Source of the DNA: a virus | Lineage: Duplodnaviria; Caudoviricetes | Virus record (IMG/VR): IMGVR_UViG_3300027804_000068 | Location: 2,752-66,751 of that record | Direction: 5' to 3' (one strand) | Length of the DNA stretch: 64,000 bases | Translations under genes and position numbers: made by a program | In this document: positions 1 to 64,000 of the stretch, in pieces | Layout of the letters: each line of letters begins with the position of its first letter | Numbering within the stretch: position 1 is the first letter of the stretch | Notes under the pieces: model-generated | The model's input: only the letters and a program-made list of their open reading frames with translations | What the model was told of the DNA's origin: nothing | Databases searched by the model: none

Positions 1-119
1 AACTGAAAGAACGTCTTCATTGTTATACTTGAGAATATAATGATATTTAGAATACAGGTACTATTTCAGTCTCTTTACATCCTTGTTGTTTAACATACTT
101 CTCCCATAATGTAGCATCT

Positions 120-392
120 TCAATCGTATAGAAAACTGCGGTTTGTTTTGAGTATGTTTTCTTTTTGGGTTTCAGGTAAATGACTTGGTACTTCATAATA
201 ATACAGATTGATTGTTGGTCCGTCGTTCCAATGTCTTATGACCCCTGCGATAATGAATAGATTAGTAATGAGATAAGTACCGAATATAACAGTCCGTATA
301 TGAGCAACGTGGTCTGATTCTCTGTCATTTTTACTTGCTTTCTCCCCAAGTGATTTCGCCCACAATCTCCACAGTGTTTTTCTTTTCTTCAT
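120..392 (-). CDS. hypothetical membrane protein
   Basis: ORF track; one hydrophobic segment; overlaps the upstream ORF. Confidence 0.55.
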   Translation of the reverse strand: MKKRKTLWRLWAKSLGEKASKNDRESDHVAHIRTVIFGTYLITNLFIIAGVIRHWNDGPTINLYYYEVPSHLPETQKENILKTNRSFLYD

Positions 393-618
393 AGATAGAC
401 TCTCTTGATTTGATATAAGTAAGTTCTTTCCACTGTTCAGGATAACAGATTACAAGCACTCTTTCATTTGCATGAATTGGACAACACAGATAATTGATCT
501 CATCTTTTGGACGTACAGACTGTTCGATTGTAATGTAAGACTTATCAGTGAAATACACCCAACCTTCTACACCTTTGGTCCAAACGACATAATCATTAAC
601 CTGTGGTTGATAACTCAT
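331..618 (-). CDS. hypothetical protein
   Basis: ORF track; start overlaps the stop of the upstream ORF (tight phage packing). Confidence 0.7.
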   Translation of the reverse strand: MSYQPQVNDYVVWTKGVEGWVYFTDKSYITIEQSVRPKDEINYLCCPIHANERVLVICYPEQWKELTYIKSRESIYEEKKNTVEIVGEITWGESK

Positions 619-893
619 ACAAATGCAGATTCAAGTGGAGTTTGCTTTGGTATCATAGCAGAGTATGGAGTTGTGTCTTCTAGACTAACAACGTTCCCAA
701 CTGTACTTGAGTTGATGGGGGCGGAATATACTCTTTTTTTGGTGTCGTAGAATCCCCAGATTGACCGAACAGACTTACCAAGGTTATAATCAAAAGTAGC
801 AGAGTTGCGAATCCAGATGGCGACAGTATTTCTTTTAAACTCTTCGAACTCATAAGAATAACCTTTGGGTGCTTTGTGCGGGAATTCAATCAT
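615..893 (-). CDS. hypothetical protein (cyanophage early-region type)
   Basis: ORF track, tightly packed operon. Confidence 0.75.
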   Translation of the reverse strand: MIEFPHKAPKGYSYEFEEFKRNTVAIWIRNSATFDYNLGKSVRSIWGFYDTKKRVYSAPINSSTVGNVVSLEDTTPYSAMIPKQTPLESAFV

Positions 894-1050
894 TATCAGG
901 AACAGCGCGAAGATACTTTGGATTATGACCTAAAGACAGGTAATTGTTCAACAGTAAATCACACTGCTCACGAGTCAGTTTCTTGGCGTCCTCTTCAATT
1001 AAACTCCATCCATGAGAGAACAGTTCTTCAATGCGATAGGTCTGTGTCAT
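886..1050 (-). CDS. hypothetical protein, 54 aa (MTQTYRIEELFSHGW...)
   Basis: manual translation; fills the gap with overlaps at both ends. Confidence 0.6.
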   Translation of the reverse strand: MTQTYRIEELFSHGWSLIEEDAKKLTREQCDLLLNNYLSLGHNPKYLRAVPDND

Positions 1051-1280
1051 GTCGTAAAAGAATCAACAATACGGGAATCTTCTTCATGGGCAAGTTCGAA
1101 CTTATGAGCATTCACCACACGTTCCATAATGCGGGAGTCATGGGCATTCTCATACTCATCACGCCAGTTTAGAAGAACATCATGGCATTCATTATCATTC
1201 TCTGCAATGACACTAATCACGCCACCATATTCAGAAGAAGGAAACGGAACCCAATAATCAACCAAATAAAGAAATTTCAT
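1047..1280 (-). CDS. hypothetical protein
   Basis: ORF track, packed operon. Confidence 0.75.
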   Translation of the reverse strand: MKFLYLVDYWVPFPSSEYGGVISVIAENDNECHDVLLNWRDEYENAHDSRIMERVVNAHKFELAHEEDSRIVDSFTT

Positions 1281-1293
1281 TGTTGTGAATAAA

Positions 1294-1476
1294 TTACCCC
1301 TTCATTTTAGTGTACTTGTTGTATCCTGTCAAGTTGCAGAGTTGACGCTCAATCTCATACTTCACAGGCAGTAAATGTGATGTGAAGAAACCAGCATATT
1401 GTCCATCCTTGAGAAGATTGCGAATGTTCTCAACTTGCATTTGTGCCAGTATCAATTTGGTCTTCTGATCCATCAA
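1294..1476 (-). CDS. hypothetical protein
   Basis: ORF track, packed operon. Confidence 0.7.
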   Translation of the reverse strand: MMDQKTKLILAQMQVENIRNLLKDGQYAGFFTSHLLPVKYEIERQLCNLTGYNKYTKMKG

Positions 1477-1655
1477 ATAAACTCCTGCATATAATAATCA
1501 ACAGTAATCTCTAGTTCTGCTGCTTTTTGCTCATAGAACAGTTCAGTATAGTTCTTTGCTTCTTCCCACTTTTGATAGGAATCAATTTGTTCTTCGGCGT
1601 GATTCATGAAGTCAGAGAATGCTGAAAGAAACTGTGCAATGTCTTCGTCGTTCAT
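1473..1655 (-). CDS. hypothetical acidic protein
   Basis: ORF track (1673 start); MNDED start at 1655 preferred because it overlaps the upstream stop. Confidence 0.7.
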   Translation of the reverse strand: MNDEDIAQFLSAFSDFMNHAEEQIDSYQKWEEAKNYTELFYEQKAAELEITVDYYMQEFI

Positions 1656-1801
1656 TTGTTCTTGTAGGGGCAATCGGGATGATTTGTGTAATGAGCACAG
1701 GCATCATATGCCTTGAACATTTCAGCATCACGTTGAATCAGAAATACATTCCAACCCACAAAGAAAGCAAAAGCAATCGAAACACCAAGATAGAGTTTCA
1801 T
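1652..1801 (-). CDS. small membrane protein, 49 aa
   Basis: manual translation MKLYLGVSIAFAFFVGWNVFL...; TGATG overlap with the upstream ORF. Confidence 0.55.
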   Translation of the reverse strand: MKLYLGVSIAFAFFVGWNVFLIQRDAEMFKAYDACAHYTNHPDCPYKNK

Positions 1802-1965
1802 CAACCACACTCCAAATCGTAGGAAATTTGTGAAATCATTTCAGACATTATTTTTGCCCGAAGTTTGTGAACATCATACTCAATCAGTTCGGAAAGATCA
1901 TCCCAATCCTGATAGTAAGTGAACACATTCAACATTGCACCCAGTTCATCAGTTGTAAATGCCAT
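1801..1965 (-). CDS. hypothetical protein, 54 aa
   Basis: manual translation MAFTTDELGAMLNVF...; abuts neighbours. Confidence 0.6.
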   Translation of the reverse strand: MAFTTDELGAMLNVFTYYQDWDDLSELIEYDVHKLRAKIMSEMISQISYDLECG

Positions 1966-2228
1966 CAGCAAGCACCATAGAAAGGATTACCAAGTTGAGG
2001 CAGATCAGAATTATCACCCGTTTCAACATAACCAAGTGCCAGACGCTCACGAATCGCAAGAGTCTTCTCAACACGATTCAGAAACTTCTTGGAGATCTGA
2101 TCCACACCTTTCCAAGACAGAACCTGAAGGCACCATTCCTGACTAATATCACCATAAGGAGTCTTGACAGGATAGTATCCAACCAGCATCGTGCCGTCTG
2201 CAGACTGGAGAGTGGGGAAGGTGGTCAT
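1965..2228 (-). CDS. hypothetical protein
   Basis: ORF track; first gene after an early-promoter motif. Confidence 0.75.
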   Translation of the reverse strand: MTTFPTLQSADGTMLVGYYPVKTPYGDISQEWCLQVLSWKGVDQISKKFLNRVEKTLAIRERLALGYVETGDNSDLPQLGNPFYGAC

Positions 2229-2252
2229 TGGGTGTCTCCCGATTACCTTGTA

Positions 2253-2310
2253 ATTATAGATCAGAAGGACGGCACCACATCGTACCGTAGACCAGTTTCC
2301 GAACTGTCCA
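2253..2310 (-). promoter_or_regulatory. early-type promoter (palindrome + TATAAT)
   Basis: TATAAT at 2253-2258; GACCAGTT-N4-AACTGTCC at the same spacing as 10 other copies. Confidence 0.75.
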
Positions 2311-2464
2311 TCTGCTCCCAGTAGGAGTAAAGTTTGTTATACAGTGCGGGAACACTTCCATATTCCCGTGCAATTCTATTTTCCTCACGTAGATTGAGTT
2401 CCTGCAATGCAGATAGAATTACACCAATTTCATGAACATTCAGTTGTACAGTCGCTTCAGTCAT
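2261..2464 (-). CDS. hypothetical protein
   Basis: ORF track; 3' end overlaps the promoter motif. Confidence 0.75.
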   Translation of the reverse strand: MTEATVQLNVHEIGVILSALQELNLREENRIAREYGSVPALYNKLYSYWEQMDSSETGLRYDVVPSF

Positions 2465-2467
2465 TGT

Positions 2468-2848
2468 TCAGTCCCAAGATACATTTTGCAGAAGAAAACC
2501 TGGCATCACATAAGACCAACTACCTTGCTCACCAGTTCCCGCAACTTTATACTCCCACTTGTAGGCAAACTTGTTATGACTATCCCAAGTCATAAAACCT
2601 TTCTCTTTATCAAACCAGGATTTAATGGTCAGACCAAACCGATTGGAGTAAATGTTGCGGGTTCGCAGTGCTCCACCAGTTTCACGGGTTTCAACCACTT
2701 TACAGGTATCAAATTGAGCCTGCAGACCTGAATCTAATGCACAAGGAGTTTCATACACAAATGGACGATAAACTTTCGGTTTTGGTGCAGTCTGTGCCAA
2801 TGCAGGAGAGGCAAACAGAAGAGCAGTCAGCAATAAAAGTTTTTTCAT
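2468..2848 (-). CDS. putative exported protein
   Basis: signal-peptide-like N-terminus MKKLLLLTALLFASPALAQ. Confidence 0.75.
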   Translation of the reverse strand: MKKLLLLTALLFASPALAQTAPKPKVYRPFVYETPCALDSGLQAQFDTCKVVETRETGGALRTRNIYSNRFGLTIKSWFDKEKGFMTWDSHNKFAYKWEYKVAGTGEQGSWSYVMPGFLLQNVSWD

Positions 2849-3003
2849 TCTTCAGATTCATCACGTGCAAGTTCCAGATAATTATAACCAATCACTTGCC
2901 TTCCTGCATGTGTGGTTGTATCAATTTGCACACCTTGATCAGACAGTTTATTCAGTCGGCGGGCAGTCGCCTCATTCATTTTTGTGGTCCAATAATAACT
3001 CAT
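2845..3003 (-). CDS. hypothetical protein, 52 aa
   Basis: manual translation MSYYWTTKMNEATARR...; ATGA overlaps. Confidence 0.6.
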   Translation of the reverse strand: MSYYWTTKMNEATARRLNKLSDQGVQIDTTTHAGRQVIGYNYLELARDESEE

Positions 3004-3155
3004 TGATTTCCTCCAGTTTTGTTATATTCTATCATAGATCGTCGCGCAGAGTAAGCCTCAAATTCAGATGCAAATGATGCAATCGTGCGCCCAGTGTCAG
3101 ACCAGACAAGATACCATCGCTTTGCAAATTGCTTAACATAAATTGGTTTAGTCAT
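3000..3155 (-). CDS. hypothetical protein, 51 aa
   Basis: manual translation MTKPIYVKQFAKRWYLVWS... Confidence 0.6.
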   Translation of the reverse strand: MTKPIYVKQFAKRWYLVWSDTGRTIASFASEFEAYSARRSMIEYNKTGGNQ

Positions 3156-3316
3156 CAATCTTCAGGATAGAGTTTCCAACCATCAGGGCGGATGCCCATT
3201 TCTTCACAACGCACCTCATACACAATGCGCTTCAACAGTTGCAGCGGCATTTCATTCTCAATCGTTTTTTGAATGGTGCGGCGCAGTTGGGCGTCAGTGG
3301 TAGTGTCAGCAACCAT
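3155..3316 (-). CDS. hypothetical protein, 53 aa
   Basis: manual translation MVADTTTDAQLRRTIQK...; directly after a promoter motif. Confidence 0.6.
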   Translation of the reverse strand: MVADTTTDAQLRRTIQKTIENEMPLQLLKRIVYEVRCEEMGIRPDGWKLYPED

Positions 3317-3340
3317 TGTGGTTTCCTTGATTACTTTGTA

Positions 3341-3398
3341 ATTATACTGCCTGCATCAGGCGATTCGGGAAGAACTGTGCCACTTGATAATCCGTCCA
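3341..3398 (-). promoter_or_regulatory. early-type promoter (palindrome + TATAAT)
   Basis: TATAAT 3341-3346; GTGCCACTT-N4-ATCCGTCCAC. Confidence 0.75.
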
Positions 3399-3839
3399 CC
3401 CATTCTTATCAAACAGGTACTCTAGATATAGGGTTTCTTCCTGTTCCCGTGCCTCTATTTCATGTGGTTGATGCCAATAGTCATACTTTTCGACGGGTTC
3501 TTTAGAATAACACAATTTTCCGTATCGGAACCGCAGCGAACCGACTACCCACTGGCGCAGGTGGACCAGTTCATGCAAAAGAGTTTTTATATACAACTCC
3601 TCAGACATATAGGTGTTGAGTTCAATCAGAAACTCACGGGGACGACGTGATTCACCCACATAATCACAATAACCATAAACTTGTTCACGACGAAGACCGC
3701 GATGAAGAATCTCCACCTCAATCTTATGGCGTGGGAGAAACTTATTCAGAAACCAAGTGGTAACGTCCTCACAGAGGCGTTTAGAATAACCGTATCCAGA
3801 ATACGTGATGTAAGACATTGACCCCAATGCAAAAACCAA
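3342..3839 (-). CDS. zincin-like (HExxH) metallopeptidase
   Basis: LLHELVHLRQW motif plus downstream PHEIEA; true start may be MSYITY at 3818. Confidence 0.7.
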   Translation of the reverse strand: MVFALGSMSYITYSGYGYSKRLCEDVTTWFLNKFLPRHKIEVEILHRGLRREQVYGYCDYVGESRRPREFLIELNTYMSEELYIKTLLHELVHLRQWVVGSLRFRYGKLCYSKEPVEKYDYWHQPHEIEAREQEETLYLEYLFDKNGWTDYQVAQFFPNRLMQAV

Positions 3840-3883
3840 ATGAACGAAGAAATGAAGATGAGTTTGTCAGTCTTGGTCATAAA

Positions 3884-4291
3884 TTAGCAGGCGAATGTGA
3901 GACCTCCAAGTGATGCTCCTAATGCAGTTGCCCAACCATAGTTTTGTGGATAAGAACTTGCTGCTGCTCTACCAATTGCACCACCAAGTACAGCACCCAA
4001 TACAGTTCTTGTTGGATTGCAATTAGGATTAGTTCTTCGACCGTATCCGTATCCGCCACCACCATAACCATAATACTGATTAGTGGGGCGGTATCCTTGA
4101 TTTACATTGTTGCAAGGAACATTATAGGTCTGAACACTTACACCACCTGGTACATAATTGCCGTAGCGATCATATCCACCAGGTTGATAGACTTCCTGAT
4201 TCTGAGTGCAGACAGCAAAGTTATTCACCTGCTGTGCCTGCACTGGAACAGAGAACAGTGTAAGTGGTAGAAGTAGGAACAGTTGTTTCAT
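3884..4291 (-). CDS. signal-peptide protein with C-terminal glycine zipper
   Basis: MKQLFLLLPLTLFSVPVQAQ; VLGAVLGGAIG...LGASLGG. Confidence 0.7.
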   Translation of the reverse strand: MKQLFLLLPLTLFSVPVQAQQVNNFAVCTQNQEVYQPGGYDRYGNYVPGGVSVQTYNVPCNNVNQGYRPTNQYYGYGGGGYGYGRRTNPNCNPTRTVLGAVLGGAIGRAAASSYPQNYGWATALGASLGGLTFAC

Positions 4292-4302
4292 TTTTTTAAT
4301 AA

Positions 4303-4548
4303 TTATCTAGCAACAATATCCAGAGATTCCAACAGCATCATCGCAAGATCCATACGATTGTCCTCATCGACCACAGGAATGTTAGCATCCACAAACTCAC
4401 TTGCAAGTTCGGCAAAGAGTTCAGTCGTTCGCTCATTGGCAAACACAGATGTTGCAAACTCACTCTTGAAACCGTTGCACAGAAGGCGCAGAGACTTGGT
4501 GACGGTCAGTTCGTTGATGGTGTCGTTCATTGCGGGTGTGTTGAACAT
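4303..4548 (-). CDS. hypothetical protein
   Basis: ORF track (4614 start); MFNTPA start at 4548 lies just downstream of the promoter -10. Confidence 0.7.
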   Translation of the reverse strand: MFNTPAMNDTINELTVTKSLRLLCNGFKSEFATSVFANERTTELFAELASEFVDANIPVVDEDNRMDLAMMLLESLDIVAR

Positions 4549-4554
4549 GATGTT

Positions 4555-4612
4555 ATTATAGGGCATCTGGGGTGCTGTGAAGCACCCACTGTGCCAGTTG
4601 TTGAAGTGGATC
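4555..4612 (-). promoter_or_regulatory. early-type promoter (palindrome + hairpin + TATAAT)
   Basis: TATAAT 4555-4560; GGGTGCT-gtga-AGCACCC hairpin; GTGCCAGTT-N4-AAGTGGATC. Confidence 0.75.
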
Positions 4613-5126
4613 AACGCAGGTACAAATAAGAACCTGCCCAGTCAGCATGTTGGAGCAACCATTCACGCTGCTCAATAATGCGGAGGTCATAGCGAACACC
4701 TTTGGCAGGTGCTTTCCAACTAGCAGACTTGTAGACTTGACCAGTCTTCTTGTCCACAAAAGCGTGAACAGAACGTGAACCAGCAGCGTTCATAATGATT
4801 TTGTGATACTTACGACCCGTTTCGGGGTAGAAGTCATAATCACAAGTGCCCTGCTTCAGTTTATCAATCTGTGCCTGATGATACTCAAGGTTATCAATCT
4901 GTGCCTGATGATACTCAAGGTTATCAAGATTACTATCCATAGAGTGCTCGTGCATCTTGATGCTGTAATCAATGTAGTTCTGGCGCAGTGCCTCACAGAG
5001 AGCATAGGTGTGCCCCAGAACAGCAGCAGCGATGTCTTTCCGTGCCTCTGCAGCAGCGGCGTAGTCAGCGAAGGTGGTAGTCATCGGTTGATTGCGTATG
5101 TGCTTATTATAGCGGCACCTAGGCAC
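4611..5126 (-). CDS. conserved phage hypothetical protein (GRKYHKI...SVHAFVD...KAPAKG motif)
   Basis: ORF track; motif typical of T4-like early proteins; true start probably MTTTFAD. Confidence 0.75.
   Translation of the reverse strand: MPRCRYNKHIRNQPMTTTFADYAAAAEARKDIAAAVLGHTYALCEALRQNYIDYSIKMHEHSMDSNLDNLEYHQAQIDNLEYHQAQIDKLKQGTCDYDFYPETGRKYHKIIMNAAGSRSVHAFVDKKTGQVYKSASWKAPAKGVRYDLRIIEQREWLLQHADWAGSYLYLR
4861..4927. repeat. exact 30-bp tandem duplication (in frame)
   Basis: ttatcaatctgtgcctgatgatactcaagg twice plus ttatcaa; encodes NLEYHQAQID x2. Confidence 0.95.
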
Positions 5127-5164
5127 CGCTGAGAGGGTCAGTATGCCAGTTCAGAATCTGGCAC
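5106..5164 (-). promoter_or_regulatory. early-type promoter
   Basis: TATAAT 5106-5111; AGCGG...CCGCT hairpin; ATGCCAGTT-N4-ATCTGGCAC. Confidence 0.75.
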
Positions 5165-5263
5165 CCAAGGTTCATCATCGCCCAGGAATCCCATCCAATC
5201 TGCTGGTTCAGAACCATAGATTTCTATTTCCCGCAGTTCCTCAATCAGTTCAGACAGATCCAT
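5138..5263 (-). CDS. small acidic protein, 41 aa
   Basis: manual translation MDLSELIEELREIEIYGSEP...; lies between two promoters. Confidence 0.5.
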   Translation of the reverse strand: MDLSELIEELREIEIYGSEPADWMGFLGDDEPWVPDSELAY

Positions 5264-5286
5264 AAGAAACCCTCAATTACAAGAAT

Positions 5287-5343
5287 ATTATAGCAGAAAA
5301 CCCGCCTTGTGAGCGGATCTTGTGCCAATTTCCTAACTGTCCA
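5287..5343 (-). promoter_or_regulatory. early-type promoter
   Basis: TATAAT 5287-5292; GTGCCAATT-N4-AACTGTCCA overlapping the MTase stop. Confidence 0.75.
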
Positions 5344-6007
5344 TGAAAGACAAAATACTTTCACTTTGACTATAAATTCTGTCTTTGGTCATTTCAAAGT
5401 ATTCAGCGTTCATTTCCACCCCGATAAAGTTTCTACCACATTGTTTTGCAGCGACACCAATTGCCCCACTTCCCATACAGGGATCTAACACAGTGTCACC
5501 AGCATTTGAACTTGCCTCAATCAACCTTGCCATTAACTTGACTGGTTTTGGTGTGGGGTGATCTTTATATCTTTCTGTTGCACAACGCCACACAGCAGAC
5601 TTACAATGCTCATTAAATGATGCACCAGACTTCTTGGCAAACACACAGTTCTCTATACTTGAAAGCCAGATATGCTGCCCATTCATAGGAGAAGGATTAG
5701 TTTTCTCCCATATACAGTGTCTCACAGATAAGCCGTGCTCTATCAATCGGTTGCGAATATGTGAGACTTGAACTGAACCACAAAAGATATAAATGCTCCC
5801 AGAAGTTACTCTTACAACTTCATCAATAAACTCATCAAGTGGAAATGTAATGATATCTGCATGACTCTTGTCTAGGTTTCTCAATCCACCACTCTTACGA
5901 TTAACTTCATCATATGGTATATCTGTAAGAGTAAGTGAAATGCTCCCATCCGCAAGGGAGGAGAGCACATTCATACAATCGTCGTTATAAAGTTTTACAT
6001 CACTCAT
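5333..6007 (-). CDS. N6-adenine/N4-cytosine DNA methyltransferase (beta class)
   Basis: motif IV variant TDIPY; HPTPKP; motif I LDPCMGSG. Confidence 0.9.
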   Translation of the reverse strand: MSDVKLYNDDCMNVLSSLADGSISLTLTDIPYDEVNRKSGGLRNLDKSHADIITFPLDEFIDEVVRVTSGSIYIFCGSVQVSHIRNRLIEHGLSVRHCIWEKTNPSPMNGQHIWLSSIENCVFAKKSGASFNEHCKSAVWRCATERYKDHPTPKPVKLMARLIEASSNAGDTVLDPCMGSGAIGVAAKQCGRNFIGVEMNAEYFEMTKDRIYSQSESILSFMDS

Positions 6008-6638
6008 AATTGAATATAATTGTGCTTGGACATACTTTAGTTAGGCGATCCCAATCAATCGTATAACTGATAGTATCCCAACCTTTATTCTTTGCAATCT
6101 TGCGGCGGCGATCATCAAGAGGAAAACGATTTTTCTCAAATCCTTTCTTCAATTCTTCACGCATTACAAGAGTTGCTTTTTTATGGTAGGGAAGAATATA
6201 AAGTATAGCATCATTGATCTTATGTTTGCAAGTTGCCCAACCCTGCACAATCGGTTTCTTTGAATTAAACCGAATAAAATCTTGACTTACAACCTCCGCA
6301 AGAAAGTCATCCCAAATAGCATTAGGATCACGGAACTTGTAATCAATTGTGAATCCTTTCTTTACAATCTTTCCAGTTTTAATACAAATCAGATTAAAAG
6401 TTGCATCTACTCCTGCTCTATTTTTAAATTGAGATAGATTGTCATTGCCATAATTATCTTCAAAGCTATCAAAGTCAATCCTCAAACCAATCTTTTCAAA
6501 CTCAATATTCAGTTGATGAATGACGGCAAGATGCTCACCACTTTCGATAATCCTTTTCTCTCTGGATAGTGATTGATGAAAGTCGTGAACTTTGTGATTT
6601 TTAAGGAAAGGGCGATTTGTAGTGTAAGTCATAATCAA
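6000..6638 (-). CDS. putative PD-(D/E)xK (restriction-like) endonuclease
   Basis: GVDA...IDYKFR motif; overlaps the MTase start. Confidence 0.55.
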   Translation of the reverse strand: MIMTYTTNRPFLKNHKVHDFHQSLSREKRIIESGEHLAVIHQLNIEFEKIGLRIDFDSFEDNYGNDNLSQFKNRAGVDATFNLICIKTGKIVKKGFTIDYKFRDPNAIWDDFLAEVVSQDFIRFNSKKPIVQGWATCKHKINDAILYILPYHKKATLVMREELKKGFEKNRFPLDDRRRKIAKNKGWDTISYTIDWDRLTKVCPSTIIFNYE

Positions 6639-7048
6639 GCAGCAAGGGCAGCAGAGGGGATTTCAACAACTTCGGGCAGTTTGCTATCATCAAACTGATG
6701 CATATTATAGCAGACCCATTCACCACTACGGAAGACATATGCATACTCTTCGCTGTTATCAGGCAGAAGATATTCGCACAGATCAGCATCAAGGCGAGGA
6801 GGGCAATTCTCACCACGTTGGGAGTAGTATTCAGGACCATACTCTTCGTTGAGTTTAGTATCCCAACGGGAAGTAGTCCAAGGAGAACTCATATCACCAC
6901 CATCAATGAGTTCAGCAACTTTCTCTTTGGTGTTGTAATGAGTGCGAAGAATGCGACCCATCCATTCGGGATAACCATCCCAGTGCGAATAAGCAGACAG
7001 GATAGAACCATCACGAAGTTCGATGCCAATGCGAGAGCGGGTTGCCAT
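6635..7048 (-). CDS. conserved phage hypothetical protein (YxHWDGYP motif)
   Basis: ORF track; SHWDGYPEWMG motif. Confidence 0.8.
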   Translation of the reverse strand: MATRSRIGIELRDGSILSAYSHWDGYPEWMGRILRTHYNTKEKVAELIDGGDMSSPWTTSRWDTKLNEEYGPEYYSQRGENCPPRLDADLCEYLLPDNSEEYAYVFRSGEWVCYNMHQFDDSKLPEVVEIPSAALAA

Positions 7049-7073
7049 TGGGGGGCGTTTGTTGATTACCTTG

Positions 7074-7859
7074 TTAGTATAATGCCTCTAGCAGCGGATT
7101 CTGGGTGTCTTGTGCCACTTCCTGAACTGACACATCGCTGATCCTCTGTTGAGCAACCGAAAAGTATTCTTTCTCCCGCTCAATACCAATAAAGTTTCTA
7201 TTTTCCATTTTAGATGCGATTCCAGTGGTGCCAGCACCCATGCAGGGGTCCAGCACCAAATCCCCCTCATTTGAGAATGTTCTAATCAACCAACGATAAA
7301 GATCTACTGGTTTCTGTGTAGGATGATGCTTTCCTTCACCTTCTGCTGTCTTGAAGTAAATGACACTGCGAGGATACCTCAATCCACTGTCATTCTTCAC
7401 ATGAACTGCTTTTGTTTGAACCCCATATGCTTCAGTATCTCTAACTGCAGTTCCCTTATCATATGGGGTTCCTTGTGTCATTTGGGGATTGTATGTCGGT
7501 TGTTTCTTATAAAACACCACAATATCCTCATGAGCACGTAGAGGTTGTTTCTTGGCATTCAGATAACCAGTTGCCTTTGATTTTTCCCACACCATTGTAT
7601 ACTTGAAGTTCTTGTAGTTTGAAGCAATAAGGACACTTGTAAATGGTTGTGCTGCTGTTGAGATGATGGGACATGTTGGTTTGCATATGCGATCAACATG
7701 CTCCCAAAACTTGGGATAGTCAATAATAGTATCCCACTCATTTCTTTTGTTCAGAGTTCCATAAGGAAAATCTGTCAACAATAAATCGATGCTCTGGGGA
7801 TCAAGATTACCCAGAACATCGAACATATCATCGCAAAACAACTTCATTTGTTTAACCAT
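7074..7859 (-). CDS. N6-adenine/N4-cytosine DNA methyltransferase (beta class)
   Basis: TDFPY; HPTQKP; LDPCMGAGTT. Confidence 0.92.
   Translation of the reverse strand: MVKQMKLFCDDMFDVLGNLDPQSIDLLLTDFPYGTLNKRNEWDTIIDYPKFWEHVDRICKPTCPIISTAAQPFTSVLIASNYKNFKYTMVWEKSKATGYLNAKKQPLRAHEDIVVFYKKQPTYNPQMTQGTPYDKGTAVRDTEAYGVQTKAVHVKNDSGLRYPRSVIYFKTAEGEGKHHPTQKPVDLYRWLIRTFSNEGDLVLDPCMGAGTTGIASKMENRNFIGIEREKEYFSVAQQRISDVSVQEVAQDTQNPLLEALY
7076..7133 (-). promoter_or_regulatory. early-type promoter
   Basis: TATACT 7076-7081; GTGCCACTT-N4-AACTGACAC inside the MTase 3' end. Confidence 0.7.
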
Positions 7860-8422
7860 TCCACAAATTTATTTACCTCTTGAATATCCAATTGGAAGTC
7901 AGCATTATACTCTTCTTTATAAATCGGACGACCTCCACTACGTTGTTTGTGCTGATTGACAACAAAGACATTCAAATCTTTACCAGTTTCCCGCTTGAAA
8001 TATGCACTATAATACTTAAAAGTATCTTCAGCAATACAACTTTGCCCCGTAAGAATAGCATACTCTACATCTTCAGGAACATCTGGAGACTTATACAATT
8101 CAATAAAGTCTATCACAGCACGTTTGCAATAGCAAGCATCCAAATAACATTTAGATTCAACCGCTTTCTTCATCACACCATCGCGGTAAATGTGCTTATC
8201 AACTTGAAGATTCTTGAGAAACAAACCATTAATCTCTTCAGTTCGCTTATAGTCGTTCTTCTTTGCTTCCAGACCATTATCAGCACAAATACGTTGAATC
8301 AAATTTTCAAAGAGAACTCCAGATGCGTTTCTTGCTTTTCCACCACCTCCAATTAAATGCAAACGCGGAAGATCAGCAACCTCTGCATTGTAAGCATCAA
8401 TAATCAGATTCAAATTAGACAT
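7844..8422 (-). CDS. putative type II restriction endonuclease (PD-ExK)
   Basis: SGVLFE...QVDKHI...AVESK catalytic pattern; overlaps the MTase start. Confidence 0.65.
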   Translation of the reverse strand: MSNLNLIIDAYNAEVADLPRLHLIGGGGKARNASGVLFENLIQRICADNGLEAKKNDYKRTEEINGLFLKNLQVDKHIYRDGVMKKAVESKCYLDACYCKRAVIDFIELYKSPDVPEDVEYAILTGQSCIAEDTFKYYSAYFKRETGKDLNVFVVNQHKQRSGGRPIYKEEYNADFQLDIQEVNKFVEWLNK

Positions 8423-8443
8423 GGTGTTTCATTATTTCTATGT

Positions 8444-8502
8444 ATTATAAAGGGTCTCCCAGCGAACCAGAAGACCCAGTGTGCCACTTTTTAAACTGTC
8501 TC
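8444..8502 (-). promoter_or_regulatory. early-type promoter
   Basis: TATAAT 8444-8449; GGGTCT...AGACCC hairpin; GTGCCACTT-N4-AACTGTCTC. Confidence 0.75.
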
Positions 8503-8713
8503 AATCTTCGTAGATTTTACATTCTGGTGCGTCAGGATGTGTATCGCAATAGAGTTCCAGGGGTGTTGGATCATGAGAATCTTCTGGATGATTTTCTTTA
8601 TACGCCTTAAGTGCTTCTAATTCTTCTTCAGTGTGTCTCCTTGCTTGTGGAGAAATCATAGGATCATTCAGAAGATCCTCATCTTTCTGAATGTGTTGAT
8701 TGATGTTATCCAT
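8501..8713 (-). CDS. cp12: CP12 Calvin-cycle inhibitor
   Basis: HIQKD..L.DP.ISPQ.RRH...EL and C-terminal HDPTPLELYCDTHPDAPECKIYED; start MDNINQ at 8713 (track 8752). Confidence 0.92.
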   Translation of the reverse strand: MDNINQHIQKDEDLLNDPMISPQARRHTEEELEALKAYKENHPEDSHDPTPLELYCDTHPDAPECKIYED

Positions 8714-8744
8714 AGTTTTGTAGCGTGATGATATATTTATTTTA

Positions 8745-8951
8745 TCATTCACTCAAAGAGGAACCTCTCCAGTTTTTTGGAGGAGGAGGATCACACTTAC
8801 CTTCAAGTGAACGAACCATTAATTCAGCAAACTTTTCCATTTTTTCTGCAGAAACTGTTTGTGGAGCATAACTAATTGCCTCTTTGAGAGCAACAAGTTC
8901 ATCCCATTCTTCTTTTGTAAGAACTTCAGTGCCAGTTTTTGCGAGAGTCAT
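8745..8951 (-). CDS. hypothetical protein
   Basis: ORF track. Confidence 0.75.
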   Translation of the reverse strand: MTLAKTGTEVLTKEEWDELVALKEAISYAPQTVSAEKMEKFAELMVRSLEGKCDPPPPKNWRGSSLSE

Positions 8952-9035
8952 AAGTTTCTTGCGGTGTTTCTCAATATTAGCATTTCAATACAATACTATC
9001 TAGAAACTTAATGTTTTCTTTGGGATCATGACACA

Positions 9036-9392
9036 TTACTTAATAAAATTATCAAGTGCATCAAGATCAGACTTGAGTTCTTTTTCTCTTTTTTGGTCGT
9101 GATAATAAGACCACAGAGCATTATGAACGTCCATCAGGTGATCTACCCAGAAACCAGTAGGATAAATTCCAAGTGCATCTTGAAGACCACGATGACTAGT
9201 TCCTTTCTCTTCTGCCTTACACATAATATAACAGATTGCCTGAACCATATCCAGTTTGTCTTCTTCAGAAAGCATAAAATACTTTCCTACTGCCCTTTGC
9301 TTTGCTTCTTCAGTTTCTTTCTGAAGTTGTTTGCAAGCATCAGAATCCCACCACTCTTGTAGTGCTTTACCAAAATCGTTAGGTTCAGTCAT
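9036..9392 (-). CDS. hypothetical protein
   Basis: ORF track (9506 start); MTEPND start at 9392 overlaps the upstream stop. Confidence 0.75.
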   Translation of the reverse strand: MTEPNDFGKALQEWWDSDACKQLQKETEEAKQRAVGKYFMLSEEDKLDMVQAICYIMCKAEEKGTSHRGLQDALGIYPTGFWVDHLMDVHNALWSYYHDQKREKELKSDLDALDNFIK

Positions 9393-9615
9393 CTTTTCCA
9401 AAGATAGTTCCAAAGAAACCAGAATCTCCTGGTCTGCGATCTTCCAGTTTATCCAGGATAGAATCGGTGCTTTGCATAGATTCAATACGACTGATAAGGT
9501 CTGCAATTACACTGCAAACCATTGGACGTTCTTGACGAGCAGCGTATGCTAGTGCATTACGAAGTGCTGCTTCTGCTTCATCCAGCGACTCTTTAACAGA
9601 TTGCGATAGTGCCAT
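9385..9615 (-). CDS. hypothetical protein
   Basis: ORF track. Confidence 0.75.
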   Translation of the reverse strand: MALSQSVKESLDEAEAALRNALAYAARQERPMVCSVIADLISRIESMQSTDSILDKLEDRRPGDSGFFGTIFGKDD

Positions 9616-9851
9616 TACTTAACCTCACTTTTAAACAAATTATGATAATAAAGAATATCTGGATTCTCTAAATCTTTACAACGGGGATAATAAATACCGT
9701 CTTTATAACAAGCATCTTTTGGATCTTGTTTATCATATTTTAGCACAACATCAGGCGGTTGTCTAAAATTGCAGAGTTCTCCTTGTTTTGTCATAAAGTT
9801 TTCAAAACAAAGTCCTGCAACAAAAGGAGCAAGAAATTGAAGCGTATACAT
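9615..9851 (-). CDS. hypothetical protein
   Basis: ORF track. Confidence 0.65.
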   Translation of the reverse strand: MYTLQFLAPFVAGLCFENFMTKQGELCNFRQPPDVVLKYDKQDPKDACYKDGIYYPRCKDLENPDILYYHNLFKSEVK

Positions 9852-10447
9852 TACTTAAATCTAAACCTTTCAACGTGTTTTTTCAAAAGATAAGATCCAT
9901 CACCTTGATCCACCCACTCAATAAGATCACCTTCTTTGAGATTTGCTACTTCTAGAAGATCATCGGGAAAAGATACAAAATATTCAGTTTCGTCTGTGTC
10001 TGCATCTTTGCATTCTTCAACAGGAAGAACCCACTTCTTTACCTTATCTTGTTTTACTTCTGGTGTCCATTCATATCCACCTGCTTTACGAATTTCTTCA
10101 ACTTCTTTCTGAAGATCAACACTATTGGTAGTAGAATTTGCATGTTCTTCTGGATAGTAATGTTCTTCCCAGAAATCATTCCATGCCTCTTGACACTCTA
10201 CAGATTTATCGTCTTTATCACATTGAAGAATTGAAGTATCTTTTACAGGACGATGACCGCTCATAAGTTCAAGCAGTCCCAATGCACGATTAGAGTGATC
10301 TTTATAGTATTGATAATCTTCCTGCACCGCTTCACGAATGGCAGAATAAATTTCGTGAGGTGATGCTTCTCCACAACTTAAAGCATCGTGAACCCACTCT
10401 TGGAGTTTTTCAAGTGAATACTTTTTATAATCAAAGTCAGAGGTCAT
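9851..10447 (-). CDS. protein with C-terminal AbrB/MazE/SpoVT-like domain
   Basis: YFVSFPDDLLEVANLKEGDLIEWVDQGDGSYLLKK matches the swapped-hairpin pattern. Confidence 0.65.
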   Translation of the reverse strand: MTSDFDYKKYSLEKLQEWVHDALSCGEASPHEIYSAIREAVQEDYQYYKDHSNRALGLLELMSGHRPVKDTSILQCDKDDKSVECQEAWNDFWEEHYYPEEHANSTTNSVDLQKEVEEIRKAGGYEWTPEVKQDKVKKWVLPVEECKDADTDETEYFVSFPDDLLEVANLKEGDLIEWVDQGDGSYLLKKHVERFRFK

Positions 10448-10607
10448 TGAGATAATCCTTGATTGCTTGTTCCATAATAACCTGAATCTCTTTGGAAGTC
10501 AACCCATTCAACCACTTCCAATTTGGATCTTCTGGATCCCAATCCATTGAAAAAGACCCGTCCTCGTTCTGTGATATCTTAAGAGTATCGTTATTGTTCT
10601 TTTCCAT
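10437..10607 (-). CDS. hypothetical protein, 56 aa
   Basis: manual translation MEKNNNDTLKISQNEDGSFSMDWDP... Confidence 0.65.
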   Translation of the reverse strand: MEKNNNDTLKISQNEDGSFSMDWDPEDPNWKWLNGLTSKEIQVIMEQAIKDYLNDL

Positions 10608-10764
10608 ACTGTTTTTTTGCTTTTTTCAACTCTTTCAATTCTGCTTTAATTTCTTTATATGCAGAATCCGCATCAATTTTATCACCCATTTCAAGAGCAA
10701 CAATAATATCTACTCGGGTTCCAAAATGTGCGAGTGCTTTTTCAAAATTGTCTAATTCATACAT
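10591..10764 (-). CDS. hypothetical protein
   Basis: ORF track (10791 start); MYELDNFE start preferred. Confidence 0.7.
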   Translation of the reverse strand: MYELDNFEKALAHFGTRVDIIVALEMGDKIDADSAYKEIKAELKELKKAKKQYGKEQ

Positions 10765-10978
10765 CGTAATTAATCCTACAACGTTCGGCAAGAATATCTA
10801 TACGAGCATCAAGAGAATTCTCAAGACGATAAAGTTCATTAGTCAGTTCTACATTTTCTTCTTCCAACTTTCTAACTTTATCCTCAAGTTCAACCAGACG
10901 ATCATAAACATCATCTATTGGAACTTCAGTTTTAAGACCCCACTTTTTGTGAAACCAATAAGGATCGGTCATAATCAT
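10757..10978 (-). CDS. hypothetical coiled-coil protein
   Basis: ORF track; heptad-like helix. Confidence 0.7.
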   Translation of the reverse strand: MIMTDPYWFHKKWGLKTEVPIDDVYDRLVELEDKVRKLEEENVELTNELYRLENSLDARIDILAERCRINYDV

Positions 10979-11139
10979 AATACACCCACCTCTTTCAAAT
11001 AATTTCTGTACCGCATAAAACGATTCCAGTTTGGTTGTCCTTTAACATTTAACTGATGGCAGATTTCACAATAACATAACCACTCATACCAAGGAGTTGT
11101 AGGATCTAATACGTGATAAGGATAATCAGAGTTTTCCAC
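10975..11139 (-). CDS. hypothetical protein, 54 aa (GTG start)
   Basis: manual translation ...YPYHVLDPTTPWYEWLCYCEICHQL... Confidence 0.55.
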   Translation of the reverse strand: MENSDYPYHVLDPTTPWYEWLCYCEICHQLNVKGQPNWNRFMRYRNYLKEVGVL

Positions 11140-11332
11140 CTACTTCTGACTCATAAGTTTTGGATTCAGCGAAACCTTCCTGCCGTCCTTTAAGGTAAAA
11201 ACGGGTTGCTGATACACACGACTCTTCAGTGAGAGATGTGATAAGTCCGTTACCATCCTTGTCAGTCGAATACCAGAGTCCATACTTTTTTTGATCAACA
11301 TAGAAGGCATCATCAATTAGTTTCTTTTCCAT
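11126..11332 (-). CDS. hypothetical protein
   Basis: ORF track. Confidence 0.75.
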   Translation of the reverse strand: MEKKLIDDAFYVDQKKYGLWYSTDKDGNGLITSLTEESCVSATRFYLKGRQEGFAESKTYESEVGGKL

Positions 11333-11471
11333 TTTTTAAATCAGGATGAGGAGCGTAAAGTGGACCTTGATAGTTTCCTGCGTGAAAGTTTTTAAGTGCT
11401 TCAGCAACTTCGGGAGTTTCTTCCCAGTTCCACTCATTTCCGTTCTTATCGGTAAAAGTTCTTAAGGTCAT
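11313..11471 (-). CDS. hypothetical protein, 52 aa
   Basis: manual translation MTLRTFTDKNGNEWNWEETPE... Confidence 0.6.
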   Translation of the reverse strand: MTLRTFTDKNGNEWNWEETPEVAEALKNFHAGNYQGPLYAPHPDLKNGKETN

Positions 11472-11472
11472 T

Positions 11473-11646
11473 TTATTCCTCAAATTTATAACTTAGTTTG
11501 ATGTCTTTCTTTTTTAGTTTGTAGCGATCAATATGCTTTTTACGGTGGTCTTCGGATTGAAAATAGCACTTACGGGTTTCATTTCCATCTTTGTAAACCA
11601 ACTTCCAGGGAAACTGGTCAAAGGGAAATTCTTCGGTGTAGTCCAT
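11473..11646 (-). CDS. hypothetical protein, 57 aa
   Basis: manual translation MDYTEEFPFDQFPWKLVYK... Confidence 0.65.
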   Translation of the reverse strand: MDYTEEFPFDQFPWKLVYKDGNETRKCYFQSEDHRKKHIDRYKLKKKDIKLSYKFEE

Positions 11647-11807
11647 CAGGTAGGTTGCTCAACACGTTGAGTATACACGGAATCAAACAGTTCGTCAAGT
11701 ACCTCACTGCAGGTATTATACTCCTTACTGTTCAGCACGGTCTTATCATATTGATAACGACGCACGGCAGTATAGATGAGTTTATATTGTTCGGGGGTAA
11801 AGTTCAT
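11646..11807 (-). CDS. hypothetical protein, 53 aa
   Basis: manual translation MNFTPEQYKLIYTAVRRYQ... Confidence 0.65.
   Translation of the reverse strand: MNFTPEQYKLIYTAVRRYQYDKTVLNSKEYNTCSEVLDELFDSVYTQRVEQPT
11670..11698 (-). promoter_or_regulatory. sigma70-type promoter
   Basis: TTGACG-N17-TATACT. Confidence 0.7.
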
Positions 11808-11992
11808 TAGTCGTAAAGATTTTGCTCCTGTTGTATTCTATCTAGGTAGTGGTAGATTGTTGCTCTTGAGTACTCAAACTCCTCAAATCGTTGTGGTTTT
11901 TTCTTTTCCATCTTGGTGAGCATATTCACCCAGTCATAATGACTATTCACTACCCATCCATAATGATGGTCCTCACATAACAACTTAAACAT
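11807..11992 (-). CDS. hypothetical protein
   Basis: ORF track. Confidence 0.7.
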   Translation of the reverse strand: MFKLLCEDHHYGWVVNSHYDWVNMLTKMEKKKPQRFEEFEYSRATIYHYLDRIQQEQNLYD

Positions 11993-12183
11993 TATTTGAA
12001 CCCCTTGCTTTTCTTCTTGTCTAATACTTCAATATGACTCAAAAAGTGCCCACCATTTTGAAACCAAGTCAGTTGGACATCTTCATAGTTGTCGAAGATG
12101 ACCTCTTTACCATCTTCATAAACTAACTTATAATCGTGGCGATCATAAGGTTTATCACAAGTTTGTTTAAATGTTTGAGTCAT
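11992..12183 (-). CDS. hypothetical protein
   Basis: ORF track; ends in KGFK. Confidence 0.75.
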   Translation of the reverse strand: MTQTFKQTCDKPYDRHDYKLVYEDGKEVIFDNYEDVQLTWFQNGGHFLSHIEVLDKKKSKGFK

Positions 12184-12359
12184 TTTAAGTAGTGTGGTTT
12201 TTCTGTGTCAAACGTTGTCCACTTTGCTATTTTAAGGCACATCAGCAAAGTTTGGTGTTCACGGTTATACAATTCCCAGTCTTGTTTGAGTTTCGCAGCA
12301 TACCTACGACGATAGGCACAGCACCAGACGTTATAGAATATCTTGTCTTTTTCAGTCAT
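12180..12359 (-). CDS. hypothetical protein, 59 aa
   Basis: manual translation MTEKDKIFYNVWCCAYRRR...; ATGA overlaps at both ends. Confidence 0.65.
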   Translation of the reverse strand: MTEKDKIFYNVWCCAYRRRYAAKLKQDWELYNREHQTLLMCLKIAKWTTFDTEKPHYLK

Positions 12360-12598
12360 TTTGGACAGTGTAAAAAGTATTTGTACTCTGCTGCTTGATG
12401 TGGTGCATATCTTACCACATCACACTCTTTATACTTATCAACTACCTCAAATGATGGTTCCAATGGTTTGCCGCCAGATGCAAAATGTGCTAGCATAATC
12501 TTAATAATAATGAATACAACAGAGGCACCAGCAAATACACCAACTCCACGGAGCAACTCTTTGTGAGCATACTTGTCTTCAGGAGTCATCATTATCAT
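12356..12598 (-). CDS. small membrane-anchored protein
   Basis: ORF track; one TM segment, two Cys. Confidence 0.7.
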   Translation of the reverse strand: MIMMTPEDKYAHKELLRGVGVFAGASVVFIIIKIMLAHFASGGKPLEPSFEVVDKYKECDVVRYAPHQAAEYKYFLHCPK

Positions 12599-12935
12599 CC
12601 CAAGGGGCTTTACGATTCATAAGTTCTTTAATTCTTTCCACCACAGCAGGGTCTGGTGGTTCATTGATTCGTCGCACAAGTTCATCATATGCTTCTGCGG
12701 ATACAATAATCCTTTCTGGTTCTTGTCCTAATCTCAACCTACGTTCTGGACTGATAGTTAGATTGTAAGGGTCATCATAAGGGTAGATATACTCCTGAAA
12801 CCAACCAATACTCAAACTCTCCCAGAACTCACCATAACCCCATTCATCACCGTCATCATAACAGTCAAGAATATACAGGACATTACGGAAACCATCAAGG
12901 AAAAGTTCCCATTTTGTTGGGTTTTCAAATCTCAC
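12579..12935 (-). CDS. hypothetical protein with DUF1778 (TacA/AtaR antitoxin)-like C-terminal tail
   Basis: ERIIVSAEAYDELVRRINEPPDP...LMNRKAPW. Confidence 0.55.
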   Translation of the reverse strand: MRFENPTKWELFLDGFRNVLYILDCYDDGDEWGYGEFWESLSIGWFQEYIYPYDDPYNLTISPERRLRLGQEPERIIVSAEAYDELVRRINEPPDPAVVERIKELMNRKAPWDDNDDS

Positions 12936-13126
12936 GGCGTTTCGTCACTCCAGTAATAATTTAGTTTATCACCATTTGCGTGAATATTCAAGTGGTAAAT
13001 CTTTTTGTCTTGTGTGTAAATGCCCACCCACAGGCTCCGTTCGTTCATACTTTCCAGGTGAAACATCTCCACCTCTTCCAGCACGATTTCATCTGGGTTT
13101 TCTTCCCACTTTACTAGTTTAGTCAT
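12932..13126 (-). CDS. hypothetical protein
   Basis: ORF track. Confidence 0.7.
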   Translation of the reverse strand: MTKLVKWEENPDEIVLEEVEMFHLESMNERSLWVGIYTQDKKIYHLNIHANGDKLNYYWSDETP

Positions 13127-13502
13127 CTCTCAAACTATCCAACACTTGAAGAATAAAAGCAATCGAGTTAGCATACTCTCGTCCATCTTGCCCACCCATC
13201 ACAATGTAAGCAATCTCTTTTTCGGCAAGTTCAATTCTCTCATTTCTGGTGAGTTCTTGTAGTGTAGGACGATACCAATTACCATCAGCATCTTGTTTGA
13301 AACCAGCATTTAGTTTCTCACGACGCTCTGCCTCATCAAACATCTCATCGGGGTATGGTTCTTGATTTCTCATAAGTTCTCGGATTTTGTCTTTGCCGTA
13401 TTCAGTAAGTTCGTGTTTTTTGTTGCGGAGTTCTTCTACTTCTTGTGGTGTGAGATTTAACCACGGAGCATCATCAGGTTCTGGTAGATTGTGTTCAGTC
13501 AT
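13119..13502 (-). CDS. hypothetical protein
   Basis: ORF track. Confidence 0.7.
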   Translation of the reverse strand: MTEHNLPEPDDAPWLNLTPQEVEELRNKKHELTEYGKDKIRELMRNQEPYPDEMFDEAERREKLNAGFKQDADGNWYRPTLQELTRNERIELAEKEIAYIVMGGQDGREYANSIAFILQVLDSLRDD

Positions 13503-13683
13503 TCTTCTTATAAAACTCTATTTTAAGTTGAGTAATGAGTAAATCAACTTTATCTTCAATACGAGTAAGTCGTTCCTCAATCGTATCTATACGATACTCA
13601 TCAATTGCTTGTTTTTTAAGTGAATACGGGTCAATCGTTGCCATAGTTCCTTGTAGTGAATTGAGTAGTTGTTCGTCAGTCAT
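13495..13683 (-). CDS. hypothetical protein
   Basis: ORF track (13716 start); MTDEQ start overlaps the upstream stop. Confidence 0.65.
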   Translation of the reverse strand: MTDEQLLNSLQGTMATIDPYSLKKQAIDEYRIDTIEERLTRIEDKVDLLITQLKIEFYKKND

Positions 13684-13865
13684 AAGTCCAAAGGTTGTTG
13701 AGGGTCTCTTTTCCAAGTTTCCTTATAAGTAATCCACCGTTCCACACCAATTTCTTGTTGAGCAACCCAGTGTATTCCATTCTCATCAATCGCATCAAGA
13801 TAATGAATACCTGTCTTGGGGCAGATGACTCTGGATACTTGTGTGAATTTTAGTTTGTTAGTCAT
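13680..13865 (-). CDS. hypothetical protein
   Basis: ORF track. Confidence 0.7.
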   Translation of the reverse strand: MTNKLKFTQVSRVICPKTGIHYLDAIDENGIHWVAQQEIGVERWITYKETWKRDPQQPLDL

Positions 13866-14113
13866 TTCAGTTCCTCTTCATCACCTTCCCAGTCAATCTC
13901 AACGGTTTCAAACTGTTCTACATTAGTGTAAGGCATAGGATTTGCAGGTCCTCCCATCTCATAATGGATTTTATCAAACAATTCTCCAAGCACTAAACTC
14001 TCAAATCCTTCTTGGTCTGGATAATCCTCCCAGTCCTCAAACATTTCAGTTGTGGGAGAAACCGTGAGAGTTCGGGTGTAAGATACTGTGATTGCTTTGA
14101 GTGGAATACGCAT
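13862..14113 (-). CDS. hypothetical acidic protein
   Basis: ORF track; first gene after a promoter motif. Confidence 0.7.
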   Translation of the reverse strand: MRIPLKAITVSYTRTLTVSPTTEMFEDWEDYPDQEGFESLVLGELFDKIHYEMGGPANPMPYTNVEQFETVEIDWEGDEEELK

Positions 14114-14135
14114 TCGTTTGGTTGCTTATGAAGTC

Positions 14136-14193
14136 ATTATAGGGCAAAAAGGGGTCTTGTGGAGACCCCCTGTGCCAGTTTAAAGATTGTCCT
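14136..14193 (-). promoter_or_regulatory. early-type promoter
   Basis: TATAAT 14136-14141; GGGGTCT-tgtgg-AGACCCC hairpin; GTGCCAGTT-N4-GATTGTCCT. Confidence 0.75.
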
Positions 14194-14434
14194 CTTCAAT
14201 CCTTTCAATCTCAAAGATTTCATTTAGAAACTCCAAACCATACTTACCCACAACCCAAGCATCTTTATCCTCAAAGAACCGATCACCCACAGTTTCCATA
14301 TCATATCCTTCTGTGTTTTTATTGAAGAAAGCAACGACATAGCAACTATCACCAGAGTCGTGAGTATACCACTTGACGAGTTCATACTTGTTGTTGACTT
14401 TACTCCAACGAAACTCTATGTTACGAAACCTCAT
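14180..14434 (-). CDS. hypothetical protein
   Basis: ORF track (14461 start); MRFRNIE start preferred. Confidence 0.7.
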   Translation of the reverse strand: MRFRNIEFRWSKVNNKYELVKWYTHDSGDSCYVVAFFNKNTEGYDMETVGDRFFEDKDAWVVGKYGLEFLNEIFEIERIEEDNL

Positions 14435-14606
14435 TGCTCTCCTCAAAATCAAACCATTCATACAAAGAATTCATCGCACCCTCAACCACACAATCAACCA
14501 CAGCATCTTCATGCGGATTTTCTACATGCTTGTGAGCACGATTATAACCATAACGGACACCTTCTTCAAGTGCCATCTCTAATACTTTGCGAAAGTTAGG
14601 TTTCAT
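14421..14606 (-). CDS. hypothetical protein, copy 1 of a duplicated gene
   Basis: first 55 aa identical to 16491..16673. Confidence 0.8.
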   Translation of the reverse strand: MKPNFRKVLEMALEEGVRYGYNRAHKHVENPHEDAVVDCVVEGAMNSLYEWFDFEESNEVS

Positions 14607-14830
14607 TCAAGCACCTCCCAGTGTGCGTCAGATTTGTCACCGAAGCGATTGCTACCAGTTCGTGTGCTAACCCAGAAGAAGTATTTGCGGTTTTCTGATG
14701 CCAAGAATAACTCACCACCAGTGTCCTGCTCTACAATACAGACAGGGTTATTGTCCATAATGTTTGCTAATCTATTCTTGGATTTGCTGCTTTTGGGTCT
14801 TACGGTTACTTTTCTCATTTTGGATCTCAA
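14603..14830 (-). CDS. hypothetical protein
   Basis: ORF track. Confidence 0.7.
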   Translation of the reverse strand: MRSKMRKVTVRPKSSKSKNRLANIMDNNPVCIVEQDTGGELFLASENRKYFFWVSTRTGSNRFGDKSDAHWEVLE

Positions 14831-15035
14831 GTTTCAGTTTGCGAATACCAGTAATAAAGTAAGCAAAGTCACGGGATTCAGTCACCCGTTTTTCTTCACC
14901 ACAGACACCACATTTACCATTCCAGACAGATGAACAACCTACAGAATATACCCCATAGGTTTGTCCACAATCCATACAGGTTGTGCCTGCCTGCTCAAGT
15001 CGTTTGAGTAGTGCCTTTTTCTCTTTGAGAGTCAT
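14772..15035 (-). CDS. small zinc-finger-like protein
   Basis: CMDC...CGVC. Confidence 0.65.
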   Translation of the reverse strand: MTLKEKKALLKRLEQAGTTCMDCGQTYGVYSVGCSSVWNGKCGVCGEEKRVTESRDFAYFITGIRKLKLEIQNEKSNRKTQKQQIQE

Positions 15036-15056
15036 AGGGGCGTTTCAGATATGAGT

Positions 15057-15114
15057 ATTATAGGGCATCAGGAGGCGTCTTCAACGTCTTCTGTGCCAGT
15101 TTCCAAAGTGTCAC
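15057..15114 (-). promoter_or_regulatory. early-type promoter
   Basis: TATAAT 15057-15062; GTGCCAGTT-N4-AAGTGTCAC. Confidence 0.75.
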
Positions 15115-15451
15115 GCACTTTATCCGTTACCTCATCCATAGAATATGTTTCTACCTTACCAAGTTCAATATCCTCCACCATTTGTAACAGATATTCCAGG
15201 AACTCTTTATCATAAACATCATCTTCATTCAGTGATGCCCAGAACCAATCTCTACATTCTTCTTCTGGATCTTCTACTGTTCTGGGGAGAGCATAGTTAT
15301 CATAGTTGGATGTCATAAGGTCAGCCCAGATGCGAAAAGTCATTCGCATACTCTGCCATCCTGTCATCCAACAATGACCAATCCAATACTCCCACCAGTT
15401 CAGAGTGGTTTTCATTTTTTCAGTCCCTTTGAGTGCTTTACTAAACATCAT
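15068..15451 (-). CDS. hypothetical Trp-rich protein
   Basis: ORF track. Confidence 0.75.
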   Translation of the reverse strand: MMFSKALKGTEKMKTTLNWWEYWIGHCWMTGWQSMRMTFRIWADLMTSNYDNYALPRTVEDPEEECRDWFWASLNEDDVYDKEFLEYLLQMVEDIELGKVETYSMDEVTDKVRDTLETGTEDVEDAS

Positions 15452-15487
15452 TATCCTACGTTAACAAAGACTTATAAGTTTGTCAAT

Positions 15488-16048
15488 CTATATTTCATTA
15501 AAAACAAAGTCCTTTCCTGTAAATTTTTTAGAGACAAAAAAGGTCAAAGTCATTCTACCATTTTCAATGGTATCACCAAACAAGTCTGATGGAGCGTGAA
15601 TATAATTGCCAGGATAACAAACTAATCTATTGTAGATGTTTTCTACTTTTATTATCTGATCTCCATTTAAAATAGAAGTACCAGTTCCTTCTGGAGGATT
15701 TTGATAAAGATAAACCACTCCAGCATATTCTGTTGTGTCAGAATGATACTTTCTATTTTCAAAATCTTTTAGTTCTTGTTTGGTTTTTTGATATGATATG
15801 TGAAAATATGTGGTTATTAAAAAATTTTTGATATTAAAGAATTCCTCAATACTATTGAGGATTTGTTTTTCACATTGAGTTAAAATAGGATCATTGAGAG
15901 TATCAAATTCTTTTGTTCTATTTCCTCTCCATCCAACTTCATGAGGTATATCTGTGGCACTATAATATTCGGAAAGTAAACCTTTATTTCTTATTTCCTC
16001 TACATTTTTTAAAAAATTATCTTGTATTAAGATATTCAATTTCAGCAC
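15488..16048 (-). CDS. 2OG-Fe(II) oxygenase-like protein
   Basis: YHSD...YAGVVYL...GT...YNRLVCYPGNYIHAP...RMTLTFF. Confidence 0.75.
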   Translation of the reverse strand: MLKLNILIQDNFLKNVEEIRNKGLLSEYYSATDIPHEVGWRGNRTKEFDTLNDPILTQCEKQILNSIEEFFNIKNFLITTYFHISYQKTKQELKDFENRKYHSDTTEYAGVVYLYQNPPEGTGTSILNGDQIIKVENIYNRLVCYPGNYIHAPSDLFGDTIENGRMTLTFFVSKKFTGKDFVFNEI

Positions 16049-16347
16049 TCATCCATTCCAAGATAATCAGCACCCTCTTCATCAAATTCCGTCAAATGAT
16101 CCCAGTTCCAAGTGCGTGAAAACAAATCAATATCAAAGCCAAACTTATATACCCAGAACAGAATTCCCAACAAACCATTACCACCAGATTGAATTTGAAT
16201 AAATGGCCAAGAAGGATATTCATTCCAACTCACAGATGTTTGAATGAGTGCCCAACGGTCTGTAAGTAGAAATTGAACATACCACTCATGTCCAAAGTCT
16301 TCACGATAACGCCATCTAGCAACTTGAAATAATTTAATTGGTTTCAT
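16042..16347 (-). CDS. hypothetical aromatic-rich protein
   Basis: ORF track. Confidence 0.7.
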   Translation of the reverse strand: MKPIKLFQVARWRYREDFGHEWYVQFLLTDRWALIQTSVSWNEYPSWPFIQIQSGGNGLLGILFWVYKFGFDIDLFSRTWNWDHLTEFDEEGADYLGMDEC

Positions 16348-16498
16348 TTAATACCTTCTCAATAGCGATTAAAGTTTCATATGGAATCCATGCAGGTTGC
16401 TCATTTCCAAATTGAACCTGAACCTCTCTAACTTTTTGGTCCAAGAATTTTGAATACGACACTCTAGTATTTTTTACATATGAGATAGGGTTATTCAT
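16334..16498 (-). CDS. hypothetical protein
   Basis: ORF track (16528 start); MNNPIS start preferred. Confidence 0.65.
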   Translation of the reverse strand: MNNPISYVKNTRVSYSKFLDQKVREVQVQFGNEQPAWIPYETLIAIEKVLNETN

Positions 16499-16673
16499 TG
16501 CATTTATCCTCAAAGTCAAACCATTCATACAGAGAGTTCATAGCACCCTCAACTACACAATCAACAACAGCATCTTCATGTGGATTCTCTACGTGTTTAT
16601 GAGCACGGTTGTATCCATAACGGACACCTTCTTCCAATGCCATTTCCAATACCTTACGGAAGTTGGGTTTCAT
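16491..16673 (-). CDS. hypothetical protein, copy 2 of a duplicated gene
   Basis: first 55 aa identical to 14421..14606. Confidence 0.8.
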   Translation of the reverse strand: MKPNFRKVLEMALEEGVRYGYNRAHKHVENPHEDAVVDCVVEGAMNSLYEWFDFEDKCNE

Positions 16674-16674
16674 A

Positions 16675-16878
16675 TCAATAAGGAAGAGATTTCAGACCAT
16701 CCAGAACTTCCTGAAAGCGTTCGGCACGACTCTTGTGGTGCTCTACATTCTCCTCAAGCACACTCACAATATCGTCCAGAACAACATCCAGAGACGCATC
16801 AGTATCAAAGTATTGTTGGATCGCTTCGGCAAGATACCGCCGCCGACTCCATTCCATACTATAAGGTTTGTAGTCCAT
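16675..16878 (-). CDS. hypothetical protein
   Basis: ORF track; follows a sigma70 promoter. Confidence 0.75.
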   Translation of the reverse strand: MDYKPYSMEWSRRRYLAEAIQQYFDTDASLDVVLDDIVSVLEENVEHHKSRAERFQEVLDGLKSLPY

Positions 16879-16899
16879 AATCAGAGTGTATATGCGGGT

Positions 16900-16928
16900 A
16901 TTATAAGAGTTTTTTCAGGTCTTGTCAA
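16900..16928 (-). promoter_or_regulatory. consensus sigma70 promoter
   Basis: TTGACA-N17-TATAAT. Confidence 0.85.
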
Positions 16929-17128
16929 GTCTTATTCTTTCTGTCATACTGATGCCATTTGCACCAACCATCAGGTGAAATCTTACCTTTTACCGCAGTA
17001 CAGGCATTAGGTTCTCTCCACATATTGCAATTAGAACACTTTTCATTGCCCTTTGGTTCATCTTGATATTTTGCTGTCGCTTTTGAAGCCTTTTCTTCTT
17101 CTGATAGAAACTCTTGAAATGATTTCAT
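16925..17128 (-). CDS. HiPIP-like [4Fe-4S] protein with capsid-targeting-like N-terminus
   Basis: YQ..P.G...C31-x2-C34-x8-C43-x12-C56 with GxISPxGWC; MKSFQEFLSE start at 17128 (TGATG overlap; track start 17146). Confidence 0.75.
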   Translation of the reverse strand: MKSFQEFLSEEEKASKATAKYQDEPKGNEKCSNCNMWREPNACTAVKGKISPDGWCKWHQYDRKNKT

Positions 17129-17445
17129 CAGTCCCTGGTCCTCCAATCGGTTTCGTCTTCATCACGCTTAAACCAATCGTGCAATTCATCTGGACTGTGA
17201 AAACCACGACGACCAAAACGTTCGTGTCCAAGACCACCAATATCCATTGAGTTCAGGAAATCATCCATTTCATCCATATTGGGATTTTCTGCTTTCCTTC
17301 TTGCTTGGCGGAGCATAGTTCCAGCAGAGCGATTTGCTTTTGCTAACTTCTCTGCCCAAATCATATCTTCTAAACTCACCTCTTCATGAAGAACAATCTT
17401 CTCACAGATTGCTTCCAGTCTCAATCTATACTGCGTAGAGAGCAT
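17128..17445 (-). CDS. conserved cyanophage-type hypothetical protein
   Basis: ORF track. Confidence 0.8.
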   Translation of the reverse strand: MLSTQYRLRLEAICEKIVLHEEVSLEDMIWAEKLAKANRSAGTMLRQARRKAENPNMDEMDDFLNSMDIGGLGHERFGRRGFHSPDELHDWFKRDEDETDWRTRD

Positions 17446-17469
17446 AAGAATTACCAGATATAGGGTTAT

Positions 17470-18042
17470 TTATTTTAGATTGAAAGAAATAGAAATTCTT
17501 TCTTCATTACTCAAATTGGGATGTACCTTATGGGGCAACCAACTAGGAAAAATATATAGAGTTCCTTCTTCACTTGGAACCATAAGAGAAGAAGAGTTAA
17601 AAACATTATAACTCTTAACTTTCATATTTGTCATCAAACTCATTGATGGATTTTCAAATTCAATATTTCCACAATCATTTGGTGTTTTTACATAATAAAC
17701 TCCACTTAAAGTAGATTGTGGGTGTGTATGACTCCAATTAAAATGACCATTTTCATTGATATTGATCCATGCAGTTCCCCCAGAGACAGGTTCAATACCC
17801 ATAAATTTACAAATCTCTAGAGAAAAATCAAAAATACACTTGGATACTTCTTTGAGTTCTTTTGGGGGTTTTTTTAAATTGAATTCATTAGATTGCCATC
17901 CACCAACATTGCTAATGACTCTTCCACTATCAGTTTGTTTTCTAAAAAGAGAAAAAGATTTTATACTTTCATTGTCGAGTGAAAATTTTTGACGAAATAA
18001 TGGTATGGAAAAAATAGTTGGATATGGATTTGATCGATTCAT
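17470..18042 (-). CDS. 2OG-Fe(II) oxygenase (TIGR02466-like)
   Basis: HTHPQSTLSGVYYV...FPSWLPHKV...RISISFN. Confidence 0.85.
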   Translation of the reverse strand: MNRSNPYPTIFSIPLFRQKFSLDNESIKSFSLFRKQTDSGRVISNVGGWQSNEFNLKKPPKELKEVSKCIFDFSLEICKFMGIEPVSGGTAWININENGHFNWSHTHPQSTLSGVYYVKTPNDCGNIEFENPSMSLMTNMKVKSYNVFNSSSLMVPSEEGTLYIFPSWLPHKVHPNLSNEERISISFNLK

Positions 18043-18053
18043 AATTCAAAGTT

Positions 18054-18284
18054 TTACTTTTTTTCATATTCGTCCATCAACTCTTTTGCGAGTTTCATAG
18101 AACGACGCCACATTAGATATTTTACCACAGGATTACGTGGATTATTCAATAACCACCACTTTTGCTTCTCAAAGTTAAATTTTGCTAACTTTATAAGGTA
18201 ATAAAAAGCAGCAGCGACACTTTCATCCGTTGCGATGAAGTATGCCACTACTGCGAATACGATAAACCAACCGTAATAAGTCAT
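18054..18284 (-). CDS. small membrane protein
   Basis: ORF track; N-terminal TM. Confidence 0.75.
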   Translation of the reverse strand: MTYYGWFIVFAVVAYFIATDESVAAAFYYLIKLAKFNFEKQKWWLLNNPRNPVVKYLMWRRSMKLAKELMDEYEKK

Positions 18285-18451
18285 CGTCTGATTGTTTTTA
18301 GATACTCTAATACATGTTCACGAACTGACATGAGTTCATGATAACATTTCTGATTGTGAGCACATTGACGAAGTTCGGGATCTGGTTTATGTACGCTCTC
18401 AATAAACAGATCAAGACCACGATTCCATTTGACTTCAGGAGTTTCTTCCAT
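18281..18451 (-). CDS. hypothetical protein, 56 aa
   Basis: manual translation MEETPEVKWNRGLDLFIESV... Confidence 0.65.
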   Translation of the reverse strand: MEETPEVKWNRGLDLFIESVHKPDPELRQCAHNQKCYHELMSVREHVLEYLKTIRR

Positions 18452-18474
18452 AATCAGTGTAATAGTTGTACTAT

Positions 18475-18699
18475 TTAACCAAGAAATTGATCTAGACTGG
18501 ATACTGATGCACCTTTTGCGGACTTTTGAATGTAGGTTTTGGCGGACTTGTAATTGTTTGCCAAATGAACTTGCTGCCCATTGTGAATAATAATAAACTT
18601 CTTACCAAATTGAACTGCCGCCCACATTCCGTCTTTGGTTACATATCCGTTAGGGTCTCCTGGTTTTGGATTCAGGAGACCCTCATTTTGAATATTCAT
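18475..18699 (-). CDS. hypothetical protein
   Basis: ORF track. Confidence 0.7.
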   Translation of the reverse strand: MNIQNEGLLNPKPGDPNGYVTKDGMWAAVQFGKKFIIIHNGQQVHLANNYKSAKTYIQKSAKGASVSSLDQFLG

Positions 18700-18839
18700 C
18701 CGAAAACTGCAGTGACACCCATGACTTTAGCGTTAGGATTACGGGCAAGAGCAACCTGACGTGCCTCTTGATAATCACGTGCCTCTACGATCTCATCAAA
18801 GACCTTACCAGCAACGAACAGTTGAACTTTGCAGCGCAT
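18696..18839 (-). CDS. hypothetical protein
   Basis: ORF track (18881 start); MRCKVQL start lies downstream of the promoter. Confidence 0.7.
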   Translation of the reverse strand: MRCKVQLFVAGKVFDEIVEARDYQEARQVALARNPNAKVMGVTAVFG

Positions 18840-18869
18840 TGGAAGAAACTCCTTTTTTAGAACAGTGTT

Positions 18870-18928
18870 ATTATAGGGCATTTAGTAATGACTTGTCCAG
18901 TCAGTATGCCAGTTGATAAACTGGCATA
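18870..18928 (-). promoter_or_regulatory. early-type promoter with perfect palindrome
   Basis: TATAAT 18870-18875; TATGCCAGTT-GATA-AACTGGCATA. Confidence 0.8.
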
Positions 18929-19513
18929 TCAAGCGTAAGTAAACCATCCAGTAGCAATGTATTTTGTTTGAGTTTTACTTACAATACCATGATGCATATG
19001 AGTAAAATATGCAGGCCAAATTAAAAGTTTCCCCTCTTCTGCATTTACGTTTAGATCATATGCAGGAAAACGAGTTCCTCCATCATCAGTAATGGTATTC
19101 AAATAAAACATCCAAGCAAGCACTGTAGGAGTTCCTTTTTCTCCAGACTCACAGTGAACCTGATGATATCCTTGATTTGGTAGATACTTTTGAATATGAT
19201 AGTAATTATCTGGACCCCATGGTGCTATCATATCAGAACCAGAATACTCTTCCCTGTATTGTTGAGAGTACTTCATTAATGCCTTTTCAAGTAGATAAGT
19301 TGCGTAAATATCTTCTTGCCACCATGGGATAATTAAATCTGTAGAATCTTTTCTACTCTTATCCACTGCTGGTTTCATAGATTTGATATCAAAAAGCATT
19401 CCTGGCGCCTTCTGATCCGAATCTTCAAAATATTGAATGATTGCTTTACACTCATCTTGAGAAAGAGCATTCTTATATGCTCCAATAAAATCTGGATTTT
19501 GTTTTTTACCCAT
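18929..19513 (-). CDS. 2OG-Fe(II) oxygenase (prolyl-4-hydroxylase-like)
   Basis: IQKY...GYH..HCE...WMFYLN...GGTRF...THMHHG...KYIATGW. Confidence 0.85.
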   Translation of the reverse strand: MGKKQNPDFIGAYKNALSQDECKAIIQYFEDSDQKAPGMLFDIKSMKPAVDKSRKDSTDLIIPWWQEDIYATYLLEKALMKYSQQYREEYSGSDMIAPWGPDNYYHIQKYLPNQGYHQVHCESGEKGTPTVLAWMFYLNTITDDGGTRFPAYDLNVNAEEGKLLIWPAYFTHMHHGIVSKTQTKYIATGWFTYA

Positions 19514-19515
19514 AA

Positions 19516-20751
19516 TTACCTCTTAATTACACTAATGGCAGGTTGACCTTGGTTGAATACGGTATCGACCACCGCCTGCACCTTCCTAGCGGTGCTCACG
19601 CCCACAGAAGAGTAGACAGGAATGCAAACCAACCCAAAGGACTTGGTGTAGTCTACAAGGGCACCAGGGGCGATCCTGCCGCTGCTGAGACCCTCTGCAT
19701 CGTCCTTGTGCAGGCGAATGACCCGCCCAATGGTCTGAGAGATCCCGATATAATCCATAGAGCGCATAAACAGAACTGCCTCCAGACCAGACACGTTGAT
19801 ACCTTCAGACAGAATACTGTGATGAAGAACAACGAACTTCTTAGAATCATCCTTACCCCAGGCAGAGAGAGTGTCGAAGAACACCTCACGGTTGACCTTT
19901 TGACCATCAATCACAGCACCAGTCTTGGACGTAATATACATCCAAGAGAAACCACGATCCTCCAGTTGCTTGCAAAAGTCAGTCTGGGAAACCAAAGAAA
20001 CAATCTGCTTGGTTGCCTTGGAGCAGATCAGAACCTTAGAAACTTCCTGAGCATCAATCGTCTGAATCAAATTCTCACAGTCAACATCAGCAACAATCTG
20101 ACCCTTACTGAGCATCTCAAACTGTTGCACCACAACCTTAGGAGGAACAATAAAACCACCTTCTACCAGTTCAGGTGCAGGAACATTGCAAATCACGTTG
20201 CCATAAACGGCAGCGTCATTCATCCCAGGTTTGGAAATAGTAGCAGAATGCTTAGGAGTAGCAGTGAAGAAATAGCAGCGGTCAGCAGCAGAAGCGAAGT
20301 GCTCCGTAGCAGGGAAAAAGTGACGCTGAACAGAGTTGTGTGCCTCATCAAAGTAAATGGTATCAACCTTAAGATCTGCCTGTTGCAGACTCTGCAGGGA
20401 GTTGTAGGTGGTAAAGATCAGTTGATGCTTGTAGGCACGACGGGACCAGTTGTAGATTTCAGAAGGTTTGGTCGTGCTCTGGTGATGCGTCTCACCACTA
20501 TGAACGTGAAGAACAGCAGCAGTCGTGATAAACTCAAGGAACTCGCTGGACAATTGCTCTGCCAGGATGATTCTCGGACAGCACACTACAATGGTCTTCG
20601 GAGCATCAGACTGAAACTCACGCAGAGCATCAAAGATAGCAACGTTGGTCTTGCCAGAACCAGTCGGCATAATCACCTGACCCTTACGATACTGCAGCAA
20701 GGCATCCAAAGCACGTTGCTGGTGAGGTCGGAGTTGAATCACAGGTCTCAT
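19516..20751 (-). CDS. SF2 DExH helicase-like protein (ResIII-type domain)
   Basis: PTGSGKT (Walker A), DEAH, TATP, SEGINV, QTIGRVIR. Confidence 0.88.
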   Translation of the reverse strand: MRPVIQLRPHQQRALDALLQYRKGQVIMPTGSGKTNVAIFDALREFQSDAPKTIVVCCPRIILAEQLSSEFLEFITTAAVLHVHSGETHHQSTTKPSEIYNWSRRAYKHQLIFTTYNSLQSLQQADLKVDTIYFDEAHNSVQRHFFPATEHFASAADRCYFFTATPKHSATISKPGMNDAAVYGNVICNVPAPELVEGGFIVPPKVVVQQFEMLSKGQIVADVDCENLIQTIDAQEVSKVLICSKATKQIVSLVSQTDFCKQLEDRGFSWMYITSKTGAVIDGQKVNREVFFDTLSAWGKDDSKKFVVLHHSILSEGINVSGLEAVLFMRSMDYIGISQTIGRVIRLHKDDAEGLSSGRIAPGALVDYTKSFGLVCIPVYSSVGVSTARKVQAVVDTVFNQGQPAISVIKR

Positions 20752-20764
20752 CGCGTATAGGACT

Positions 20765-20820
20765 ATTATAGCAGAAAACCGCCCCTGGTGCGACCCATGG
20801 GACAGTTCTCAAAGTGTCCT
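20765..20820 (-). promoter_or_regulatory. early-type promoter
   Basis: TATAAT 20765-20770; GGACAGTT-N4-AAGTGTCC. Confidence 0.7.
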
Positions 20821-20852
20821 AGTATCTTATCTTCAACCCAGACAAAGATAGT

Positions 20853-21188
20853 CTACTGGGATTCTTGATTTTTGTCAATGTTTTCTGCAATTTTTTCAAA
20901 CTTTTCTTGCCAAGCATTTTCATCGGCACTCCATTTTCCTAATGGGCAGGAATCAAGGATAACTCTTGCTTTCGCAGGAACATAACACCCACATTCCATA
21001 CATTTATTTTCCATATCATCAAATCTTTCACAAGATTTGCAAATAGTTGTTCTTTCTTTGTAAACGTCATCTGCTACAAACATTACACTGCTATGATTTT
21101 GATGAATATACTTTACAAGTTCCCAAGAAAAATTAGCAAGGTTTTTTGCTTGTTGCCCAAGAGAAGGATACTGTTTTTCGTCGGACAT
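20853..21188 (-). CDS. Cys-cluster protein (CxxC...CxxCGC...CPxGKW; DUF6171-like)
   Basis: CKSC...CMECGC...CPLGKW; start MSDEK (track 21203). Confidence 0.7.
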   Translation of the reverse strand: MSDEKQYPSLGQQAKNLANFSWELVKYIHQNHSSVMFVADDVYKERTTICKSCERFDDMENKCMECGCYVPAKARVILDSCPLGKWSADENAWQEKFEKIAENIDKNQESQ

Positions 21189-21216
21189 TTTGATATTTTT
21201 CAACTAAATTTATTTA

Positions 21217-22350
21217 TTATGGGTTATATGCACCCTTTATTGTCGATGAGTTAATTTCCCCCTGGACAGAATAATTTGATCCTGAAATTGCTCTACCGCC
21301 AGGACCACCACTTCCAGTATTAGAAGTACTTTGACCAGCAGTTGCCCAGGGTCCACCAGGAAACCCAAGTTGTCCAGAATTCCCATTAGTCGCTCCACAA
21401 CCCCCACCAGCGCCACCTAGGGATCCATTAGATCCAAATACAGGACCACCTTGAGTTGTGTATCCCTGTCCTTGACCACCATTTCCTCCCTCTCCACCTG
21501 TGCCTCCAGCAGTGGGAACATCTTGTCTACAATACCTACACTGCCTATTTTGTGAGCAACACGTACTCCATCCGCAAGAATATGTTTGGCAGCAGCCGCC
21601 ACAGTTTCCACTGTATCCAGTTTCATAATAACCTGAAGGGCAACCTGGTGCTCCGCCACATCCTGCAGTTTCAGTGGTGTATACACAAAGACCAGGGGAT
21701 CCATTTGTACCATTTGCCCCCTTTTCTCCTCCTCCACCACCACCATAAATTTGTGCGCTGCTTCTTACAAATACAACAATATTATTTCCTCCTGAAGATG
21801 CCATAGTCAAAGCAGTTCCACCAGGTTCACCACTAATCGGATATGAAGCATTAGTGCCTCCACCAACTCCACCACACGCATAAATGTTTCCGTAGACATC
21901 AATGGTTAAGTTATATGCTGTAGCATTAAAATCCGCTGCTGAAGATGAAGCGGCATTAGAACCACAAGTTCCATCAACAAATAAAAATTTACGAATATTT
22001 TTATCTAAATTACTATTCCAAGTTTGAGAACTAATATTGAAATTAATATCTGTTCCAGATTGTGCAATATAATAATACTTTATTGAACCTCTAAATTGAG
22101 AAAGTTTCCAGTCATTTAGTGTTGAAATGTTACCATTTTCTGTCGAATCAGGAACAATGGGATTAGTATCAGTGGTAGTTGTAATTCTTCTAAAATCAGA
22201 CGCTCTAACTTCACCTGTGTCTGTATCAAAGATTGCACTTCCGCCAGAAGTTGTCTTTCTTTGTTGAGCACGAAAGTTAGATCTTAAGGAACTAAATGCA
22301 ATTTGACCAGAAACATAATATGGACCAGCTTTTGATACTGTTGCAGCCAT
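21217..22350 (-). CDS. Gly-rich virion/fibre adhesin-like protein with a Cys-rich insert
   Basis: GGGGGG/GxxG tracts; 11-Cys segment; late-type ATAAATA upstream (about 22371-22377). Confidence 0.65.
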   Translation of the reverse strand: MAATVSKAGPYYVSGQIAFSSLRSNFRAQQRKTTSGGSAIFDTDTGEVRASDFRRITTTTDTNPIVPDSTENGNISTLNDWKLSQFRGSIKYYYIAQSGTDINFNISSQTWNSNLDKNIRKFLFVDGTCGSNAASSSAADFNATAYNLTIDVYGNIYACGGVGGGTNASYPISGEPGGTALTMASSGGNNIVVFVRSSAQIYGGGGGGEKGANGTNGSPGLCVYTTETAGCGGAPGCPSGYYETGYSGNCGGCCQTYSCGWSTCCSQNRQCRYCRQDVPTAGGTGGEGGNGGQGQGYTTQGGPVFGSNGSLGGAGGGCGATNGNSGQLGFPGGPWATAGQSTSNTGSGGPGGRAISGSNYSVQGEINSSTIKGAYNP

Positions 22351-22367
22351 TACATCTTGTGTTTTCT

Positions 22368-23825
22368 TTATTTATGAATTGAATCTATAATTTTCTTATG
22401 AGATATTTTTTTATTTTCAGATTTTTTAAGTTGATTATAAGTATAATTTTTCTTTGCCATCTCTAAAATTTGATTTTTATTATGTTTTGAGTTCAAATAA
22501 TCATTAATTGAATTTTTATTGAACATTTTTAATCCATTTGCAATCTGAATAAAACTATCAATAGGCCAAAAAAACTTAAATGGATTATCTCCCAAACTAA
22601 TGCTATCTAGAAATTCATTTCTACATTTTTCATCAATATCTTTAACCCACTCTTTTTTATTAGAAGTCATATATTTCCAAAATTCAGAGTCAGTTCGATT
22701 GGTATTGTAATGAAGACAAATAAAATCAATAATCGTTTCATATGTATTTAAATTTCTTTGATTAAATCTTTTTCGATTATGCTCCAAAAATTTTAAACTA
22801 GAATTTAATGAAACAAAATCATAGATTTGTTTTACAATGATGTGGATACCAGTCGATTCCAGAGGTTCAACAAATCCGCTTGATAATCCAATTGCTAAAC
22901 AATTACCGACCCATGCTTGGTCATAATAACCTGGTTTGTAATGAATGATTCTATCTGTTTTAAGTTCAACTCCAAATCGTTCTAATAACCAACTATTGTA
23001 TTTTTCTCTTGCTTCTTCATCTGTCGTAAATTTAGAAGAATAAAGATATCCTGTTCCATATCGATTTCCAATTGGTATTTGCCATATCCACCCATTATCA
23101 GTTGCTTCTGCAAGTGTATATGATGGAATCTCGTCAAAATTATGAGGTATTTGTTGGGGAATTGCCCTATCAATTGGCAAATAATCGGTTATATCATTCC
23201 ATTTTGTCTCTAGATTTTTAATCAGAATTGAATTAAATCCTGAACAATCAACATAAAAATCTGCGGTTATATTCCCACTATTTTTAAAATCTATACTTTC
23301 GATTTGATTATCTTTGATATTGATTTTCTCAGCGACATCATTTATGAATTGAACTTCATTGCTCAATCTTTCAAACATATAATTTGAAAAATCTTGAGTA
23401 TCTATGTGCAATGCATGATCATAATCGAAGTTTTCTTGTGGAAGTGTTGTAGTTGCCTCATTATATAAAAGACCTCCATCGTAGCAATCATTTGGAATTG
23501 AATATATTGCGCTTGAGTCATCACATTCACCCCAAAAGCTAACCTCCTGAAATCCATGAAAATATTCGGTATTAGGTATCCAATTTTTAAAATTAATTCC
23601 CAACTTTACGGTTACATTTAAATCTCGAATCAAGTCTGCAGTCGTAAGACCTATGGCATTTAAAAATTGATGGATTATGGGCGTCGTGCTTTCACCAACA
23701 GCAATATTTTTCTTTGTTGCATCATAATACAAAGATACTTGGACTTTATCTCCCCAGTAACTTTTTATCATGCTTGCAGCAATTAATCCGGCAGTTCCGG
23801 ATCCTAAAATAACAAATTTTTTCAT
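22368..23825 (-). CDS. flavin-dependent (tryptophan) halogenase family
   Basis: GSGTAG, AVGEST, VDCSG, GWIWQIP, GFVEPLESTG. Confidence 0.9.
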   Translation of the reverse strand: MKKFVILGSGTAGLIAASMIKSYWGDKVQVSLYYDATKKNIAVGESTTPIIHQFLNAIGLTTADLIRDLNVTVKLGINFKNWIPNTEYFHGFQEVSFWGECDDSSAIYSIPNDCYDGGLLYNEATTTLPQENFDYDHALHIDTQDFSNYMFERLSNEVQFINDVAEKINIKDNQIESIDFKNSGNITADFYVDCSGFNSILIKNLETKWNDITDYLPIDRAIPQQIPHNFDEIPSYTLAEATDNGWIWQIPIGNRYGTGYLYSSKFTTDEEAREKYNSWLLERFGVELKTDRIIHYKPGYYDQAWVGNCLAIGLSSGFVEPLESTGIHIIVKQIYDFVSLNSSLKFLEHNRKRFNQRNLNTYETIIDFICLHYNTNRTDSEFWKYMTSNKKEWVKDIDEKCRNEFLDSISLGDNPFKFFWPIDSFIQIANGLKMFNKNSINDYLNSKHNKNQILEMAKKNYTYNQLKKSENKKISHKKIIDSIHK

Positions 23826-23840
23826 AAAAAATTAAAAAGA

Positions 23841-25784
23841 TTAATTAAAGTCAGTCCAAGCTATGCCTGTCCATCCTTGGAATTTAGATGTATTTGTGTT
23901 ATATATGACCGCACCAGAATATCCAATTCCTGTTGATAATCCAGATCTTTGTGCAGTCGTTAATTTTGGCACCATCATAAATGCAAATTGACCAGAACTA
24001 AAAGATTTTCCTCCATCAGCAAAATCAAGAGCACAACGAACGCTTGTTGTACCAACTCCTACTGCAGCATCTCCTGATACATATAAGTCTGAATTGACAA
24101 GTTTGGTGCTTGAATTGTATTGCTCAAATTCTTTCGCTAAGACTATTCCAATCCCGATAGTAGAAGAAGTGGATCCAATTCCAATACCAGAAAATACAGC
24201 GCCGCCAGCTACGTTAAGTAATTCAGTCGCAAAAGTAGTAGTGCTAATTCCAATTCTAGCAAATAAACCATCATCAATTCTTGCATCCACACCAACAGCT
24301 GGGAAATCTGTTCCTATTCCAATAGAACCAATACCAGTAATCGCTATACTACCAGAAACTTTTAGATCATTGAATGTTGATACTCCAGAACTATTATTAA
24401 GATTTGTATTATTTACTATCGATGGTAATGTAAAAGATGCTGCAGAAATATTTCCAACTACAGTCACGTTAGATCCAAAGTTGGCATTACCAGTAACAGT
24501 TGATGTGCCTACAACATGAAGATCATCTGATGGATTTGTAATTCCAATTCCAAATCTACCATCATAAGTTAATGTAGCTAATTCAGCATTTGTTTGACCA
24601 TAGATCCAACCAAATCTTCCAGTATTAATTCCTGATTGTCCAGCGTGCAGATAGAAATTGAAATCGCCAGTGTCATTGTTAAGAATGTCCAAAGTTCTAC
24701 TAGCACTTCCAAATCTAATAACTCCAGTACTTCTTCCAACACCAACAGATTGTCCAACACTAATTGTAGATACACCAGTGTTAGAAATAATTTCAAATAA
24801 TGGCGCCGTAGATCTACGAATTTGTAATTGTGAAGTTGGTATTGATGTTCCAATACCAACACGCGCATTATTCGTAGCAGTAAATGATGTTCCACCAAGA
24901 CCAATGTCCAATTCAGTTATTACTGTTATAATGCCAACAGTAGATAATCCAGTTCTAACTTCAATTGCGGTTACTGTACCAACTCCAATACTTGGATTAC
25001 CTGCAAGTGATAATGCTGTGGTTGCAATTCCGACTAAACCGCCAAAAAATGTAGTTGCCGTTACAAATCCAGCTGTTACAAGTCCAACTGTTACAATTCC
25101 AGAAAGATTTGCATTTTGCCCATTAAATTGAATAGAAGTAATAACTCCACTTGTAATTAATGTTGCTGCTGTTGTTCCAAGTCCTACCCTAATATTTGTT
25201 ATGGTAGAAATTCCTGTTGAATTTATATCTCCAATAATAGATCCATTAAAATATGTTGAAGCTGTAATAATTCCAGATGCTTTGATATTTCCTCTAGAAT
25301 TAATTCCCACTCCACCAGTATTTGGACCTACTGTTGAATCTGGATTTCCCCCAATATGAAGAAAATAAGGTTGGATTGGATTTGTTGTGCCTATGCCAAC
25401 TCTACCAATTGCGTATATACTTGTTACTCCAAATCCTGGATTAATATCTACCCACTGTGATGTTGGAATATTAATCAATCCACTTCCATCACCATAATAC
25501 GTTACAATTCCAGATGTTGTTATTCCCGTAATAATGCCACTACTAATTTTAACAGTTCCGTCTGTTATTGTACCAAAAGTTGCAATACCTGTTACTTGTA
25601 TATTTGGTACACTAATCGAAGTTGCAGTTAATAAACCAATTATTCTTGCATTGCCACGAACGTCTAAAATTTCAATTGGTGAAGATGTTCCAATACCAAC
25701 CAATCCATTAGCATTTACAATAAAGTTTTTGTCATCAACTTGAACACCATTACGAAGGTTAAATGACTTTCTATAATTTGCCAT
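23841..25784 (-). CDS. tail fibre-like virion structural protein
   Basis: repeated VGIGT motifs, Thr/Gly-rich; ATAAATA late promoter at 25802-25808. Confidence 0.8.
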   Translation of the reverse strand: MANYRKSFNLRNGVQVDDKNFIVNANGLVGIGTSSPIEILDVRGNARIIGLLTATSISVPNIQVTGIATFGTITDGTVKISSGIITGITTSGIVTYYGDGSGLINIPTSQWVDINPGFGVTSIYAIGRVGIGTTNPIQPYFLHIGGNPDSTVGPNTGGVGINSRGNIKASGIITASTYFNGSIIGDINSTGISTITNIRVGLGTTAATLITSGVITSIQFNGQNANLSGIVTVGLVTAGFVTATTFFGGLVGIATTALSLAGNPSIGVGTVTAIEVRTGLSTVGIITVITELDIGLGGTSFTATNNARVGIGTSIPTSQLQIRRSTAPLFEIISNTGVSTISVGQSVGVGRSTGVIRFGSASRTLDILNNDTGDFNFYLHAGQSGINTGRFGWIYGQTNAELATLTYDGRFGIGITNPSDDLHVVGTSTVTGNANFGSNVTVVGNISAASFTLPSIVNNTNLNNSSGVSTFNDLKVSGSIAITGIGSIGIGTDFPAVGVDARIDDGLFARIGISTTTFATELLNVAGGAVFSGIGIGSTSSTIGIGIVLAKEFEQYNSSTKLVNSDLYVSGDAAVGVGTTSVRCALDFADGGKSFSSGQFAFMMVPKLTTAQRSGLSTGIGYSGAVIYNTNTSKFQGWTGIAWTDFN

Positions 25785-25800
25785 CTTATATGGTTTTTAG

Positions 25801-28800
25801 TTATTTATCTAATAGTTTTTGAAGGGTTGTAAAATCATATTCTAAACGTTCAACTTTAGCAGATAATTCTTTTATTGATTCAATTAATAGTGGAACCAGT
25901 TTGTGATAATCAACTGCCAAATAACCATTATCTCTTTCGATTATTGCTTCAGGAAGAACTTCACGAATTTCTTGTGCGATTACACCAACATCATGACCAG
26001 ACTTATTAGACTTCTCGTTCCAATCAAAGGTATTTCCACTGATTGAAAGAACTTTTGCAAGAGGATCATCAATTAGAGTAATGTTATCCTTCAATCTCTG
26101 GTCAGAAGTATAGAATGCTGTAATGTCGCCAGTTACATTTAGAGCACCAGTTACATCAAGTGTTCCGGTTACAAGTACACCACCACCAGCAGCACTGTTT
26201 CTACATCTCATTCTCTCCGTTCCACTATCAGTCTGGAAGATGATTGCGGAATTATCTTGTTGATTAAAGATTGCTCCAGCAGAAGAGGAAGTAATATTCA
26301 ATCTGTTGCCAGTTCCACCACTTTCACTAATCCCTATATCACCTTTAACACGAAGAGATGTGCTATTTACATTTACTTGAGAACTAAATGTTGCAGTGCC
26401 ACTGACTCCAATACTTCCATTAACTCTCATGCCTCCACCAATATTCACACTCTTACCAATTCCAACACCGCCAGCAACAATTAAATCTCCAGTTTGAGTA
26501 TTTGTCGATTCTGATCCTTTAGTTAATCTTACAGTGTTATTAAATGTTGCAACAGACTTAATTCTCAAGTTTTTATTGAAATTGACAGGTCCATCAAATT
26601 GTGATAGAACTTTACCAGAAGCGCCACCTTCAACAAGTAGTCTCTCTTTAATTGTTACTTCATCAAATACAACACTCAATTTATTTGGATCTTGTCCTGT
26701 AATAGTTGGATTTGGAATATCAAACGAAACACTTTCTCCACTAGTAGATGATGTTTTTGTATTTCCGTTGAAAACATCACCATTATTATTCATTCCAGTG
26801 TAAACAACCACACCAGCATCACGCTCTTGAGAGTTTGCCAGGAAGTTTTCTGTATCATTTAATGTTTTAACTTGAATTTGTGGTAAACTCGTTGAGTAGT
26901 TACCAGGTCCATAACCAAGATATTCAAAGGTATGACCAGAAGCACGAAGAATAGATGGTCTACGGAATTCAACTGCAAGCGGGTCAATTTTACGAATTAA
27001 AGAATTAGCATCGTGACTTTCTTGAAGAGATCCTAAAGAACCACGAATGACAGTAGCACTAGTATTACCAGTGCTAACTAATCTCATAATTTCATTATCA
27101 ACTTGAATGTAAGAACCAAGAGGAAGTCTTGTAGCAGTACCAATTCCACTAATTGATCGATAATAAATTGTATTTTCTGTGCCAATTCCTGTGGTTAAAG
27201 TAAATCTATTGTTATTATAAAAACTAAATCCACGAATACCATAATTTTCTGATGTTACGTCTGATACTGCTTCATTTGAAGCTAGACCGTGTTTGAGTAT
27301 AAAACCAACAGTCGTTGCGATACCAACACTTCCCGTTATAGCAGTAAACGTATTCACTCCTACCCTATCTTTAACAAGATAAACTCCTAAATTATTATTA
27401 TTTGAATCATTTACTTGGAATTTATTTCCAGATAGTAATCCGTGTGCAAAAACTGTCACAAATGTTGTAATTCCAGTTGCACTTGAATATTGTGTAGAAG
27501 TAAGACCTACAGATGGTCCAACAAGATATGCATAAGAATTTGATAAAGGAGTTGGATCTCCTGCAGTTTTAGCGATTGCGATCGAAGTAGAAGATCCAAT
27601 CGATGTAATACGATAATATGCTTCTGATGTTGATCCAATACCAGTTACACAAACAACATCACCAACATTTGTGGAGATTCCTGCAGCAGTAATTACATAT
27701 CTCGCAGCACCATTTCCTGCACCAATTCTTGTTTGATCAAAGAATAAAGACGAAGCACTGTATCCCGATCCAGGTGACATGATCTCAACAGAGGTCACTA
27801 CCCCAGCAGAAACTACAACCATTGCTGTAGCACCATTCCATGATCCTGTCTGCGACCCGTTTAATAGTTTTACATTATAATATGTCGTAATACCAGATGT
27901 TGGAGTATAGTTTGCCCCAGCAGTGATTGTTCCTGTTACGATTCCCGCTAAACCATGAAATCTTGGGAATGTGATCGTAGCAACTCCAGCTTGCGAAGCT
28001 ACAGAACTGATTGTTAAACCAATTCCAACCTCTTGCATAAACAAGTCAATTGATTCTCTTGTGATACTTCTTTTCAAATCATTCGTATTAACTGCTCCTA
28101 TTGGCGAACGTTTTGCAAACGTTTTTGCCGAAGGAGGATTATCATCAATATTATCACGATCAAGTTGTGGATATAAATCTACTGGTAACTGGCTGAATTT
28201 CAAGTTTATAAATTCCGCAGGCATTGCATTGTTAGCATTCAATGCATAAAGATGATATATTCCATCCTGTTTGTTATAAATGTATGGAGAAATGATTTCG
28301 TTTCTATACACATATAAGTTTCCTCTCCAATCATTTCTTTCAAATCTAGGTAATAATGCGTTTCTATTGTTTATATTATTAGTGGAATTTCCAGGAACTA
28401 TGTGAGATTTTCCATCAAAATCTACGGTAGAATATTTGAAAGTAAAGGAATCTGTAATTTCAGTAATTTGAAATCTTCCATTATATCCTTCGTTAAATGT
28501 TCCTGCCGTATTTGTGGTATCTGTAACATTTCTAATGTTTACCAGTTCGCCAACCAAACAATTATGTGGCAGTTCAGTAAGAACTGTAACCGTTCCAGAA
28601 CTTACTGTACAAGTTGTAATAAATCTTGGATTTCTTCTAAATTGATAATCTGTATTCGCAAGAGAAACTTTTGTAAAATCAGCATCATTTCTAGCGCCAG
28701 TAGTGCTAGATTCTTGGATAATAAATCCAGATTCAGGATCTTTTGCATTCGGAATTTCTTTTGGAATAACAACTCTTAACTTATAGAGTTTTTCATCAAG

Positions 28801-31167
28801 GGATCTTTCATCTGCAATTCTTCTGATAAAAGCAAGATCGGTAGTTTCTGTATAAGTTGCTACACCACCAGCCACAAACGCATTATAAATTTCATTATTT
28901 GCGTTAACGTGAATAAACCAGTTATTATTTTGTGGGTCATACTGAACGGGAGAACCTAGATCACCAGATTCTTTTTCAGAAACTCTACTTAAAATTGTAA
29001 GATTTGTTCCACCATAAACGGTGATTTCATTATTTTGTGTAGCATTAGTAAATGATGCTGCTAACTTAATAGTATTATTGTCATTATTGTTAATGACATA
29101 ATAGGTATCATGAGCTGTAATATTTTCTGGCAAATCACCATCTTCACTGATAATTTTTACTGTCTCACCAGTTAAAAGTTTATTTGCACCAATTGTGAAT
29201 GAATTGTTTAAATCTGGTCCAGCAGTTACTTTGTAAGATTTAAATGAACTGAAGGTTCCTTGAGCAGTTGTAAGTCCGCTGACTGCGATAGCATTATCGC
29301 ACATATAAACATCAGCAGAGTAAGTTACACCTGCTCCGGTAATATACAATTTACCACCAGTTCTTGCACCAACTCTATATCCCTGTGTTATTGATGAAGG
29401 AAGTAAGTCTTTAGAATCATATCCAAAAAGATATAGATGACTTGAAATTCCAACTTGAGTTGTTAATCCAACATTTAGAGACAACCACTCTACAGTTTCT
29501 TCAGATGTAACAACTGATCTTGGTGCAATAATACCAGTCAAATAACCACTATCATCTTTATTAAATGCTTCTTTTTTAAATCCAGTTGAAACTAACGAAA
29601 TTTGACCAAAGTTTGAGTTTGAGTTTGTAATTGAGGCATCTCCGCCACTTCTAGCATCAAAATGTTTATTAAATCCAATTGCGAAAACAGAAACAATTTG
29701 GATGAATGCATCATTTGAAAGTTTAATATGACTTGTTTCCCATCCATTTCGGTAAATAGCGTCAGGGTCTAGGTGATAGACTTTTCCTGTATCAGTTTGT
29801 GATGAACCATTTGGCAATTCAGATCCATAAACAGTTGTAAAACTTACAGATTCATAAGTTCTACTGGATTGATTATATTTGACAAATGCACGGTCGTCTT
29901 TTTGGATTGATACAGCAGTAAATTGTGCAACAACCATTGAACGGAAACCAGATGCTTTTGCACCATCAGCGTGCATCCCCTGCATACCCCAAACAGAACG
30001 TAACGAAACGTTGAAGATATAAGGAGAAGCTCCAGATACTGTGTCAGTTTCGACAGTTACCGTTGCAGAAGCTGCACTTGGATTTGGATTTAGAGTTGGA
30101 TAAGAAAAGAATGAAGGTAAAAGATACGTGAAGGAAGTCGCACTTAAAACATTCTGAACAACAGTTGAAATGTTATATGGCGCGGTTAATCCAGCACCCC
30201 CAACACCCCTAATCTTAATTGGTGTTCCAGAATTCAATCCATGGGCTTCTGTTGTAGTGACTGTAATAATTGCAGATCCTGTAGATCCATTTCCAGAAAT
30301 AATCGAAGCAATATTAATCGGATCAGCAGCAAAGGCACCAACAATTTCCCATTCCGGATTTCTTTTTGCAAATCCAAGAGGATCTGCTGGGTATTTTTGA
30401 TCAATTTCACGATAAGCATTATAAGCATTTGATACTTTGCTATAATACATATCAAGGTCTGTAAGACCATAAGTTCCAATATTATTCACACCATCTGCAT
30501 ATTCAAAGCAAGTTAATTTATGGTGCGAAAATGTTGGTGTAGATATATAAGATGATCCAAAGTTATCTGGATTTGTATAAACTGTTGTTGCAGGATCAGC
30601 ATCAAAGAATGACATTTGCCAGAAATAGCAAGCGCCAGTAATTTTGAAAATTGAAGAACTAGGTACAGTAGAATCCGTTGGATTTGGGACGTACTTGGCT
30701 CTGATTTTTGTTTTTCTTAGATCAAGACCAACAATCGATGTTCCTCTTGGAACAATAACCCCACCATAATAACTGTTGAACTTATAGAGTTGGTTGTCTT
30801 CTTGCGTTAGATCAAAATTAGACTCTAAACCTAAAGAAAATACAGACGCTGCTAAAGATTCTGCACCAGATCTATCAATTGCTTTTGCTCCACCATTATT
30901 ATAAATTCCATAACCAGGTCTATTATCAACTAGGTGCTCACCAGGAAACAATAGAATTGTAGTTTTTTCGGTAATATCGTTCGTGCTTCCCTTTACATAC
31001 GAAAATCTAGCAGATTCTAAAAGTGCTCTTTGAATCGTTTTAAATGGACGAGTCAGAGAATTTCCCTCGTTTTCAATGGAATCTGTTGAATCAAGGTCAT
31101 TTGGATTAACGTACAGAATACGACCTTCAGTATTCTTGATAAAATTATCTAACTTATTAAGAGGCAT
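25801..31167 (-). CDS. large virion structural/fibre protein with C-terminal peptidase S74 chaperone
   Basis: 1788 aa; SDQRLKDNI...GVIAQE...VDYHKL + coiled coil. Confidence 0.85.
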   Translation of the reverse strand: MPLNKLDNFIKNTEGRILYVNPNDLDSTDSIENEGNSLTRPFKTIQRALLESARFSYVKGSTNDITEKTTILLFPGEHLVDNRPGYGIYNNGGAKAIDRSGAESLAASVFSLGLESNFDLTQEDNQLYKFNSYYGGVIVPRGTSIVGLDLRKTKIRAKYVPNPTDSTVPSSSIFKITGACYFWQMSFFDADPATTVYTNPDNFGSSYISTPTFSHHKLTCFEYADGVNNIGTYGLTDLDMYYSKVSNAYNAYREIDQKYPADPLGFAKRNPEWEIVGAFAADPINIASIISGNGSTGSAIITVTTTEAHGLNSGTPIKIRGVGGAGLTAPYNISTVVQNVLSATSFTYLLPSFFSYPTLNPNPSAASATVTVETDTVSGASPYIFNVSLRSVWGMQGMHADGAKASGFRSMVVAQFTAVSIQKDDRAFVKYNQSSRTYESVSFTTVYGSELPNGSSQTDTGKVYHLDPDAIYRNGWETSHIKLSNDAFIQIVSVFAIGFNKHFDARSGGDASITNSNSNFGQISLVSTGFKKEAFNKDDSGYLTGIIAPRSVVTSEETVEWLSLNVGLTTQVGISSHLYLFGYDSKDLLPSSITQGYRVGARTGGKLYITGAGVTYSADVYMCDNAIAVSGLTTAQGTFSSFKSYKVTAGPDLNNSFTIGANKLLTGETVKIISEDGDLPENITAHDTYYVINNNDNNTIKLAASFTNATQNNEITVYGGTNLTILSRVSEKESGDLGSPVQYDPQNNNWFIHVNANNEIYNAFVAGGVATYTETTDLAFIRRIADERSLDEKLYKLRVVIPKEIPNAKDPESGFIIQESSTTGARNDADFTKVSLANTDYQFRRNPRFITTCTVSSGTVTVLTELPHNCLVGELVNIRNVTDTTNTAGTFNEGYNGRFQITEITDSFTFKYSTVDFDGKSHIVPGNSTNNINNRNALLPRFERNDWRGNLYVYRNEIISPYIYNKQDGIYHLYALNANNAMPAEFINLKFSQLPVDLYPQLDRDNIDDNPPSAKTFAKRSPIGAVNTNDLKRSITRESIDLFMQEVGIGLTISSVASQAGVATITFPRFHGLAGIVTGTITAGANYTPTSGITTYYNVKLLNGSQTGSWNGATAMVVVSAGVVTSVEIMSPGSGYSASSLFFDQTRIGAGNGAARYVITAAGISTNVGDVVCVTGIGSTSEAYYRITSIGSSTSIAIAKTAGDPTPLSNSYAYLVGPSVGLTSTQYSSATGITTFVTVFAHGLLSGNKFQVNDSNNNNLGVYLVKDRVGVNTFTAITGSVGIATTVGFILKHGLASNEAVSDVTSENYGIRGFSFYNNNRFTLTTGIGTENTIYYRSISGIGTATRLPLGSYIQVDNEIMRLVSTGNTSATVIRGSLGSLQESHDANSLIRKIDPLAVEFRRPSILRASGHTFEYLGYGPGNYSTSLPQIQVKTLNDTENFLANSQERDAGVVVYTGMNNNGDVFNGNTKTSSTSGESVSFDIPNPTITGQDPNKLSVVFDEVTIKERLLVEGGASGKVLSQFDGPVNFNKNLRIKSVATFNNTVRLTKGSESTNTQTGDLIVAGGVGIGKSVNIGGGMRVNGSIGVSGTATFSSQVNVNSTSLRVKGDIGISESGGTGNRLNITSSSAGAIFNQQDNSAIIFQTDSGTERMRCRNSAAGGGVLVTGTLDVTGALNVTGDITAFYTSDQRLKDNITLIDDPLAKVLSISGNTFDWNEKSNKSGHDVGVIAQEIREVLPEAIIERDNGYLAVDYHKLVPLLIESIKELSAKVERLEYDFTTLQKLLDK

Positions 31168-31202
31168 CGGATTATAACAACCAGAAGATTTCTATGTTTT
31201 AT

Positions 31203-31508
31203 TTAGTTAGTCAAATCTTCCCCATCATATTCAAATTCTATATCATCTGGCATATCTTCAGGGTTCTCTAACTCAACTGGAAAGAAGCAAGGATGGACCT
31301 CTTCATCGATAAGATAGAAAGAAGTTTTGTACAAATCTTCTGGTTCAAAAGATCTTTCTTTGTCTGCTGCTCTACAAAGATCTTGATCATATAAATGCCC
31401 GTCTGGAAGTTCATCAAATGTAAAAGGTACATGATTGATGAAATACATCTTCACAATCATACTGCCATTATTGTACCAGCAGTATGCGTGATCGATACGA
31501 TAAGACAT
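31203..31508 (-). CDS. conserved hypothetical protein
   Basis: ORF track; ATAAATA upstream. Confidence 0.8.
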   Translation of the reverse strand: MSYRIDHAYCWYNNGSMIVKMYFINHVPFTFDELPDGHLYDQDLCRAADKERSFEPEDLYKTSFYLIDEEVHPCFFPVELENPEDMPDDIEFEYDGEDLTN

Positions 31509-31530
31509 AGGGTTTTCCCATATCTTATAT

Positions 31531-31992
31531 TTATTTTTTATTCTTACCCCTGTAAGTGTCTGTTTGGGCGTGACAGTTGGGGCACAAGATACGAAGATTT
31601 TCTAAACGATTATCGTGATGGTTGCCGTTTATATGGTCAAGTTCAATAGGTGCTGGTTTTCCATTCCATTCAGTTATACCACAGCACTCACACTTGTGTT
31701 CTTTAAGACCTTCTGCGATTAAACGACCTTTTAATTTAAAAGATTGAACCACAGAATTTTCTATTAAGTATTCTTCAATAGGTCTTTTTGGACCAATAAC
31801 TTTTCCCCTGTTCCAAGCTTGACCAGTAAAATGAGATATATCAATATTTAATTTTTTAATTCTTCTATTAGTTGTTTGGTAATTCCCACCAGCAGGAACT
31901 ATATCAAGTTTTTCTAAAACTTGCCTAATACTAGTTGATTTTTTTACTGCTTCACGAAGTTCTTGTTCGCTATATGTATATCTGCTATTCAT
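31531..31992 (-). mobile_element. free-standing HNH (homing) endonuclease
   Basis: CECC...ELDHING...DNRLENLRILCPNCHAQT; directly 3' of tRNA-Leu. Confidence 0.88.
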
Positions 31993-31994
31993 TT

Positions 31995-32034
31995 AAATAG
32001 TAAACGCTATTACTATTTATAAAGTTTACTATTT
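31995..32034 (-). promoter_or_regulatory. late promoter TATAAATA inside a hairpin that covers the HNH initiation region
   Basis: 11-bp IR AAATAGTAAAC/GTTTACTATTT; TATAAATA 32014-32021 in the loop; ATG 2 nt after the 3' arm. Confidence 0.75.
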
Positions 32035-32038
32035 TAAG

Positions 32039-32111
32039 TAGGCGTGAGTGGATTCGAACCACCGCTGGAGGACTTTTAAGGTCCCTGTCTCTTCCGCTGG
32101 ACTACACGCCC
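32039..32111 (-). tRNA. trnL: tRNA-Leu(UAA), short variable loop
   Basis: cloverleaf folded by hand; loop CT-TAA-AA; TTCGAAT T-loop; A73; no encoded CCA. Confidence 0.85.
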
Positions 32112-32123
32112 GTGTATGGGACC

Positions 32124-32152
32124 ATTATAACTCTTGAAGTTGTAATGGTCAA
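32124..32152 (-). promoter_or_regulatory. sigma70 promoter embedded in a hairpin
   Basis: TTGACC-N17-TATAAT; IR 32120-32131/32139-32150. Confidence 0.7.
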
Positions 32153-32153
32153 G

Positions 32154-32226
32154 TGCTGGTTGCGTGGATCGAACACGCCTGTGTCGTCTTATGAGGACGC
32201 TCCTATCACCAGATGGGTAAACCAGC
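32154..32226 (-). tRNA. tRNA with CAU anticodon (Met or Ile2)
   Basis: GCTGGTT/AACCAGC acceptor; loop CT-CAT-AA; TTCGATC. Confidence 0.85.
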
Positions 32227-32230
32227 AAGG

Positions 32231-32302
32231 TGGTTCTGCGGAGAATTGAACTCCGTTCAGACACTTATAAGGTGTCGGCCTTAACCAATAGGCGACAGAA
32301 CC
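32231..32302 (-). tRNA. trnI: tRNA-Ile(UAU)
   Basis: GGTTCTG/CAGAACC acceptor; GACAC/GTGTC stem; loop CT-TAT-AA; TTCAATT. Confidence 0.85.
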
Positions 32303-32313
32303 TAGACAATGAA

Positions 32314-32487
32314 CTATGATGCCTCGTTGTTTAACTCAGTGTGTATTCGTACAAAGTCATCATCCGCAGGTATCATAACTGCTGCTCTGCCATTCTCGTC
32401 AATTATTCCTAAATGCTCTCCGTTCTCAACACGTTCCATCAGTTCATCAAACCTCTCTTGAAACTCTTCCACGGTGAAAACTTCCAT
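32314..32487 (-). CDS. Phd/YefM-like small protein, 57 aa
   Basis: manual translation MEVFTVEEFQERFDELMERVENGEHLGIIDENGRAAVMIP... Confidence 0.6.
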   Translation of the reverse strand: MEVFTVEEFQERFDELMERVENGEHLGIIDENGRAAVMIPADDDFVRIHTELNNEAS

Positions 32488-32500
32488 TTTGTGTTTTTAT

Positions 32501-32710
32501 TTAGTTATTGTCCTGACCTTTGATAGCAAGGTCAGCATATTCAATCTGCTCAGGATCCAATTGTGCGGTGACAACTTCCAGCACGTTCATAAACTCTTGA
32601 ACAGTATCACACTCAACCAGGCGCTCGCTGCCCTGATCGCTGAGAAGAAGAAAACTGCGGGTGCAAACATCAATCACAATGCCTTGGACGGTCTCTTGTG
32701 CGGTGCTCAT
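32501..32710 (-). CDS. conserved hypothetical protein
   Basis: ORF track; follows a consensus promoter. Confidence 0.75.
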   Translation of the reverse strand: MSTAQETVQGIVIDVCTRSFLLLSDQGSERLVECDTVQEFMNVLEVVTAQLDPEQIEYADLAIKGQDNN

Positions 32711-32736
32711 TTGGTGGTTCCGTTGATTACCCCCAT

Positions 32737-32765
32737 ATTATAGGGCGTCTTGGGTCAGGTGTCAA
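32737..32765 (-). promoter_or_regulatory. consensus sigma70 promoter
   Basis: TTGACA-N17-TATAAT. Confidence 0.85.
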
Positions 32766-33046
32766 GCCAGGGCAAAGGAGGTTGATCCGATACCAACGGC
32801 ATTAAATACAACTCTGTTTCCACTTAATGAAATTCTTACTGGTGTAGTATTCGCAACACTAATGAATCCATTAAAAGCAGTCACAATACCACTTGCAATT
32901 GAAACTGCTGTTCCTACACGTAATTGATTTACATATAAGTTATCAAGATTTATTGGACCAAGTAAATTTACATCCTTATAAAAGGTTACATTCCCATTAA
33001 AAAAAGTATCAGAACTATAATATTTTGTTGATGTAATGATTGCCAT
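32762..33046 (-). CDS. small virion-associated protein
   Basis: VGTAVSIASGIVTA motif shared with the fibres; track start 33058. Confidence 0.6.
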   Translation of the reverse strand: MAIITSTKYYSSDTFFNGNVTFYKDVNLLGPINLDNLYVNQLRVGTAVSIASGIVTAFNGFISVANTTPVRISLSGNRVVFNAVGIGSTSFALA

Positions 33047-33050
33047 AATT

Positions 33051-33617
33051 TTATCCAAAAACAGAATCTACAACAGTATTAACTAAACCAGTCGTTAACC
33101 CTTCAATTAAATCTAACCCAACAAAACTACCTTCAAAAACTAGTTTTGTAAAATCTAATCCAAGTGCCGCAATCATATTGCCACTAGTTCCCTTCACATC
33201 AACTTGTTGACCATCGATCATTATTCGACCTGAACCAGATTTAAAGTTAATATTTCTACCAGCTTTAAAGTGAATGTCTTCTTCTGCCTCAATCATAATA
33301 TTGGTTGCATAAATGCGAACCATTCCATTTGCACTAATAGAAACATTACCATTATTACCAATAATAATTACATCTTCTCGACCTTCTTCATTATTAGTTC
33401 CACCAGATATTTGAATTGTGTGGTCATTATATATTCCCATCAATCCGCCACTACTTAGACTAATGGAAGATTGATTATCACCACTATCTGTTACACCATA
33501 AATTTTATAAACGTCCGTTCCCTGCATACCCATTTGAGGGTTAGCAGTATCAATCCTAAAGTTAGGGTTGAAACTAATCAGTTGCCTTTTGTAAATATTC
33601 TTTGGTCTTTCTGCCAT
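33051..33617 (-). CDS. gp5 C-terminal/spike-like beta-helix protein
   Basis: repetitive IxIxA/G strands; directly after g5; track start 33629. Confidence 0.6.
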   Translation of the reverse strand: MAERPKNIYKRQLISFNPNFRIDTANPQMGMQGTDVYKIYGVTDSGDNQSSISLSSGGLMGIYNDHTIQISGGTNNEEGREDVIIIGNNGNVSISANGMVRIYATNIMIEAEEDIHFKAGRNINFKSGSGRIMIDGQQVDVKGTSGNMIAALGLDFTKLVFEGSFVGLDLIEGLTTGLVNTVVDSVFG

Positions 33618-35584
33618 TACTTTACGCAATCAACTACAGTTTGAAGTTTTCCGCCAAACTTGGGTGATCCAAGAAGTGGACGTAGAATTGCTCCAGTTCC
33701 AGTATCTGAGGAAACTATAAGAACTGGTAGACCGTCAACAACGTTATTTAGAGGTGTGACTTTATAGATACGTCCATTATCAATTTGAACATCATAAGTA
33801 TTACCAAAATTATCGGTCACTGTAGCATCTTTATATCCACTTCCACCATTCTCAATAAGTATATTGATAACAGAATATTCATCAATATTTCCGACCGAAT
33901 AATTTTCCCCTTCAGAAACCATATAAATTCCTATCACTTCTCCATTTTGATTAATAACTGATCTAGCAACTGCACCATATCCTTGGTCAATTTCATCTGT
34001 AATTTCAACAAATGGTGGATATTGATATCCAGATCCAGGATTTGTAACTTGCATACCTATTATGCTTGCAGTCACATTACCATCTTCTTGTGTTACAAGA
34101 TTTCCATAAACAGGAATTGCTTCTGCATCAGATCCATTGCCACCAAAAATATTAACAACAGGTGGCAAAGCAGTTTCTATCGCATCAGTAAAACATTCTT
34201 GAACAGAGGCAATGTCTACTCCAGAATTAATAATATCTGTAATGTTTTGAACTGATTGATACGAGTTAACCATTGAATCTTCTAATGTTGAAATAGATCC
34301 AGATGGTCCGCAACCAACTCCCCACTCATTTACCAATCCCGTAAATGCACTAGCATCTTGATTGCAACCAAATCCAACTCCAGATTCAGAGAACATTCCA
34401 ATTGCTTCTCTTAAGATATTACCTACATTAAAGTCGGAAAAGAATTGTAATAGTGTCGCTACCCCTTCTAATGGACCAATGAACAAGTTTTCAAGTACAC
34501 CAACAACGGAATTTAAAACTGCTCCAGCAAATTGTTCTGTTGCACAACTCGTAAATCGATCTACATTATCTAATGTAGATTGTAAAATATCAGATACAAG
34601 AGACGTAAGTTGATCAATTGCCGATCCAGCGATACAACCAAACGATTCTTCAAGAGCTTTAACAGGTATTAGCATTGCTTCTTGAGCAGCGACACCAGCA
34701 AGATGTGCTGCAACTGGATTCGCTGTCGCTGCAAGAACTTGTGCATAAATTAATTGATATAATAAATTTAATCCCTCTTTAAGCAAACCTATTAATCCTG
34801 AAAATGAACCTCCTTCAGCTTCATTTCCATTAATAATATAATTCATGGACGAACCAATAAAATCATTACAGTAAGATACGATTGAATCTGTAGCTTTATC
34901 GATTTCTTGTTGTATTTTTTGAAGATCTCCCTCAAACCTTTTCAGGTCTTTCATTAAATTATCAACTTTTGCTTTGATCTTATCAAGTTGTGTGTTTTTA
35001 ACTGTATTTGCTAAATGAACTTTTTTACAAATAGCTGAATTTTCTGCAACGACTGTTTCTCCAACTATCTGAGATACTCTTTGGGCGACCTCATCACTAC
35101 CGCTAACAGGAGAACGTAAAGAATTTTCAGTTGGTTGATTATTTTCACTCGGAGTTTGTTTGATATTTTTTTGCATGAGTTCAGAGAACCCAGTAAATGC
35201 TTCAAACGGAGACTTATATGAAGTAGAAGGAACTGAATCGCTTCTACCAAAAGTTGCAAGAATCACAGGGATTTGAGCGTTGTCCCCATCTAAAAAGAAT
35301 CCAAGAACAATATCACCTTGCTGCAATTGAACTCCAGTTGCAACGTTTGCTGCACCACTTCCTGCAGTAGTTGGAATTAAACATTGTGCCCAAGGTAAAT
35401 CCTCATTTGGTAAATCTGCTTCACTATAAGGATGATAACCAAGAATCCTAACCTTAAAACGATTTCCCCATCCACCACCTTCTACTTGTTGCCCCATAGA
35501 GGAGAGTGGTGGAATCTGCCCGATCCACCAACGAAATCCATCTCTACCAATAAAATGACTTTGTAGTAATGATTGATCTAACAT
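33617..35584 (-). CDS. g5: baseplate hub subunit gp5 (OB-fold N-terminus)
   Basis: FIGRDGFRWWIGQI...RFKVRILGYH...LPWA...GFFLDGDNAQIPVI. Confidence 0.8.
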   Translation of the reverse strand: MLDQSLLQSHFIGRDGFRWWIGQIPPLSSMGQQVEGGGWGNRFKVRILGYHPYSEADLPNEDLPWAQCLIPTTAGSGAANVATGVQLQQGDIVLGFFLDGDNAQIPVILATFGRSDSVPSTSYKSPFEAFTGFSELMQKNIKQTPSENNQPTENSLRSPVSGSDEVAQRVSQIVGETVVAENSAICKKVHLANTVKNTQLDKIKAKVDNLMKDLKRFEGDLQKIQQEIDKATDSIVSYCNDFIGSSMNYIINGNEAEGGSFSGLIGLLKEGLNLLYQLIYAQVLAATANPVAAHLAGVAAQEAMLIPVKALEESFGCIAGSAIDQLTSLVSDILQSTLDNVDRFTSCATEQFAGAVLNSVVGVLENLFIGPLEGVATLLQFFSDFNVGNILREAIGMFSESGVGFGCNQDASAFTGLVNEWGVGCGPSGSISTLEDSMVNSYQSVQNITDIINSGVDIASVQECFTDAIETALPPVVNIFGGNGSDAEAIPVYGNLVTQEDGNVTASIIGMQVTNPGSGYQYPPFVEITDEIDQGYGAVARSVINQNGEVIGIYMVSEGENYSVGNIDEYSVINILIENGGSGYKDATVTDNFGNTYDVQIDNGRIYKVTPLNNVVDGLPVLIVSSDTGTGAILRPLLGSPKFGGKLQTVVDCVK

Positions 35585-36922
35585 TTATGATGCCTTTGCC
35601 TCTACATTAATGCCAAACGTATCTCTTATTAATTTTAAAGAAGTGTAAGAAGAATCACTATCAAAGTGATGACATAACTCTTTAATCATATATAGACCAC
35701 TAGTTTCAGTATCATTTTCAGTTGTTTGAGATTGAGTAATTTTTGGGAAACGACAATCAATGATATCACCTGCTCTCAAATTTGTGTTTGATGGAATAAC
35801 CATTGTTAATGTTTGGGAAAATAAAATATTATATCTCATTAAAGACTGCGATTGATATTCAGATTGATCAGAGTTAATCGACGTTGATACATCTTTTTCT
35901 AGTGTTCCAACGTCATAAACAGCAGTAATAATACGAGTTGGAACATCACCTAAAGTTTTATCAGATCCTTCGGAAAGTGGTGGTAATTTAATTTGACTGC
36001 CAAGGTTTTTAGTTTTGCCAGCATAATTTTCAAGTTTAAATAAACCCTCTTCTGGTTTGGAAAATGAGAAATCTAATGGATTAAAGAACATTCTATGACT
36101 TCCATAGGTTCCTAATTTAAGTTTTTCAACTAGATTTTGATTTTTTACAGTCATATAATTCAAAATCTTCAAATCATTATCAACTTTATTATTATTTTCA
36201 TCATAAGAAACAGTAGCCTGGCTGTAAATATATGTTTGTTTTGCTGGTTGTTTTATGAGTTCATCAATGGATCTAAACTGAAATCCGTCTTTAGTTTGAT
36301 AGAATAAAAATCCTGCAGTGGCACTACCAGAAGATTCAGGAACTGCTTTGGCAGCTAACCAAATTAGAACTGTAAAAGGTTTTCTTAAATTCCCAATAAA
36401 TCCATACTTGTTTGAAGTTTTATCAATCGCACCTATTTTAGAAGTTTTTAAAGTATCTTTTAAGATCTTTTCAACAGAATCACTTATTTTTAGACTTGTT
36501 GGATATTTTGCACCGACACGAACTGTCTCATTTGTAATTGCTTCTCTTGATACTAAATGAAGTGTAAAACTTTCTTGGTTTGTTTCAGAAATAACATCCG
36601 TAATGCTAGAGACATAAAAATAATCTTCTACTTTTTTAGAAAAATCTAATCCAGGATTTTTTTCAGAATTTCCTGCGATCTTCATTGAAACTCTTTCACC
36701 ACCACGAAGAGGAAGACCATTGTAAATGGATTGTGCTTCAGATCCTCCTTCAGGTACAATTGTATTACCAGTATTAACGACTTTTACTTTTGCTGTAATT
36801 GTAGGTGAAAATAAATCCTCATAATAATCAATAGAAATCACACCTGTGGTGATATCAATTGATCTTTTACGATCATTGGATTCTAAAACAAACTCTTCAT
36901 ATATGGACTTTTTAGTTGACAT
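35585..36922 (-). CDS. putative baseplate hub protein (gp27-like)
   Basis: position before g5; IDYYEDLFSP, FLFYQTKDGFQFRSID, GLYMIKELCH. Confidence 0.6.
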   Translation of the reverse strand: MSTKKSIYEEFVLESNDRKRSIDITTGVISIDYYEDLFSPTITAKVKVVNTGNTIVPEGGSEAQSIYNGLPLRGGERVSMKIAGNSEKNPGLDFSKKVEDYFYVSSITDVISETNQESFTLHLVSREAITNETVRVGAKYPTSLKISDSVEKILKDTLKTSKIGAIDKTSNKYGFIGNLRKPFTVLIWLAAKAVPESSGSATAGFLFYQTKDGFQFRSIDELIKQPAKQTYIYSQATVSYDENNNKVDNDLKILNYMTVKNQNLVEKLKLGTYGSHRMFFNPLDFSFSKPEEGLFKLENYAGKTKNLGSQIKLPPLSEGSDKTLGDVPTRIITAVYDVGTLEKDVSTSINSDQSEYQSQSLMRYNILFSQTLTMVIPSNTNLRAGDIIDCRFPKITQSQTTENDTETSGLYMIKELCHHFDSDSSYTSLKLIRDTFGINVEAKAS

Positions 36923-38718
36923 TATAGATACGCTAAATCTAGCAGAAGTTTATTCTTGATAAAGTTATTTAACAACGCAGACTCGGGAACTTGTTGAGGT
37001 GTTCTTCCAACGTTTTGATTAGATTGAGGTGGAGTAGTATCTGGAAATGATTGTTCAGCAAGATTAACAAGTAAATCCATTCCAGAAATGCTTGGTGTAA
37101 GTGATGAAGGTGCTTGTTGAGAAGCTGAAGCAATTTGTGCTGGTGGTTGTGGTGCTACAGATGATCCGCCAAGTTGTGAACCAGAAAATCCACCAGCGAT
37201 CAAATCTGCTCTAAGTCTAGAACTTAAAGCAGTTTCTCCTCTAGCATCATCAGATACACCTTTTCTAGATTGATTAGGATAAAAAGGAATATCAAATGCT
37301 TGATTTGAATAGTGGTAAGATCCTGAAGCATGTCTACCAGTGTTTATTGATCCTATTGTCCATCCTTTACCCTGCAACCATTTAATTGCAGCATCTCTTG
37401 TCACTTGACTATCAAATGCAACGTGATCGTGATAATTTCCTGCGGCATGATCTGCCCTATATCTTTTATGTGTTCGATCTCCAGTAAGATATTCAACGAT
37501 CTTTCCACCTTTTCCAGATAAAGCAGATGGTTGTGAGGCAATAGAGATATTGTCAGAAATACCAAATTCCTTTTTCTTCCTTTCAATTCTTCCACCCATT
37601 TCAGCGACAGTTATTCTTCCATCTCGATTAGTATCAAGAGGTGCATTTGAAGAATATTCTCTAGAAGGTGAACTATAAAGAACTTTATTAGGATCACCAG
37701 ATGCATATGCTGGAGCAAACACAGTCGAATATAATTGTCCAGCTCCTGCTCCCTTTTTTAAATTCCAATTTTCAAAATACTTATCAACATACTTCATCTG
37801 CTCAGCTCTACTCATTCTCTTTAATGCTGCTTGAGTAGTTCCAACAGATTTTGCACTAGCGGCACTAAATTGAATTAATCCAACATGAGTTCCATTATCA
37901 GCTGCGGGATTAAATCCACTTTCGGCAGCAATTACTCCTAACAAATCTCCTTCTTTGATTCCATATTTTTGAGATACTCTTTTAACTTCTGCTAAAAATG
38001 CCGCATCATTGCCAATTCTTTTTTGAGCCACTCCAGACAGTCCTGCCGTTGCATATACTCCAGGTCCTTGTTCTTCATAAGCATCTGGAGGTGGTTGTTC
38101 AGGTTGTTGCGAAAAGGGTGTAGTAACCAAACTAAAAGCTTCTTGAATTTGATTACTCATACTTCCAACAGTGCCGTTCAACTCATCCATAGCTTTTCTA
38201 ACACGTTTTGATGTATCAAAGAAATCAAAGGATGCAATATTTTGTGCAACAGATCCAAGAATATTCCAAGTTCCAGTAAATATATTGATCATATTTTTTA
38301 GAAATCCACCAGCAATTTCTCCTGCCCTTTGAACTCTACCAATAAATTCCTTACCCCAAGCAATCCACTGTGGTAAATTTTTCATTAACCATCCAGCAGT
38401 AAGATAACCAAGAAATCCCAATAGTCTCCCAAAAAGTCCTTTTGAAGTGTCTGCCTGAGCTAATTGTCCTGCACCTCCTTTCGTAACTATATCAGGAGAC
38501 TCCAATTCATCTTCCAATTGTTTCCTTCTCTCATATTCAACTCTTCTATCTCTAATCATCTTTGTTTGAGCAAAAGCGTCTCTTTTTACTTTTGTATTTC
38601 TAAAAACTAATTGAGTAACATTTCTAATTGATTTTCCAGCATCTGTAAGTCCCTTACCAATTTGGCGAGAAACTCCTGTTATTCTTTGTGTATTAATTGC
38701 TGGGGATATGACTGCCAT
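36922..38718 (-). CDS. tail/baseplate hub protein with SLT-like lysozyme and M15-like peptidase domains
   Basis: IAAESGFNP...VGLIQF; YHDHVAF...GSYHYSNQAFD. Confidence 0.7.
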   Translation of the reverse strand: MAVISPAINTQRITGVSRQIGKGLTDAGKSIRNVTQLVFRNTKVKRDAFAQTKMIRDRRVEYERRKQLEDELESPDIVTKGGAGQLAQADTSKGLFGRLLGFLGYLTAGWLMKNLPQWIAWGKEFIGRVQRAGEIAGGFLKNMINIFTGTWNILGSVAQNIASFDFFDTSKRVRKAMDELNGTVGSMSNQIQEAFSLVTTPFSQQPEQPPPDAYEEQGPGVYATAGLSGVAQKRIGNDAAFLAEVKRVSQKYGIKEGDLLGVIAAESGFNPAADNGTHVGLIQFSAASAKSVGTTQAALKRMSRAEQMKYVDKYFENWNLKKGAGAGQLYSTVFAPAYASGDPNKVLYSSPSREYSSNAPLDTNRDGRITVAEMGGRIERKKKEFGISDNISIASQPSALSGKGGKIVEYLTGDRTHKRYRADHAAGNYHDHVAFDSQVTRDAAIKWLQGKGWTIGSINTGRHASGSYHYSNQAFDIPFYPNQSRKGVSDDARGETALSSRLRADLIAGGFSGSQLGGSSVAPQPPAQIASASQQAPSSLTPSISGMDLLVNLAEQSFPDTTPPQSNQNVGRTPQQVPESALLNNFIKNKLLLDLAYL

Positions 38719-38722
38719 TTTC

Positions 38723-40309
38723 TTACATTACTACATTGTAGTTTAATTGGGAATATAAAACATAAAAATTGTCAGTGTTTCCAGGAGAGATTAGTGGAAC
38801 ATCACTAATTGGACCTGAAGAAGCAGAAGATTGTGGTGTAGGTGCTTTTGACTGTCCACCAGTCAAAATAATATTTGGTTTTGCTTCAGGTAAAGTTCCG
38901 ATTGGTGTTTGTTCTTTTGGTGGTGCCTGAATATTTGCAGTGCTAGGAGGAGTTGCTTGCATTCCAGCCTGCTGATAAGACTCTAAATTAGGTGTTCCAG
39001 GAGAAGCAGATTGTAATAAACTTTGCGATGATACAGAGAATGTATTATTTTGATCAACATTAAATTGCATTGGCACTGTTGATATTGCAGGAGTCTGTGG
39101 TTGAACTACTGCTGGTGCGGGAGTTGTTGCTGCTGGCGCTGCAGCAGGCGGCGCTGGTGTTGGTGTTGGTTTACCAGATACTGCAGTAGGTGTTTGTGGT
39201 TTATCTTTTTGAGTCATTCTATAACCTTCCAATCCAAGTCTTGCGATCGCTGCTGGAGTCCCAACAAAAGGAAGCATCGATGTTGCACTTAAGGCTGCTC
39301 CACCATAATCACCCCGACTAAGATCATATGCTGTTCCAAGACCTCCAGCGACTATATTAAAACCAGGTATAAGCCTACCACCGCCTTTAAGAAAATTTCC
39401 TGCTCCTCGAAGTAATCCACCACCTCTTCCAATATTAGACATTCTCGTCATTAAATTTACATCACCAGTGATAAGAGGTCTTGCACCTGCTCCCGCTCTT
39501 GCAGCATTTGCAGCCGCTGATCCTGCTCTTGCTCCACCCCCAAATATTCTAGCCAATGCACCACCGGCAGCTCTAAATGGAGCTAAAACAATTCTTGCTG
39601 CCATTCCTGCTATTCTTAAGGTTAATCCCGTAATCGTTCTCATTAAGAGACCAAATCCAAGATTAATTGCTGCAAATGCTCCTAAAGAAAATAGAAGGTT
39701 TTTAATAAGTGAATTTTTAATTTCTTCTAGTCTTTTAGTATTACCAGAAGTATATGCCTTTAAAGTTTCAATTCCTTGATTTGTTAACCACCCAAAGAAT
39801 AAAGTTGTCATCGCACCCATGATGCGTTCAAATAATCCACCAATTTTTTGTTGAAGATTTATAATTGGTTTGGCAAGGGCACCCGCAATTCTTCTCTCAA
39901 GTAAATTTTCTCTTCCCTCTCTTATTTTTCTTTCATTTAATTTTCTTTCTGCTTCTTGCTGATCCTTAATATTTTTTTGCTCTATCGCACTTTCACCTTG
40001 AATACTTTTTAATAAATTATTAATATTAGTACCAAGATCTCGAACATTTACGCGAACGACATCCAGTATTGGTTGAATAGCACTTACAGATTGTTGAGTT
40101 TGTTGAATCTGTAAATTTTGTGCTCTATCAACCAAATTGGTTTGAGGTCTTACAACTATAGCTCCGCCACGCTCTGTCGCTCCACCACCACCGCCACCAA
40201 ATCCAGATACTCTCGTACTTCTAAATATTGCCTTTCTTCTTTCCGACGACAAATAAGATCCCGTGGTAGGATCAACCCCAGTTTGTGCTATTGTAAAGGG
40301 ATCAGCCAT
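38723..40309 (-). CDS. tape-measure/baseplate hub-like protein
   Basis: Ala/Gly-rich helical region, Pro/Gln-rich tail; position after g51. Confidence 0.6.
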   Translation of the reverse strand: MADPFTIAQTGVDPTTGSYLSSERRKAIFRSTRVSGFGGGGGGATERGGAIVVRPQTNLVDRAQNLQIQQTQQSVSAIQPILDVVRVNVRDLGTNINNLLKSIQGESAIEQKNIKDQQEAERKLNERKIREGRENLLERRIAGALAKPIINLQQKIGGLFERIMGAMTTLFFGWLTNQGIETLKAYTSGNTKRLEEIKNSLIKNLLFSLGAFAAINLGFGLLMRTITGLTLRIAGMAARIVLAPFRAAGGALARIFGGGARAGSAAANAARAGAGARPLITGDVNLMTRMSNIGRGGGLLRGAGNFLKGGGRLIPGFNIVAGGLGTAYDLSRGDYGGAALSATSMLPFVGTPAAIARLGLEGYRMTQKDKPQTPTAVSGKPTPTPAPPAAAPAATTPAPAVVQPQTPAISTVPMQFNVDQNNTFSVSSQSLLQSASPGTPNLESYQQAGMQATPPSTANIQAPPKEQTPIGTLPEAKPNIILTGGQSKAPTPQSSASSGPISDVPLISPGNTDNFYVLYSQLNYNVVM

Positions 40310-40475
40310 TCGATTGGTTCTTTAGATTTTCTTCTTCGATATATTGTTGGAGAAGAGTAATATAAACTTCCCTTTCCCAAGGAATCATATTTTCCAACTC
40401 TGTCAATGAATATTTATGGTGCTGAATGAGAGCAAAGTTAGTTTTGTAGTATGACGCAAGATCTTCATGCGCCAT
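40302..40475 (-). CDS. g51: baseplate hub assembly catalyst gp51
   Basis: manual translation ...YYKTNFALIQHHKYSLTELENMIPWEREVYITLL... Confidence 0.85.
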   Translation of the reverse strand: MAHEDLASYYKTNFALIQHHKYSLTELENMIPWEREVYITLLQQYIEEENLKNQSNG

Positions 40476-40477
40476 TG

Positions 40478-41197
40478 CTAGGCGAAAAAACTTGTTAGTC
40501 CCTCCAGAACAACTTCACTTTCTACTCCAGTATTTGGGTTTTTAACCGTAAGTACATGAGAAAGTTTAGGCATCGTTTCAAAGAATTTTTCAATTTCTTT
40601 AAATTGATGGGATGTTAGTTGCTCAAGAAAATCTTTCAACTCTTTTTTTGTCGAGTCAGATGCTGCCCACGATTCTTCTTCACTATAAATTTGTTCGATA
40701 CAAGAACAAATCATATCAAAAGTATCATCAACAGAAATTTCACTACCAGCAGTAAAATTATTTTTAATAAACTCCTGCATTGATGGATATCTCATTCTCA
40801 AAGTTAAAGTATCATCAAGTTTAATATCTCTAGAGTGATCTTCTCTAAAATTTACTTTGATTTCATCAAGATTAACGCTCATTGGAACTTGCGTCTTCTC
40901 ATCATCTGGACATGTAATTAAAATATCGACATTTTCTCCAACTGATTTACCACGAATATTCAAAAACAAATACTCAATATCAAACGTCGCTAAATCATCA
41001 ACTTTAATACCACGTGTAATAATACAATTTGTAATTACTGTTTTAACTGCTTCAGCAATTTGCTTTGGATCCTCGCTCTCCATCGCAAGAATCAGAATTT
41101 TTTCTTCTTTAACTAAAAATGGGCGATACTTAACGACTTTTTTTAATGAAGGGACTTCCAACTCATATGTTGGAGTAGAAATTTTTGGTAAAGGCAT
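40478..41197 (-). CDS. g26: baseplate hub subunit gp26
   Basis: MPLPKISTPTYEL...YRPFLVKEEKILILA...FLNIRGKSVGE. Confidence 0.9.
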   Translation of the reverse strand: MPLPKISTPTYELEVPSLKKVVKYRPFLVKEEKILILAMESEDPKQIAEAVKTVITNCIITRGIKVDDLATFDIEYLFLNIRGKSVGENVDILITCPDDEKTQVPMSVNLDEIKVNFREDHSRDIKLDDTLTLRMRYPSMQEFIKNNFTAGSEISVDDTFDMICSCIEQIYSEEESWAASDSTKKELKDFLEQLTSHQFKEIEKFFETMPKLSHVLTVKNPNTGVESEVVLEGLTSFFA

Positions 41198-41226
41198 AAT
41201 GACCTATAGAACTTCAGTAAAATTAT

Positions 41227-42051
41227 TTAGAATAGAGATTCGGAGTTTGCTTGAGAACCTAATGGATTTTGAGACAATGAAGTTGCCGACGCTTGTAATT
41301 CGGTAGTATTATTTACCCCAAATTTAGCATTTTGGAAAACATCATCTGCAGATGAAATATTTTGTTGATCTGTTTGACTTTGAGTAGGATTTTGATTATT
41401 GCTATCACCAAGGACTGACTGACTAAATGTGCTTGTTTTTCCTGCAATATAACGATCATAAGAAAATGTTGTCGATACTTTTAATGTATCAGAGTTTAAA
41501 TAACTGACTTGCAGAGAACCAATATTTTTTGGATAAAATCCACGAAAATTATATTCAATTTCTTTTTGATAATCTCGATCAAATTTGACAATTTTAACAG
41601 CATTTGCTTTGTAATTATCAGGGTATTGCATCCTGATAAAATAACCTTCCTGATTTTGATTGATAACTGGGGTATTGCTTGGATCATCATGAACAAACGA
41701 TCCACTTGCAATATATTCCATCCAAGTTTCTAAAAACAAAAGCATTTTATAGTTTTTATCAACGTAAAATTCGAGTGTTATATCATCATATTGTCTCGTA
41801 TGGACAAATTTTTCTCGAATGCCCATGAAGTTTGAAATTTCATTTGAAGCTAAATTAGTTGTTGGTAAAGATGCACTATAACAAAGAAGTCCTGCATTAT
41901 TGTATATAAAACTACTATCAATACCTTTTTTTAAAAGATAACCGCTTAATTTATCTGGAAGCGAACCAAACTGAACTTCATAATGAGAAGTTTGCGCTAG
42001 ATTTGTTAAGATTGGTTTGATATCCGATATTCTACGGGGACTTACTGCCAC
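41227..42051 (-). CDS. tail tube-family protein (gp54/gp19-like baseplate tube initiator)
   Basis: position divergent from g4; LPTTNLA...RQYDDITLEF; GTG start. Confidence 0.65.
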   Translation of the reverse strand: MAVSPRRISDIKPILTNLAQTSHYEVQFGSLPDKLSGYLLKKGIDSSFIYNNAGLLCYSASLPTTNLASNEISNFMGIREKFVHTRQYDDITLEFYVDKNYKMLLFLETWMEYIASGSFVHDDPSNTPVINQNQEGYFIRMQYPDNYKANAVKIVKFDRDYQKEIEYNFRGFYPKNIGSLQVSYLNSDTLKVSTTFSYDRYIAGKTSTFSQSVLGDSNNQNPTQSQTDQQNISSADDVFQNAKFGVNNTTELQASATSLSQNPLGSQANSESLF

Positions 42052-42092
42052 TCTAAATACCTTATATGAGTCTTATAGTATAAGTATTTAGA
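42052..42092. promoter_or_regulatory. symmetric bidirectional late promoter
   Basis: IR TCTAAATAC(C)TTATA...TATAAGTATTTAGA giving CTAAATA on both strands between divergent genes. Confidence 0.65.
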
Positions 42093-42529
42093 TGTCTTAT
42101 AAAGGAAAATATAAACCATCATACCCAAAAAAGTATAAAGGAGATCCAACAAATATCATTTATAGATCACTTTGGGAACGTAGATTTATGGTCTATTGTG
42201 ATACAAATGAAAGAATATTAGAATGGGGGAGTGAAGAAGTATTTGTTTGGTATAAATCACCCATTGATGGCAAAGCACATAGATATTTTCCTGACTTTTA
42301 CATCAAAGTTCAAGAAGCGACTGGTTCAATTAAAAAATATCTAATTGAAATTAAACCACAAAGACAAACAGTTCCTCCAACAAAACCTCAAAGACAGACA
42401 AAAAAATATATTAGTGAAGTTTATGAATATGCCAAAAATCAATCAAAATGGGAGGCAGCAAGAGAATGGTGCGCTGATCGTGGATATGAGTTTAAAGTCA
42501 TCACAGAAAACGAACTCGGTATCAAATAA
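42092..42529 (+). CDS. g4: head completion nuclease gp4
   Basis: YKGKYKP..P.KYKGDPTNIIYRSLWE...HRYFPDF...IEIKP. Confidence 0.92.
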   Translation: MSYKGKYKPSYPKKYKGDPTNIIYRSLWERRFMVYCDTNERILEWGSEEVFVWYKSPIDGKAHRYFPDFYIKVQEATGSIKKYLIEIKPQRQTVPPTKPQRQTKKYISEVYEYAKNQSKWEAAREWCADRGYEFKVITENELGIK

Positions 42530-42909
42530 TGCCAAGAAAGACACTCCAACAAAGAAGTAAAGATTATAATCGTATTTCCAATCTCGTAAAGAATTTAATT
42601 GGAATAGAAAGTGCCGATGATCTAATGATTGAATTGATGAATATTATCCCAGAAACCAAATCCCCCCCAGTCGCTGGTAAGTTTTATATTTTTGTTTATA
42701 ATGCCAAAACTCCAAATATGAGATATGATCAAAATCCCCTTGTAGCAGTAACAGACGTTTATAAGTGGGGATTTAAAGGTTTAAATTATCATTGGGGAGA
42801 GGTTAGACAATATACTTGGGACGAAGTAGCAGGGGGAATGTATGAAGTTTATAAAAATGAAATTGAAGATCTAAGAAGATTGCCTTTTGGGAATATTAGA
42901 ACTAAATAA
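42529..42909 (+). CDS. conserved hypothetical protein (possibly gp2 DNA end-protector-like)
   Basis: KFYIFVYNAKT...YDQNPLV...GLNYHW. Confidence 0.6.
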   Translation: MPRKTLQQRSKDYNRISNLVKNLIGIESADDLMIELMNIIPETKSPPVAGKFYIFVYNAKTPNMRYDQNPLVAVTDVYKWGFKGLNYHWGEVRQYTWDEVAGGMYEVYKNEIEDLRRLPFGNIRTK

Positions 42910-42922
42910 TTAGAAAACGTAA

Positions 42923-43828
42923 ATGGCAGATACGCTAAGATATCCGTTAAAAATGCTACTTGATAATCAAGATTATTTGAAAATAACTTGTGTAAAATAT
43001 CAAGCACCTGGGATTAACATTAATTATGGCACCGATGGTAATTTTAATTTACCAAGTTCAGACGATACCTATAGCTCTATAAATCCACAGTCAATAGAAG
43101 GAACGATTATTTTACCAATTCCAGATAATCTTCCACCAACTGTCAGTAGCACTAATTGGGAAGCGAGTACTTTTGGACCTTTAGAAGCAGGACTTGCAAG
43201 AGTAGGAGAAGCGACTGTTGCAGGAAGCCCAATTCAAGGACTTGCAGAAGCGGTCACGCAATTAAATAATCTTGCAAATGCTGCACAAACTGGAATAGGA
43301 CAAAAAGCAGTTCAAACTGCTTTTATATCTAAAGCCATACAGCAAGTAACCGGACAAAATCAAGGTGTAAATCTCTTAGGAAGACAAACTGGTGCCGTTT
43401 TTAATGAAAACACCGAACTCTTGTTTAGAGGTGTAAAAATGCGTGGAGCATTCCAATTTGCATTTGAAATGACACCAAGATCTCAACAAGAAGGAGAACA
43501 AATTAAAAAAATAGTTCGTTTCTTTAAAAAACAAATGTCTGCAAAGAAAGGAGCAAGTAGCGGAGCTGCTGCAGGTTTATTTCTAAAGGCACCAAATGTT
43601 TTTAAGATTGAATATATGAGTGGTGCAAAAGCTCACCCATATTTAAACAGATTTAAAATTTGTGCTCTTACAGATTTAAGTTTTACATTTAATGGATCTA
43701 ATACCTATGCAACATATGCTGATGGAACACCAGTTCATATGCAATTAGGATTATCATTCCAAGAACTTACACCAATTTATGATACAGACTACGACAAAAC
43801 AGATGGTTTAGGAGGAGTTGGATACTAA
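42923..43828 (+). CDS. g48: baseplate tail tube cap gp48
   Basis: NENTELLF.G...R.FQFAFEMTPRS..E...FLKAPNVFKI...CAL...TPVH. Confidence 0.85.
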   Translation: MADTLRYPLKMLLDNQDYLKITCVKYQAPGININYGTDGNFNLPSSDDTYSSINPQSIEGTIILPIPDNLPPTVSSTNWEASTFGPLEAGLARVGEATVAGSPIQGLAEAVTQLNNLANAAQTGIGQKAVQTAFISKAIQQVTGQNQGVNLLGRQTGAVFNENTELLFRGVKMRGAFQFAFEMTPRSQQEGEQIKKIVRFFKKQMSAKKGASSGAAAGLFLKAPNVFKIEYMSGAKAHPYLNRFKICALTDLSFTFNGSNTYATYADGTPVHMQLGLSFQELTPIYDTDYDKTDGLGGVGY

Positions 43829-44514
43829 TGACTTACTTTAGAGAACTTCCAAATATAGAGTATCAATCATTTTTATCAGATGTAAAATCATCCGATCAAT
43901 ATCTCGTAGCTAAAAATCTTTTCCGTAGAGTTAAACTTCGTGATGATTTGCAAAATATGTTTACTGTTTTTGACAAATATCAAATTCCAGATGGTTCTAG
44001 ACCAGAACTTGTTGCAGAAGAACTTTATGGAAGTGTTCAATATGATTGGGTAGTTCTAGTATCCGCAGGTATTACTAGAATTAGAGATCAGTGGCCACTT
44101 TCTGACAAACAAGTTTATGATTACTCCGAAGAAGTTTATGGAGATAAAATCAATGCAGTACACCATTATGAAACAACAGAAGTCAAAGATTCTCAGAATC
44201 GTTTAATTCTTCCAGCAGGACGGATTGTAGATGAAGACTTTAAAATTTCATATTATGATAATGGAAGTCTTTATACAAATGAGTCAACTTTAGGAACAAA
44301 TATCATTAACATTGCAAATCCAGTTATTGGGGTTTCTAACTATGAGTATGAAGTTCTTAAAAATAATGAAAAAAGAGGAATATACGTCCTCAAACCAATT
44401 TATTTACAGCAAGTGTTGAATGATACAAGAAAGGCAATGACCTATGACAAATCATCACAATATGTAAATGATAAACTGATTAAAACAGAAAACACTAGTG
44501 CATTAGCGCCATAA
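43828..44514 (+). CDS. g53: baseplate wedge subunit gp53
   Basis: YFRELPNIEY...RPELVAEELYG...DWVVL...WPL...VHHYET. Confidence 0.88.
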   Translation: MTYFRELPNIEYQSFLSDVKSSDQYLVAKNLFRRVKLRDDLQNMFTVFDKYQIPDGSRPELVAEELYGSVQYDWVVLVSAGITRIRDQWPLSDKQVYDYSEEVYGDKINAVHHYETTEVKDSQNRLILPAGRIVDEDFKISYYDNGSLYTNESTLGTNIINIANPVIGVSNYEYEVLKNNEKRGIYVLKPIYLQQVLNDTRKAMTYDKSSQYVNDKLIKTENTSALAP

Positions 44515-45093
44515 GAGTTCTAGATTCTTATCAAAAATCATCACATATCGGTGCTTGCGGGAGCGGTCTTTCCATTCTCCTGCAGCACCTTTTACTTTTC
44601 CACGAGAGTGTTTAGTTCCATCTGAATAATAGAAATCTTTTTTAGGGTCTGTGAGACCTGCATATTTAAAATTACAAGCACGATAAATTGTACCAGAATG
44701 GTAATCTGAATCAGCATAAGAAATGATTGCTTTAACTTCAGTATCTTTCCGAAGTTGTCTAATCGCTCGTGACACAAACCAAGAAGTGATGTTATATTCG
44801 CATGACTGCGTGTTAGGTTCGATGCAAAGTCTTGAGAGTTCAAAGAGTCCTTGTTGTTCATTTCGTTCTAGTCCAAAAGCACCTTGAGCAATTTCAGGTA
44901 CAGGGAGTCCAGTAAAAATACAGACTCCCCGAATACCACCAATATTCAATGGGCAAAAGTCATTATTCTTATAAAGACCATAATTATACCCAGATTTAAA
45001 AGTTTTCGAAAAGTCCTTAAGATAATGAAACCGCAGAAGCAATTCTGCGGCTTCGGACTTACTTACACGATCAATGGTGTAATCAGACTTCAC
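44503..45093 (-). CDS. Mom-like (GNAT) DNA modification protein
   Basis: ELSRLC...SWFVSRAIR...IISYADSDYHSGTIYRACNF. Confidence 0.8.
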   Translation of the reverse strand: MKSDYTIDRVSKSEAAELLLRFHYLKDFSKTFKSGYNYGLYKNNDFCPLNIGGIRGVCIFTGLPVPEIAQGAFGLERNEQQGLFELSRLCIEPNTQSCEYNITSWFVSRAIRQLRKDTEVKAIISYADSDYHSGTIYRACNFKYAGLTDPKKDFYYSDGTKHSRGKVKGAAGEWKDRSRKHRYVMIFDKNLELLWR

Positions 45094-46013
45094 TCTTCGG
45101 CAAGACGGGCAAAGTAGGACAGAGCATCATCATCCTCATCTTCCTCAACCGCAGCAGCACGGCGGGTCGGTTGAAGATTGTTGAGTTCACTGCGAAGATC
45201 ATCATCCAGTTCCTTTACAGGACCACGGGTGTTGTCCTCATCCAGATCTTCAGGATCCTGGTAGCGAGGAGTGCCTTTGGTGCCAAGCACATAGTCAAGG
45301 CGCTTCTTCAGTTCATCGTAGGTCTTGAACTGGTCAGCAGCGACGAGTTCAGCAAGCGAATACTGCTTCTTCCAGATCGCTTCCATTGCATCGTCATCGT
45401 CCAGCAGAGCACTTTGAGCAGCAAACTCACTGGAGTCATAGTTACGATAACCAGCAACGTTCTTTGCCTTCAGTTTGAAGTTGGCACCTTGCCAGAAGTC
45501 AAACGGATCGATTGCTTCTTCATCCTCAAACTCGGGTTGCATTGCAGCAGTCAGTTTGTCAAAGATCTTCTTACCAAACTTATACAGGAAGACTTTACCT
45601 TCGTTGGCGGGGTTGGCAGGGTCCTTCACAACGTAAATGTTGGAGATATAAGTCAGTTTACGCTTCTGCTTACGTGCCAGTTCTTTACCAGCATCAGTGC
45701 CGTTGTTCCAGAGTTCGGAGTTCAGTTCCGACACAGGATCCTTCTGACCCAGAGTAGTCAGAGAGTTCTCAATATACCAACCACCAGGACCTTGGAATGC
45801 GTGACTGTAGAGTTTCACGAACGGAAGGTCCTCACCGTTCGGAGCAGGAAGGAAACGGATCACGGCATAACCATTGCCGCTCTTATCTACATCCAGTTTC
45901 CACAGACGGTCATCAGAAGAACCGCTGCTTGTATTCATTTTTTCAACTTCTTTAACCAGTTTGGCAGTAAGATTGCCAAGTTTAGATTGCTTCTTAAGGT
46001 CAGCAAAAGACAT
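45090..46013 (-). CDS. g32: single-stranded DNA binding protein gp32
   Basis: DKSGNGYAVIRFLPA...YIENSLTT...KFGKKIFDK...NYDSSEF; acidic C-tail. Confidence 0.97.
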   Translation of the reverse strand: MSFADLKKQSKLGNLTAKLVKEVEKMNTSSGSSDDRLWKLDVDKSGNGYAVIRFLPAPNGEDLPFVKLYSHAFQGPGGWYIENSLTTLGQKDPVSELNSELWNNGTDAGKELARKQKRKLTYISNIYVVKDPANPANEGKVFLYKFGKKIFDKLTAAMQPEFEDEEAIDPFDFWQGANFKLKAKNVAGYRNYDSSEFAAQSALLDDDDAMEAIWKKQYSLAELVAADQFKTYDELKKRLDYVLGTKGTPRYQDPEDLDEDNTRGPVKELDDDLRSELNNLQPTRRAAAVEEDEDDDALSYFARLAEE

Positions 46014-46015
46014 TT

Positions 46016-46058
46016 GGATTACCTCGGATAGTTTGGATTCGGGGGATTACTCGGATAG
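46016..46058 (-). repeat. direct repeat in the g32 leader
   Basis: CTATCCGAG(G)TAATCC twice (46044-46058, 46016-46031). Confidence 0.8.
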
Positions 46059-46085
46059 TATAACAGAAATTGCCTCAATGGTCAA
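46057..46085 (-). promoter_or_regulatory. sigma70 promoter for g32
   Basis: TTGACC-N17-TATACT. Confidence 0.8.
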
Positions 46086-46407
46086 TGAATTGCTTGAGGG
46101 ACTCAATGGTTTTGTTCATACTACTGAATAATATATTCATATCAGTCTCTGGTGGGAAACCCATCAGTGCCACTGATTTGCGAAGGTTCTCTTTCATTTC
46201 AACCGCTTCGGGGTCGTCTGAAAGGGACAACCTAGTATACATCACTCTCTGCTTTTCTAGCAAGAGCTCAAGTTTCTCAATGTGTTCCAGTTTGGTCTCA
46301 CGGGACATACCACCAAAGGTGAGAATACTTCCGTAAATCTCTTCTTGCAACTTATTAATTTCTTTCAGTTCTTCTTGAATAATATCGGAGTCAAAAAAGC
46401 TACTCAT
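46075..46407 (-). CDS. conserved protein (DUF1825-like)
   Basis: FFDSDIIQEEL...QRVMYTRLSLSDD; position between g59 and g32. Confidence 0.7.
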   Translation of the reverse strand: MSSFFDSDIIQEELKEINKLQEEIYGSILTFGGMSRETKLEHIEKLELLLEKQRVMYTRLSLSDDPEAVEMKENLRKSVALMGFPPETDMNILFSSMNKTIESLKQFIDH

Positions 46408-46996
46408 CTATGATTTCCCTTAAAATCTTCTTGAATTGAAACACATCTGTATTTAGAAATGGAGAATATTTTTTAATTTTTAAGCTGACGGTTTCCCACA
46501 CAGGGTCAAGAAGTTTCTTATCAAAATCTTTTACGATTGAAAATATTTTGTCGTAAATTACGAATGTTTCTGGCGATAATTTCCCGCTTAGAAATCTTTT
46601 GAGAACCATTGGATGTCCTTTGGAACAATTGAACACAGTTTCTAATTCGTTCTCGGAGAACAATTCCGTTGATTGTTCTTTGAACAAGTAGGTCAAACTC
46701 TGTTGCCTCTTTTTCCAATCCGAATAAACTTTTTCCCCTTCGGTTATTAAAGAACCAATCCATATCGCAGAGTTACTTTCAGATTGAACAAAATTAGACA
46801 CTAAAAAATCAATAATTTCTTCGTCTTTGAATTTTCTACTTGTTTTCTCAAACCAGTATTTATCGGCACGACGGTTAAAGCTAGTTAAAGAAGCACGAAC
46901 TTTTTTATTGTATTTGAAGTAATCATACTTCTCATTACTAAAATGTGATTTTAGAGCAAGGTATTCACAATAAACTTGATAGGGCGTCACCTTCAA
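46400..46996 (-). CDS. g59: helicase loader gp59
   Basis: YLALKSHF...YDYFKYN...F..R.DKYWFEK...KIKKYSPFL; TTG start. Confidence 0.9.
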   Translation of the reverse strand: MKVTPYQVYCEYLALKSHFSNEKYDYFKYNKKVRASLTSFNRRADKYWFEKTSRKFKDEEIIDFLVSNFVQSESNSAIWIGSLITEGEKVYSDWKKRQQSLTYLFKEQSTELFSENELETVFNCSKGHPMVLKRFLSGKLSPETFVIYDKIFSIVKDFDKKLLDPVWETVSLKIKKYSPFLNTDVFQFKKILREIIDE

Positions 46997-47044
46997 AGTG
47001 CTATATTATAACTCTATGTATTATAGCATAATTCAAGAACGGAA

Positions 47045-47764
47045 TCAATCTGTCTTTTTAAATTTTTTCTTATCCCACTTATCTTTATTTTTCTGATAAT
47101 ATTCTTTCATATAAGTTTTTCGTTTTTCTATATTACTCTCTTTATTTTTATTTTTCCTACCCATAGCATAACCTATTGGAATATCTCCATCAACAGGAAT
47201 AAATTTTTCTATTTCTCCATTAGTAATCCAACATTTATTAACACCAACTAGCCAAGGAGTTTGTCTTCCTTTACTTGACTCACTTATCTTTTGTTTATGA
47301 GTTTCACTTAAAGTTTTTCCTTTATTCCATACTTTCCTGCCCTTAAGAGATAAACTTAATTTTTTCTTTGCTTCATCAGATAAAGGTTTTCCTTTTTTTC
47401 CACGTAAAGAATCTCCAACTCTTTTCTTGTGCTCTTCTGATAATTTTTTTCCTTTATGAGATTTACTTATTAAAATTTTTGTTTCTTCAGTATGCTTATA
47501 TCCAGATACACCATCACCACCATTAGTTTTATTTCTCAATATTCCAGTTTTCAAATCCTTTCTACCGAAGACAGCAATCATATACTTTTCATGTCTAAAT
47601 GCCTCTTCTTCTGTTAGATTTTGTTTGAGAAATATAATTCTTGATTTGTATTTTGGTGGTTTTATTTCACCTTTACTTTTATTAAAAATTCTATTTTTTT
47701 CACCCTTACCAATATAATAAGGTGTTCTGTCTTCACGCAAATATGCGTAAGTATAGTATTCCAT
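47045..47764 (-). mobile_element. free-standing GIY-YIG endonuclease with NUMOD3 repeats
   Basis: YYTYAY...PYYIGKG...LRNKTNGGDG; HTEETK/LSEEHK/LSDEAK/LSETHK repeats; start MEYY at 47764. Confidence 0.88.
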
Positions 47765-47766
47765 CT

Positions 47767-47853
47767 GCTTTTTGTTTGTGGTAATACTATTTATACAAGA
47801 AAAGGAGCATTTCTGCTCCCACTCTTTGCTTTTGAATAACCACAAACAAAAGC
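47767..47853 (-). promoter_or_regulatory. late promoter nested inside a long stem covering the endonuclease start region
   Basis: IR 47836-47853/47767-47785 (13-bp perfect core); TATAAATA 47788-47795; inner GGAGCA-GAAA-TGCTCC hairpin. Confidence 0.75.
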
Positions 47854-47870
47854 ACTACTATTTATTACAA

Positions 47871-48128
47871 TTATAGAGGCAAACGAGCACGGGAGGTTTT
47901 CTTCATAAAGTTAAGACGAGTTGCGTCCCACTTTAGTTTCTCTTTCAAAGGTTTTGAAATGAGTTTCACCACCGATTCTACCTCAAGACTATTGGATTCG
48001 CAATAGTGGACGATTGCATCAATATAGTTGAAGTTTTCTTCAGCTACAATTTTTTCAATCTCAAGGGCAAATTTTGAAGGAGTTAAAAACTTACTTTCTA
48101 TTGCTTGTTCTAATTCTTTATTTGGTTC
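47871..48128 (-). CDS. g33: late transcription coactivator gp33
   Basis: KFALEIEKIV...YIDAIVHYC...KLISKPLKEKL...LNFMKKTSRARLP; start MEPNKE. Confidence 0.9.
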   Translation of the reverse strand, partial: EPNKELEQAIESKFLTPSKFALEIEKIVAEENFNYIDAIVHYCESNSLEVESVVKLISKPLKEKLKWDATRLNFMKKTSRARLPL

Positions 48129-48798
48129 CATAGAGTTCCAGTTTATCTCTAACAAACTTTCTAATGTATTCTGTGAGAAGTTTGATGTATTTTGTTTTGT
48201 CTCTTTCTTCATAAACGACGCATTCTCCATTTTCACAAGCCATGATGATTACAAGTTTTTTGACTGAAATACCAGTCAGTTCGTAAAGCATACAACCATA
48301 TGCCATACACTGAACAAAATAATGTTCGATCCACTCGCGTGGTTTTGGTTTTTTAGAAGTCTTAAAGTCGATTATCGCTAACTCGCCGTCATATTCGGCA
48401 ATACAATCAACTGTCCCAGCAATACCTAGTTGCTTACTATATAGGGACCCTTCAAGGGCGTAAATATTATTTATGCGATTTATCTCCGTTTTCGCAATCT
48501 TAAAAAGAAAATCCGCAATCGGCGCAACAGACGGCAAATCTTGATTCTTAAGGTAGTGCTCCGTAAGAGAATGCATATCCGTGCCGCGAGAAGTCGCCGC
48601 CTTAGTAACCTTATCAGCTTCCTCCTCACCGACCTTTTTACGCCAATTGACAAAGATTTCACGATTAAAATGACTCGTAATGGAAGTAATAGAAACTAGT
48701 TTAAGTAGTTCTTCTTCATCAGGCACAGAATAATATCTTACATCATCAATTGTTTCACGCTCCAACTGGGGGAGTTCAATATCAATATGATTAAACAT
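48118..48798 (-). CDS. PD-(D/E)xK exonuclease (RecB/Cas4-like)
   Basis: RGT.MH...AGTVDCIAEYDGELAIIDFKTS. Confidence 0.88.
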   Translation of the reverse strand: MFNHIDIELPQLERETIDDVRYYSVPDEEELLKLVSITSITSHFNREIFVNWRKKVGEEEADKVTKAATSRGTDMHSLTEHYLKNQDLPSVAPIADFLFKIAKTEINRINNIYALEGSLYSKQLGIAGTVDCIAEYDGELAIIDFKTSKKPKPREWIEHYFVQCMAYGCMLYELTGISVKKLVIIMACENGECVVYEERDKTKYIKLLTEYIRKFVRDKLELYGTK

Positions 48799-49553
48799 CA
48801 AAAACCAGCATCCATTTTCGCAATAATGTATTCTTTAACAAGTCCAGAACGAACAATATCGTCTACACCAAATTCAATTATATCAAATGATGGCATTTTA
48901 CGCAATACTGACATAAAATCTACAATACCATTACGCTCATTTGTTTTCTGTAAGTCTGATTGAGAAGCATCACCACAGAAACAAATCTTGGTATTCTCAC
49001 CAACACGAGTAATAATAGAATCTAGTTCGTGGAAGTTTAGATTCTGAAACTCATCAACAATAATAATAGCATTATCAAGCGTGGTTCCACGAAGAAAAGA
49101 AGTGGACCAGAACTTAATAGTTTCCTGTGACTTTAGATTTCCATAAAGCATTTCAAAGTCAGCATCAGAAGGCATCTGGAACATATACTTCACCATATTC
49201 TTATAAGGAATCTGGTAAATGTCTGCCTTATCTTCATGAGATCCAGGTAGAAATCCAATCTCACGAGTTGCCACAAGTGAACGAACAAGATAAATTCTCT
49301 CATAAGGAGTTCTTTCATCTAAAACATCACAGAGAGCGTTATATAGAGTGATGAATGTTTTACCTGTTCCAGCACACCCATAAGCAATTAGATGTTTTCC
49401 TGCTGCATAAGATTCAAATAATCTTTTTTGATTATCGGTAAGAGGATCAATATCTACCAAATATTCAGAACTCAGAGGTTTTCTCCTCTTCATTTGCTTC
49501 GCAGTTAAACCAACTCCGATAGGTTGATCATTCGTTCTTTTTCTTCTTGCCAT
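48798..49553 (-). CDS. phoH: PhoH-family ATPase
   Basis: GCAGTGKT; FLRGTTLD; DEFQN; GDASQSDL; VRSGLV. Confidence 0.95.
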   Translation of the reverse strand: MARRKRTNDQPIGVGLTAKQMKRRKPLSSEYLVDIDPLTDNQKRLFESYAAGKHLIAYGCAGTGKTFITLYNALCDVLDERTPYERIYLVRSLVATREIGFLPGSHEDKADIYQIPYKNMVKYMFQMPSDADFEMLYGNLKSQETIKFWSTSFLRGTTLDNAIIIVDEFQNLNFHELDSIITRVGENTKICFCGDASQSDLQKTNERNGIVDFMSVLRKMPSFDIIEFGVDDIVRSGLVKEYIIAKMDAGF

Positions 49554-49801
49554 TAGAGTTTCTTTACAGTTGAACCAGGTGCCTTGCTGGCTTTTTCTAA
49601 TACATCATTCCATCCAGGATTGCGATTGATGAGTTTATTTCTCCACTCACCAACTTCTCCAGGAGAAGGGCAAGTAGAAGGATCAGACCAATCACGAGTC
49701 CAATCTGGGTTATCTTTTTTCCACTGGTCCCAGTCGTGGATACTCATTTCCACTTCTTTCTGTTCACCAGTTTTTGTATTCACTACGGGGTACGTTGGCA
49801 T
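49553..49801 (-). CDS. conserved hypothetical protein
   Basis: MPTYPV.N..TGE; position between thyX and phoH. Confidence 0.8.
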   Translation of the reverse strand: MPTYPVVNTKTGEQKEVEMSIHDWDQWKKDNPDWTRDWSDPSTCPSPGEVGEWRNKLINRNPGWNDVLEKASKAPGSTVKKL

Positions 49802-49825
49802 TGTTATAAAATCAAGATAATTTAT

Positions 49826-50461
49826 TTAGACCCATTCAAGAGCTTCTGCAACTGTTGGGAATTGTTCGGAAAACACCTTCTTACATTCCAAGGCAATATC
49901 CATATGCTCTTTTTGAGTTCCGTGAGCAGAACGAAGATTGATGTAGTGAATCCAACTACGACAAGAACCCGTCATGTAAATGCGCGTAGGAGTCGCCAGA
50001 GGCAGGACAAACCTTGCACACTCCTTGGCAACACCATGATCAAGAAGTTCCTTGTAGAGGCGCATAGAGTGTGCAAAATGGTCTTGAATCTTGCTCTGAA
50101 GAGTCAGTTTTTCATATTCTGGAATATCATCAATCGAGTTCTGACGATTCTTGGTGTCCTGACGGCGAAGGTCAGGAACAGGAATATAATCACTCAACAA
50201 AGAACTATCTGCGTAACGCTGCGAAAACTCTTGAAACGTGAAACTACGGTGACGCAAAATTTGTGCTGCAATTCCACGAGTTGTTTCAATCTCAAGACTC
50301 ATAGTGCTCTGCTCAAAAACAGACCAATGATTGTGCTTAATACAATAACGTAGCAAACCCGCATAGTTTTCAGAATCTTGATTCGCTGGATTAGAAACTC
50401 TAGCAATATATGCCATTGTTTGTTCTGCATCGGGAGTCACGCTGATAAGTTTTACAGTCAT
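49826..50461 (-). CDS. thyX: FAD-dependent thymidylate synthase
   Basis: RHRSFTFQEFSQRYA signature; KECARFVLP; TQKEH. Confidence 0.96.
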   Translation of the reverse strand: MTVKLISVTPDAEQTMAYIARVSNPANQDSENYAGLLRYCIKHNHWSVFEQSTMSLEIETTRGIAAQILRHRSFTFQEFSQRYADSSLLSDYIPVPDLRRQDTKNRQNSIDDIPEYEKLTLQSKIQDHFAHSMRLYKELLDHGVAKECARFVLPLATPTRIYMTGSCRSWIHYINLRSAHGTQKEHMDIALECKKVFSEQFPTVAEALEWV

Positions 50462-50622
50462 TTACCAAATCCTTTTGATGTTTTCTTTTCTAGTTCTGCA
50501 AGTTCCTGTTTCAGTACTCGCAATTGTTTTTTCATTTCAATTAATTTTTCAGGAGAATATAAGTGCTCCTGTTTTGCCATTCTTTCAAGCAACTTTACCA
50601 ATTCTCTTGCTCTACTAGTCAT
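50458..50622 (-). CDS. hypothetical protein, 54 aa
   Basis: manual translation MTSRARELVKLLERM...KGFGK. Confidence 0.65.
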   Translation of the reverse strand: MTSRARELVKLLERMAKQEHLYSPEKLIEMKKQLRVLKQELAELEKKTSKGFGK

Positions 50623-50788
50623 CTAAATCAGAATCCTCAAAAATTTCGTCGTAATCTAAAATTGGTCTTTTTCTTACCTCTGGATTTGTATAAGAATATG
50701 CAGATACATCAGAATAAACTTCTGCTTTCAAAGAATCAACCAAGAGTTCTAGATTACGAACAATGAGTTTTAGTTTGTCTCTGTCCAT
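50615..50788 (-). CDS. hypothetical protein, 57 aa
   Basis: manual translation MDRDKLKLIVRNLELLVDSLKAEVYSD... Confidence 0.7.
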   Translation of the reverse strand: MDRDKLKLIVRNLELLVDSLKAEVYSDVSAYSYTNPEVRKRPILDYDEIFEDSDLDD

Positions 50789-50819
50789 AAAGTGCTATTC
50801 TCTGTGGGTATTTTAGCAT

Positions 50820-50847
50820 AAAAAAAGGAGGGGATCAACCCTCCTTT
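50820..50847 (-). terminator. Rho-independent terminator
   Basis: AAGGAGGG/CCCTCCTT stem + T run on minus. Confidence 0.85.
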
Positions 50848-50850
50848 ATA

Positions 50851-50952
50851 TCAAGCAACTTGTGGTTGCTTCGCCATATTCAGTTGTGCGTTATGAAGGA
50901 GTTTCTCCTTTTTTGCTTTGAGTTTGAGATAGCGAACGAAGTAAGTATTCAT
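50851..50952 (-). CDS. small basic peptide, 33 aa
   Basis: manual translation MNTYFVRYLKLKAKKEKLL...; AAGGAGG RBS; ATGA overlap. Confidence 0.6.
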   Translation of the reverse strand: MNTYFVRYLKLKAKKEKLLHNAQLNMAKQPQVA

Positions 50953-51110
50953 TGTGATACCTCCTTGTTGTTATTGCAAGGACGATATGCTACTCCACGA
51001 TATGTATTTTGTGGATGTGCAGGAGCATGAGTTTGGTTATACCAAGAGACATACTCTTTTTTTGCATCTTCGGTGTTATACTTACACCCTCTATAAGTGA
51101 CTTGTGACAT
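50949..51110 (-). CDS. DUF4278-like small protein, 53 aa
   Basis: MSQVTYRGCKY...TYRGVAY; AAGGAG RBS at 51119-51124. Confidence 0.75.
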   Translation of the reverse strand: MSQVTYRGCKYNTEDAKKEYVSWYNQTHAPAHPQNTYRGVAYRPCNNNKEVSQ

Positions 51111-51142
51111 TAGGTTTTCTCCTTAATTTTGAGGCTAAAGAG

Positions 51143-51311
51143 CGTTCCTTCAGTCGGCTTTTGCGTCTATTTTGCACTCTTTTGGAGTAATCTGTTTGAT
51201 TTCCCAAACCAAGTCATTTTTTGCTTGTTTTGGAATATCAACCTTATAGATTCTCCCAACCATTAACTGTGCTTGTAGGCAAGTTAAAATGAGCGTTTCC
51301 ATAGATGAACG
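51143..51311 (-). ncRNA. glutamine-riboswitch-like aptamer 2 (Downstream-peptide/glnA-like) with an ORF in the P2 loop
   Basis: CGTTCA-TCTAT...ATAGA-CGCAAAAGCCGACTGAA-GGAACG. Confidence 0.65.
51150..51302 (-). CDS. nested peptide, 50 aa (C-x34-C)
   Basis: manual translation METLILTCLQAQLMVGRI...EIKQITPKECKIDAKAD. Confidence 0.65.
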   Translation of the reverse strand: METLILTCLQAQLMVGRIYKVDIPKQAKNDLVWEIKQITPKECKIDAKAD

Positions 51312-51314
51312 ATC

Positions 51315-51565
51315 CGTTCCGAGTCGGCTTACTTCCGTCCTATTCAGTTTAGCACTTAAGTTTCACAACATCCTTTCGGAGTTCTGATAGCAATCGGTCT
51401 TCTTTTCTTTGGTCTACTACATCGTCGTTTTTAACGATGTCCATTAGTTCCCACGCTGCGTCACAACTTATGGTCACTTGATTGGATTTGGCAAGTTGAG
51501 GTGTAGAGATAGAAAGAAGTGGAACCCATGCTAAAAGCAAAAGTGCTTTAGTCATAGGATGAACG
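51315..51565 (-). ncRNA. glutamine-riboswitch-like aptamer 1 (glnA-like) with an ORF in the P2 loop
   Basis: CGTTCA-TCCTAT...ATAGGA-CGGAAGTAAG-CCGACTC-GGAACG. Confidence 0.65.
51349..51555 (-). CDS. nested peptide, 68 aa (signal-like N-terminus, C-x36-C)
   Basis: ORF track; ATG is part of the P2 5' strand. Confidence 0.7.
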   Translation of the reverse strand: MTKALLLLAWVPLLSISTPQLAKSNQVTISCDAAWELMDIVKNDDVVDQRKEDRLLSELRKDVVKLKC

Positions 51566-51575
51566 TTAGGGGAAT

Positions 51576-51605
51576 ATTATACCCCTATCCATCCTATATA
51601 TGCAA
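51576..51605 (-). promoter_or_regulatory. sigma70-type promoter
   Basis: TTGCAT-N18-TATAAT, -10 ends 10 nt before aptamer 1. Confidence 0.65.
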
Positions 51606-51657
51606 GTTTTGTGTGGAAACGGTAATAATAGATACAAAATAGTATCGATATTATACT

Positions 51658-51689
51658 AAAAAACGTGAAGATTTATAAAAACCTTCACG
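51658..51689 (-). terminator. Rho-independent terminator
   Basis: CGTGAAG/CTTCACG stem + T6. Confidence 0.7.
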
Positions 51690-51730
51690 CGGGAAAATTT
51701 TGCCGGAGAAATTTTGCCCCATCTGGGAAA

Positions 51731-52033
51731 TCACTTTCGCTTTTTGGTTTTGGGTGCTTGATAACCCCATGTCTTTGGATTGTATCTGCCATATCCAAAA
51801 CTAATGCTTTTTAGATTCTCACGAAACTTATCCCAATACATATCAAACAAACGAGTTCTCGTACCTCGTGTAAGATCATAGCAAAGGTTATCATCTACCA
51901 CGTACTTAACAATATAAGCATCATTAGGTGCTTCTTTAGTGCGAACATCATCATATGAACCATTTTCTAGAATAATCTCACAACCGTAGCGCGATTTGCA
52001 GGTTTCTTTTTCTGCTGTTGTCCAATGGTCCAT
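51731..52033 (-). CDS. conserved hypothetical protein
   Basis: ORF track (52084 start); MDHWT start preferred. Confidence 0.75.
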   Translation of the reverse strand: MDHWTTAEKETCKSRYGCEIILENGSYDDVRTKEAPNDAYIVKYVVDDNLCYDLTRGTRTRLFDMYWDKFRENLKSISFGYGRYNPKTWGYQAPKTKKRK

Positions 52034-52065
52034 ATGCTTTTCCTGTGTCTTTTCAACAACTTGAC

Positions 52066-52686
52066 TCACGAACGACCTCCCCAATGAATATCGGGATATG
52101 CTTCAGAAACAATTTCTTTTGTAATCTTATACTTATCCACAAGTTTTTTATCTTTTACAAGGCAAATAATTTCTGCTTCTAATGGATGAAGTCCTTGAAG
52201 AAGATTAATGAACATTGACTCCCTACGAATATTGTTGAGACCATCATTACCACCTTTAATAAAGTGATAGAAGTTCTTATATTCTTTGCGAATTGTCGTA
52301 TGACCTTGCTTATCGCTAGAACCTAGTGAGAAGGATCCAGTTTCATGCATTCTACGAACTTCTTCTGTAATTTTTGTAGAGAGATTACCAGAATGAATGG
52401 TTTGATCTTCAAATGCAGAGTATGGAACTGGTCCTTCGGGAAGCATTGAAACTATACTCTCGTCAAAGTTCCAAATTAAAATCGCTTTTAAGCAAGGTTC
52501 TGCATATTTAACTAGAACTTCTACTTTTTTAGCATTACTTTTTTGTTTCGATACTAAATCAAGAACTTCAAAAAGGAATGGGTTTCTAGGTAAATTAGGA
52601 ATTACCGCAGGAGCAACAGGTTTCTTAGCTGTTACTACTTGAGATTTAGTTGTCGTCTTCTGTGTTGTCTTCTTCGTCGTAGTCAT
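52066..52686 (-). CDS. conserved T4-like hypothetical protein
   Basis: LPEGPVPY...RRESMFINLLQGLHPLEAEII; track start 52698. Confidence 0.8.
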   Translation of the reverse strand: MTTTKKTTQKTTTKSQVVTAKKPVAPAVIPNLPRNPFLFEVLDLVSKQKSNAKKVEVLVKYAEPCLKAILIWNFDESIVSMLPEGPVPYSAFEDQTIHSGNLSTKITEEVRRMHETGSFSLGSSDKQGHTTIRKEYKNFYHFIKGGNDGLNNIRRESMFINLLQGLHPLEAEIICLVKDKKLVDKYKITKEIVSEAYPDIHWGGRS

Positions 52687-52879
52687 GATAGTTTTCAAAG
52701 TTAAATGCGATCACCTCATCTGGAATCAAGTTTCCCTGATTATCAAACATTTCGGGGTGAGGTCTTGGAATTTCCCGATAGTTCATCATATATTCTCGTG
52801 CTACCCAACCTACCATTACCCCCACTATAAGAAACAAAACGGTTAGAAAGGAACCGAATACTAAACTAACTGCTAACAT
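52646..52879 (-). CDS. small membrane protein
   Basis: N-terminal TM; HPEMFD..GN. Confidence 0.75.
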   Translation of the reverse strand: MLAVSLVFGSFLTVLFLIVGVMVGWVAREYMMNYREIPRPHPEMFDNQGNLIPDEVIAFNFENYHDYDEEDNTEDDN

Positions 52880-53081
52880 TTCTTTTTCTCCGGGAAACTA
52901 CTTTTCTTTTCCTTGACTTTAAGGAAAACTCAAAATAGACAGTTACTTCCCGATTTAGAAAGCAAACTATCTTCTCAAAAATGATGTGAAATGGTTGAGT
53001 TTGCTTTCTTTTACCTCCATTAAGAATAAGTTCAACACCACGATTTTTGTGGTTAGAATTATTTATGTTAGGATTATACAA
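52866..53081 (-). CDS. hypothetical protein
   Basis: ORF track. Confidence 0.65.
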   Translation of the reverse strand: MYNPNINNSNHKNRGVELILNGGKRKQTQPFHIIFEKIVCFLNREVTVYFEFSLKSRKRKVVSRRKRNVSS

Positions 53082-53310
53082 TTTGGTTTTCTTTTAGGAA
53101 TTTTACAGTATCTGTACACCCACCAAGTTTTTTATCATTACAAACAACTTGAGGAAATGTAGATCCTTTACCAAATTCAGAATAAAATTCTTCTCTGGTA
53201 AAATGCTCCCCCAAATTATAAACCACAAAGCTGCTTCCTGTCAACTCTAATACTTTTTTTACCCGATAGCAATGTGGGCAACCCTCTTTTGAATAGACTA
53301 CAAAATTCAT
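53074..53310 (-). CDS. nrdC: glutaredoxin
   Basis: YSKEGCPHC...TFPQV...LGGCTD. Confidence 0.9.
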   Translation of the reverse strand: MNFVVYSKEGCPHCYRVKKVLELTGSSFVVYNLGEHFTREEFYSEFGKGSTFPQVVCNDKKLGGCTDTVKFLKENQIV

Positions 53311-53344
53311 AGTTATTAGATAGATTATTACTAATTTATAATAG

Positions 53345-53371
53345 AAAAAAGGAGGGTATAAAACCCTCCTT
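53345..53371 (-). terminator. Rho-independent terminator
   Basis: AAGGAGGG/CCCTCCTT stem + T6. Confidence 0.85.
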
Positions 53372-53445
53372 ATTATACCACCAACTCACCTCTCCCACCA
53401 CAGAGAAGTGGTCTTCATTCCCAATGATACAAGGATGTTGAAGAC
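53345..53445 (-). ncRNA. candidate ~100-nt small RNA
   Basis: consensus promoter, two hairpins, terminator, no plausible ORF. Confidence 0.45.
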
Positions 53446-53451
53446 TTGATT

Positions 53452-53480
53452 ATTATATAGGATTTTTTGAAAATTGTCAA
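53452..53480 (-). promoter_or_regulatory. consensus sigma70 promoter
   Basis: TTGACA-N17-TATAAT. Confidence 0.85.
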
Positions 53481-56400
53481 TTATGCTTGTGCTTCTGTCC
53501 AAGAAAGACGCCCAAATACGTTAGCAGTTTGTCCAATTCCAGTATTCAGGTTTGTAACTACAATCGTAAGTGTATCAGGTCCGTCTGGATAAATTCCACT
53601 ATTGGATGAAGTGCTGCCACCACCAAGGACAGAATTACCAAGATCACGAACCCGAGAAAGATCAATTGAATTTGCTCCAGTTCCAACAAAGAATCCTGCA
53701 GCGACTTCACCCCCAAAAACTGTTGTAGATGTAACACCAACATAATCAGCAATTTGTGCAAGTGAAGAATTAACTTGTCCGGTAGCATTACCAACAGCAT
53801 TTGTCCATGAGGTTGTTGATGATGGAACTGCATTTAGGAATGCACGAACAAGTAGGTTTGCATTCTGGGTTGTTGTAGTAAGATCCAGTGCATTCAATGT
53901 AAGCTGCATTCTATTAATCAATTCTCTTTGACCAAATGCTGCAGCAATTCCATTGTCAACTGAAGGTGCAACACGAATTGAGAACAACGCTCTACTGACG
54001 CCTGGACCAACTGCTTGAGGAGTTTGTTGTCCATAAGTGAAAACAAGAGATTTATCATCATCAAATCTTCCATCCATAATTACACTTGTACCCCAGTGTG
54101 AAATAGTTGGACCAAAGCTTGGGAATGCAAGTTCAACACCTGCGGGATTAGTTCCAGCGTATGAAAATGTAACTCCAGTTGCTCCCATACCAACAAATGT
54201 TACAGAAGATCCAACAAATCCAGTCGAAGCATTAACCAAAGTGATAGTACCAGAGTTGGCAGATGATAATGCAGAAATCCAAGTTCCTTCAGGTAAGTTT
54301 GGATGCAACGCTCGCATACCAATTTGAAGATTCGTAGTTGTTACTCCACTCACTTGATTTCGACCCGTTCCCATGCCACCACCAGTTGCACTAGAAAAAT
54401 CTAATACAACTGTGTTTCTTCCTCTTACAATTCCAGTAAATGCTGTGGTTCCAATTCCAGCATAAGACATATATTCATTAGTAGTACCATTACGAATTAA
54501 AATTACTCCGCCAGTTGGGGGGAATCCAGCCGTAGATGCAATACCAACATAAGTATCAGTTGCCGAAACTGTACCTGTAATTTGTGTTTTTGGTGGATTT
54601 GCATCAGTTTCATAACGAGCTGGTAAGTTACCAGATCTCATATAAGCTTCCGTATTTTGATTATTATTAATTAACTTATGGCAGTAAGTTACATTACCGT
54701 CTTGCCCCCTAAATCCCCAACGAACAAATCCAGCACCATACCAAGAATAATCCATGTAGAACATTTGCATCTTGGTTAGGTCTAGGTTGTAACCATATGG
54801 TCCAGTGCCATCCATTTTATCAAGATTCCAAGCAGCTTGTTCTACTTTTAAGTCTTCTGTTCTTGAAACAACAGCATAATCTGCATCAGCACCTCTATAA
54901 GATGGATTGATAATTAAATTTTGATCGCTCTCAATATCAAATACCCTGTAAGATTGACCACGAATTACAATTGAATCTCCAATTGTCAATTGTTTAGAAA
55001 AATATGTTGGGAACGATGCATTTGTTTGCGTTATCGTATTAATACCAGATCTAATACTAACTCTTCCTGCAACTTGGAATGTCGATTGTCTTCGGCAAGC
55101 ATATATTTTTTGCCCATCATACTCAAAATATATACCATTTTGATCATCAAATATTCCCATTCTGTTTACTGCTCCATACCAATTTGTTACACTTACAATA
55201 GGTTTTCCAGATGCAACTGTTTGTGATGGAGTTGATAGTGCAGTATATTCAAATGTGTTGACACCTTTAATAATATTAATTGTGAAAGATCCATTATACG
55301 CAGATTCATTACAACCAGAAATTTGAATTATAGTTCCTGGTTGAATATTATGCCTTTCTTTTGTAATAACAGTCACTGTTGTTCCAATAGAAGTAATAGA
55401 ATCAACCTGGAATGATGGTTTTAAAATTGTACCAGAACTTACTTGAATACCTTTTCCAGATTGATAACGGAAATATCTTCTTGTCTGACGAAGTTGTCTT
55501 TCATAGTTTCCATTTGCATTAGAGGAGAAAATAACTCCACCATCAAATGGTCTGTGTAGAACTTGTCCGGGTGGTCTTCCAAAAACTTCAGCACCTGTCG
55601 CAATACCTGGGTTTGCACCATTAGATGCCCCGGTGACAAGAGGAACTGAACTTACTCCAATAATAAATGAACGAGCACTTGGTATGCCAACAACAGCAAA
55701 TGAACCATTGCAAGGTGAGGTTCCAGACATACCACGAATTGCAACTTCATTTCCAATTGATAATCCGTGAGGAACACTTACGGTAATTGTAGCTACACCA
55801 GAAGTTGATGTTGTAATTAATGGAGAGTTATTTCCAATTCTTGCATTTGTAAAGATTGATCCAGTAAAAATACCAGTTTTATTTGAGTCAAAAATTTGAG
55901 TAATTGTCGTAGAATTGGTTGCAGATGCAGAATAAGTAAAGATTGTCCCTGGTCCTATCGTTCCAGGCACACCAGCAATTGATTCGACAAGGAAGGTTCC
56001 ATTTGCTGGTGTCAAATAAGTATCTTGAACAGAAATTGCAGTTCCAATTCCAGGGCAAGATGTACTTGTAGTTAATCCAACAAATACTGTCTTTGAACCT
56101 GTTCCGTATGAAATATAGTTAATATTTGAAATTGGTGTGACCGTTGGATATACAAACGGACGATTATTGATTAATGTAAGATTTTCCCACTTGGTTGTCT
56201 GCACTCCATATTCAAAGTCAGTATCAATCAGAGCTTGTGGTTGAGAAATTCTAAACTTGTTTACTGGATCTGTATATGCCTCTCCAGGAACAAATTTTTC
56301 TTCAAATTCGTCAAAGATAATCGAGATCTTGTGAGAAGAGCTCATCGACGCTGTATTATAATTCAGAATGATCGTTGTTCTTGGATCATTAATATTATCT

Positions 56401-56579
56401 GTGGTTAACGTATATGAGGTTGCTTTTAAATTAGGATCAGAAAAATTATAAATTACTTGATTTGTTGTAACGTTAGTAATTAAAACTAACCTCTCTCTTG
56501 GAATCAACCTAGGAATAATAATTGTTTTGGTGGAGGGAATGAAAGTGTATCCAGTTTCAAGTAATACTTTTCTTGCCAT
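53481..56579 (-). CDS. large virion structural protein
   Basis: 1032 aa, Thr/Gly/Ser-rich; RQTRRYFRYQSGKG motif. Confidence 0.8.
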   Translation of the reverse strand: MARKVLLETGYTFIPSTKTIIIPRLIPRERLVLITNVTTNQVIYNFSDPNLKATSYTLTTDNINDPRTTIILNYNTASMSSSHKISIIFDEFEEKFVPGEAYTDPVNKFRISQPQALIDTDFEYGVQTTKWENLTLINNRPFVYPTVTPISNINYISYGTGSKTVFVGLTTSTSCPGIGTAISVQDTYLTPANGTFLVESIAGVPGTIGPGTIFTYSASATNSTTITQIFDSNKTGIFTGSIFTNARIGNNSPLITTSTSGVATITVSVPHGLSIGNEVAIRGMSGTSPCNGSFAVVGIPSARSFIIGVSSVPLVTGASNGANPGIATGAEVFGRPPGQVLHRPFDGGVIFSSNANGNYERQLRQTRRYFRYQSGKGIQVSSGTILKPSFQVDSITSIGTTVTVITKERHNIQPGTIIQISGCNESAYNGSFTINIIKGVNTFEYTALSTPSQTVASGKPIVSVTNWYGAVNRMGIFDDQNGIYFEYDGQKIYACRRQSTFQVAGRVSIRSGINTITQTNASFPTYFSKQLTIGDSIVIRGQSYRVFDIESDQNLIINPSYRGADADYAVVSRTEDLKVEQAAWNLDKMDGTGPYGYNLDLTKMQMFYMDYSWYGAGFVRWGFRGQDGNVTYCHKLINNNQNTEAYMRSGNLPARYETDANPPKTQITGTVSATDTYVGIASTAGFPPTGGVILIRNGTTNEYMSYAGIGTTAFTGIVRGRNTVVLDFSSATGGGMGTGRNQVSGVTTTNLQIGMRALHPNLPEGTWISALSSANSGTITLVNASTGFVGSSVTFVGMGATGVTFSYAGTNPAGVELAFPSFGPTISHWGTSVIMDGRFDDDKSLVFTYGQQTPQAVGPGVSRALFSIRVAPSVDNGIAAAFGQRELINRMQLTLNALDLTTTTQNANLLVRAFLNAVPSSTTSWTNAVGNATGQVNSSLAQIADYVGVTSTTVFGGEVAAGFFVGTGANSIDLSRVRDLGNSVLGGGSTSSNSGIYPDGPDTLTIVVTNLNTGIGQTANVFGRLSWTEAQA

Positions 56580-56583
56580 TTTT

Positions 56584-56796
56584 TTAATATCCCAATACGA
56601 TATCTGTTGATTTGAGAGGGTAATTTTTAATTTTTTATTGCGGTGTTATAACTCATAACATTTTTGCAACAATATCAGATCCAGTTGGGATAGACTCTGT
56701 AAACTTAACATTATTATCAGAATCTATTGTATATTCATTATAAAAACCCAAAAGGTTAGATTGATAAACATTGTCTGTATTATTTATAAACGCCAA
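56584..56796 (-). pseudogene. degenerate C-terminal remnant of a fibre/virion gene
   Basis: single frame reads ...YTIDSDNNVKFTESIPTGSDIVAKML*VITPQ*KIKNYPLKSTDIVLGY*; contains TATAAATA at 56781-56788. Confidence 0.45.
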
Positions 56797-56828
56797 TTGT
56801 CAAATGATTATTCAAGCATATTTAAAAA

Positions 56829-59800
56829 TTAAGCAAAGTTTCCAATGCTAGAAGCAGTTCCTACACAACTTACTTTTAGGTAAGAGTTGGTATTGAATCC
56901 AACTGATCCTGCACTATTAAATGCAAGCAGGTCAAATCTTGTGTTTTGACCTGTTCGAACAAGTCCTTTGAGAATTATATTATAATCATTAGCAGCTGCT
57001 AATGAACTTGTGGTATATATGGTAGCTGGCGACGCAGCACTAGAAGTATTCAGAGCATTTTGTGAGTTTTGATATGATTGAAGTGCAATTTGCGTAAAGC
57101 TTCCAGCAGAAAGTGATGCTTGGAATGTTACAGTTCCAAGTGTAGTTTTTGTGAGGAACAGAACAGCTTCAATTTCATAGAAATTTCCAGATAGAAGTGC
57201 AGGTCTTGAGGCAGCACCAAATATAGAAGTTCCTGGTGATAATGTAGTGGTAATAGCTACTTGATTTATTCTTCTGATGAATTGAATTTCAGGAATTAAT
57301 GCTCTCGTATTACCATTTGTAGTATCATTTTGAGTATGATATAAAAGTCTTCCATCATATTCAAATGCATCTGCTTCAGGAGTTGTTAGAACAGTTCCAG
57401 AAATTATTTTTAATGGTGCAGTTGTTGCTGTTCCACCACTTAACTGAAGTTTTGCTGTTGGGTTTGTAAGTCCTATACCGACATTACCAGCAGTATTAAT
57501 GCCAACAACAACAACGCCATTTGCAGAAGTTGCATCATCTTCTCTAAAAATTCTAAAGGTATTTTCGGGATTATAGTTGTCAATATTCCAACGAAAGAGA
57601 GATGCTGGTTGCCCTCTAAAGACAATTCTATTATTAGAACTAGAGTCTTGTTGTATTTGTATTTTACCAGAAACTGTTAATTTATCTGGTGGATTTGTGG
57701 TTCCTATACCGACCAAACCACCAGAAGTTGTGGTTATAATAGTTCCACCAGCTCCTACGTTAAGTATTGTTATTGTAGAAACACCAGTAACAGATTCATT
57801 AACAATCGTAGTGAATCCAATGACGTTTAAGTGTCTGGTTGTAGTAACACCAGAAACAGCTAGAGTTCCAATGGTTGCTACACCAGAAACTCTTGTATCA
57901 CCAACTACATCAAGTGCTGCTGTTGGTGTTGAAGATCCAATACCAAGTCTAGTTCCAGTATTAACTAAAATAGTACCGACACCAGCAATAGGTCCAATAT
58001 TGATTTGAGTAAAGGAACCAGAAGCACCACCAGTACCAAAGTTGATTGTTTTAATTGTTGATGCAGCAGAAACACCAGCATCAATATTCAATGTATGAGT
58101 AACTGTTGAACGATTGATTGTCATCGTTCCAGTTTGTGCCGTGCCACCAAGTATAAGAGTTCCCGTGGTTTGAGCAGTGGCAAAGTCAATGGCAGTTGTT
58201 GTATTACCGCCAAGAAGAATAGTAGCAACATTACCTGCGGTGATTGTTCCACCAGAAACTGTGAGATCATCAGTAATTACAATATCATTCTCAACAGTTA
58301 AACTATCTTTGATGAGCACACTTTTACTAAAATGTGCATCTTCAGTTACATAAAGACGATTATTTAATCTTGCTTCATTGTTGAGAATGATTGAAGATCT
58401 TGTGGAAATACCAGAAGAAGCAAATTCTAATGAAGGAGCATCAGTATTATACTGAAAAACAGTGTCATTAGTAGTACCTACAAGGTATGCTTTTGATTGA
58501 TCTTCTTGATAGAATATTCCACTTGCATTAGTTTCTTGGAACCCAACATAAACATTATCGTAGAATACTGCAGTGCTTATATCCCAAGCAGTTAGTAAGT
58601 CAAATCTTGCAACCACATCACGTGTAGAGTCGCTAATATACATCTTGGTTCCAGATGCATTAAAATTAATTCCTGTTGGTGAAGTAAGAGTGAGTGGAAG
58701 ATTTTGAGTTGTTCCAGTGCCAATTAAAATCGATGTTGTCAATCCTGCCGTGCTTACGTTCCAAGCAGTTCCAAGTGCATATTCATAAATTCTCTGATTA
58801 GTGCTACCAACAACATACATCTTGCTTCCATCATCATTCTTCAAATAAACTCCAAGTGGAGCACTATCTTCCAGAACACGGAAACTTGTTGTCCATCCAA
58901 CTGTTGCTACACCAACGTTTGAAAGATCCCAAGCAGTTCCGAGTGTGTATTGATGAACATAATCACCAGATGCAACTAAAGGAGCGACACCAGTTTGTCC
59001 AGAAACATACATGTTCAATCCATCTGGTCTAAAATATAAACCAACTGGAACAGTGTCTTGTGCCGCTACACTAAAGTTCGTTGTAAATCCAGCAGTTGAG
59101 ACATTCCAAGCAGTCGAAAGCGCATATTCGTTTACATCATCTCCAGTTGCACCAACAATAAACATCTTGGTTCCATCATTTTTGAAGAATATATCTTGTG
59201 GAGAAGTTTCTTCCGCACTTATTGATTTTGATATTCCAAAATATTCCCAAGAGTTAATATCAGTTACAGAACGAATGGAGTTAATTCCAGCAAAATCAGT
59301 TCTACCGATGGAAATTGCTCCACGAACATCTAAAGTAGAACTTGGATTTGTGGTTCCTATGCCAAGATTACCAGAACTATCAAATCTTGCTCTTTCTGTA
59401 TTAGTTCCTCCAGAATCTGCAAGAACAAATCTTATTGCTCCACCAGTCGCAAAATAGGATGTTATATCAAAAACTCCAGTATTACTAGCACTAATAGATG
59501 CTACTGCTGCAGTATTTGCAGAATATAATGAAGCACCTCCAAGAACTTCTAATTTTACTTGTGGATTAGTTCTACCAATTCCAAGATTACCGCTGACATA
59601 AGCACCACCAGTGACTTGAAGTGGTTGTGATGAGGTTCCTGTTGAAGTTGCAGAACCAACTAGGAATGTTCCATTAGCATCTATTCTTCCTCTATCATTC
59701 GCACCACCTGTCTGGAATATAAGACTTCTGCCCGAATCTGCACGAAGAACAATATCTGTTCCACTTCCACCAAAAGCATTTAGAACTCCAATTCCACCAT

Positions 59801-62800
59801 AAAAACCAGTACCACTCCAGAAGTTTAGAGATCCAGATGCACTATCAATTCTAATATTATTACCAAGAACATGGAGTTTGTCTGATGGATTTGTGGTTCC
59901 TATACCAACATTACCAGAATTATTAATTCTAATAACTTCATTATTATTTGCACCTAATGCAAGTTGAACTGATGTTACACCTCTAATTGAAGATACAAGA
60001 TTTGAATGAGTAATCGTAACATCGCCCTGTGCAAGTTGGGCAAATCTTGCAGATCCGCCAAGAACTTCAAATTTGTAAGAAGTGCTTGTATTACCAATTC
60101 CAAGATTACCACCAATATAAACACTTGAATTAATACCAGCAACTTGAAGAACTTGACCTGGTGTTCCTGTTGAGGTTGCTGCACCAATAATAACAGGTCC
60201 AGAAGAAACTTGAAGTTGTCCTACTGGATTTGTGGTTCCAATACCAAGATTACCATTTTGTAAAAATCTTGCCCATTCAGTTGCACCTGATCCAAATGCC
60301 ATTCCATAGATGGCACCATTAGGATTATATTCAATATATCCCTGTTCTGTTACGTCAGTTACATTAACTAATTTCGTTGATGCACTAAACCAATCACTTC
60401 CAGTAGCATTTCTTGCTGCTTTGATTCTTAACCGTGAAGCATTACCATTACCATAAACAAACTGTGCTACTGTAAGTGCCGAACCAACAGTTCCTGGTAA
60501 AGTTATTCCAAATCCAACGTTAGAAATATCAGCAGTTGGAGAAAGTTGTAGTGCAACTGTTGGATTGTTGGTTCCTATACCAATATTTCCACTTGCATTC
60601 ACAACAAAGGGACTACTATCGGGATTAGCAGAATCTTCAACTACCAGAGCATTACCAGAACCAAGTTGAGTAATGCGAACCATATCACTTGATGTAGTTC
60701 CAGAGAATAATCCAGCAATACTTGTTGCTGTTGGAACTACATTTAAAGTTGCTCCTGGATTTGTATTACCAACTCCAAGATTACCAGAAACATACGCACC
60801 ACCAGTAACTTGAAGTGGTTGTGATGCTGTTCCTGTAGAAGTTGCTGCTCCAATAATAACAGGTCCAGAAGAAACTTGAAGTTGTCCTACTGGATTTGTG
60901 GTTCCGATTCCAACATTGCCACTTGCAGTTATTCTAACCTTTTCACTTGTAAGAATAGAACTATCATTAGCAGCACCATTTCTACCTACATTAATTGAAA
61001 AATATTCAGTGCCCCAAGTGCCAGTTGAAAATCCTCCAACTAAATCAACAGCTCTTCTTGGACCTAAATCTGCAGGAAAATTAGCAAAATTTGGATAGAA
61101 AGAATAAACACCAATCTCACCACTTGTTGCTCCAATACCTGATGCTGCAAAATTTGGAAATCCAGAACCAGTAGTAGAAAGTCCGGAAATAACTCCTGGA
61201 AATAAAGTTGAGGAAAAGGATGGTCCCGAAGTTGCTCTTATTGCAGTAGATGCAGAAGTTGGAGAATACGCATCAATCCTTGACGATGGATTTGTAACAC
61301 CAACTCCAAGATTACCAGATACATAACCACCACCAGTAACTTGAAGTCTTTGGGATGCGGTTCCTGTTGAGGTTGCTGCACCAATAATAACTGGACCATT
61401 AAGTGCAGTAACGACACCAGTAAACTTAGCGCCACCAATTACATCTAATGCTGATGTTGGAGTTGTTCCAATTCCAAGTCTGGTGCCACTATTAATTAAA
61501 ACAGTACCAATACCATTAGTTGGTCCAACGTTGATTTGAGTAAGGGAAAGAAAATCACCACCAGTACCAAAATTGATTATCTTGGTTATTCCTGGACTTG
61601 ATGCGCCAGTAGCAATACCTAATGTTTGTGGAACAGTTGATAATCCTAATGTAATTTGACCAGTTTGTGTTGCTCCTCCAATTATGACAGTGCCTGTTGT
61701 TTGGCTAGTTCCTATACTAATAAAACCTGTTGTTGTTACAATTCCAACATTGCCAGCAATATTAACAGTGCTATCAAAAGTAGCAGCACCTGATACCCTT
61801 GTAGTTCCACTTACAATTAATGTGGTATTTCCTGCACCAATAGATACAGTACCATTACCAAATGGTAATGCGCTACCAAGTGTAGAAACACCAGAAACAC
61901 TTAAGTGTTGAGTTGTAGTGACACCTGCAACTGCTAGATTAGATCCTACTGTCGCCACACCAGTGATACTCTGGTTAACGACTGTGGTAAATCCAATGAC
62001 GTTTAAGTGTCTGGTTGTAGTGACACCAGAAACCGCTACATTACCACGAACATCTAAAGTAGAACTTGGATTTGTGGTTCCAATTCCAAGATTACCATTT
62101 TGTAAAAATCTTGCCCATTCAGTTGCACCTGATCCAAATGCCATTCCATAGATGGCACCATCAGGATTATATTCAATATATCCCTGTTCTGTTACGTCAG
62201 TTACATTAACTAATTTCGTTGACGCACTAGTCCAATCACTTCCTGCAGTATTTCTTGTTGCCTTAATTCTTAAGAATGACGCATTAGAATTTGCATGTAA
62301 AAATTGTGCTACAGTAAATGCCGAACCGACTGTTCCTGGTAAAGTTATTCCTATACCGACATTAGAAATAGATGCATTTGGAGAAAGTTGTAGTGGGACT
62401 GTTGGATTTGTGGTTCCTATACCGACAGAACTACTAAAGTAAGCACCACCAGTGACTTGTAATCTTTGTGATGCTGTTCCTGTTGAAGTTGCAGAACCGA
62501 CGAATACTGGTCCGTTAGTGAAGGTTGAGATTCCAGTTACTTGGAGTTGTGTTATAGAACCTATACCACCTATGACACTTGTAGCACTTGAGGCATTACC
62601 AGAGAAACTTGATGCTGTTACAATTCCAGAAGCATTAATGTTTCTTACAACTGCTAAATCATTTTCAGTAAATTGAACTGAACCTGCTGCTAATCTTGTA
62701 CCTGTTGGGAATTGAGTGCTTCCAATACCAACTGCATAATTACTCAACCAAGCATCAGTTCCAAGTCCACTAAAAGTACCAGACTTGAACCACATAATTT

Positions 62801-63998
62801 TCTTATATGTGGCTGGGTTGGTTTCAATTCCAGCAATGAATAAATTAACTAATGGAGTTCCTTCTGTAGAAGCAAGAGCAACACCACCGTGATTTGCAGT
62901 ATTATCATTAGAAATATCATTACCAAGTGCGTCAGTTCTGTATCCAAGAACAATATCAGGGTCAAATATGTTTAATGATTGTGAAAATATTACAGAAGAT
63001 GTTCCACCAATTGTAATATTGCCATTAACATTTAAGTTTCGATTAACTTGAAGGTCTCTTGTAACCGTTACGTCTTGTGGTGCGGTGAATTGATTTGGAA
63101 TACTTAATGTAGGTGTTGAACCTTCACCAGTTCCAGAAGTTACTGTAATTTGATTTGATGTTCCTGTAATATCTCTTACATAATCTCCAAACGTATCTGT
63201 TCCAAGTCCAACGGAATTTGGTTGAATAGTGGCTGCTAACGATACATTTCCAGTTCCATCAAAAGAAATAGCAGAAGCAACAACATCACCAGTAATTTCA
63301 AAAGTTCTTGCGGTTGCAAGTTTTGTTGCAGTTGTTGCGGTTCCTGTCAATGCACCTATGAATGTAGTTGCTGTGACGACACCAGAAACTCTTGCATCAC
63401 CAACAACATGAAGTTTTGTTGCTGGATTTGTGGTTCCTATACCGATATTACCAGTTGCCTGTCTTAATATGAATGCATCAGGTGCGGAAGTTGAGAAGAT
63501 TTTTAAGTCTCTGGTTTTGGTATCTAAATTGTTTATATTATTATAAGCACCAAATTCTATAAATGAATTATCAGCATTTGTACCAAAAGATATTCTTGGT
63601 CCACTGGCACCAGAATCAAGTAATACACTTTGATTATTAGTACTATGTTGTGCTCTTATTTGAGCACCGGTGCTACGAACATCCAAAGTAGAACCTGGAT
63701 TTGTGGTTCCAATACCTACACCAGTGGTATTAATTCTTACTTGTTCACTTGCTTCACTATCTAATCCACCACCAGTATGAATAGAAAGTGCATTAGTTCT
63801 TCCTTTTAACCTTGCCCCACCAGTATTAAATTCAATTTCCGCATCAGCGGTAGAAAGTCTAATGTCCCCTGCAACATCAAGTTTTGCTCCTGGATTTGTG
63901 TTTCCTATACCGACAGAAGTATCGATACCAACAACTCTAGTGGAATCATCAACTGTAATTAAAGATGCAAATTGTGATAATTCCCTATTATTTGCCAT
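56829..63998 (-). CDS. very large modular tail fibre
   Basis: 2389 aa; many GIGTTNP repeats, duplicated modules, Y.L.TAW..S propeller-like repeats. Confidence 0.88.
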   Translation of the reverse strand: MANNRELSQFASLITVDDSTRVVGIDTSVGIGNTNPGAKLDVAGDIRLSTADAEIEFNTGGARLKGRTNALSIHTGGGLDSEASEQVRINTTGVGIGTTNPGSTLDVRSTGAQIRAQHSTNNQSVLLDSGASGPRISFGTNADNSFIEFGAYNNINNLDTKTRDLKIFSTSAPDAFILRQATGNIGIGTTNPATKLHVVGDARVSGVVTATTFIGALTGTATTATKLATARTFEITGDVVASAISFDGTGNVSLAATIQPNSVGLGTDTFGDYVRDITGTSNQITVTSGTGEGSTPTLSIPNQFTAPQDVTVTRDLQVNRNLNVNGNITIGGTSSVIFSQSLNIFDPDIVLGYRTDALGNDISNDNTANHGGVALASTEGTPLVNLFIAGIETNPATYKKIMWFKSGTFSGLGTDAWLSNYAVGIGSTQFPTGTRLAAGSVQFTENDLAVVRNINASGIVTASSFSGNASSATSVIGGIGSITQLQVTGISTFTNGPVFVGSATSTGTASQRLQVTGGAYFSSSVGIGTTNPTVPLQLSPNASISNVGIGITLPGTVGSAFTVAQFLHANSNASFLRIKATRNTAGSDWTSASTKLVNVTDVTEQGYIEYNPDGAIYGMAFGSGATEWARFLQNGNLGIGTTNPSSTLDVRGNVAVSGVTTTRHLNVIGFTTVVNQSITGVATVGSNLAVAGVTTTQHLSVSGVSTLGSALPFGNGTVSIGAGNTTLIVSGTTRVSGAATFDSTVNIAGNVGIVTTTGFISIGTSQTTGTVIIGGATQTGQITLGLSTVPQTLGIATGASSPGITKIINFGTGGDFLSLTQINVGPTNGIGTVLINSGTRLGIGTTPTSALDVIGGAKFTGVVTALNGPVIIGAATSTGTASQRLQVTGGGYVSGNLGVGVTNPSSRIDAYSPTSASTAIRATSGPSFSSTLFPGVISGLSTTGSGFPNFAASGIGATSGEIGVYSFYPNFANFPADLGPRRAVDLVGGFSTGTWGTEYFSINVGRNGAANDSSILTSEKVRITASGNVGIGTTNPVGQLQVSSGPVIIGAATSTGTASQPLQVTGGAYVSGNLGVGNTNPGATLNVVPTATSIAGLFSGTTSSDMVRITQLGSGNALVVEDSANPDSSPFVVNASGNIGIGTNNPTVALQLSPTADISNVGFGITLPGTVGSALTVAQFVYGNGNASRLRIKAARNATGSDWFSASTKLVNVTDVTEQGYIEYNPNGAIYGMAFGSGATEWARFLQNGNLGIGTTNPVGQLQVSSGPVIIGAATSTGTPGQVLQVAGINSSVYIGGNLGIGNTSTSYKFEVLGGSARFAQLAQGDVTITHSNLVSSIRGVTSVQLALGANNNEVIRINNSGNVGIGTTNPSDKLHVLGNNIRIDSASGSLNFWSGTGFYGGIGVLNAFGGSGTDIVLRADSGRSLIFQTGGANDRGRIDANGTFLVGSATSTGTSSQPLQVTGGAYVSGNLGIGRTNPQVKLEVLGGASLYSANTAAVASISASNTGVFDITSYFATGGAIRFVLADSGGTNTERARFDSSGNLGIGTTNPSSTLDVRGAISIGRTDFAGINSIRSVTDINSWEYFGISKSISAEETSPQDIFFKNDGTKMFIVGATGDDVNEYALSTAWNVSTAGFTTNFSVAAQDTVPVGLYFRPDGLNMYVSGQTGVAPLVASGDYVHQYTLGTAWDLSNVGVATVGWTTSFRVLEDSAPLGVYLKNDDGSKMYVVGSTNQRIYEYALGTAWNVSTAGLTTSILIGTGTTQNLPLTLTSPTGINFNASGTKMYISDSTRDVVARFDLLTAWDISTAVFYDNVYVGFQETNASGIFYQEDQSKAYLVGTTNDTVFQYNTDAPSLEFASSGISTRSSIILNNEARLNNRLYVTEDAHFSKSVLIKDSLTVENDIVITDDLTVSGGTITAGNVATILLGGNTTTAIDFATAQTTGTLILGGTAQTGTMTINRSTVTHTLNIDAGVSAASTIKTINFGTGGASGSFTQINIGPIAGVGTILVNTGTRLGIGSSTPTAALDVVGDTRVSGVATIGTLAVSGVTTTRHLNVIGFTTIVNESVTGVSTITILNVGAGGTIITTTSGGLVGIGTTNPPDKLTVSGKIQIQQDSSSNNRIVFRGQPASLFRWNIDNYNPENTFRIFREDDATSANGVVVVGINTAGNVGIGLTNPTAKLQLSGGTATTAPLKIISGTVLTTPEADAFEYDGRLLYHTQNDTTNGNTRALIPEIQFIRRINQVAITTTLSPGTSIFGAASRPALLSGNFYEIEAVLFLTKTTLGTVTFQASLSAGSFTQIALQSYQNSQNALNTSSAASPATIYTTSSLAAANDYNIILKGLVRTGQNTRFDLLAFNSAGSVGFNTNSYLKVSCVGTASSIGNFA
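60244..62229. repeat. near-identical 144-bp internal repeat in the tail fibre (60244-60387 and 62086-62229)
   Basis: read by eye, about 2 mismatches; embedded in a longer duplicated module. Confidence 0.85.
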
Positions 63999-64000
63999 GT

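Follow-up and report, generated by a model that had tools for sequence, protein, structure and literature searches.

High-potential iron–sulfur proteins (HiPIPs) hold clusters that are unusually stable in air, and the smallest members of the family form the PioC class. PioC itself is exported through the Tat pathway and functions as an electron carrier in the periplasm. A precedent for an iron–sulfur cluster in a virion protein is gpL, the tail tip protein of phage lambda. The proteins that phage particles carry in their heads and eject together with the DNA serve as a first strike against the defences of the host; those that have been characterised include the Alt ADP-ribosyltransferase, the restriction-enzyme inhibitor IPI*, enzymatic domains linked to MuF, and the virion RNA polymerase of phage N4 (PMC5512222, PMC3012670). 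In phage T4, the first ten residues of the internal protein IPIII suffice for incorporation into the head; within this leader, residues 4 and 7 are the main determinants of targeting and residues 8 and 10 those of processing, and an Asp as residue 10 prevents processing without preventing targeting (PMC9026906, a review). Here, we examined a gene of a freshwater T4-like cyanophage whose product appears to bring these two systems together, namely, a PioC-type HiPIP domain preceded by a decapeptide resembling the T4 capsid targeting sequence. Judging from its sequence and that of its relatives, the 67-residue protein is probably carried in the phage particle and delivered with the DNA.

The window, i.e., the stretch of 64,000 nucleotides that was analysed, is part of a 66.7-kb viral contig with an estimated completeness of 29% and encodes T4-type tail components, including a baseplate hub with tail lysozyme, a tail fibre and tail proteins. 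The closest cultured relative is a freshwater cyanomyovirus, Synechococcus phage S-SRM01 (family Kyanoviridae), which encodes a homologue with 86% identity (QPX48026.1) next to the same upstream neighbour. IMG/VR contigs contain at least 86 close homologues; among 50,697 deposited phage records examined, matches were confined to S-SRM01 (two records) and one uncultured phage with a 484-kb genome; the carrier phages originate from surface fresh water. The 67-residue protein has no family in PHROGs.

The gene (P0001) occupies positions 16925..17128 of the minus strand and consists of 67 codons and a TGA stop, with the ATG at 17128, exactly as given in a preliminary description of this DNA, which had named a start elsewhere as one of several findings that would speak against its interpretation. 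The ATG overlaps the stop codon of the upstream gene by one base (TGATG), a Shine–Dalgarno-like GGAGG lies 11 nt before it (17140..17144, minus strand), and in one relative, encoded by a 175-kb contig (G018, locus L066), an in-frame stop is located two codons ahead of the same methionine. Taken together, these features make the start secure. The one- or four-base overlap (TGATG or ATGA) is kept in relatives even where the preceding gene is a different one, and a comparison of 46 unique nucleotide variants from viral contigs shows more synonymous than non-synonymous differences in each segment of the gene. Thus, given the evidence on the start, the kept overlap and the synonymous excess, this is a real gene under selection. 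The upstream gene (17128..17445, minus strand) encodes a 105-residue protein of phrog_507, and the TGATG overlap suggests that the two genes are translationally coupled; the same coupling is found in most relatives.

Codons 11–67 (16928..17098, minus strand) encode the predicted mature part of the protein, 57 residues with a mass of 6.6 kDa, which is basic (pI 9.0; 12 Lys and Arg residues). Residues 12–57 match the Pfam HIPIP family (PF01355) with 23.6 bits, above the gathering cut-off of 22, and the top NCBIfam match, over residues 13–57, is the iron oxidase Iro (HiPIP) of Acidithiobacillus (NF041615). At 48 bits, the latter match falls far under the equivalog cut-off of 100 bits, so that the phage protein is to be considered a relative rather than an orthologue of Iro. 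Of all proteins with a solved structure, PioC of Rhodopseudomonas palustris TIE-1 (6XYV, 54 residues; E = 3.9e-10) matches best in sequence, with residues 12–59 of the phage protein aligned to residues 3–50 of the PioC chain and the leader falling outside the aligned region. The two proteins share the same minimal core, with identical C-x2-C-x8-C-x12-C spacing, and are 40% identical over 48 aligned columns; residue 10 of the phage protein is the counterpart of the first residue in the solved PioC chain.

An AlphaFold2 model built on an alignment of 57 homologues has a mean pLDDT of 83.5, with values of 86–94 in the core and 58 in the first ten residues. In a Foldseek comparison of this model with the PDB, PioC comes first (TM-score 0.78, normalised on the target; rmsd 1.3 Å), and the best 18 of 19 matches are HiPIPs. 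The predicted cluster-binding segment spans 16961..17068 on the minus strand and includes Tyr21 (17066–17068) and the four predicted cluster ligands, Cys31 (17036–17038), Cys34 (17027–17029), Cys43 (17000–17002) and Cys56 (16961–16963), the last within a G-W-C motif. All five residues, together with Val46, are invariant in the 57 aligned homologues, and Pro25, Pro40, Gly48, Gly54 and Trp55 are nearly so. By family membership and predicted fold, residues 11–67 are a minimal PioC-type HiPIP, and family membership further predicts a single air-stable [4Fe-4S] cluster held by Cys31, Cys34, Cys43 and Cys56. The assignment to the HiPIP family, which the preliminary description had based on the pattern of Tyr and Cys residues and had proposed to follow up by profile search and structure prediction, is thus supported by the Pfam match, PioC as the best solved relative, the predicted fold and the invariant ligands.

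The cellular members of the PioC subfamily commonly differ from the phage protein at the amino terminus. An exhaustive HMMER search returned 1228 cluster representatives (E up to 0.001), and a rough classification of the 150 best homologue clusters places about a third of them among proteins with signal-like, often twin-arginine, leaders and about a fifth among fused or long forms, the remainder being bare domains or domains with short leaders. The 67-residue phage protein contains no twin-arginine motif and no hydrophobic stretch and, whereas cellular homologues commonly carry an export leader, it has a T4-type one. The two further elements of the preliminary description, i.e., the missing export signal and the resemblance of the first ten residues to the T4 capsid targeting sequence, accordingly stand as well. 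This decapeptide, MKSFQEFLSE (codons 1–10; 17099..17128, minus strand), ends at a predicted gp21 cleavage site after Glu10. According to the T4 genome (NC_000866), both ipII and ipIII start with MKTYQEFIAE and ipI with MKTFKEF. In a BLASTP comparison with T4 IPIII, the similarity is confined to residues 1–10, of which 6/10 are identical and 10/10 positive; beyond these residues, BLASTP detects no similarity to the T4 internal proteins. The homologue encoded by G018 begins with MKSYQEFIAE, which agrees with T4 in 9/10 positions.

The variation of the leader follows the T4 pattern of hydrophobic residues at positions 4 and 7, Ile or Leu at position 8 and Glu at position 10, to which the leader studied here conforms. 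Across the 46 unique gene variants, Met1, Lys2, Phe7 and Glu10 are invariant; residue 4 is Phe, Tyr or Leu; and residue 8 is Leu or Ile, specified by five different codons. Residues 3, 5 and 9 vary, and residue 6 switches between Glu and Asp, whereas residue 10 is always Glu and never Asp. Thus, on the evidence of these variants, selection preserves the very residues that T4 genetics defined as important for targeting (4 and 7) and processing (8 and 10). Because codon choice is free, selection appears to act on the peptide rather than on RNA; we therefore rejected the possibility that the leader is conserved as a recombination cassette at the RNA or DNA level, in which case one would not expect the codons to vary freely while the residues are kept.

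We scanned IMG/VR for DNA encoding M-K-[ST]-F-[QK]-E-F-[LIM]-x-E, a pattern that by our own count carries about 41 bits, so that few chance matches are expected. The scan yielded at least 120 loci with at least 123 ORF starts, three of which are HiPIPs among the matches listed. When the 117 ORFs of at least 50 residues among the matches listed were clustered with the first eleven residues masked, the cargo behind the decapeptide, all from viral contigs, fell into at least 42 clusters with no detectable similarity between them. The named cargo includes ART-PolyVal, the ADP-ribosyltransferase of polyvalent proteins (E = 1e-23), DUF5661 and DUF6321.

A looser, six-position leader rule was applied to the whole genomes of S-SRM01 and G018. 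Four S-SRM01 genes are tagged by this rule: the HiPIP gene, a phrog_1742 gene whose 102-residue product (QPX48173) is encoded within the virion gene cluster, QPX48223, a 440-residue protein annotated as ‘cytidyltransferase’, and QPX48235. G018 likewise has four tagged genes, two of them adjacent, and at most 0.03 tagged genes were expected in either genome. In S-SRM01, the rule matches 4/1579 Met positions and 0/86,849 other open-frame positions; in G018, it matches four Met positions against 0.03 expected. By these counts, the agreement of the leader with the T4 tag is more than chance. The phrog_1742 family is represented in 135 records of cultured cyanomyoviruses, where it is situated among virion genes, and its leaders include MKSYNEFISE (Syn33), MKTFKQFMSE (S-SCSM1) and MKSYKQFMSE (S-RIM2); in S-SCSM1, the genes on either side carry virion-protein annotations, whereas the tagged gene itself does not.

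The tag and the HiPIP domain also come apart. In P0030, and likewise in a relative of it encoded by the 283-kb contig G026, a tag (MKTFKQVLNE) and a HiPIP domain are parted by about 100 residues, so that the two are separable, and the existence of bare-domain homologues without a leader indicates that the HiPIP fold does not need one. Collectively, these observations support the view that the leader behaves as a modular head-loading tag on unrelated cargo in phages that carry gp21. In the same manner, the T4 internal proteins IPI, IPII and IPIII are otherwise unrelated small basic proteins from a gp21-bearing phage that share a decapeptide ending in [LI]-x-E. The differences are that the mature part of the protein described here is unrelated to them and is predicted to be a metalloprotein, that its packaging is deduced from sequence, and that the hosts of the HiPIP carriers are cyanobacteria.

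Such a tag would be expected to coincide with a gp21-type protease. We searched the contig from which the window derives for gp21 and gp23 and found neither, because the contig is a 29% fragment; it also contains no second tagged ORF. The tests that require all of these in the same genome therefore rest on relatives. The gp21-type prohead protease domain (PF03420) was detected in 14 of the 34 tested records that carry the HiPIP or the tag, among them every tested record rated complete (G005, G017, G024 and G026) and S-SRM01, the remaining records being fragments; it is also present in G016 and G018. The PF03420 gene of S-SRM01 (product QPX48181.1) is annotated as ‘primosomal protein’. In T4, a propeptide of 65 residues is removed from gp23, and the T4 sequence shows that it ends in S-F-L-T-E(65), followed by Ala. 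The corresponding gp23 sites, predicted by alignment to T4, read S-F-L-S-E followed by Ala both in S-SRM01 and in G016, the HiPIP of which is 94% identical to that of the window, and the aligned position in G018 reads S-F-L-Y-E. Residues 7–10 of the leader, F-L-S-E, are therefore the same as the gp23 maturation motif of S-SRM01 and G016, as this motif is predicted by alignment rather than mapped. The residue that follows the predicted cut in the 67-residue protein is Glu, which occupies this position in 13/123 of the matches listed, among which Ala, Ser and Cys dominate. A cut after residue 10 would fall one residue past the position that matches the first residue of mature PioC.

Domains of the HiPIP family are also fused to head proteins in other, mostly uncharacterised phage sequences, which were recovered by the exhaustive HMMER search and in which the Tyr and four-Cys pattern is intact. 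In P0072, the HiPIP domain accompanies the head morphogenesis domain Phage_Mu_F, and in P0095 and P0101, it accompanies DUF2213, which PHROGs assigns to head maturation proteases, P0101 containing a NUDIX domain in addition. The viral contig L250 encodes a portal protein, in a continuous gene of 735 codons, with a C-terminal DGHHR (ParB-like) motif followed by a HiPIP domain; this gene is flanked by a terminase gene and by the genes for the head protease and the major head protein. Furthermore, HiPIP domains are found at the N-terminus of GH19 lysins (P0043, which also has a LysM domain, P0055 and P0069) and in polyvalent-like proteins, namely, P0081 (1126 residues) and P0089 (1177 residues), both of which include a cytidyltransferase domain, and P0058 (1573 residues), which has weak, sub-threshold matches to CTP_transf_like, ParB_N and Amidoligase_2; such domains are typical of polyvalent proteins. 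The individual head-protein fusions are each represented by one sequence or a few. A word-based search did not reveal any longer, fused form of the 67-residue protein, a regional search with the MuF fusion matched only itself, and a scan with the bare-domain homologue P0083 yielded no viral locus. The portal, MuF and head-protease fusions point, independently of the tag, to the head interior, so that several architectures agree on the location that the leader suggests. In this respect, the tagged HiPIP resembles T4 Alt and the MuF-linked and polyvalent ejected effectors, in which effector domains are delivered from the head (PMC5512222), but differs from the MuF-linked and polyvalent forms in that it stands alone behind a predicted cleavable tag.

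We consider it reasonably probable, with due reserve, that the protein is packaged, trimmed by gp21 and ejected with its cluster, these steps being taken together as one reading. The precursor would comprise two modules, the PioC-type HiPIP and, ahead of it, the T4-type capsid targeting sequence, which would take the place of the twin-arginine export signal of cellular HiPIPs. Following cluster insertion in the host cytoplasm, the leader would dock the folded protein on the scaffolding core of the assembling prohead, and the gp21-type prohead protease would cut after Glu10, between F-L-S-E and the next Glu. The basic mature protein of 57 residues would then stay among the packaged DNA and leave through the tail along with it at the next infection. 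Given that proteins of the PioC class are the smallest HiPIPs, the folded holo-protein might pass the tail channel. After ejection, it could act as a one-electron redox effector on a host or defence component; alternatively, its role might be that of a redox buffer for the packaged DNA.

In this reading, transcription would be at least partly late, and a candidate promoter, of the type NATAAATA, lies ahead of the coupled gene pair. The box reads AATAAATA (17467..17474, minus strand) and lies 21 nt ahead of the upstream gene's ATG; the consensus published for late promoters of cyanomyoviruses is NATAAATA (PMC2984593). Where relatives share this upstream gene, a late-type box is retained at −27/−28, as AATAAATA or in some of them as GATAAATA or CTAAATA, although the flanks and the more distant upstream sequence differ. 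ATAAATA occurs 15 times in the window, against 21 expected, and 14 of these 15 occurrences are on the coding strand, some of them immediately upstream of genes with a tail annotation. In its exact form, the late box of T4, TATAAATA, is found only 3 times in the window and nowhere near the HiPIP gene. The HiPIP gene sits in a block of small early-type genes, and sigma-70-like promoters are present upstream, at 18899–18870, and inside this block, so that early, non-structural expression is possible as well. Expression of the HiPIP gene in both phases, early and late, is plausible from these signals. The genes for the T4 internal proteins are likewise expressed in both phases.

The early-type surroundings and the sigma-70-like promoters would also suit an auxiliary gene whose product is never packaged. 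The immediate neighbour of the HiPIP gene encodes a 2OG-Fe(II) oxygenase, and other electron carriers, such as plastocyanin and ferredoxin, are annotated in cyanomyoviruses; accordingly, a cytoplasmic HiPIP made during infection could serve as an electron shuttle for an enzyme of the phage or the host, such as one of the neighbouring 2OG-Fe(II) oxygenases, the decapeptide being a conserved helix or a shared translation-start cassette without a role in targeting. We regard this scenario as unlikely, albeit one to be taken seriously, because it leaves unexplained why the same decapeptide precedes at least 42 unrelated cargo clusters, why the residues that function in T4 targeting and processing are maintained at the protein level with many synonymous codons, why the last residues of the leader coincide with the predicted gp23 maturation motif, and why HiPIP domains are fused to a portal protein, to MuF and to a head protease. 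Moreover, the bare-domain homologues show that the fold can do without a leader.

A different possibility accepts packaging and places the function inside the capsid. The lysine-rich mature part, with a pI of 9.0 and 12 Lys and Arg in 57 residues, would sit on the condensed DNA, where it would neutralise charge as the T4 internal proteins do or, in a second form of this idea, quench oxidative damage to DNA in sunlit water as a sacrificial one-electron donor. The lysines of T4 internal proteins contact DNA phosphates (PMC3012670), and both the general air stability of HiPIP clusters and the surface-water origin of the carrier phages are compatible with such a role. Still, those T4 internal proteins whose role is known exert it after ejection, as IPI* does against a restriction enzyme (PMC3012670), and at one electron per molecule the buffering capacity would be small. 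Thus, although delivery into the host is the reading that we favour, action within the head is to be reckoned with as a less likely outcome. A broader conjecture, which we put forward tentatively and consider doubtful at present, is that HiPIP domains are widespread unrecognised head-borne redox modules of tailed phages, loaded by the cleavable tag in T4-like phages and by fusion to portal, MuF or head protease in others. The air-stable 3+/2+ cluster might then sense the move from oxidising surroundings into the reducing cytoplasm and serve as a switch that controls the release or activity of ejected proteins; alternatively, it might donate electrons and so shield the packaged DNA from oxidative damage.

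Two further alternatives concern the identity of the protein itself. Four-Cys sites can bind zinc, and the Pfam score is barely over the cut-off, so that the HiPIP-like fold might bind zinc or nothing and serve only as a small rigid domain. This is improbable, given that the features that shield the cluster are conserved too, namely, Tyr21, the aromatic residue after Cys34 and the Gly-Trp pair before Cys56, and that the identity of 40% over the aligned core is to PioC, a spectroscopically characterised [4Fe-4S] protein. That the real protein starts elsewhere and resembles the T4 tag by accident, as an upstream in-frame TTG giving 73 residues and the similarly extended homologues of some gene callers might suggest, is very hard to sustain in view of the in-frame stop two codons before the Met in G018, the TGATG and ATGA overlaps that persist where the upstream gene differs, and the absence of the leader motif from all 86,849 non-Met positions, which makes it specific to the starts of proteins.

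If the protein is packaged as we propose, an iron–sulfur electron carrier would add redox chemistry to the repertoire of ejected proteins and would rank among the rare cofactor-bearing proteins that must withstand a stay in an extracellular particle. The lambda precedent differs in kind: gpL is a structural protein of the tail, with another fold and location, and it neither belongs to the HiPIPs nor bears a targeting tag. Our literature searches turned up no report of a phage-encoded or cyanophage HiPIP, no virion proteome for a phage that carries a HiPIP gene, and, on the capsid targeting sequence in cyanophages, nothing beyond one T4 review that merely contains both terms. Virion proteomics was not found in the S-SRM01 paper, and for T4-GC1019, the tagged family, no entry from proteomics is given in the supplement of Sullivan et al. 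2010. Hence, a tagged phage HiPIP is seemingly unreported. The case can be tested now because S-SRM01, which carries the gene, is in culture.

More generally, the T4 capsid targeting sequence is known mainly from coliphages, whereas our survey indicates that it precedes dozens of cargo families in aquatic T4-like phages, and the decapeptide offers an easy sequence criterion by which metagenomes can be searched for candidate ejected effectors. The survey further indicates that the HiPIP domain recurs in portal, MuF, protease and polyvalent-like fusions; it is absent from the 2017 survey of polyvalent proteins, the text of which contains none of the terms HiPIP, iron-sulfur, Fe-S and 4Fe-4S (PMC5512222). 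The viral relatives of the protein are already called HiPIP-domain proteins by the automatic cluster names of the ESM Atlas.

The S-SRM01 protein QPX48181.1 (135233-135883; loci L223/L252), encoded by the window's nearest cultured relative, a freshwater Synechococcus phage, is the prohead protease of the T4 gp21 type, contrary to its annotation as a 'primosomal protein'. It matches PF03420 (E 8e-38) and can be aligned to T4 gp21, and its gene is flanked by those for the portal and the scaffold. In the same phage, a 'cytidyltransferase', QPX48223.1 (165428-166750; L235:7828-9147), starts with the T4-type capsid-targeting-like tag MKNFHQFITE, and in other phages one polypeptide, over 1100 residues long, carries both a cytidyltransferase and a HiPIP domain (P0081, P0089).

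At loci L219 and L220 (7962-8171), a 70-residue ORF (MISFKSFL...) without a HiPIP domain corresponds, at 98% identity, to the C-terminal half of P0032, a HiPIP fusion, and so exemplifies the exchange of cargo modules behind similar leaders. The complete, 247-kb T4-like phage genome G005 has three tagged genes, of 152, 440, and 122 residues, clustered in a 3-kb stretch (216333-219330; L204/L208/L210), resembling an internal-protein locus in layout.

The HiPIP domain also occurs in a portal protein (L250:4066-6273), encoded by a phage with a terminase-portal-protease-major-head-protein module, where the C-terminal extension comprises a ParB-like DGHHR motif followed by the HiPIP domain. The same order recurs in the larger HiPIP protein P0058, in which ParB_N is assigned from a weak Pfam match.

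In the window, the HiPIP gene stop codon is overlapped by a perfect (12/12) sigma-70 consensus (TTGACA, 17 nt, TATAAT; 16900-16928, minus strand), which points toward the next small gene (16675-16878). Two small genes on the minus strand (14421-14606 and 16491-16673) encode near-identical proteins (MKPNFRKVLEMALEEG...). Also in the window, a 485-residue gene surrounded by tail genes (22368-23825, minus strand) matches phrog_2928, 'tryptophan halogenase', in PHROG (E 9e-101).

What the first reader, a model, noticed from the sequence alone, without database searches (positions are those of the whole stretch)
50820..51605. Tandem glutamine-riboswitch-like aptamers that each carry a complete paralogous peptide gene inside the P2 loop, ahead of a DUF4278-like gene
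Seen on the minus strand: promoter (51576-51605), then CGTTCA-TCCTATG[68-aa ORF]TAAactga-ATAGGA-CGGAAGTAAG-CCGACTC-GGAACG. Three nt later comes CGTTCA-TCTATG[50-aa ORF]ATAGA-CGCAAAAGCCGAC-TGA-AGGAACG, then an AAGGAG RBS, a DUF4278-like ORF, a 33-aa ORF and a terminator. P1 (CGTTC/GAACG) and P2 (TCCTAT/ATAGGA; TCTAT/ATAGA) are complementary in both units. Established: CGUUCA...CGGAAGUAAG...GAACG is the core of the glnA/Downstream-peptide glutamine riboswitches of cyanobacteria, which often occur in tandem and precede DUF4278 genes. Unusual here: the normally short P2 loop is expanded to roughly 130-210 nt and holds an ORF whose AUG is part of the P2 5' strand. In unit 2 the stop codon lies inside the aptamer core. 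The two nested peptides look paralogous (C-x2-A...L-x-x-E-[LI]-[RK]...C, spacing x36 and x34), so aptamer+ORF was duplicated as a module. Inference: a nitrogen-status switch in which aptamer folding and translation of the nested ORF compete, possibly switching output between the nested peptides and DUF4278.
Basis: partly seen in the sequence, partly recalled or inferred. Interest (0 to 1): 0.88.

Follow-up and report, generated by a model that had tools for sequence, protein, structure and literature searches.

The report
Genes nested inside interlocked glutamine riboswitch
In this cyanophage a glutamine-sensing RNA switch is built from two sensor cores that appear to swap strands, and two of its hairpins each close around a real small protein gene, so sensing nitrogen status and translating those genes must compete on one RNA; I found no paper that describes this layout.

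Summary
On the minus strand, 51565-51142, lie two glutamine-riboswitch cores. Each P2 hairpin encloses a complete ORF, of 68 and 50 codons. An IF17-like DUF4278 gene, a 33-codon ORF and a terminator follow.

- **Rfam:** it finds nothing in the window. Orthologous units with short P2 loops in related phages pass the RF01739 threshold (35.4-40.1 bits).
- **Spread:** among about 115 viral contigs all four combinations of short and ORF-bearing loops occur, and 34 resemble the window.
- **P2 pairing:** it covaries across 138-215 nt, and no shuffle out of 2000 reaches the observed pairing.
- **Coding:** the ORFs are under purifying selection (dN/dS 0.17-0.34). There are 156 and 245 protein clusters.

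The base after unit 1's P2 (CGG or CGC) pairs with the base after unit 2's GGAACG in 111 of 111 loci (G:C 45, C:G 66). The within-unit pairing fails in 45 loci, the window included.

Paralogy of the two peptides is only weakly supported by sequence. Competition between translation and folding is inference.

This scan found the same layout earlier in at least 61 other genomes. I found no paper that describes it.

The parts
51576..51605 (-). Putative early promoter: -35 TTGCAT 51605-51600, 18-nt spacer, -10 TATAAT 51581-51576. The transcript would start a few bases before the first CGTTCA.
   Evidence: Sequence. Relatives have TTGACT-17-TATAAT at the same place. The consensus scan does not list it because the -35 matches 3 of 6 bases.
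51560..51565 (-). CGUUCA of unit 1: the 5' strand of the outer P1 helix, with pocket bases C1 and G2.
   Evidence: Invariant in about 115 viral loci. Residue roles are taken from PMC6698751.
51554..51559 (-). P2 of unit 1, 5' strand (UCCUAU). It contains the A and U of the ORF1 start codon (AUG 51555-51553).
   Evidence: Six base pairs with 51343-51338. It closes in the MFE and centroid folds.
51349..51555 (-). Nested ORF1, 68 aa: a two-Cys peptide with a hydrophobic N-terminus. It sits in the P2 loop of unit 1, and its stop lies 5 nt before the 3' strand of P2.
   Evidence: 245 protein clusters. dN/dS 0.30. Two homologues found by protein identity alone are nested in the same way.
51338..51343 (-). 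P2 of unit 1, 3' strand (AUAGGA).
51330..51337 (-). Linking strand CGGAAGUA of unit 1. G51335 is the long-range pair partner of C51142. AGUA is one half of the E-loop consensus.
51314..51329 (-). AGCCGACU mini-hairpin, C, then GGAACG plus G of unit 1. This is the 3' strand of the inner P1 helix. G51314 is the proposed partner of C51163.
51306..51311 (-). CGUUCA of unit 2. It pairs with GAACG of unit 1 across the GAU linker; that G is G51314, so only two bases (51313-51312) are free.
   Evidence: The hairpin appears in the MFE folds of the window and of S-PM2. Linkers are 3 to 5 nt.
51150..51302 (-). Nested ORF2, 50 aa: a two-Cys helical hairpin. Its AUG lies in the 5' strand of P2. The last five codons and the stop (DAKAD*) are read from the aptamer core.
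   Evidence: 156 protein clusters. dN/dS 0.24. AlphaFold2 pLDDT 86. 83 of 90 loci end in DAKAD*.
51291..51305 (-). P2 of unit 2, 5' strand (UCUAU 51305-51301), plus a second helix P2a inside the coding region (CGCUC 51295-51291).
51166..51179 (-). 3' strands of P2a (GAGUG 51179-51175) and of P2 of unit 2 (AUAGA 51170-51166).
51142..51165 (-). Unit 2 core: CGC AAA, AGCCGACU, GAAG, GAACG, C. It forms the 3' strand of the outer P1 helix and carries the GAAG half of the E-loop. C51142 pairs with G51335, and C51163 is the inner linking base.
51119..51142 (-). Expression platform: CUCUUUA (51142-51136) can pair with the Shine-Dalgarno UAAGGAG (51125-51119). Its first base is the long-range pair base C51142.
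   Evidence: An 8-bp helix in the MFE fold. Conserved in most loci that have C at this position. Function is inferred.
50949..51110 (-). 53-aa DUF4278-like (IF17-like) gene.
   Evidence: PF14105 E 1.8e-4, below the cut-off for this copy. 58 of 58 homologues hit PF14105. phrog_5049 E 1.4e-12.
50851..50952 (-). 33-aa ORF that overlaps the DUF4278 stop (ATGA).
   Evidence: Counterparts occur in S-SRM01, S-PM2 and DSL-LC03. In some phages it follows the aptamers directly.
50820..50847 (-). Intrinsic terminator that ends the unit.
   Evidence: 9 pairs, 5 of them G-C, followed by a T run.

Best explanation
The region is one transcription unit of about 750 nt. Its first 420 nt or so form a composite glutamine riboswitch.

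**Anatomy**
- Two glutamine-aptamer cores are present, but their P1 strands are exchanged.
- The outer core uses CGUUCA, P2 and CGGAAGUA of unit 1 together with GAAGGAACG-C of unit 2.
- The inner core uses GGAACG-G of unit 1 together with CGUUCA, P2 and CGC of unit 2, joined by a 3-nt loop.
- Each P2 hairpin closes around a real gene for a small two-cysteine protein. The start codon lies in the 5' strand of P2. The end of the gene lies next to or inside the aptamer core.

**Consequence (inferred)**
- A ribosome that initiates, elongates or terminates on either nested gene must open that P2 and the adjoining core. The sensor can therefore assemble only on RNA free of ribosomes, and a folded sensor hides both start codons.

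**Output (inferred by analogy)**
- Known glutamine riboswitches switch IF17 translation on (PMC6212724). By analogy, glutamine binding would fix the outer P1 helix and its long-range G:C pair.
- That pair takes C51142 away from the CUCUUUA segment that masks the Shine-Dalgarno site, and so would open translation of the IF17-like DUF4278 gene.
- High glutamine would thus favour DUF4278 and the 33-aa ORF. Low glutamine, or nascent RNA, would favour the nested peptides.

The anatomy and the coding status are shown. Ligand binding, the direction of switching and the function of the peptides are inferred.
For: **Riboswitch identity**
- Short-P2 orthologues of both units reach the RF01739 gathering score: 35.4-40.1 bits in 8 loci and 28.9-34.2 bits in cultured relatives. 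Among them, L034 carries the window-type ORF1 and L055 the window-type ORF2.
- The bases that contact glutamine in the solved structures (C1, G2, G18, C19, C39, G40, G41; PMC6698751) are all present.

**P2 closes around the ORFs**
- On unique stems of unit 2, pairs 3, 4 and 5 are paired in 39/39, 37/39 and 35/39 cases, with four pair types each. None of 2000 shuffles reaches the observed values.
- The predicted probability that P2 closes is 0.81 in natural sequences and 0.15 when the ORF interior is shuffled; 83 of 84 loci exceed their controls.
- The window fold has z = -4.06, and both P2 helices are closed.

**Interlocking**
- The third base of the CGN triplet that follows unit 1's P2 (N = G or C; the "linking base") pairs with the base after unit 2's GGAACG in 111 of 111 loci (G:C 45, C:G 66). 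The within-unit reading fails in 45 loci.
- Both states occur inside several ORF and stem families and next to many different leader sequences.
- L244 is the only IMG/VR contig with C after unit 1's GGAACG. It is also the only one with CGG in unit 2.
- AGUA occurs only in unit 1 and GAAG only in unit 2.

**Coding**
- 156 and 245 protein clusters.
- dN/dS of 0.17-0.34 in six families, with changes at codon position 3 > 1 > 2.
- 88 of 90 long unit-2 loops hold an ORF that starts 3-6 nt after CGUUCA.
- AlphaFold2 pLDDT 86 for the 50-aa peptide.

**Operon**
- DUF4278 family membership, terminator, and an anti-SD/SD helix in the fold.
Against: - Rfam reports nothing in the window itself, at the gathering score or at E up to 10.
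- The P1 strands never vary, so strand exchange rests on one covarying long-range pair per core plus the split of the consensus. The inner pair has a single compensatory case (L244), which also fits the within-unit reading, and 7 unpaired exceptions.
- The loci are related and recombine. Linkage could inflate the 111 of 111 count, and I applied no tree-aware test.
- With the first linker base used for the inner long-range pair, only 2 to 4 bases (2 or 3 in all but one locus) remain to close the inner P1 helix, which may be sterically tight.
- My sample was chosen by an exact unit-2 core, so other core variants (seen in L247 and L248) are under-sampled.
- No interior structure of the ORF is conserved as a common set of pairs.
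- No experiment shows glutamine binding, translation of the nested ORFs, or the direction of switching.
- The expression platform differs between lineages.
Confidence: 0.6

Rival explanations
1. There are two independent tandem glutamine aptamers. Each unit folds alone with its own P1, and the pair acts as a pseudo-cooperative doublet whose P2 loops happen to hold ORFs.
For: - Each short-loop unit scores as a stand-alone RF01739 match.
- Tandem glutamine riboswitches are known: 157 doublets in PMC9481103.
- In the 66 loci with C,G,C,G at the four positions, and in L244, both readings fit equally well.
Against: - In 45 loci, the window included, both within-unit long-range pairs would be mismatches (G.G, G.A or G.U, and C.C). 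The cross-unit pairs stay complementary.
- Unit 1 lacks the GAAG junction and unit 2 lacks GGAAGUA.
Confidence: 0.15
2. The ORFs are passengers. Small mobile or shuffled phage genes settled in tolerant hairpin loops. The riboswitch works as usual, and the overlap with translation has no regulatory purpose.
For: - All four combinations of presence and absence exist.
- Several unrelated-looking ORF families occur, and the same family can sit in either unit.
- Phages with short loops, such as S-PM2, manage without the ORFs.
Against: - The start codon always lies 3-6 nt after CGUUCA, inside P2, and the stop lies in or beside the core.
- The coding sequence supports closure of P2 and often extends the helix to 9-20 pairs.
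- ORF-bearing loops outnumber short ones about 3 to 1 in unit 2.
- Physical interference with folding is unavoidable whatever its purpose.
Confidence: 0.15
3. The RNA is a relative of the glutamine aptamer that no longer senses glutamine. It could bind another ligand or a protein, or serve only as a structural or processing element.
For: - The window gives no Rfam match.
- Both cores depart from the consensus: the J3/1 junction is shortened in unit 1 and the J2/3 junction in unit 2.
- The P3 helix is reduced to about two pairs.
Against: - All ligand-contacting bases are kept and almost invariant across more than 110 loci, while the flanks vary (PMC6698751).
- The element stays linked to the IF17-like gene, as in cyanobacteria (PMC6212724).
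Confidence: 0.07
4. The nested reading frames are not translated, and their conservation reflects RNA structure only.
For: - No Shine-Dalgarno site is evident.
- The start codons are paired.
- Neither peptide matches any Pfam or PHROG family at a significant E-value.
Against: - dN/dS is 0.17-0.34, and changes follow codon position 3 > 1 > 2.
- Length changes come in whole codons.
- Both cysteines are invariant.
- AlphaFold2 gives a confident helical hairpin.
Confidence: 0.03

Closest known systems
Glutamine-I riboswitch (glnA RNA motif, Rfam RF01739), for example the gifB (IF17) leader of Synechocystis (PMC6212724)
   Same: - It has CGUUCA, a P2 hairpin, CGGAAGUA, GAAGGAACG and a long-range G:C pair.
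- It is linked to a DUF4278 gene.
- Short-loop orthologues pass the Rfam threshold.
   Different: - Here the full consensus is assembled only across two units.
- P2 loops of 222 and 140 nt hold translated genes.
- P3 is replaced by a second core.
- Rfam does not detect the window copy.
Glutamine-II riboswitch (Downstream-peptide motif, Rfam RF01704; structure in PMC6698751)
   Same: - The glutamine pocket is the same, built from CGUUC, GGAACG and a CGC linking strand with a C:G long-range pair.
- Unit 1 of S-PM2 scores 24.6 bits to this model.
- It is found in marine picocyanobacteria upstream of short DUF4278 genes.
   Different: - In glutamine-II the GGAACG strand lies in a pseudoknot loop at the start of the downstream ORF.
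- Here it comes from the neighbouring unit.
- Here the ORFs lie inside the hairpin that follows CGUUCA.
Tandem (doublet) glutamine riboswitches (PMC2864571, PMC9481103)
   Same: Two cores follow one another ahead of one gene. The short-loop phage forms, such as S-PM2, would be counted as such doublets.
   Different: - The papers I could read describe them as separate aptamers.
- Here the covariation indicates exchanged strands, and the loops carry genes.
Leader-peptide attenuation and upstream ORFs that compete with mRNA folding
   Same: Translation of a short ORF and an alternative RNA fold exclude each other on the same leader.
   Different: - Here the ORFs encode conserved folded proteins, not sensor peptides.
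- The competing fold is a metabolite-binding aptamer.

Membership tests
Glutamine-I riboswitch (RF01739) | Score at or above the Rfam gathering threshold (35 bits). | tested here: not met
   The window gives no match at the gathering score or at E up to 10. Orthologous short-loop units score 35.4-40.1 bits in 8 loci and 28.9-34.2 bits in cultured relatives. The long loops are the likely reason for the miss.
Glutamine-I riboswitch (RF01739) | P1 helix CGUUC/GAACG. | tested here: inconclusive
   Both strands are present twice and never vary. Pairing is therefore possible, but sequence cannot say which strand pairs with which, and there is no covariation.
Glutamine-I riboswitch (RF01739) | P2 hairpin directly after CGUUCA. 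| tested here: met
   Covariation holds in both short and long loops; none of 2000 shuffles reaches the observed pairing at pairs 3-5. P2 is closed in the predicted fold of the window.
Glutamine-I riboswitch (RF01739) | Junction consensus CGGAAGUA plus GAAG (E-loop). | tested here: met
   It is met only across units. CGGAAGUA is in unit 1 (51337-51330) and GAAG in unit 2 (51151-51148). Neither unit has both.
Glutamine-I riboswitch (RF01739) | Long-range Watson-Crick pair between the third base of the linking strand and the base after GAACG. | tested here: met
   Across units it holds in 111 of 111 loci, with two pair types. Within units it fails in 45 loci, the window included.
Glutamine-I riboswitch (RF01739) | Selective binding of L-glutamine. 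| not testable with these tools
   The ligand-contacting bases named in PMC6698751 are present. Binding needs ITC or in-line probing.
Glutamine-II riboswitch (RF01704) | Pseudoknot between the 5' CGUUC and a GGAACG located in the loop of a downstream hairpin at the start of the ORF. | tested here: not met
   The window gives no RF01704 match. GGAACG is not in a hairpin loop at the start of an ORF here. Only unit 1 of S-PM2 gives a sub-threshold 24.6 bits.
DUF4278 (PF14105) / IF17-like proteins | Match to the Pfam model. | tested here: inconclusive
   The window protein scores 22.2 bits against a cut-off of 25.3, E 1.8e-4. All 58 homologues hit PF14105 at E up to 0.01, the best at 1.2e-7.
DUF4278 (PF14105) / IF17-like proteins | Inactivation of glutamine synthetase through the C-terminal region of IF17. 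| not tested
   The protein has only 53 residues. PMC6212724 notes that short IF17-like proteins lack the C-terminal part that contacts the enzyme.

The most novel reading that the evidence does not exclude
A strand-swapped double glutamine aptamer that wraps two translated genes works as a translation-coupled nitrogen switch. On nascent or glutamine-poor RNA, ribosomes make the two-Cys peptides and keep the sensor unfolded. Once the RNA is free of ribosomes and glutamine is bound at one or two sites, both nested start codons are locked away and the IF17-like gene is opened. That would give reciprocal output from one RNA. It would also make this the first natural riboswitch whose aptamer encloses protein-coding genes.
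Probability: 0.35. Interest if true: 0.9.

Novelty: new variant of a known kind. Interest (0 to 1): 0.8.

Why it matters
- Riboswitch aptamers are treated as compact non-coding domains, and search models are built on that view. Here a validated riboswitch class tolerates, and seems to exploit, 140-220 nt of translated sequence inside a core hairpin. It also appears to assemble its binding pockets from strands of two units.
- Standard scans miss these copies, so surveys probably undercount glutamine riboswitches in cyanophages.
- The layout occurs in model phages such as P-HM1 and P-SSM4. How marine viruses read host nitrogen status during infection is therefore open to direct experiment.
- The layout also offers a natural example of coupling between ribosome traffic and ligand sensing.

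Tried and rejected
- **Rfam on the window** (gathering score, and E up to 10 over 50700-51750): no glutamine match, only chance hits. RF01739 on the whole 66.7-kb record: none.
- **Direct profile comparison of the two window peptide families:** not significant, E 0.16. Against the diverse unit-2 set it was weak, E 3.9e-3 over 17 columns.
- **RNAalifold on 34 unit-2 sequences:** no conserved interior structure, and P2 was mis-drawn.
- **AlphaFold2 of the 68-aa peptide:** low confidence, pLDDT 55.
- **Foldseek of the 50-aa model against the PDB:** nothing below E 3.9.
- **ESM Atlas:** no usable lead.
- **Pfam and PHROGs for both nested peptides:** nothing significant (only chance-level Pfam hits at E 0.1-0.2).
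- **The single genome-contig scan, with a 17-base core pattern:** chance hits in unrelated bacteria plus one probably mis-binned phage contig. Whether host cyanobacteria have nested ORFs therefore remains unknown.
- **A lipoprotein signal peptide** was considered for the hydrophobic N-termini and rejected. The residue before the first Cys is T, S, D, N or K rather than G, A or S, and the 50-aa form has only seven residues before that Cys.
- **Literature:** Ames and Breaker 2011 is not in the held library, so I could not check whether that paper already noted strand exchange in tandem copies.
Full report
**What is in the window**

The window comes from a T4-like cyanophage (Kyanoviridae). The held record is a 66.7-kb fragment, and the nearest cultured relative is Synechococcus phage S-SRM01, at about 75% identity.

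- a promoter-like site with a perfect -10;
- CGTTCA-TCCTATG, a 68-codon ORF, then ATAGGA-CGGAAGTAAGCCGACTCGGAACG;
- a 3-nt linker;
- CGTTCA-TCTATG, a 50-codon ORF that runs through ATAGA-CGCAAAAGCCGAC-TGA, then AGGAACG;
- a Shine-Dalgarno site, a 53-codon ORF, a 33-codon ORF that overlaps it by ATGA, and a terminator.

The terminator scan confirms the terminator. It does not list the promoter, because the -35 matches only 3 of 6 bases. A second terminator at 51690-51663 closes the upstream gene, so this is a self-contained unit.

**Are these glutamine riboswitches?**

Rfam finds nothing here, at the gathering score or at E up to 10. Relatives settle the question.
- S-PM2 carries the same two cores at the same place, both with short P2 hairpins.
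- S-SRM01 and DSL-LC03 have a short unit 1, and a unit 2 that holds a homologue of the 50-codon ORF.
- The short units score 28.9-34.2 bits to RF01739 in these phages.
- They score 35.4-40.1 bits, above the 35-bit threshold, in eight viral contigs.
- One of those contigs, L034, has the window-type 68-codon ORF in unit 1 and a short unit 2 that passes the threshold.
- Another, L055, has a short unit 1 that passes the threshold and the window-type ORF in unit 2.

Both window units are therefore orthologues of RNAs that Rfam accepts. The long loops explain why the window copy is missed.

**How common is the layout?**

- In unit 2, 90 loci have a P2 of 43-215 nt (138-215 nt in the 89 that could hold an ORF) and 29 have one of 12-22 nt.
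- Of the 90 long loops, 88 hold an ORF of at least 45 codons that starts 3-6 nt after CGUUCA.
- Of those, 83 end in DAKAD-stop, read from the core GAC GCA AAA GCC GAC TGA.
- Unit 1 is also long in 43 loci. It holds either the window family (MTKALLLL...) or a second family whose last codons, GRK-stop, are read from the core CGCAAGTAAG.
- All four combinations occur: short/long 38, long/long 34, short/short 12 and long/short 9. A further 22 loci have other P2 closing pairs.
- The model phages P-HM1 and P-SSM4 have the long/long form. Their nested ORFs are annotated as hypothetical proteins and no riboswitch is annotated.

**Does P2 really close around the ORFs?**

- On unique stems of long unit-2 loops, pairs 3, 4 and 5 are paired in 39/39, 37/39 and 35/39 cases, with four pair types each.
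- None of 2000 shuffles reaches these values. Short loops and unit 1 behave in the same way.
- The residue before DAKAD thus covaries with the untranslated bases before the AUG, which only base pairing explains.
- The predicted probability of the first five P2 pairs is 0.81 for natural unit-2 sequences and 0.15 when the ORF interior is shuffled. 83 of 84 loci exceed their controls.
- In the window family, a second helix between codons 3-5 and the codons around the second Cys is 83% paired, with two compensatory pairs. Some loci have uninterrupted stems of 9-20 pairs.
- The window RNA folds with z = -4.06, and both P2 helices are closed in the MFE and centroid structures.
- RNAalifold found no shared interior structure beyond this.

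**Are the ORFs genes?**

- The 50-aa and 68-aa proteins have 156 and 245 clusters at 90% identity, nearly all of the same length.
- Median dN/dS in six families is 0.17-0.34, with changes at codon position 3 > 1 > 2.
- Both cysteines are invariant.
- AlphaFold2 predicts a helical hairpin for the 50-aa protein with pLDDT 86. The 68-aa model is poor.
- Two homologues of the 68-aa protein, found by protein identity alone, are nested in unit 1 in the same way.
- I found no known fold or family for either peptide.

**Are the two peptides paralogues?**

- The direct profile comparison fails (E 0.16).
- Each family aligns from Cys to Cys with the second unit-1 family, at E 1.5e-4 and 2.2e-3.
- The unit-2 families are clearly one family (E 6.7e-16, partly driven by the shared tail).
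- The strongest point is that one peptide family occurs in unit 1 in L009, ending in GRK, and in unit 2 in L060, ending in DAKAD.

I conclude that there is probably one loose superfamily whose members move between the loops. I do not see evidence that aptamer and ORF were duplicated together as a module.

**Tandem or interlocked?**

In the solved structures the pocket is closed by a long-range pair between two bases: the third base of the linking strand, directly after the hairpin, and the base after GGAACG (PMC6698751).
- In 111 loci, the third base of unit 1's linking strand (the CGN triplet after P2; the "linking base") and the base after unit 2's GGAACG are G:C in 45 and C:G in 66, with no exception.
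- Within units, 45 loci, the window included, would have G.G, G.A or G.U in unit 1 and C.C in unit 2.
- Both states occur inside several ORF and stem families and next to many different leaders. A single ancestral split therefore does not explain the pattern. L247 and L248, sampled independently, also fit.
- For the inner pair, unit 2's C faces G in 104 loci, A in 6 and U in 1.
- L244 is the only IMG/VR contig with C after unit 1's GGAACG, and it is also the only one with CGG in unit 2. That contig also satisfies the within-unit reading, so it shows a coordinated change without discriminating between the two readings.
- The AGUA half of the E-loop consensus exists only in unit 1 and the GAAG half only in unit 2.
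- The hairpin GAACG-GAU-CGUUC between the units forms in the MFE folds.

I read this as an outer core (5' half of unit 1 with 3' half of unit 2) around an inner, permuted core. The caveats are these:
- P1 never varies.
- The loci are related.
- I applied no tree-aware test.
- The inner loop is short.

**Mechanism**

It is shown that the start codons lie in P2 and that the stops lie in or beside the cores.

It follows from ribosome size that initiation, elongation and termination on either ORF open that P2 and its core. The sensor and the ribosomes therefore exclude each other.

The direction of switching is inferred.
- In the window, CUCUUUA (51142-51136) pairs with the Shine-Dalgarno UAAGGAG (51125-51119) in the predicted fold.
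- Its first base is the long-range pair base C51142. A glutamine-bound outer core would compete with this masking helix and open the DUF4278 gene.
- That would match the ON behaviour shown for gifB (PMC6212724).
- The platform differs between lineages, so this may not hold everywhere.

The downstream gene is IF17-like. The window copy scores just under the Pfam cut-off, but 58 of 58 homologues hit DUF4278.

**What is known**

- Glutamine riboswitches, their tandem forms, their link to DUF4278 and their presence in cyanophages are all published (PMC2864571, PMC6212724, PMC9481103, PMC9964418).
- In seven literature searches I found no paper that places an ORF inside P2 or describes exchanged strands.
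- The 2011 paper by Ames and Breaker is not held.
- Earlier agents of this scan reported the same layout in at least 61 other genomes. Their notes agree with what I tested here.

Noticed in passing
L012, L020, L063, L074, L085, L104: the 40-50 nt directly after unit 2's GGAACG: Some marine contigs carry an extra conserved element between the aptamers and the Shine-Dalgarno site. It reads GGAACACGGATCA, then a hairpin whose stem covaries (CTC-GAAA-GAG, CCTC-GCAA-GAGG, CCC-TCAC-GGG), then TTAAAGGTG. I could not identify it.
   Followed up: no
L247 860-945, L248 720-805; also L045, L056, L099, L109: In several phages the DUF4278 gene is absent, and a homologue of the 33-aa ORF (for example MALILIKQK...) directly follows the aptamers. 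The small ORF may therefore be a regulated output in its own right.
   Followed up: partly
L247 805-830, L248 665-690: These copies have a different unit-2 core, CGCAAAAGTTGAGCC(G/C)AAGGAACGC, in place of AGCCGACTGAAGG. The mini-hairpin region therefore varies in lineages that my exact-pattern scan could not sample.
   Followed up: no
window 49826-50461 (-), 50458-50622 (-), 50615-50788 (-): Directly downstream lie two small ORFs, of 57 and 54 aa (the latter coiled-coil-like), and then a 211-aa ORF. The matching genes in relatives are annotated as thymidylate synthase (ThyX type). Many cyanophages share this gene order.
   Followed up: partly
window 32039-32111 and 32231-32302 (-): Two tRNA genes (Rfam RF00005, 52.2 and 59.1 bits).
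   Followed up: no
window 51650-51690 (-): A terminator (12 pairs) ends the upstream 117-aa gene. It overlaps a second promoter-like site (TTTATA-18-TATAAT, 10 of 12 matches), which would give a longer leader ahead of the aptamers.
   Followed up: no
L121 unit 2: One contig has a window-type unit-2 insert of 155 nt whose reading frame is broken. This is either a decaying copy or an assembly error.
   Followed up: no
L051 897-989, L007 11262-11350: PhotoRC-II RNA motifs (64-75 bits) lie on the same contigs as the glutamine elements.
   Followed up: no
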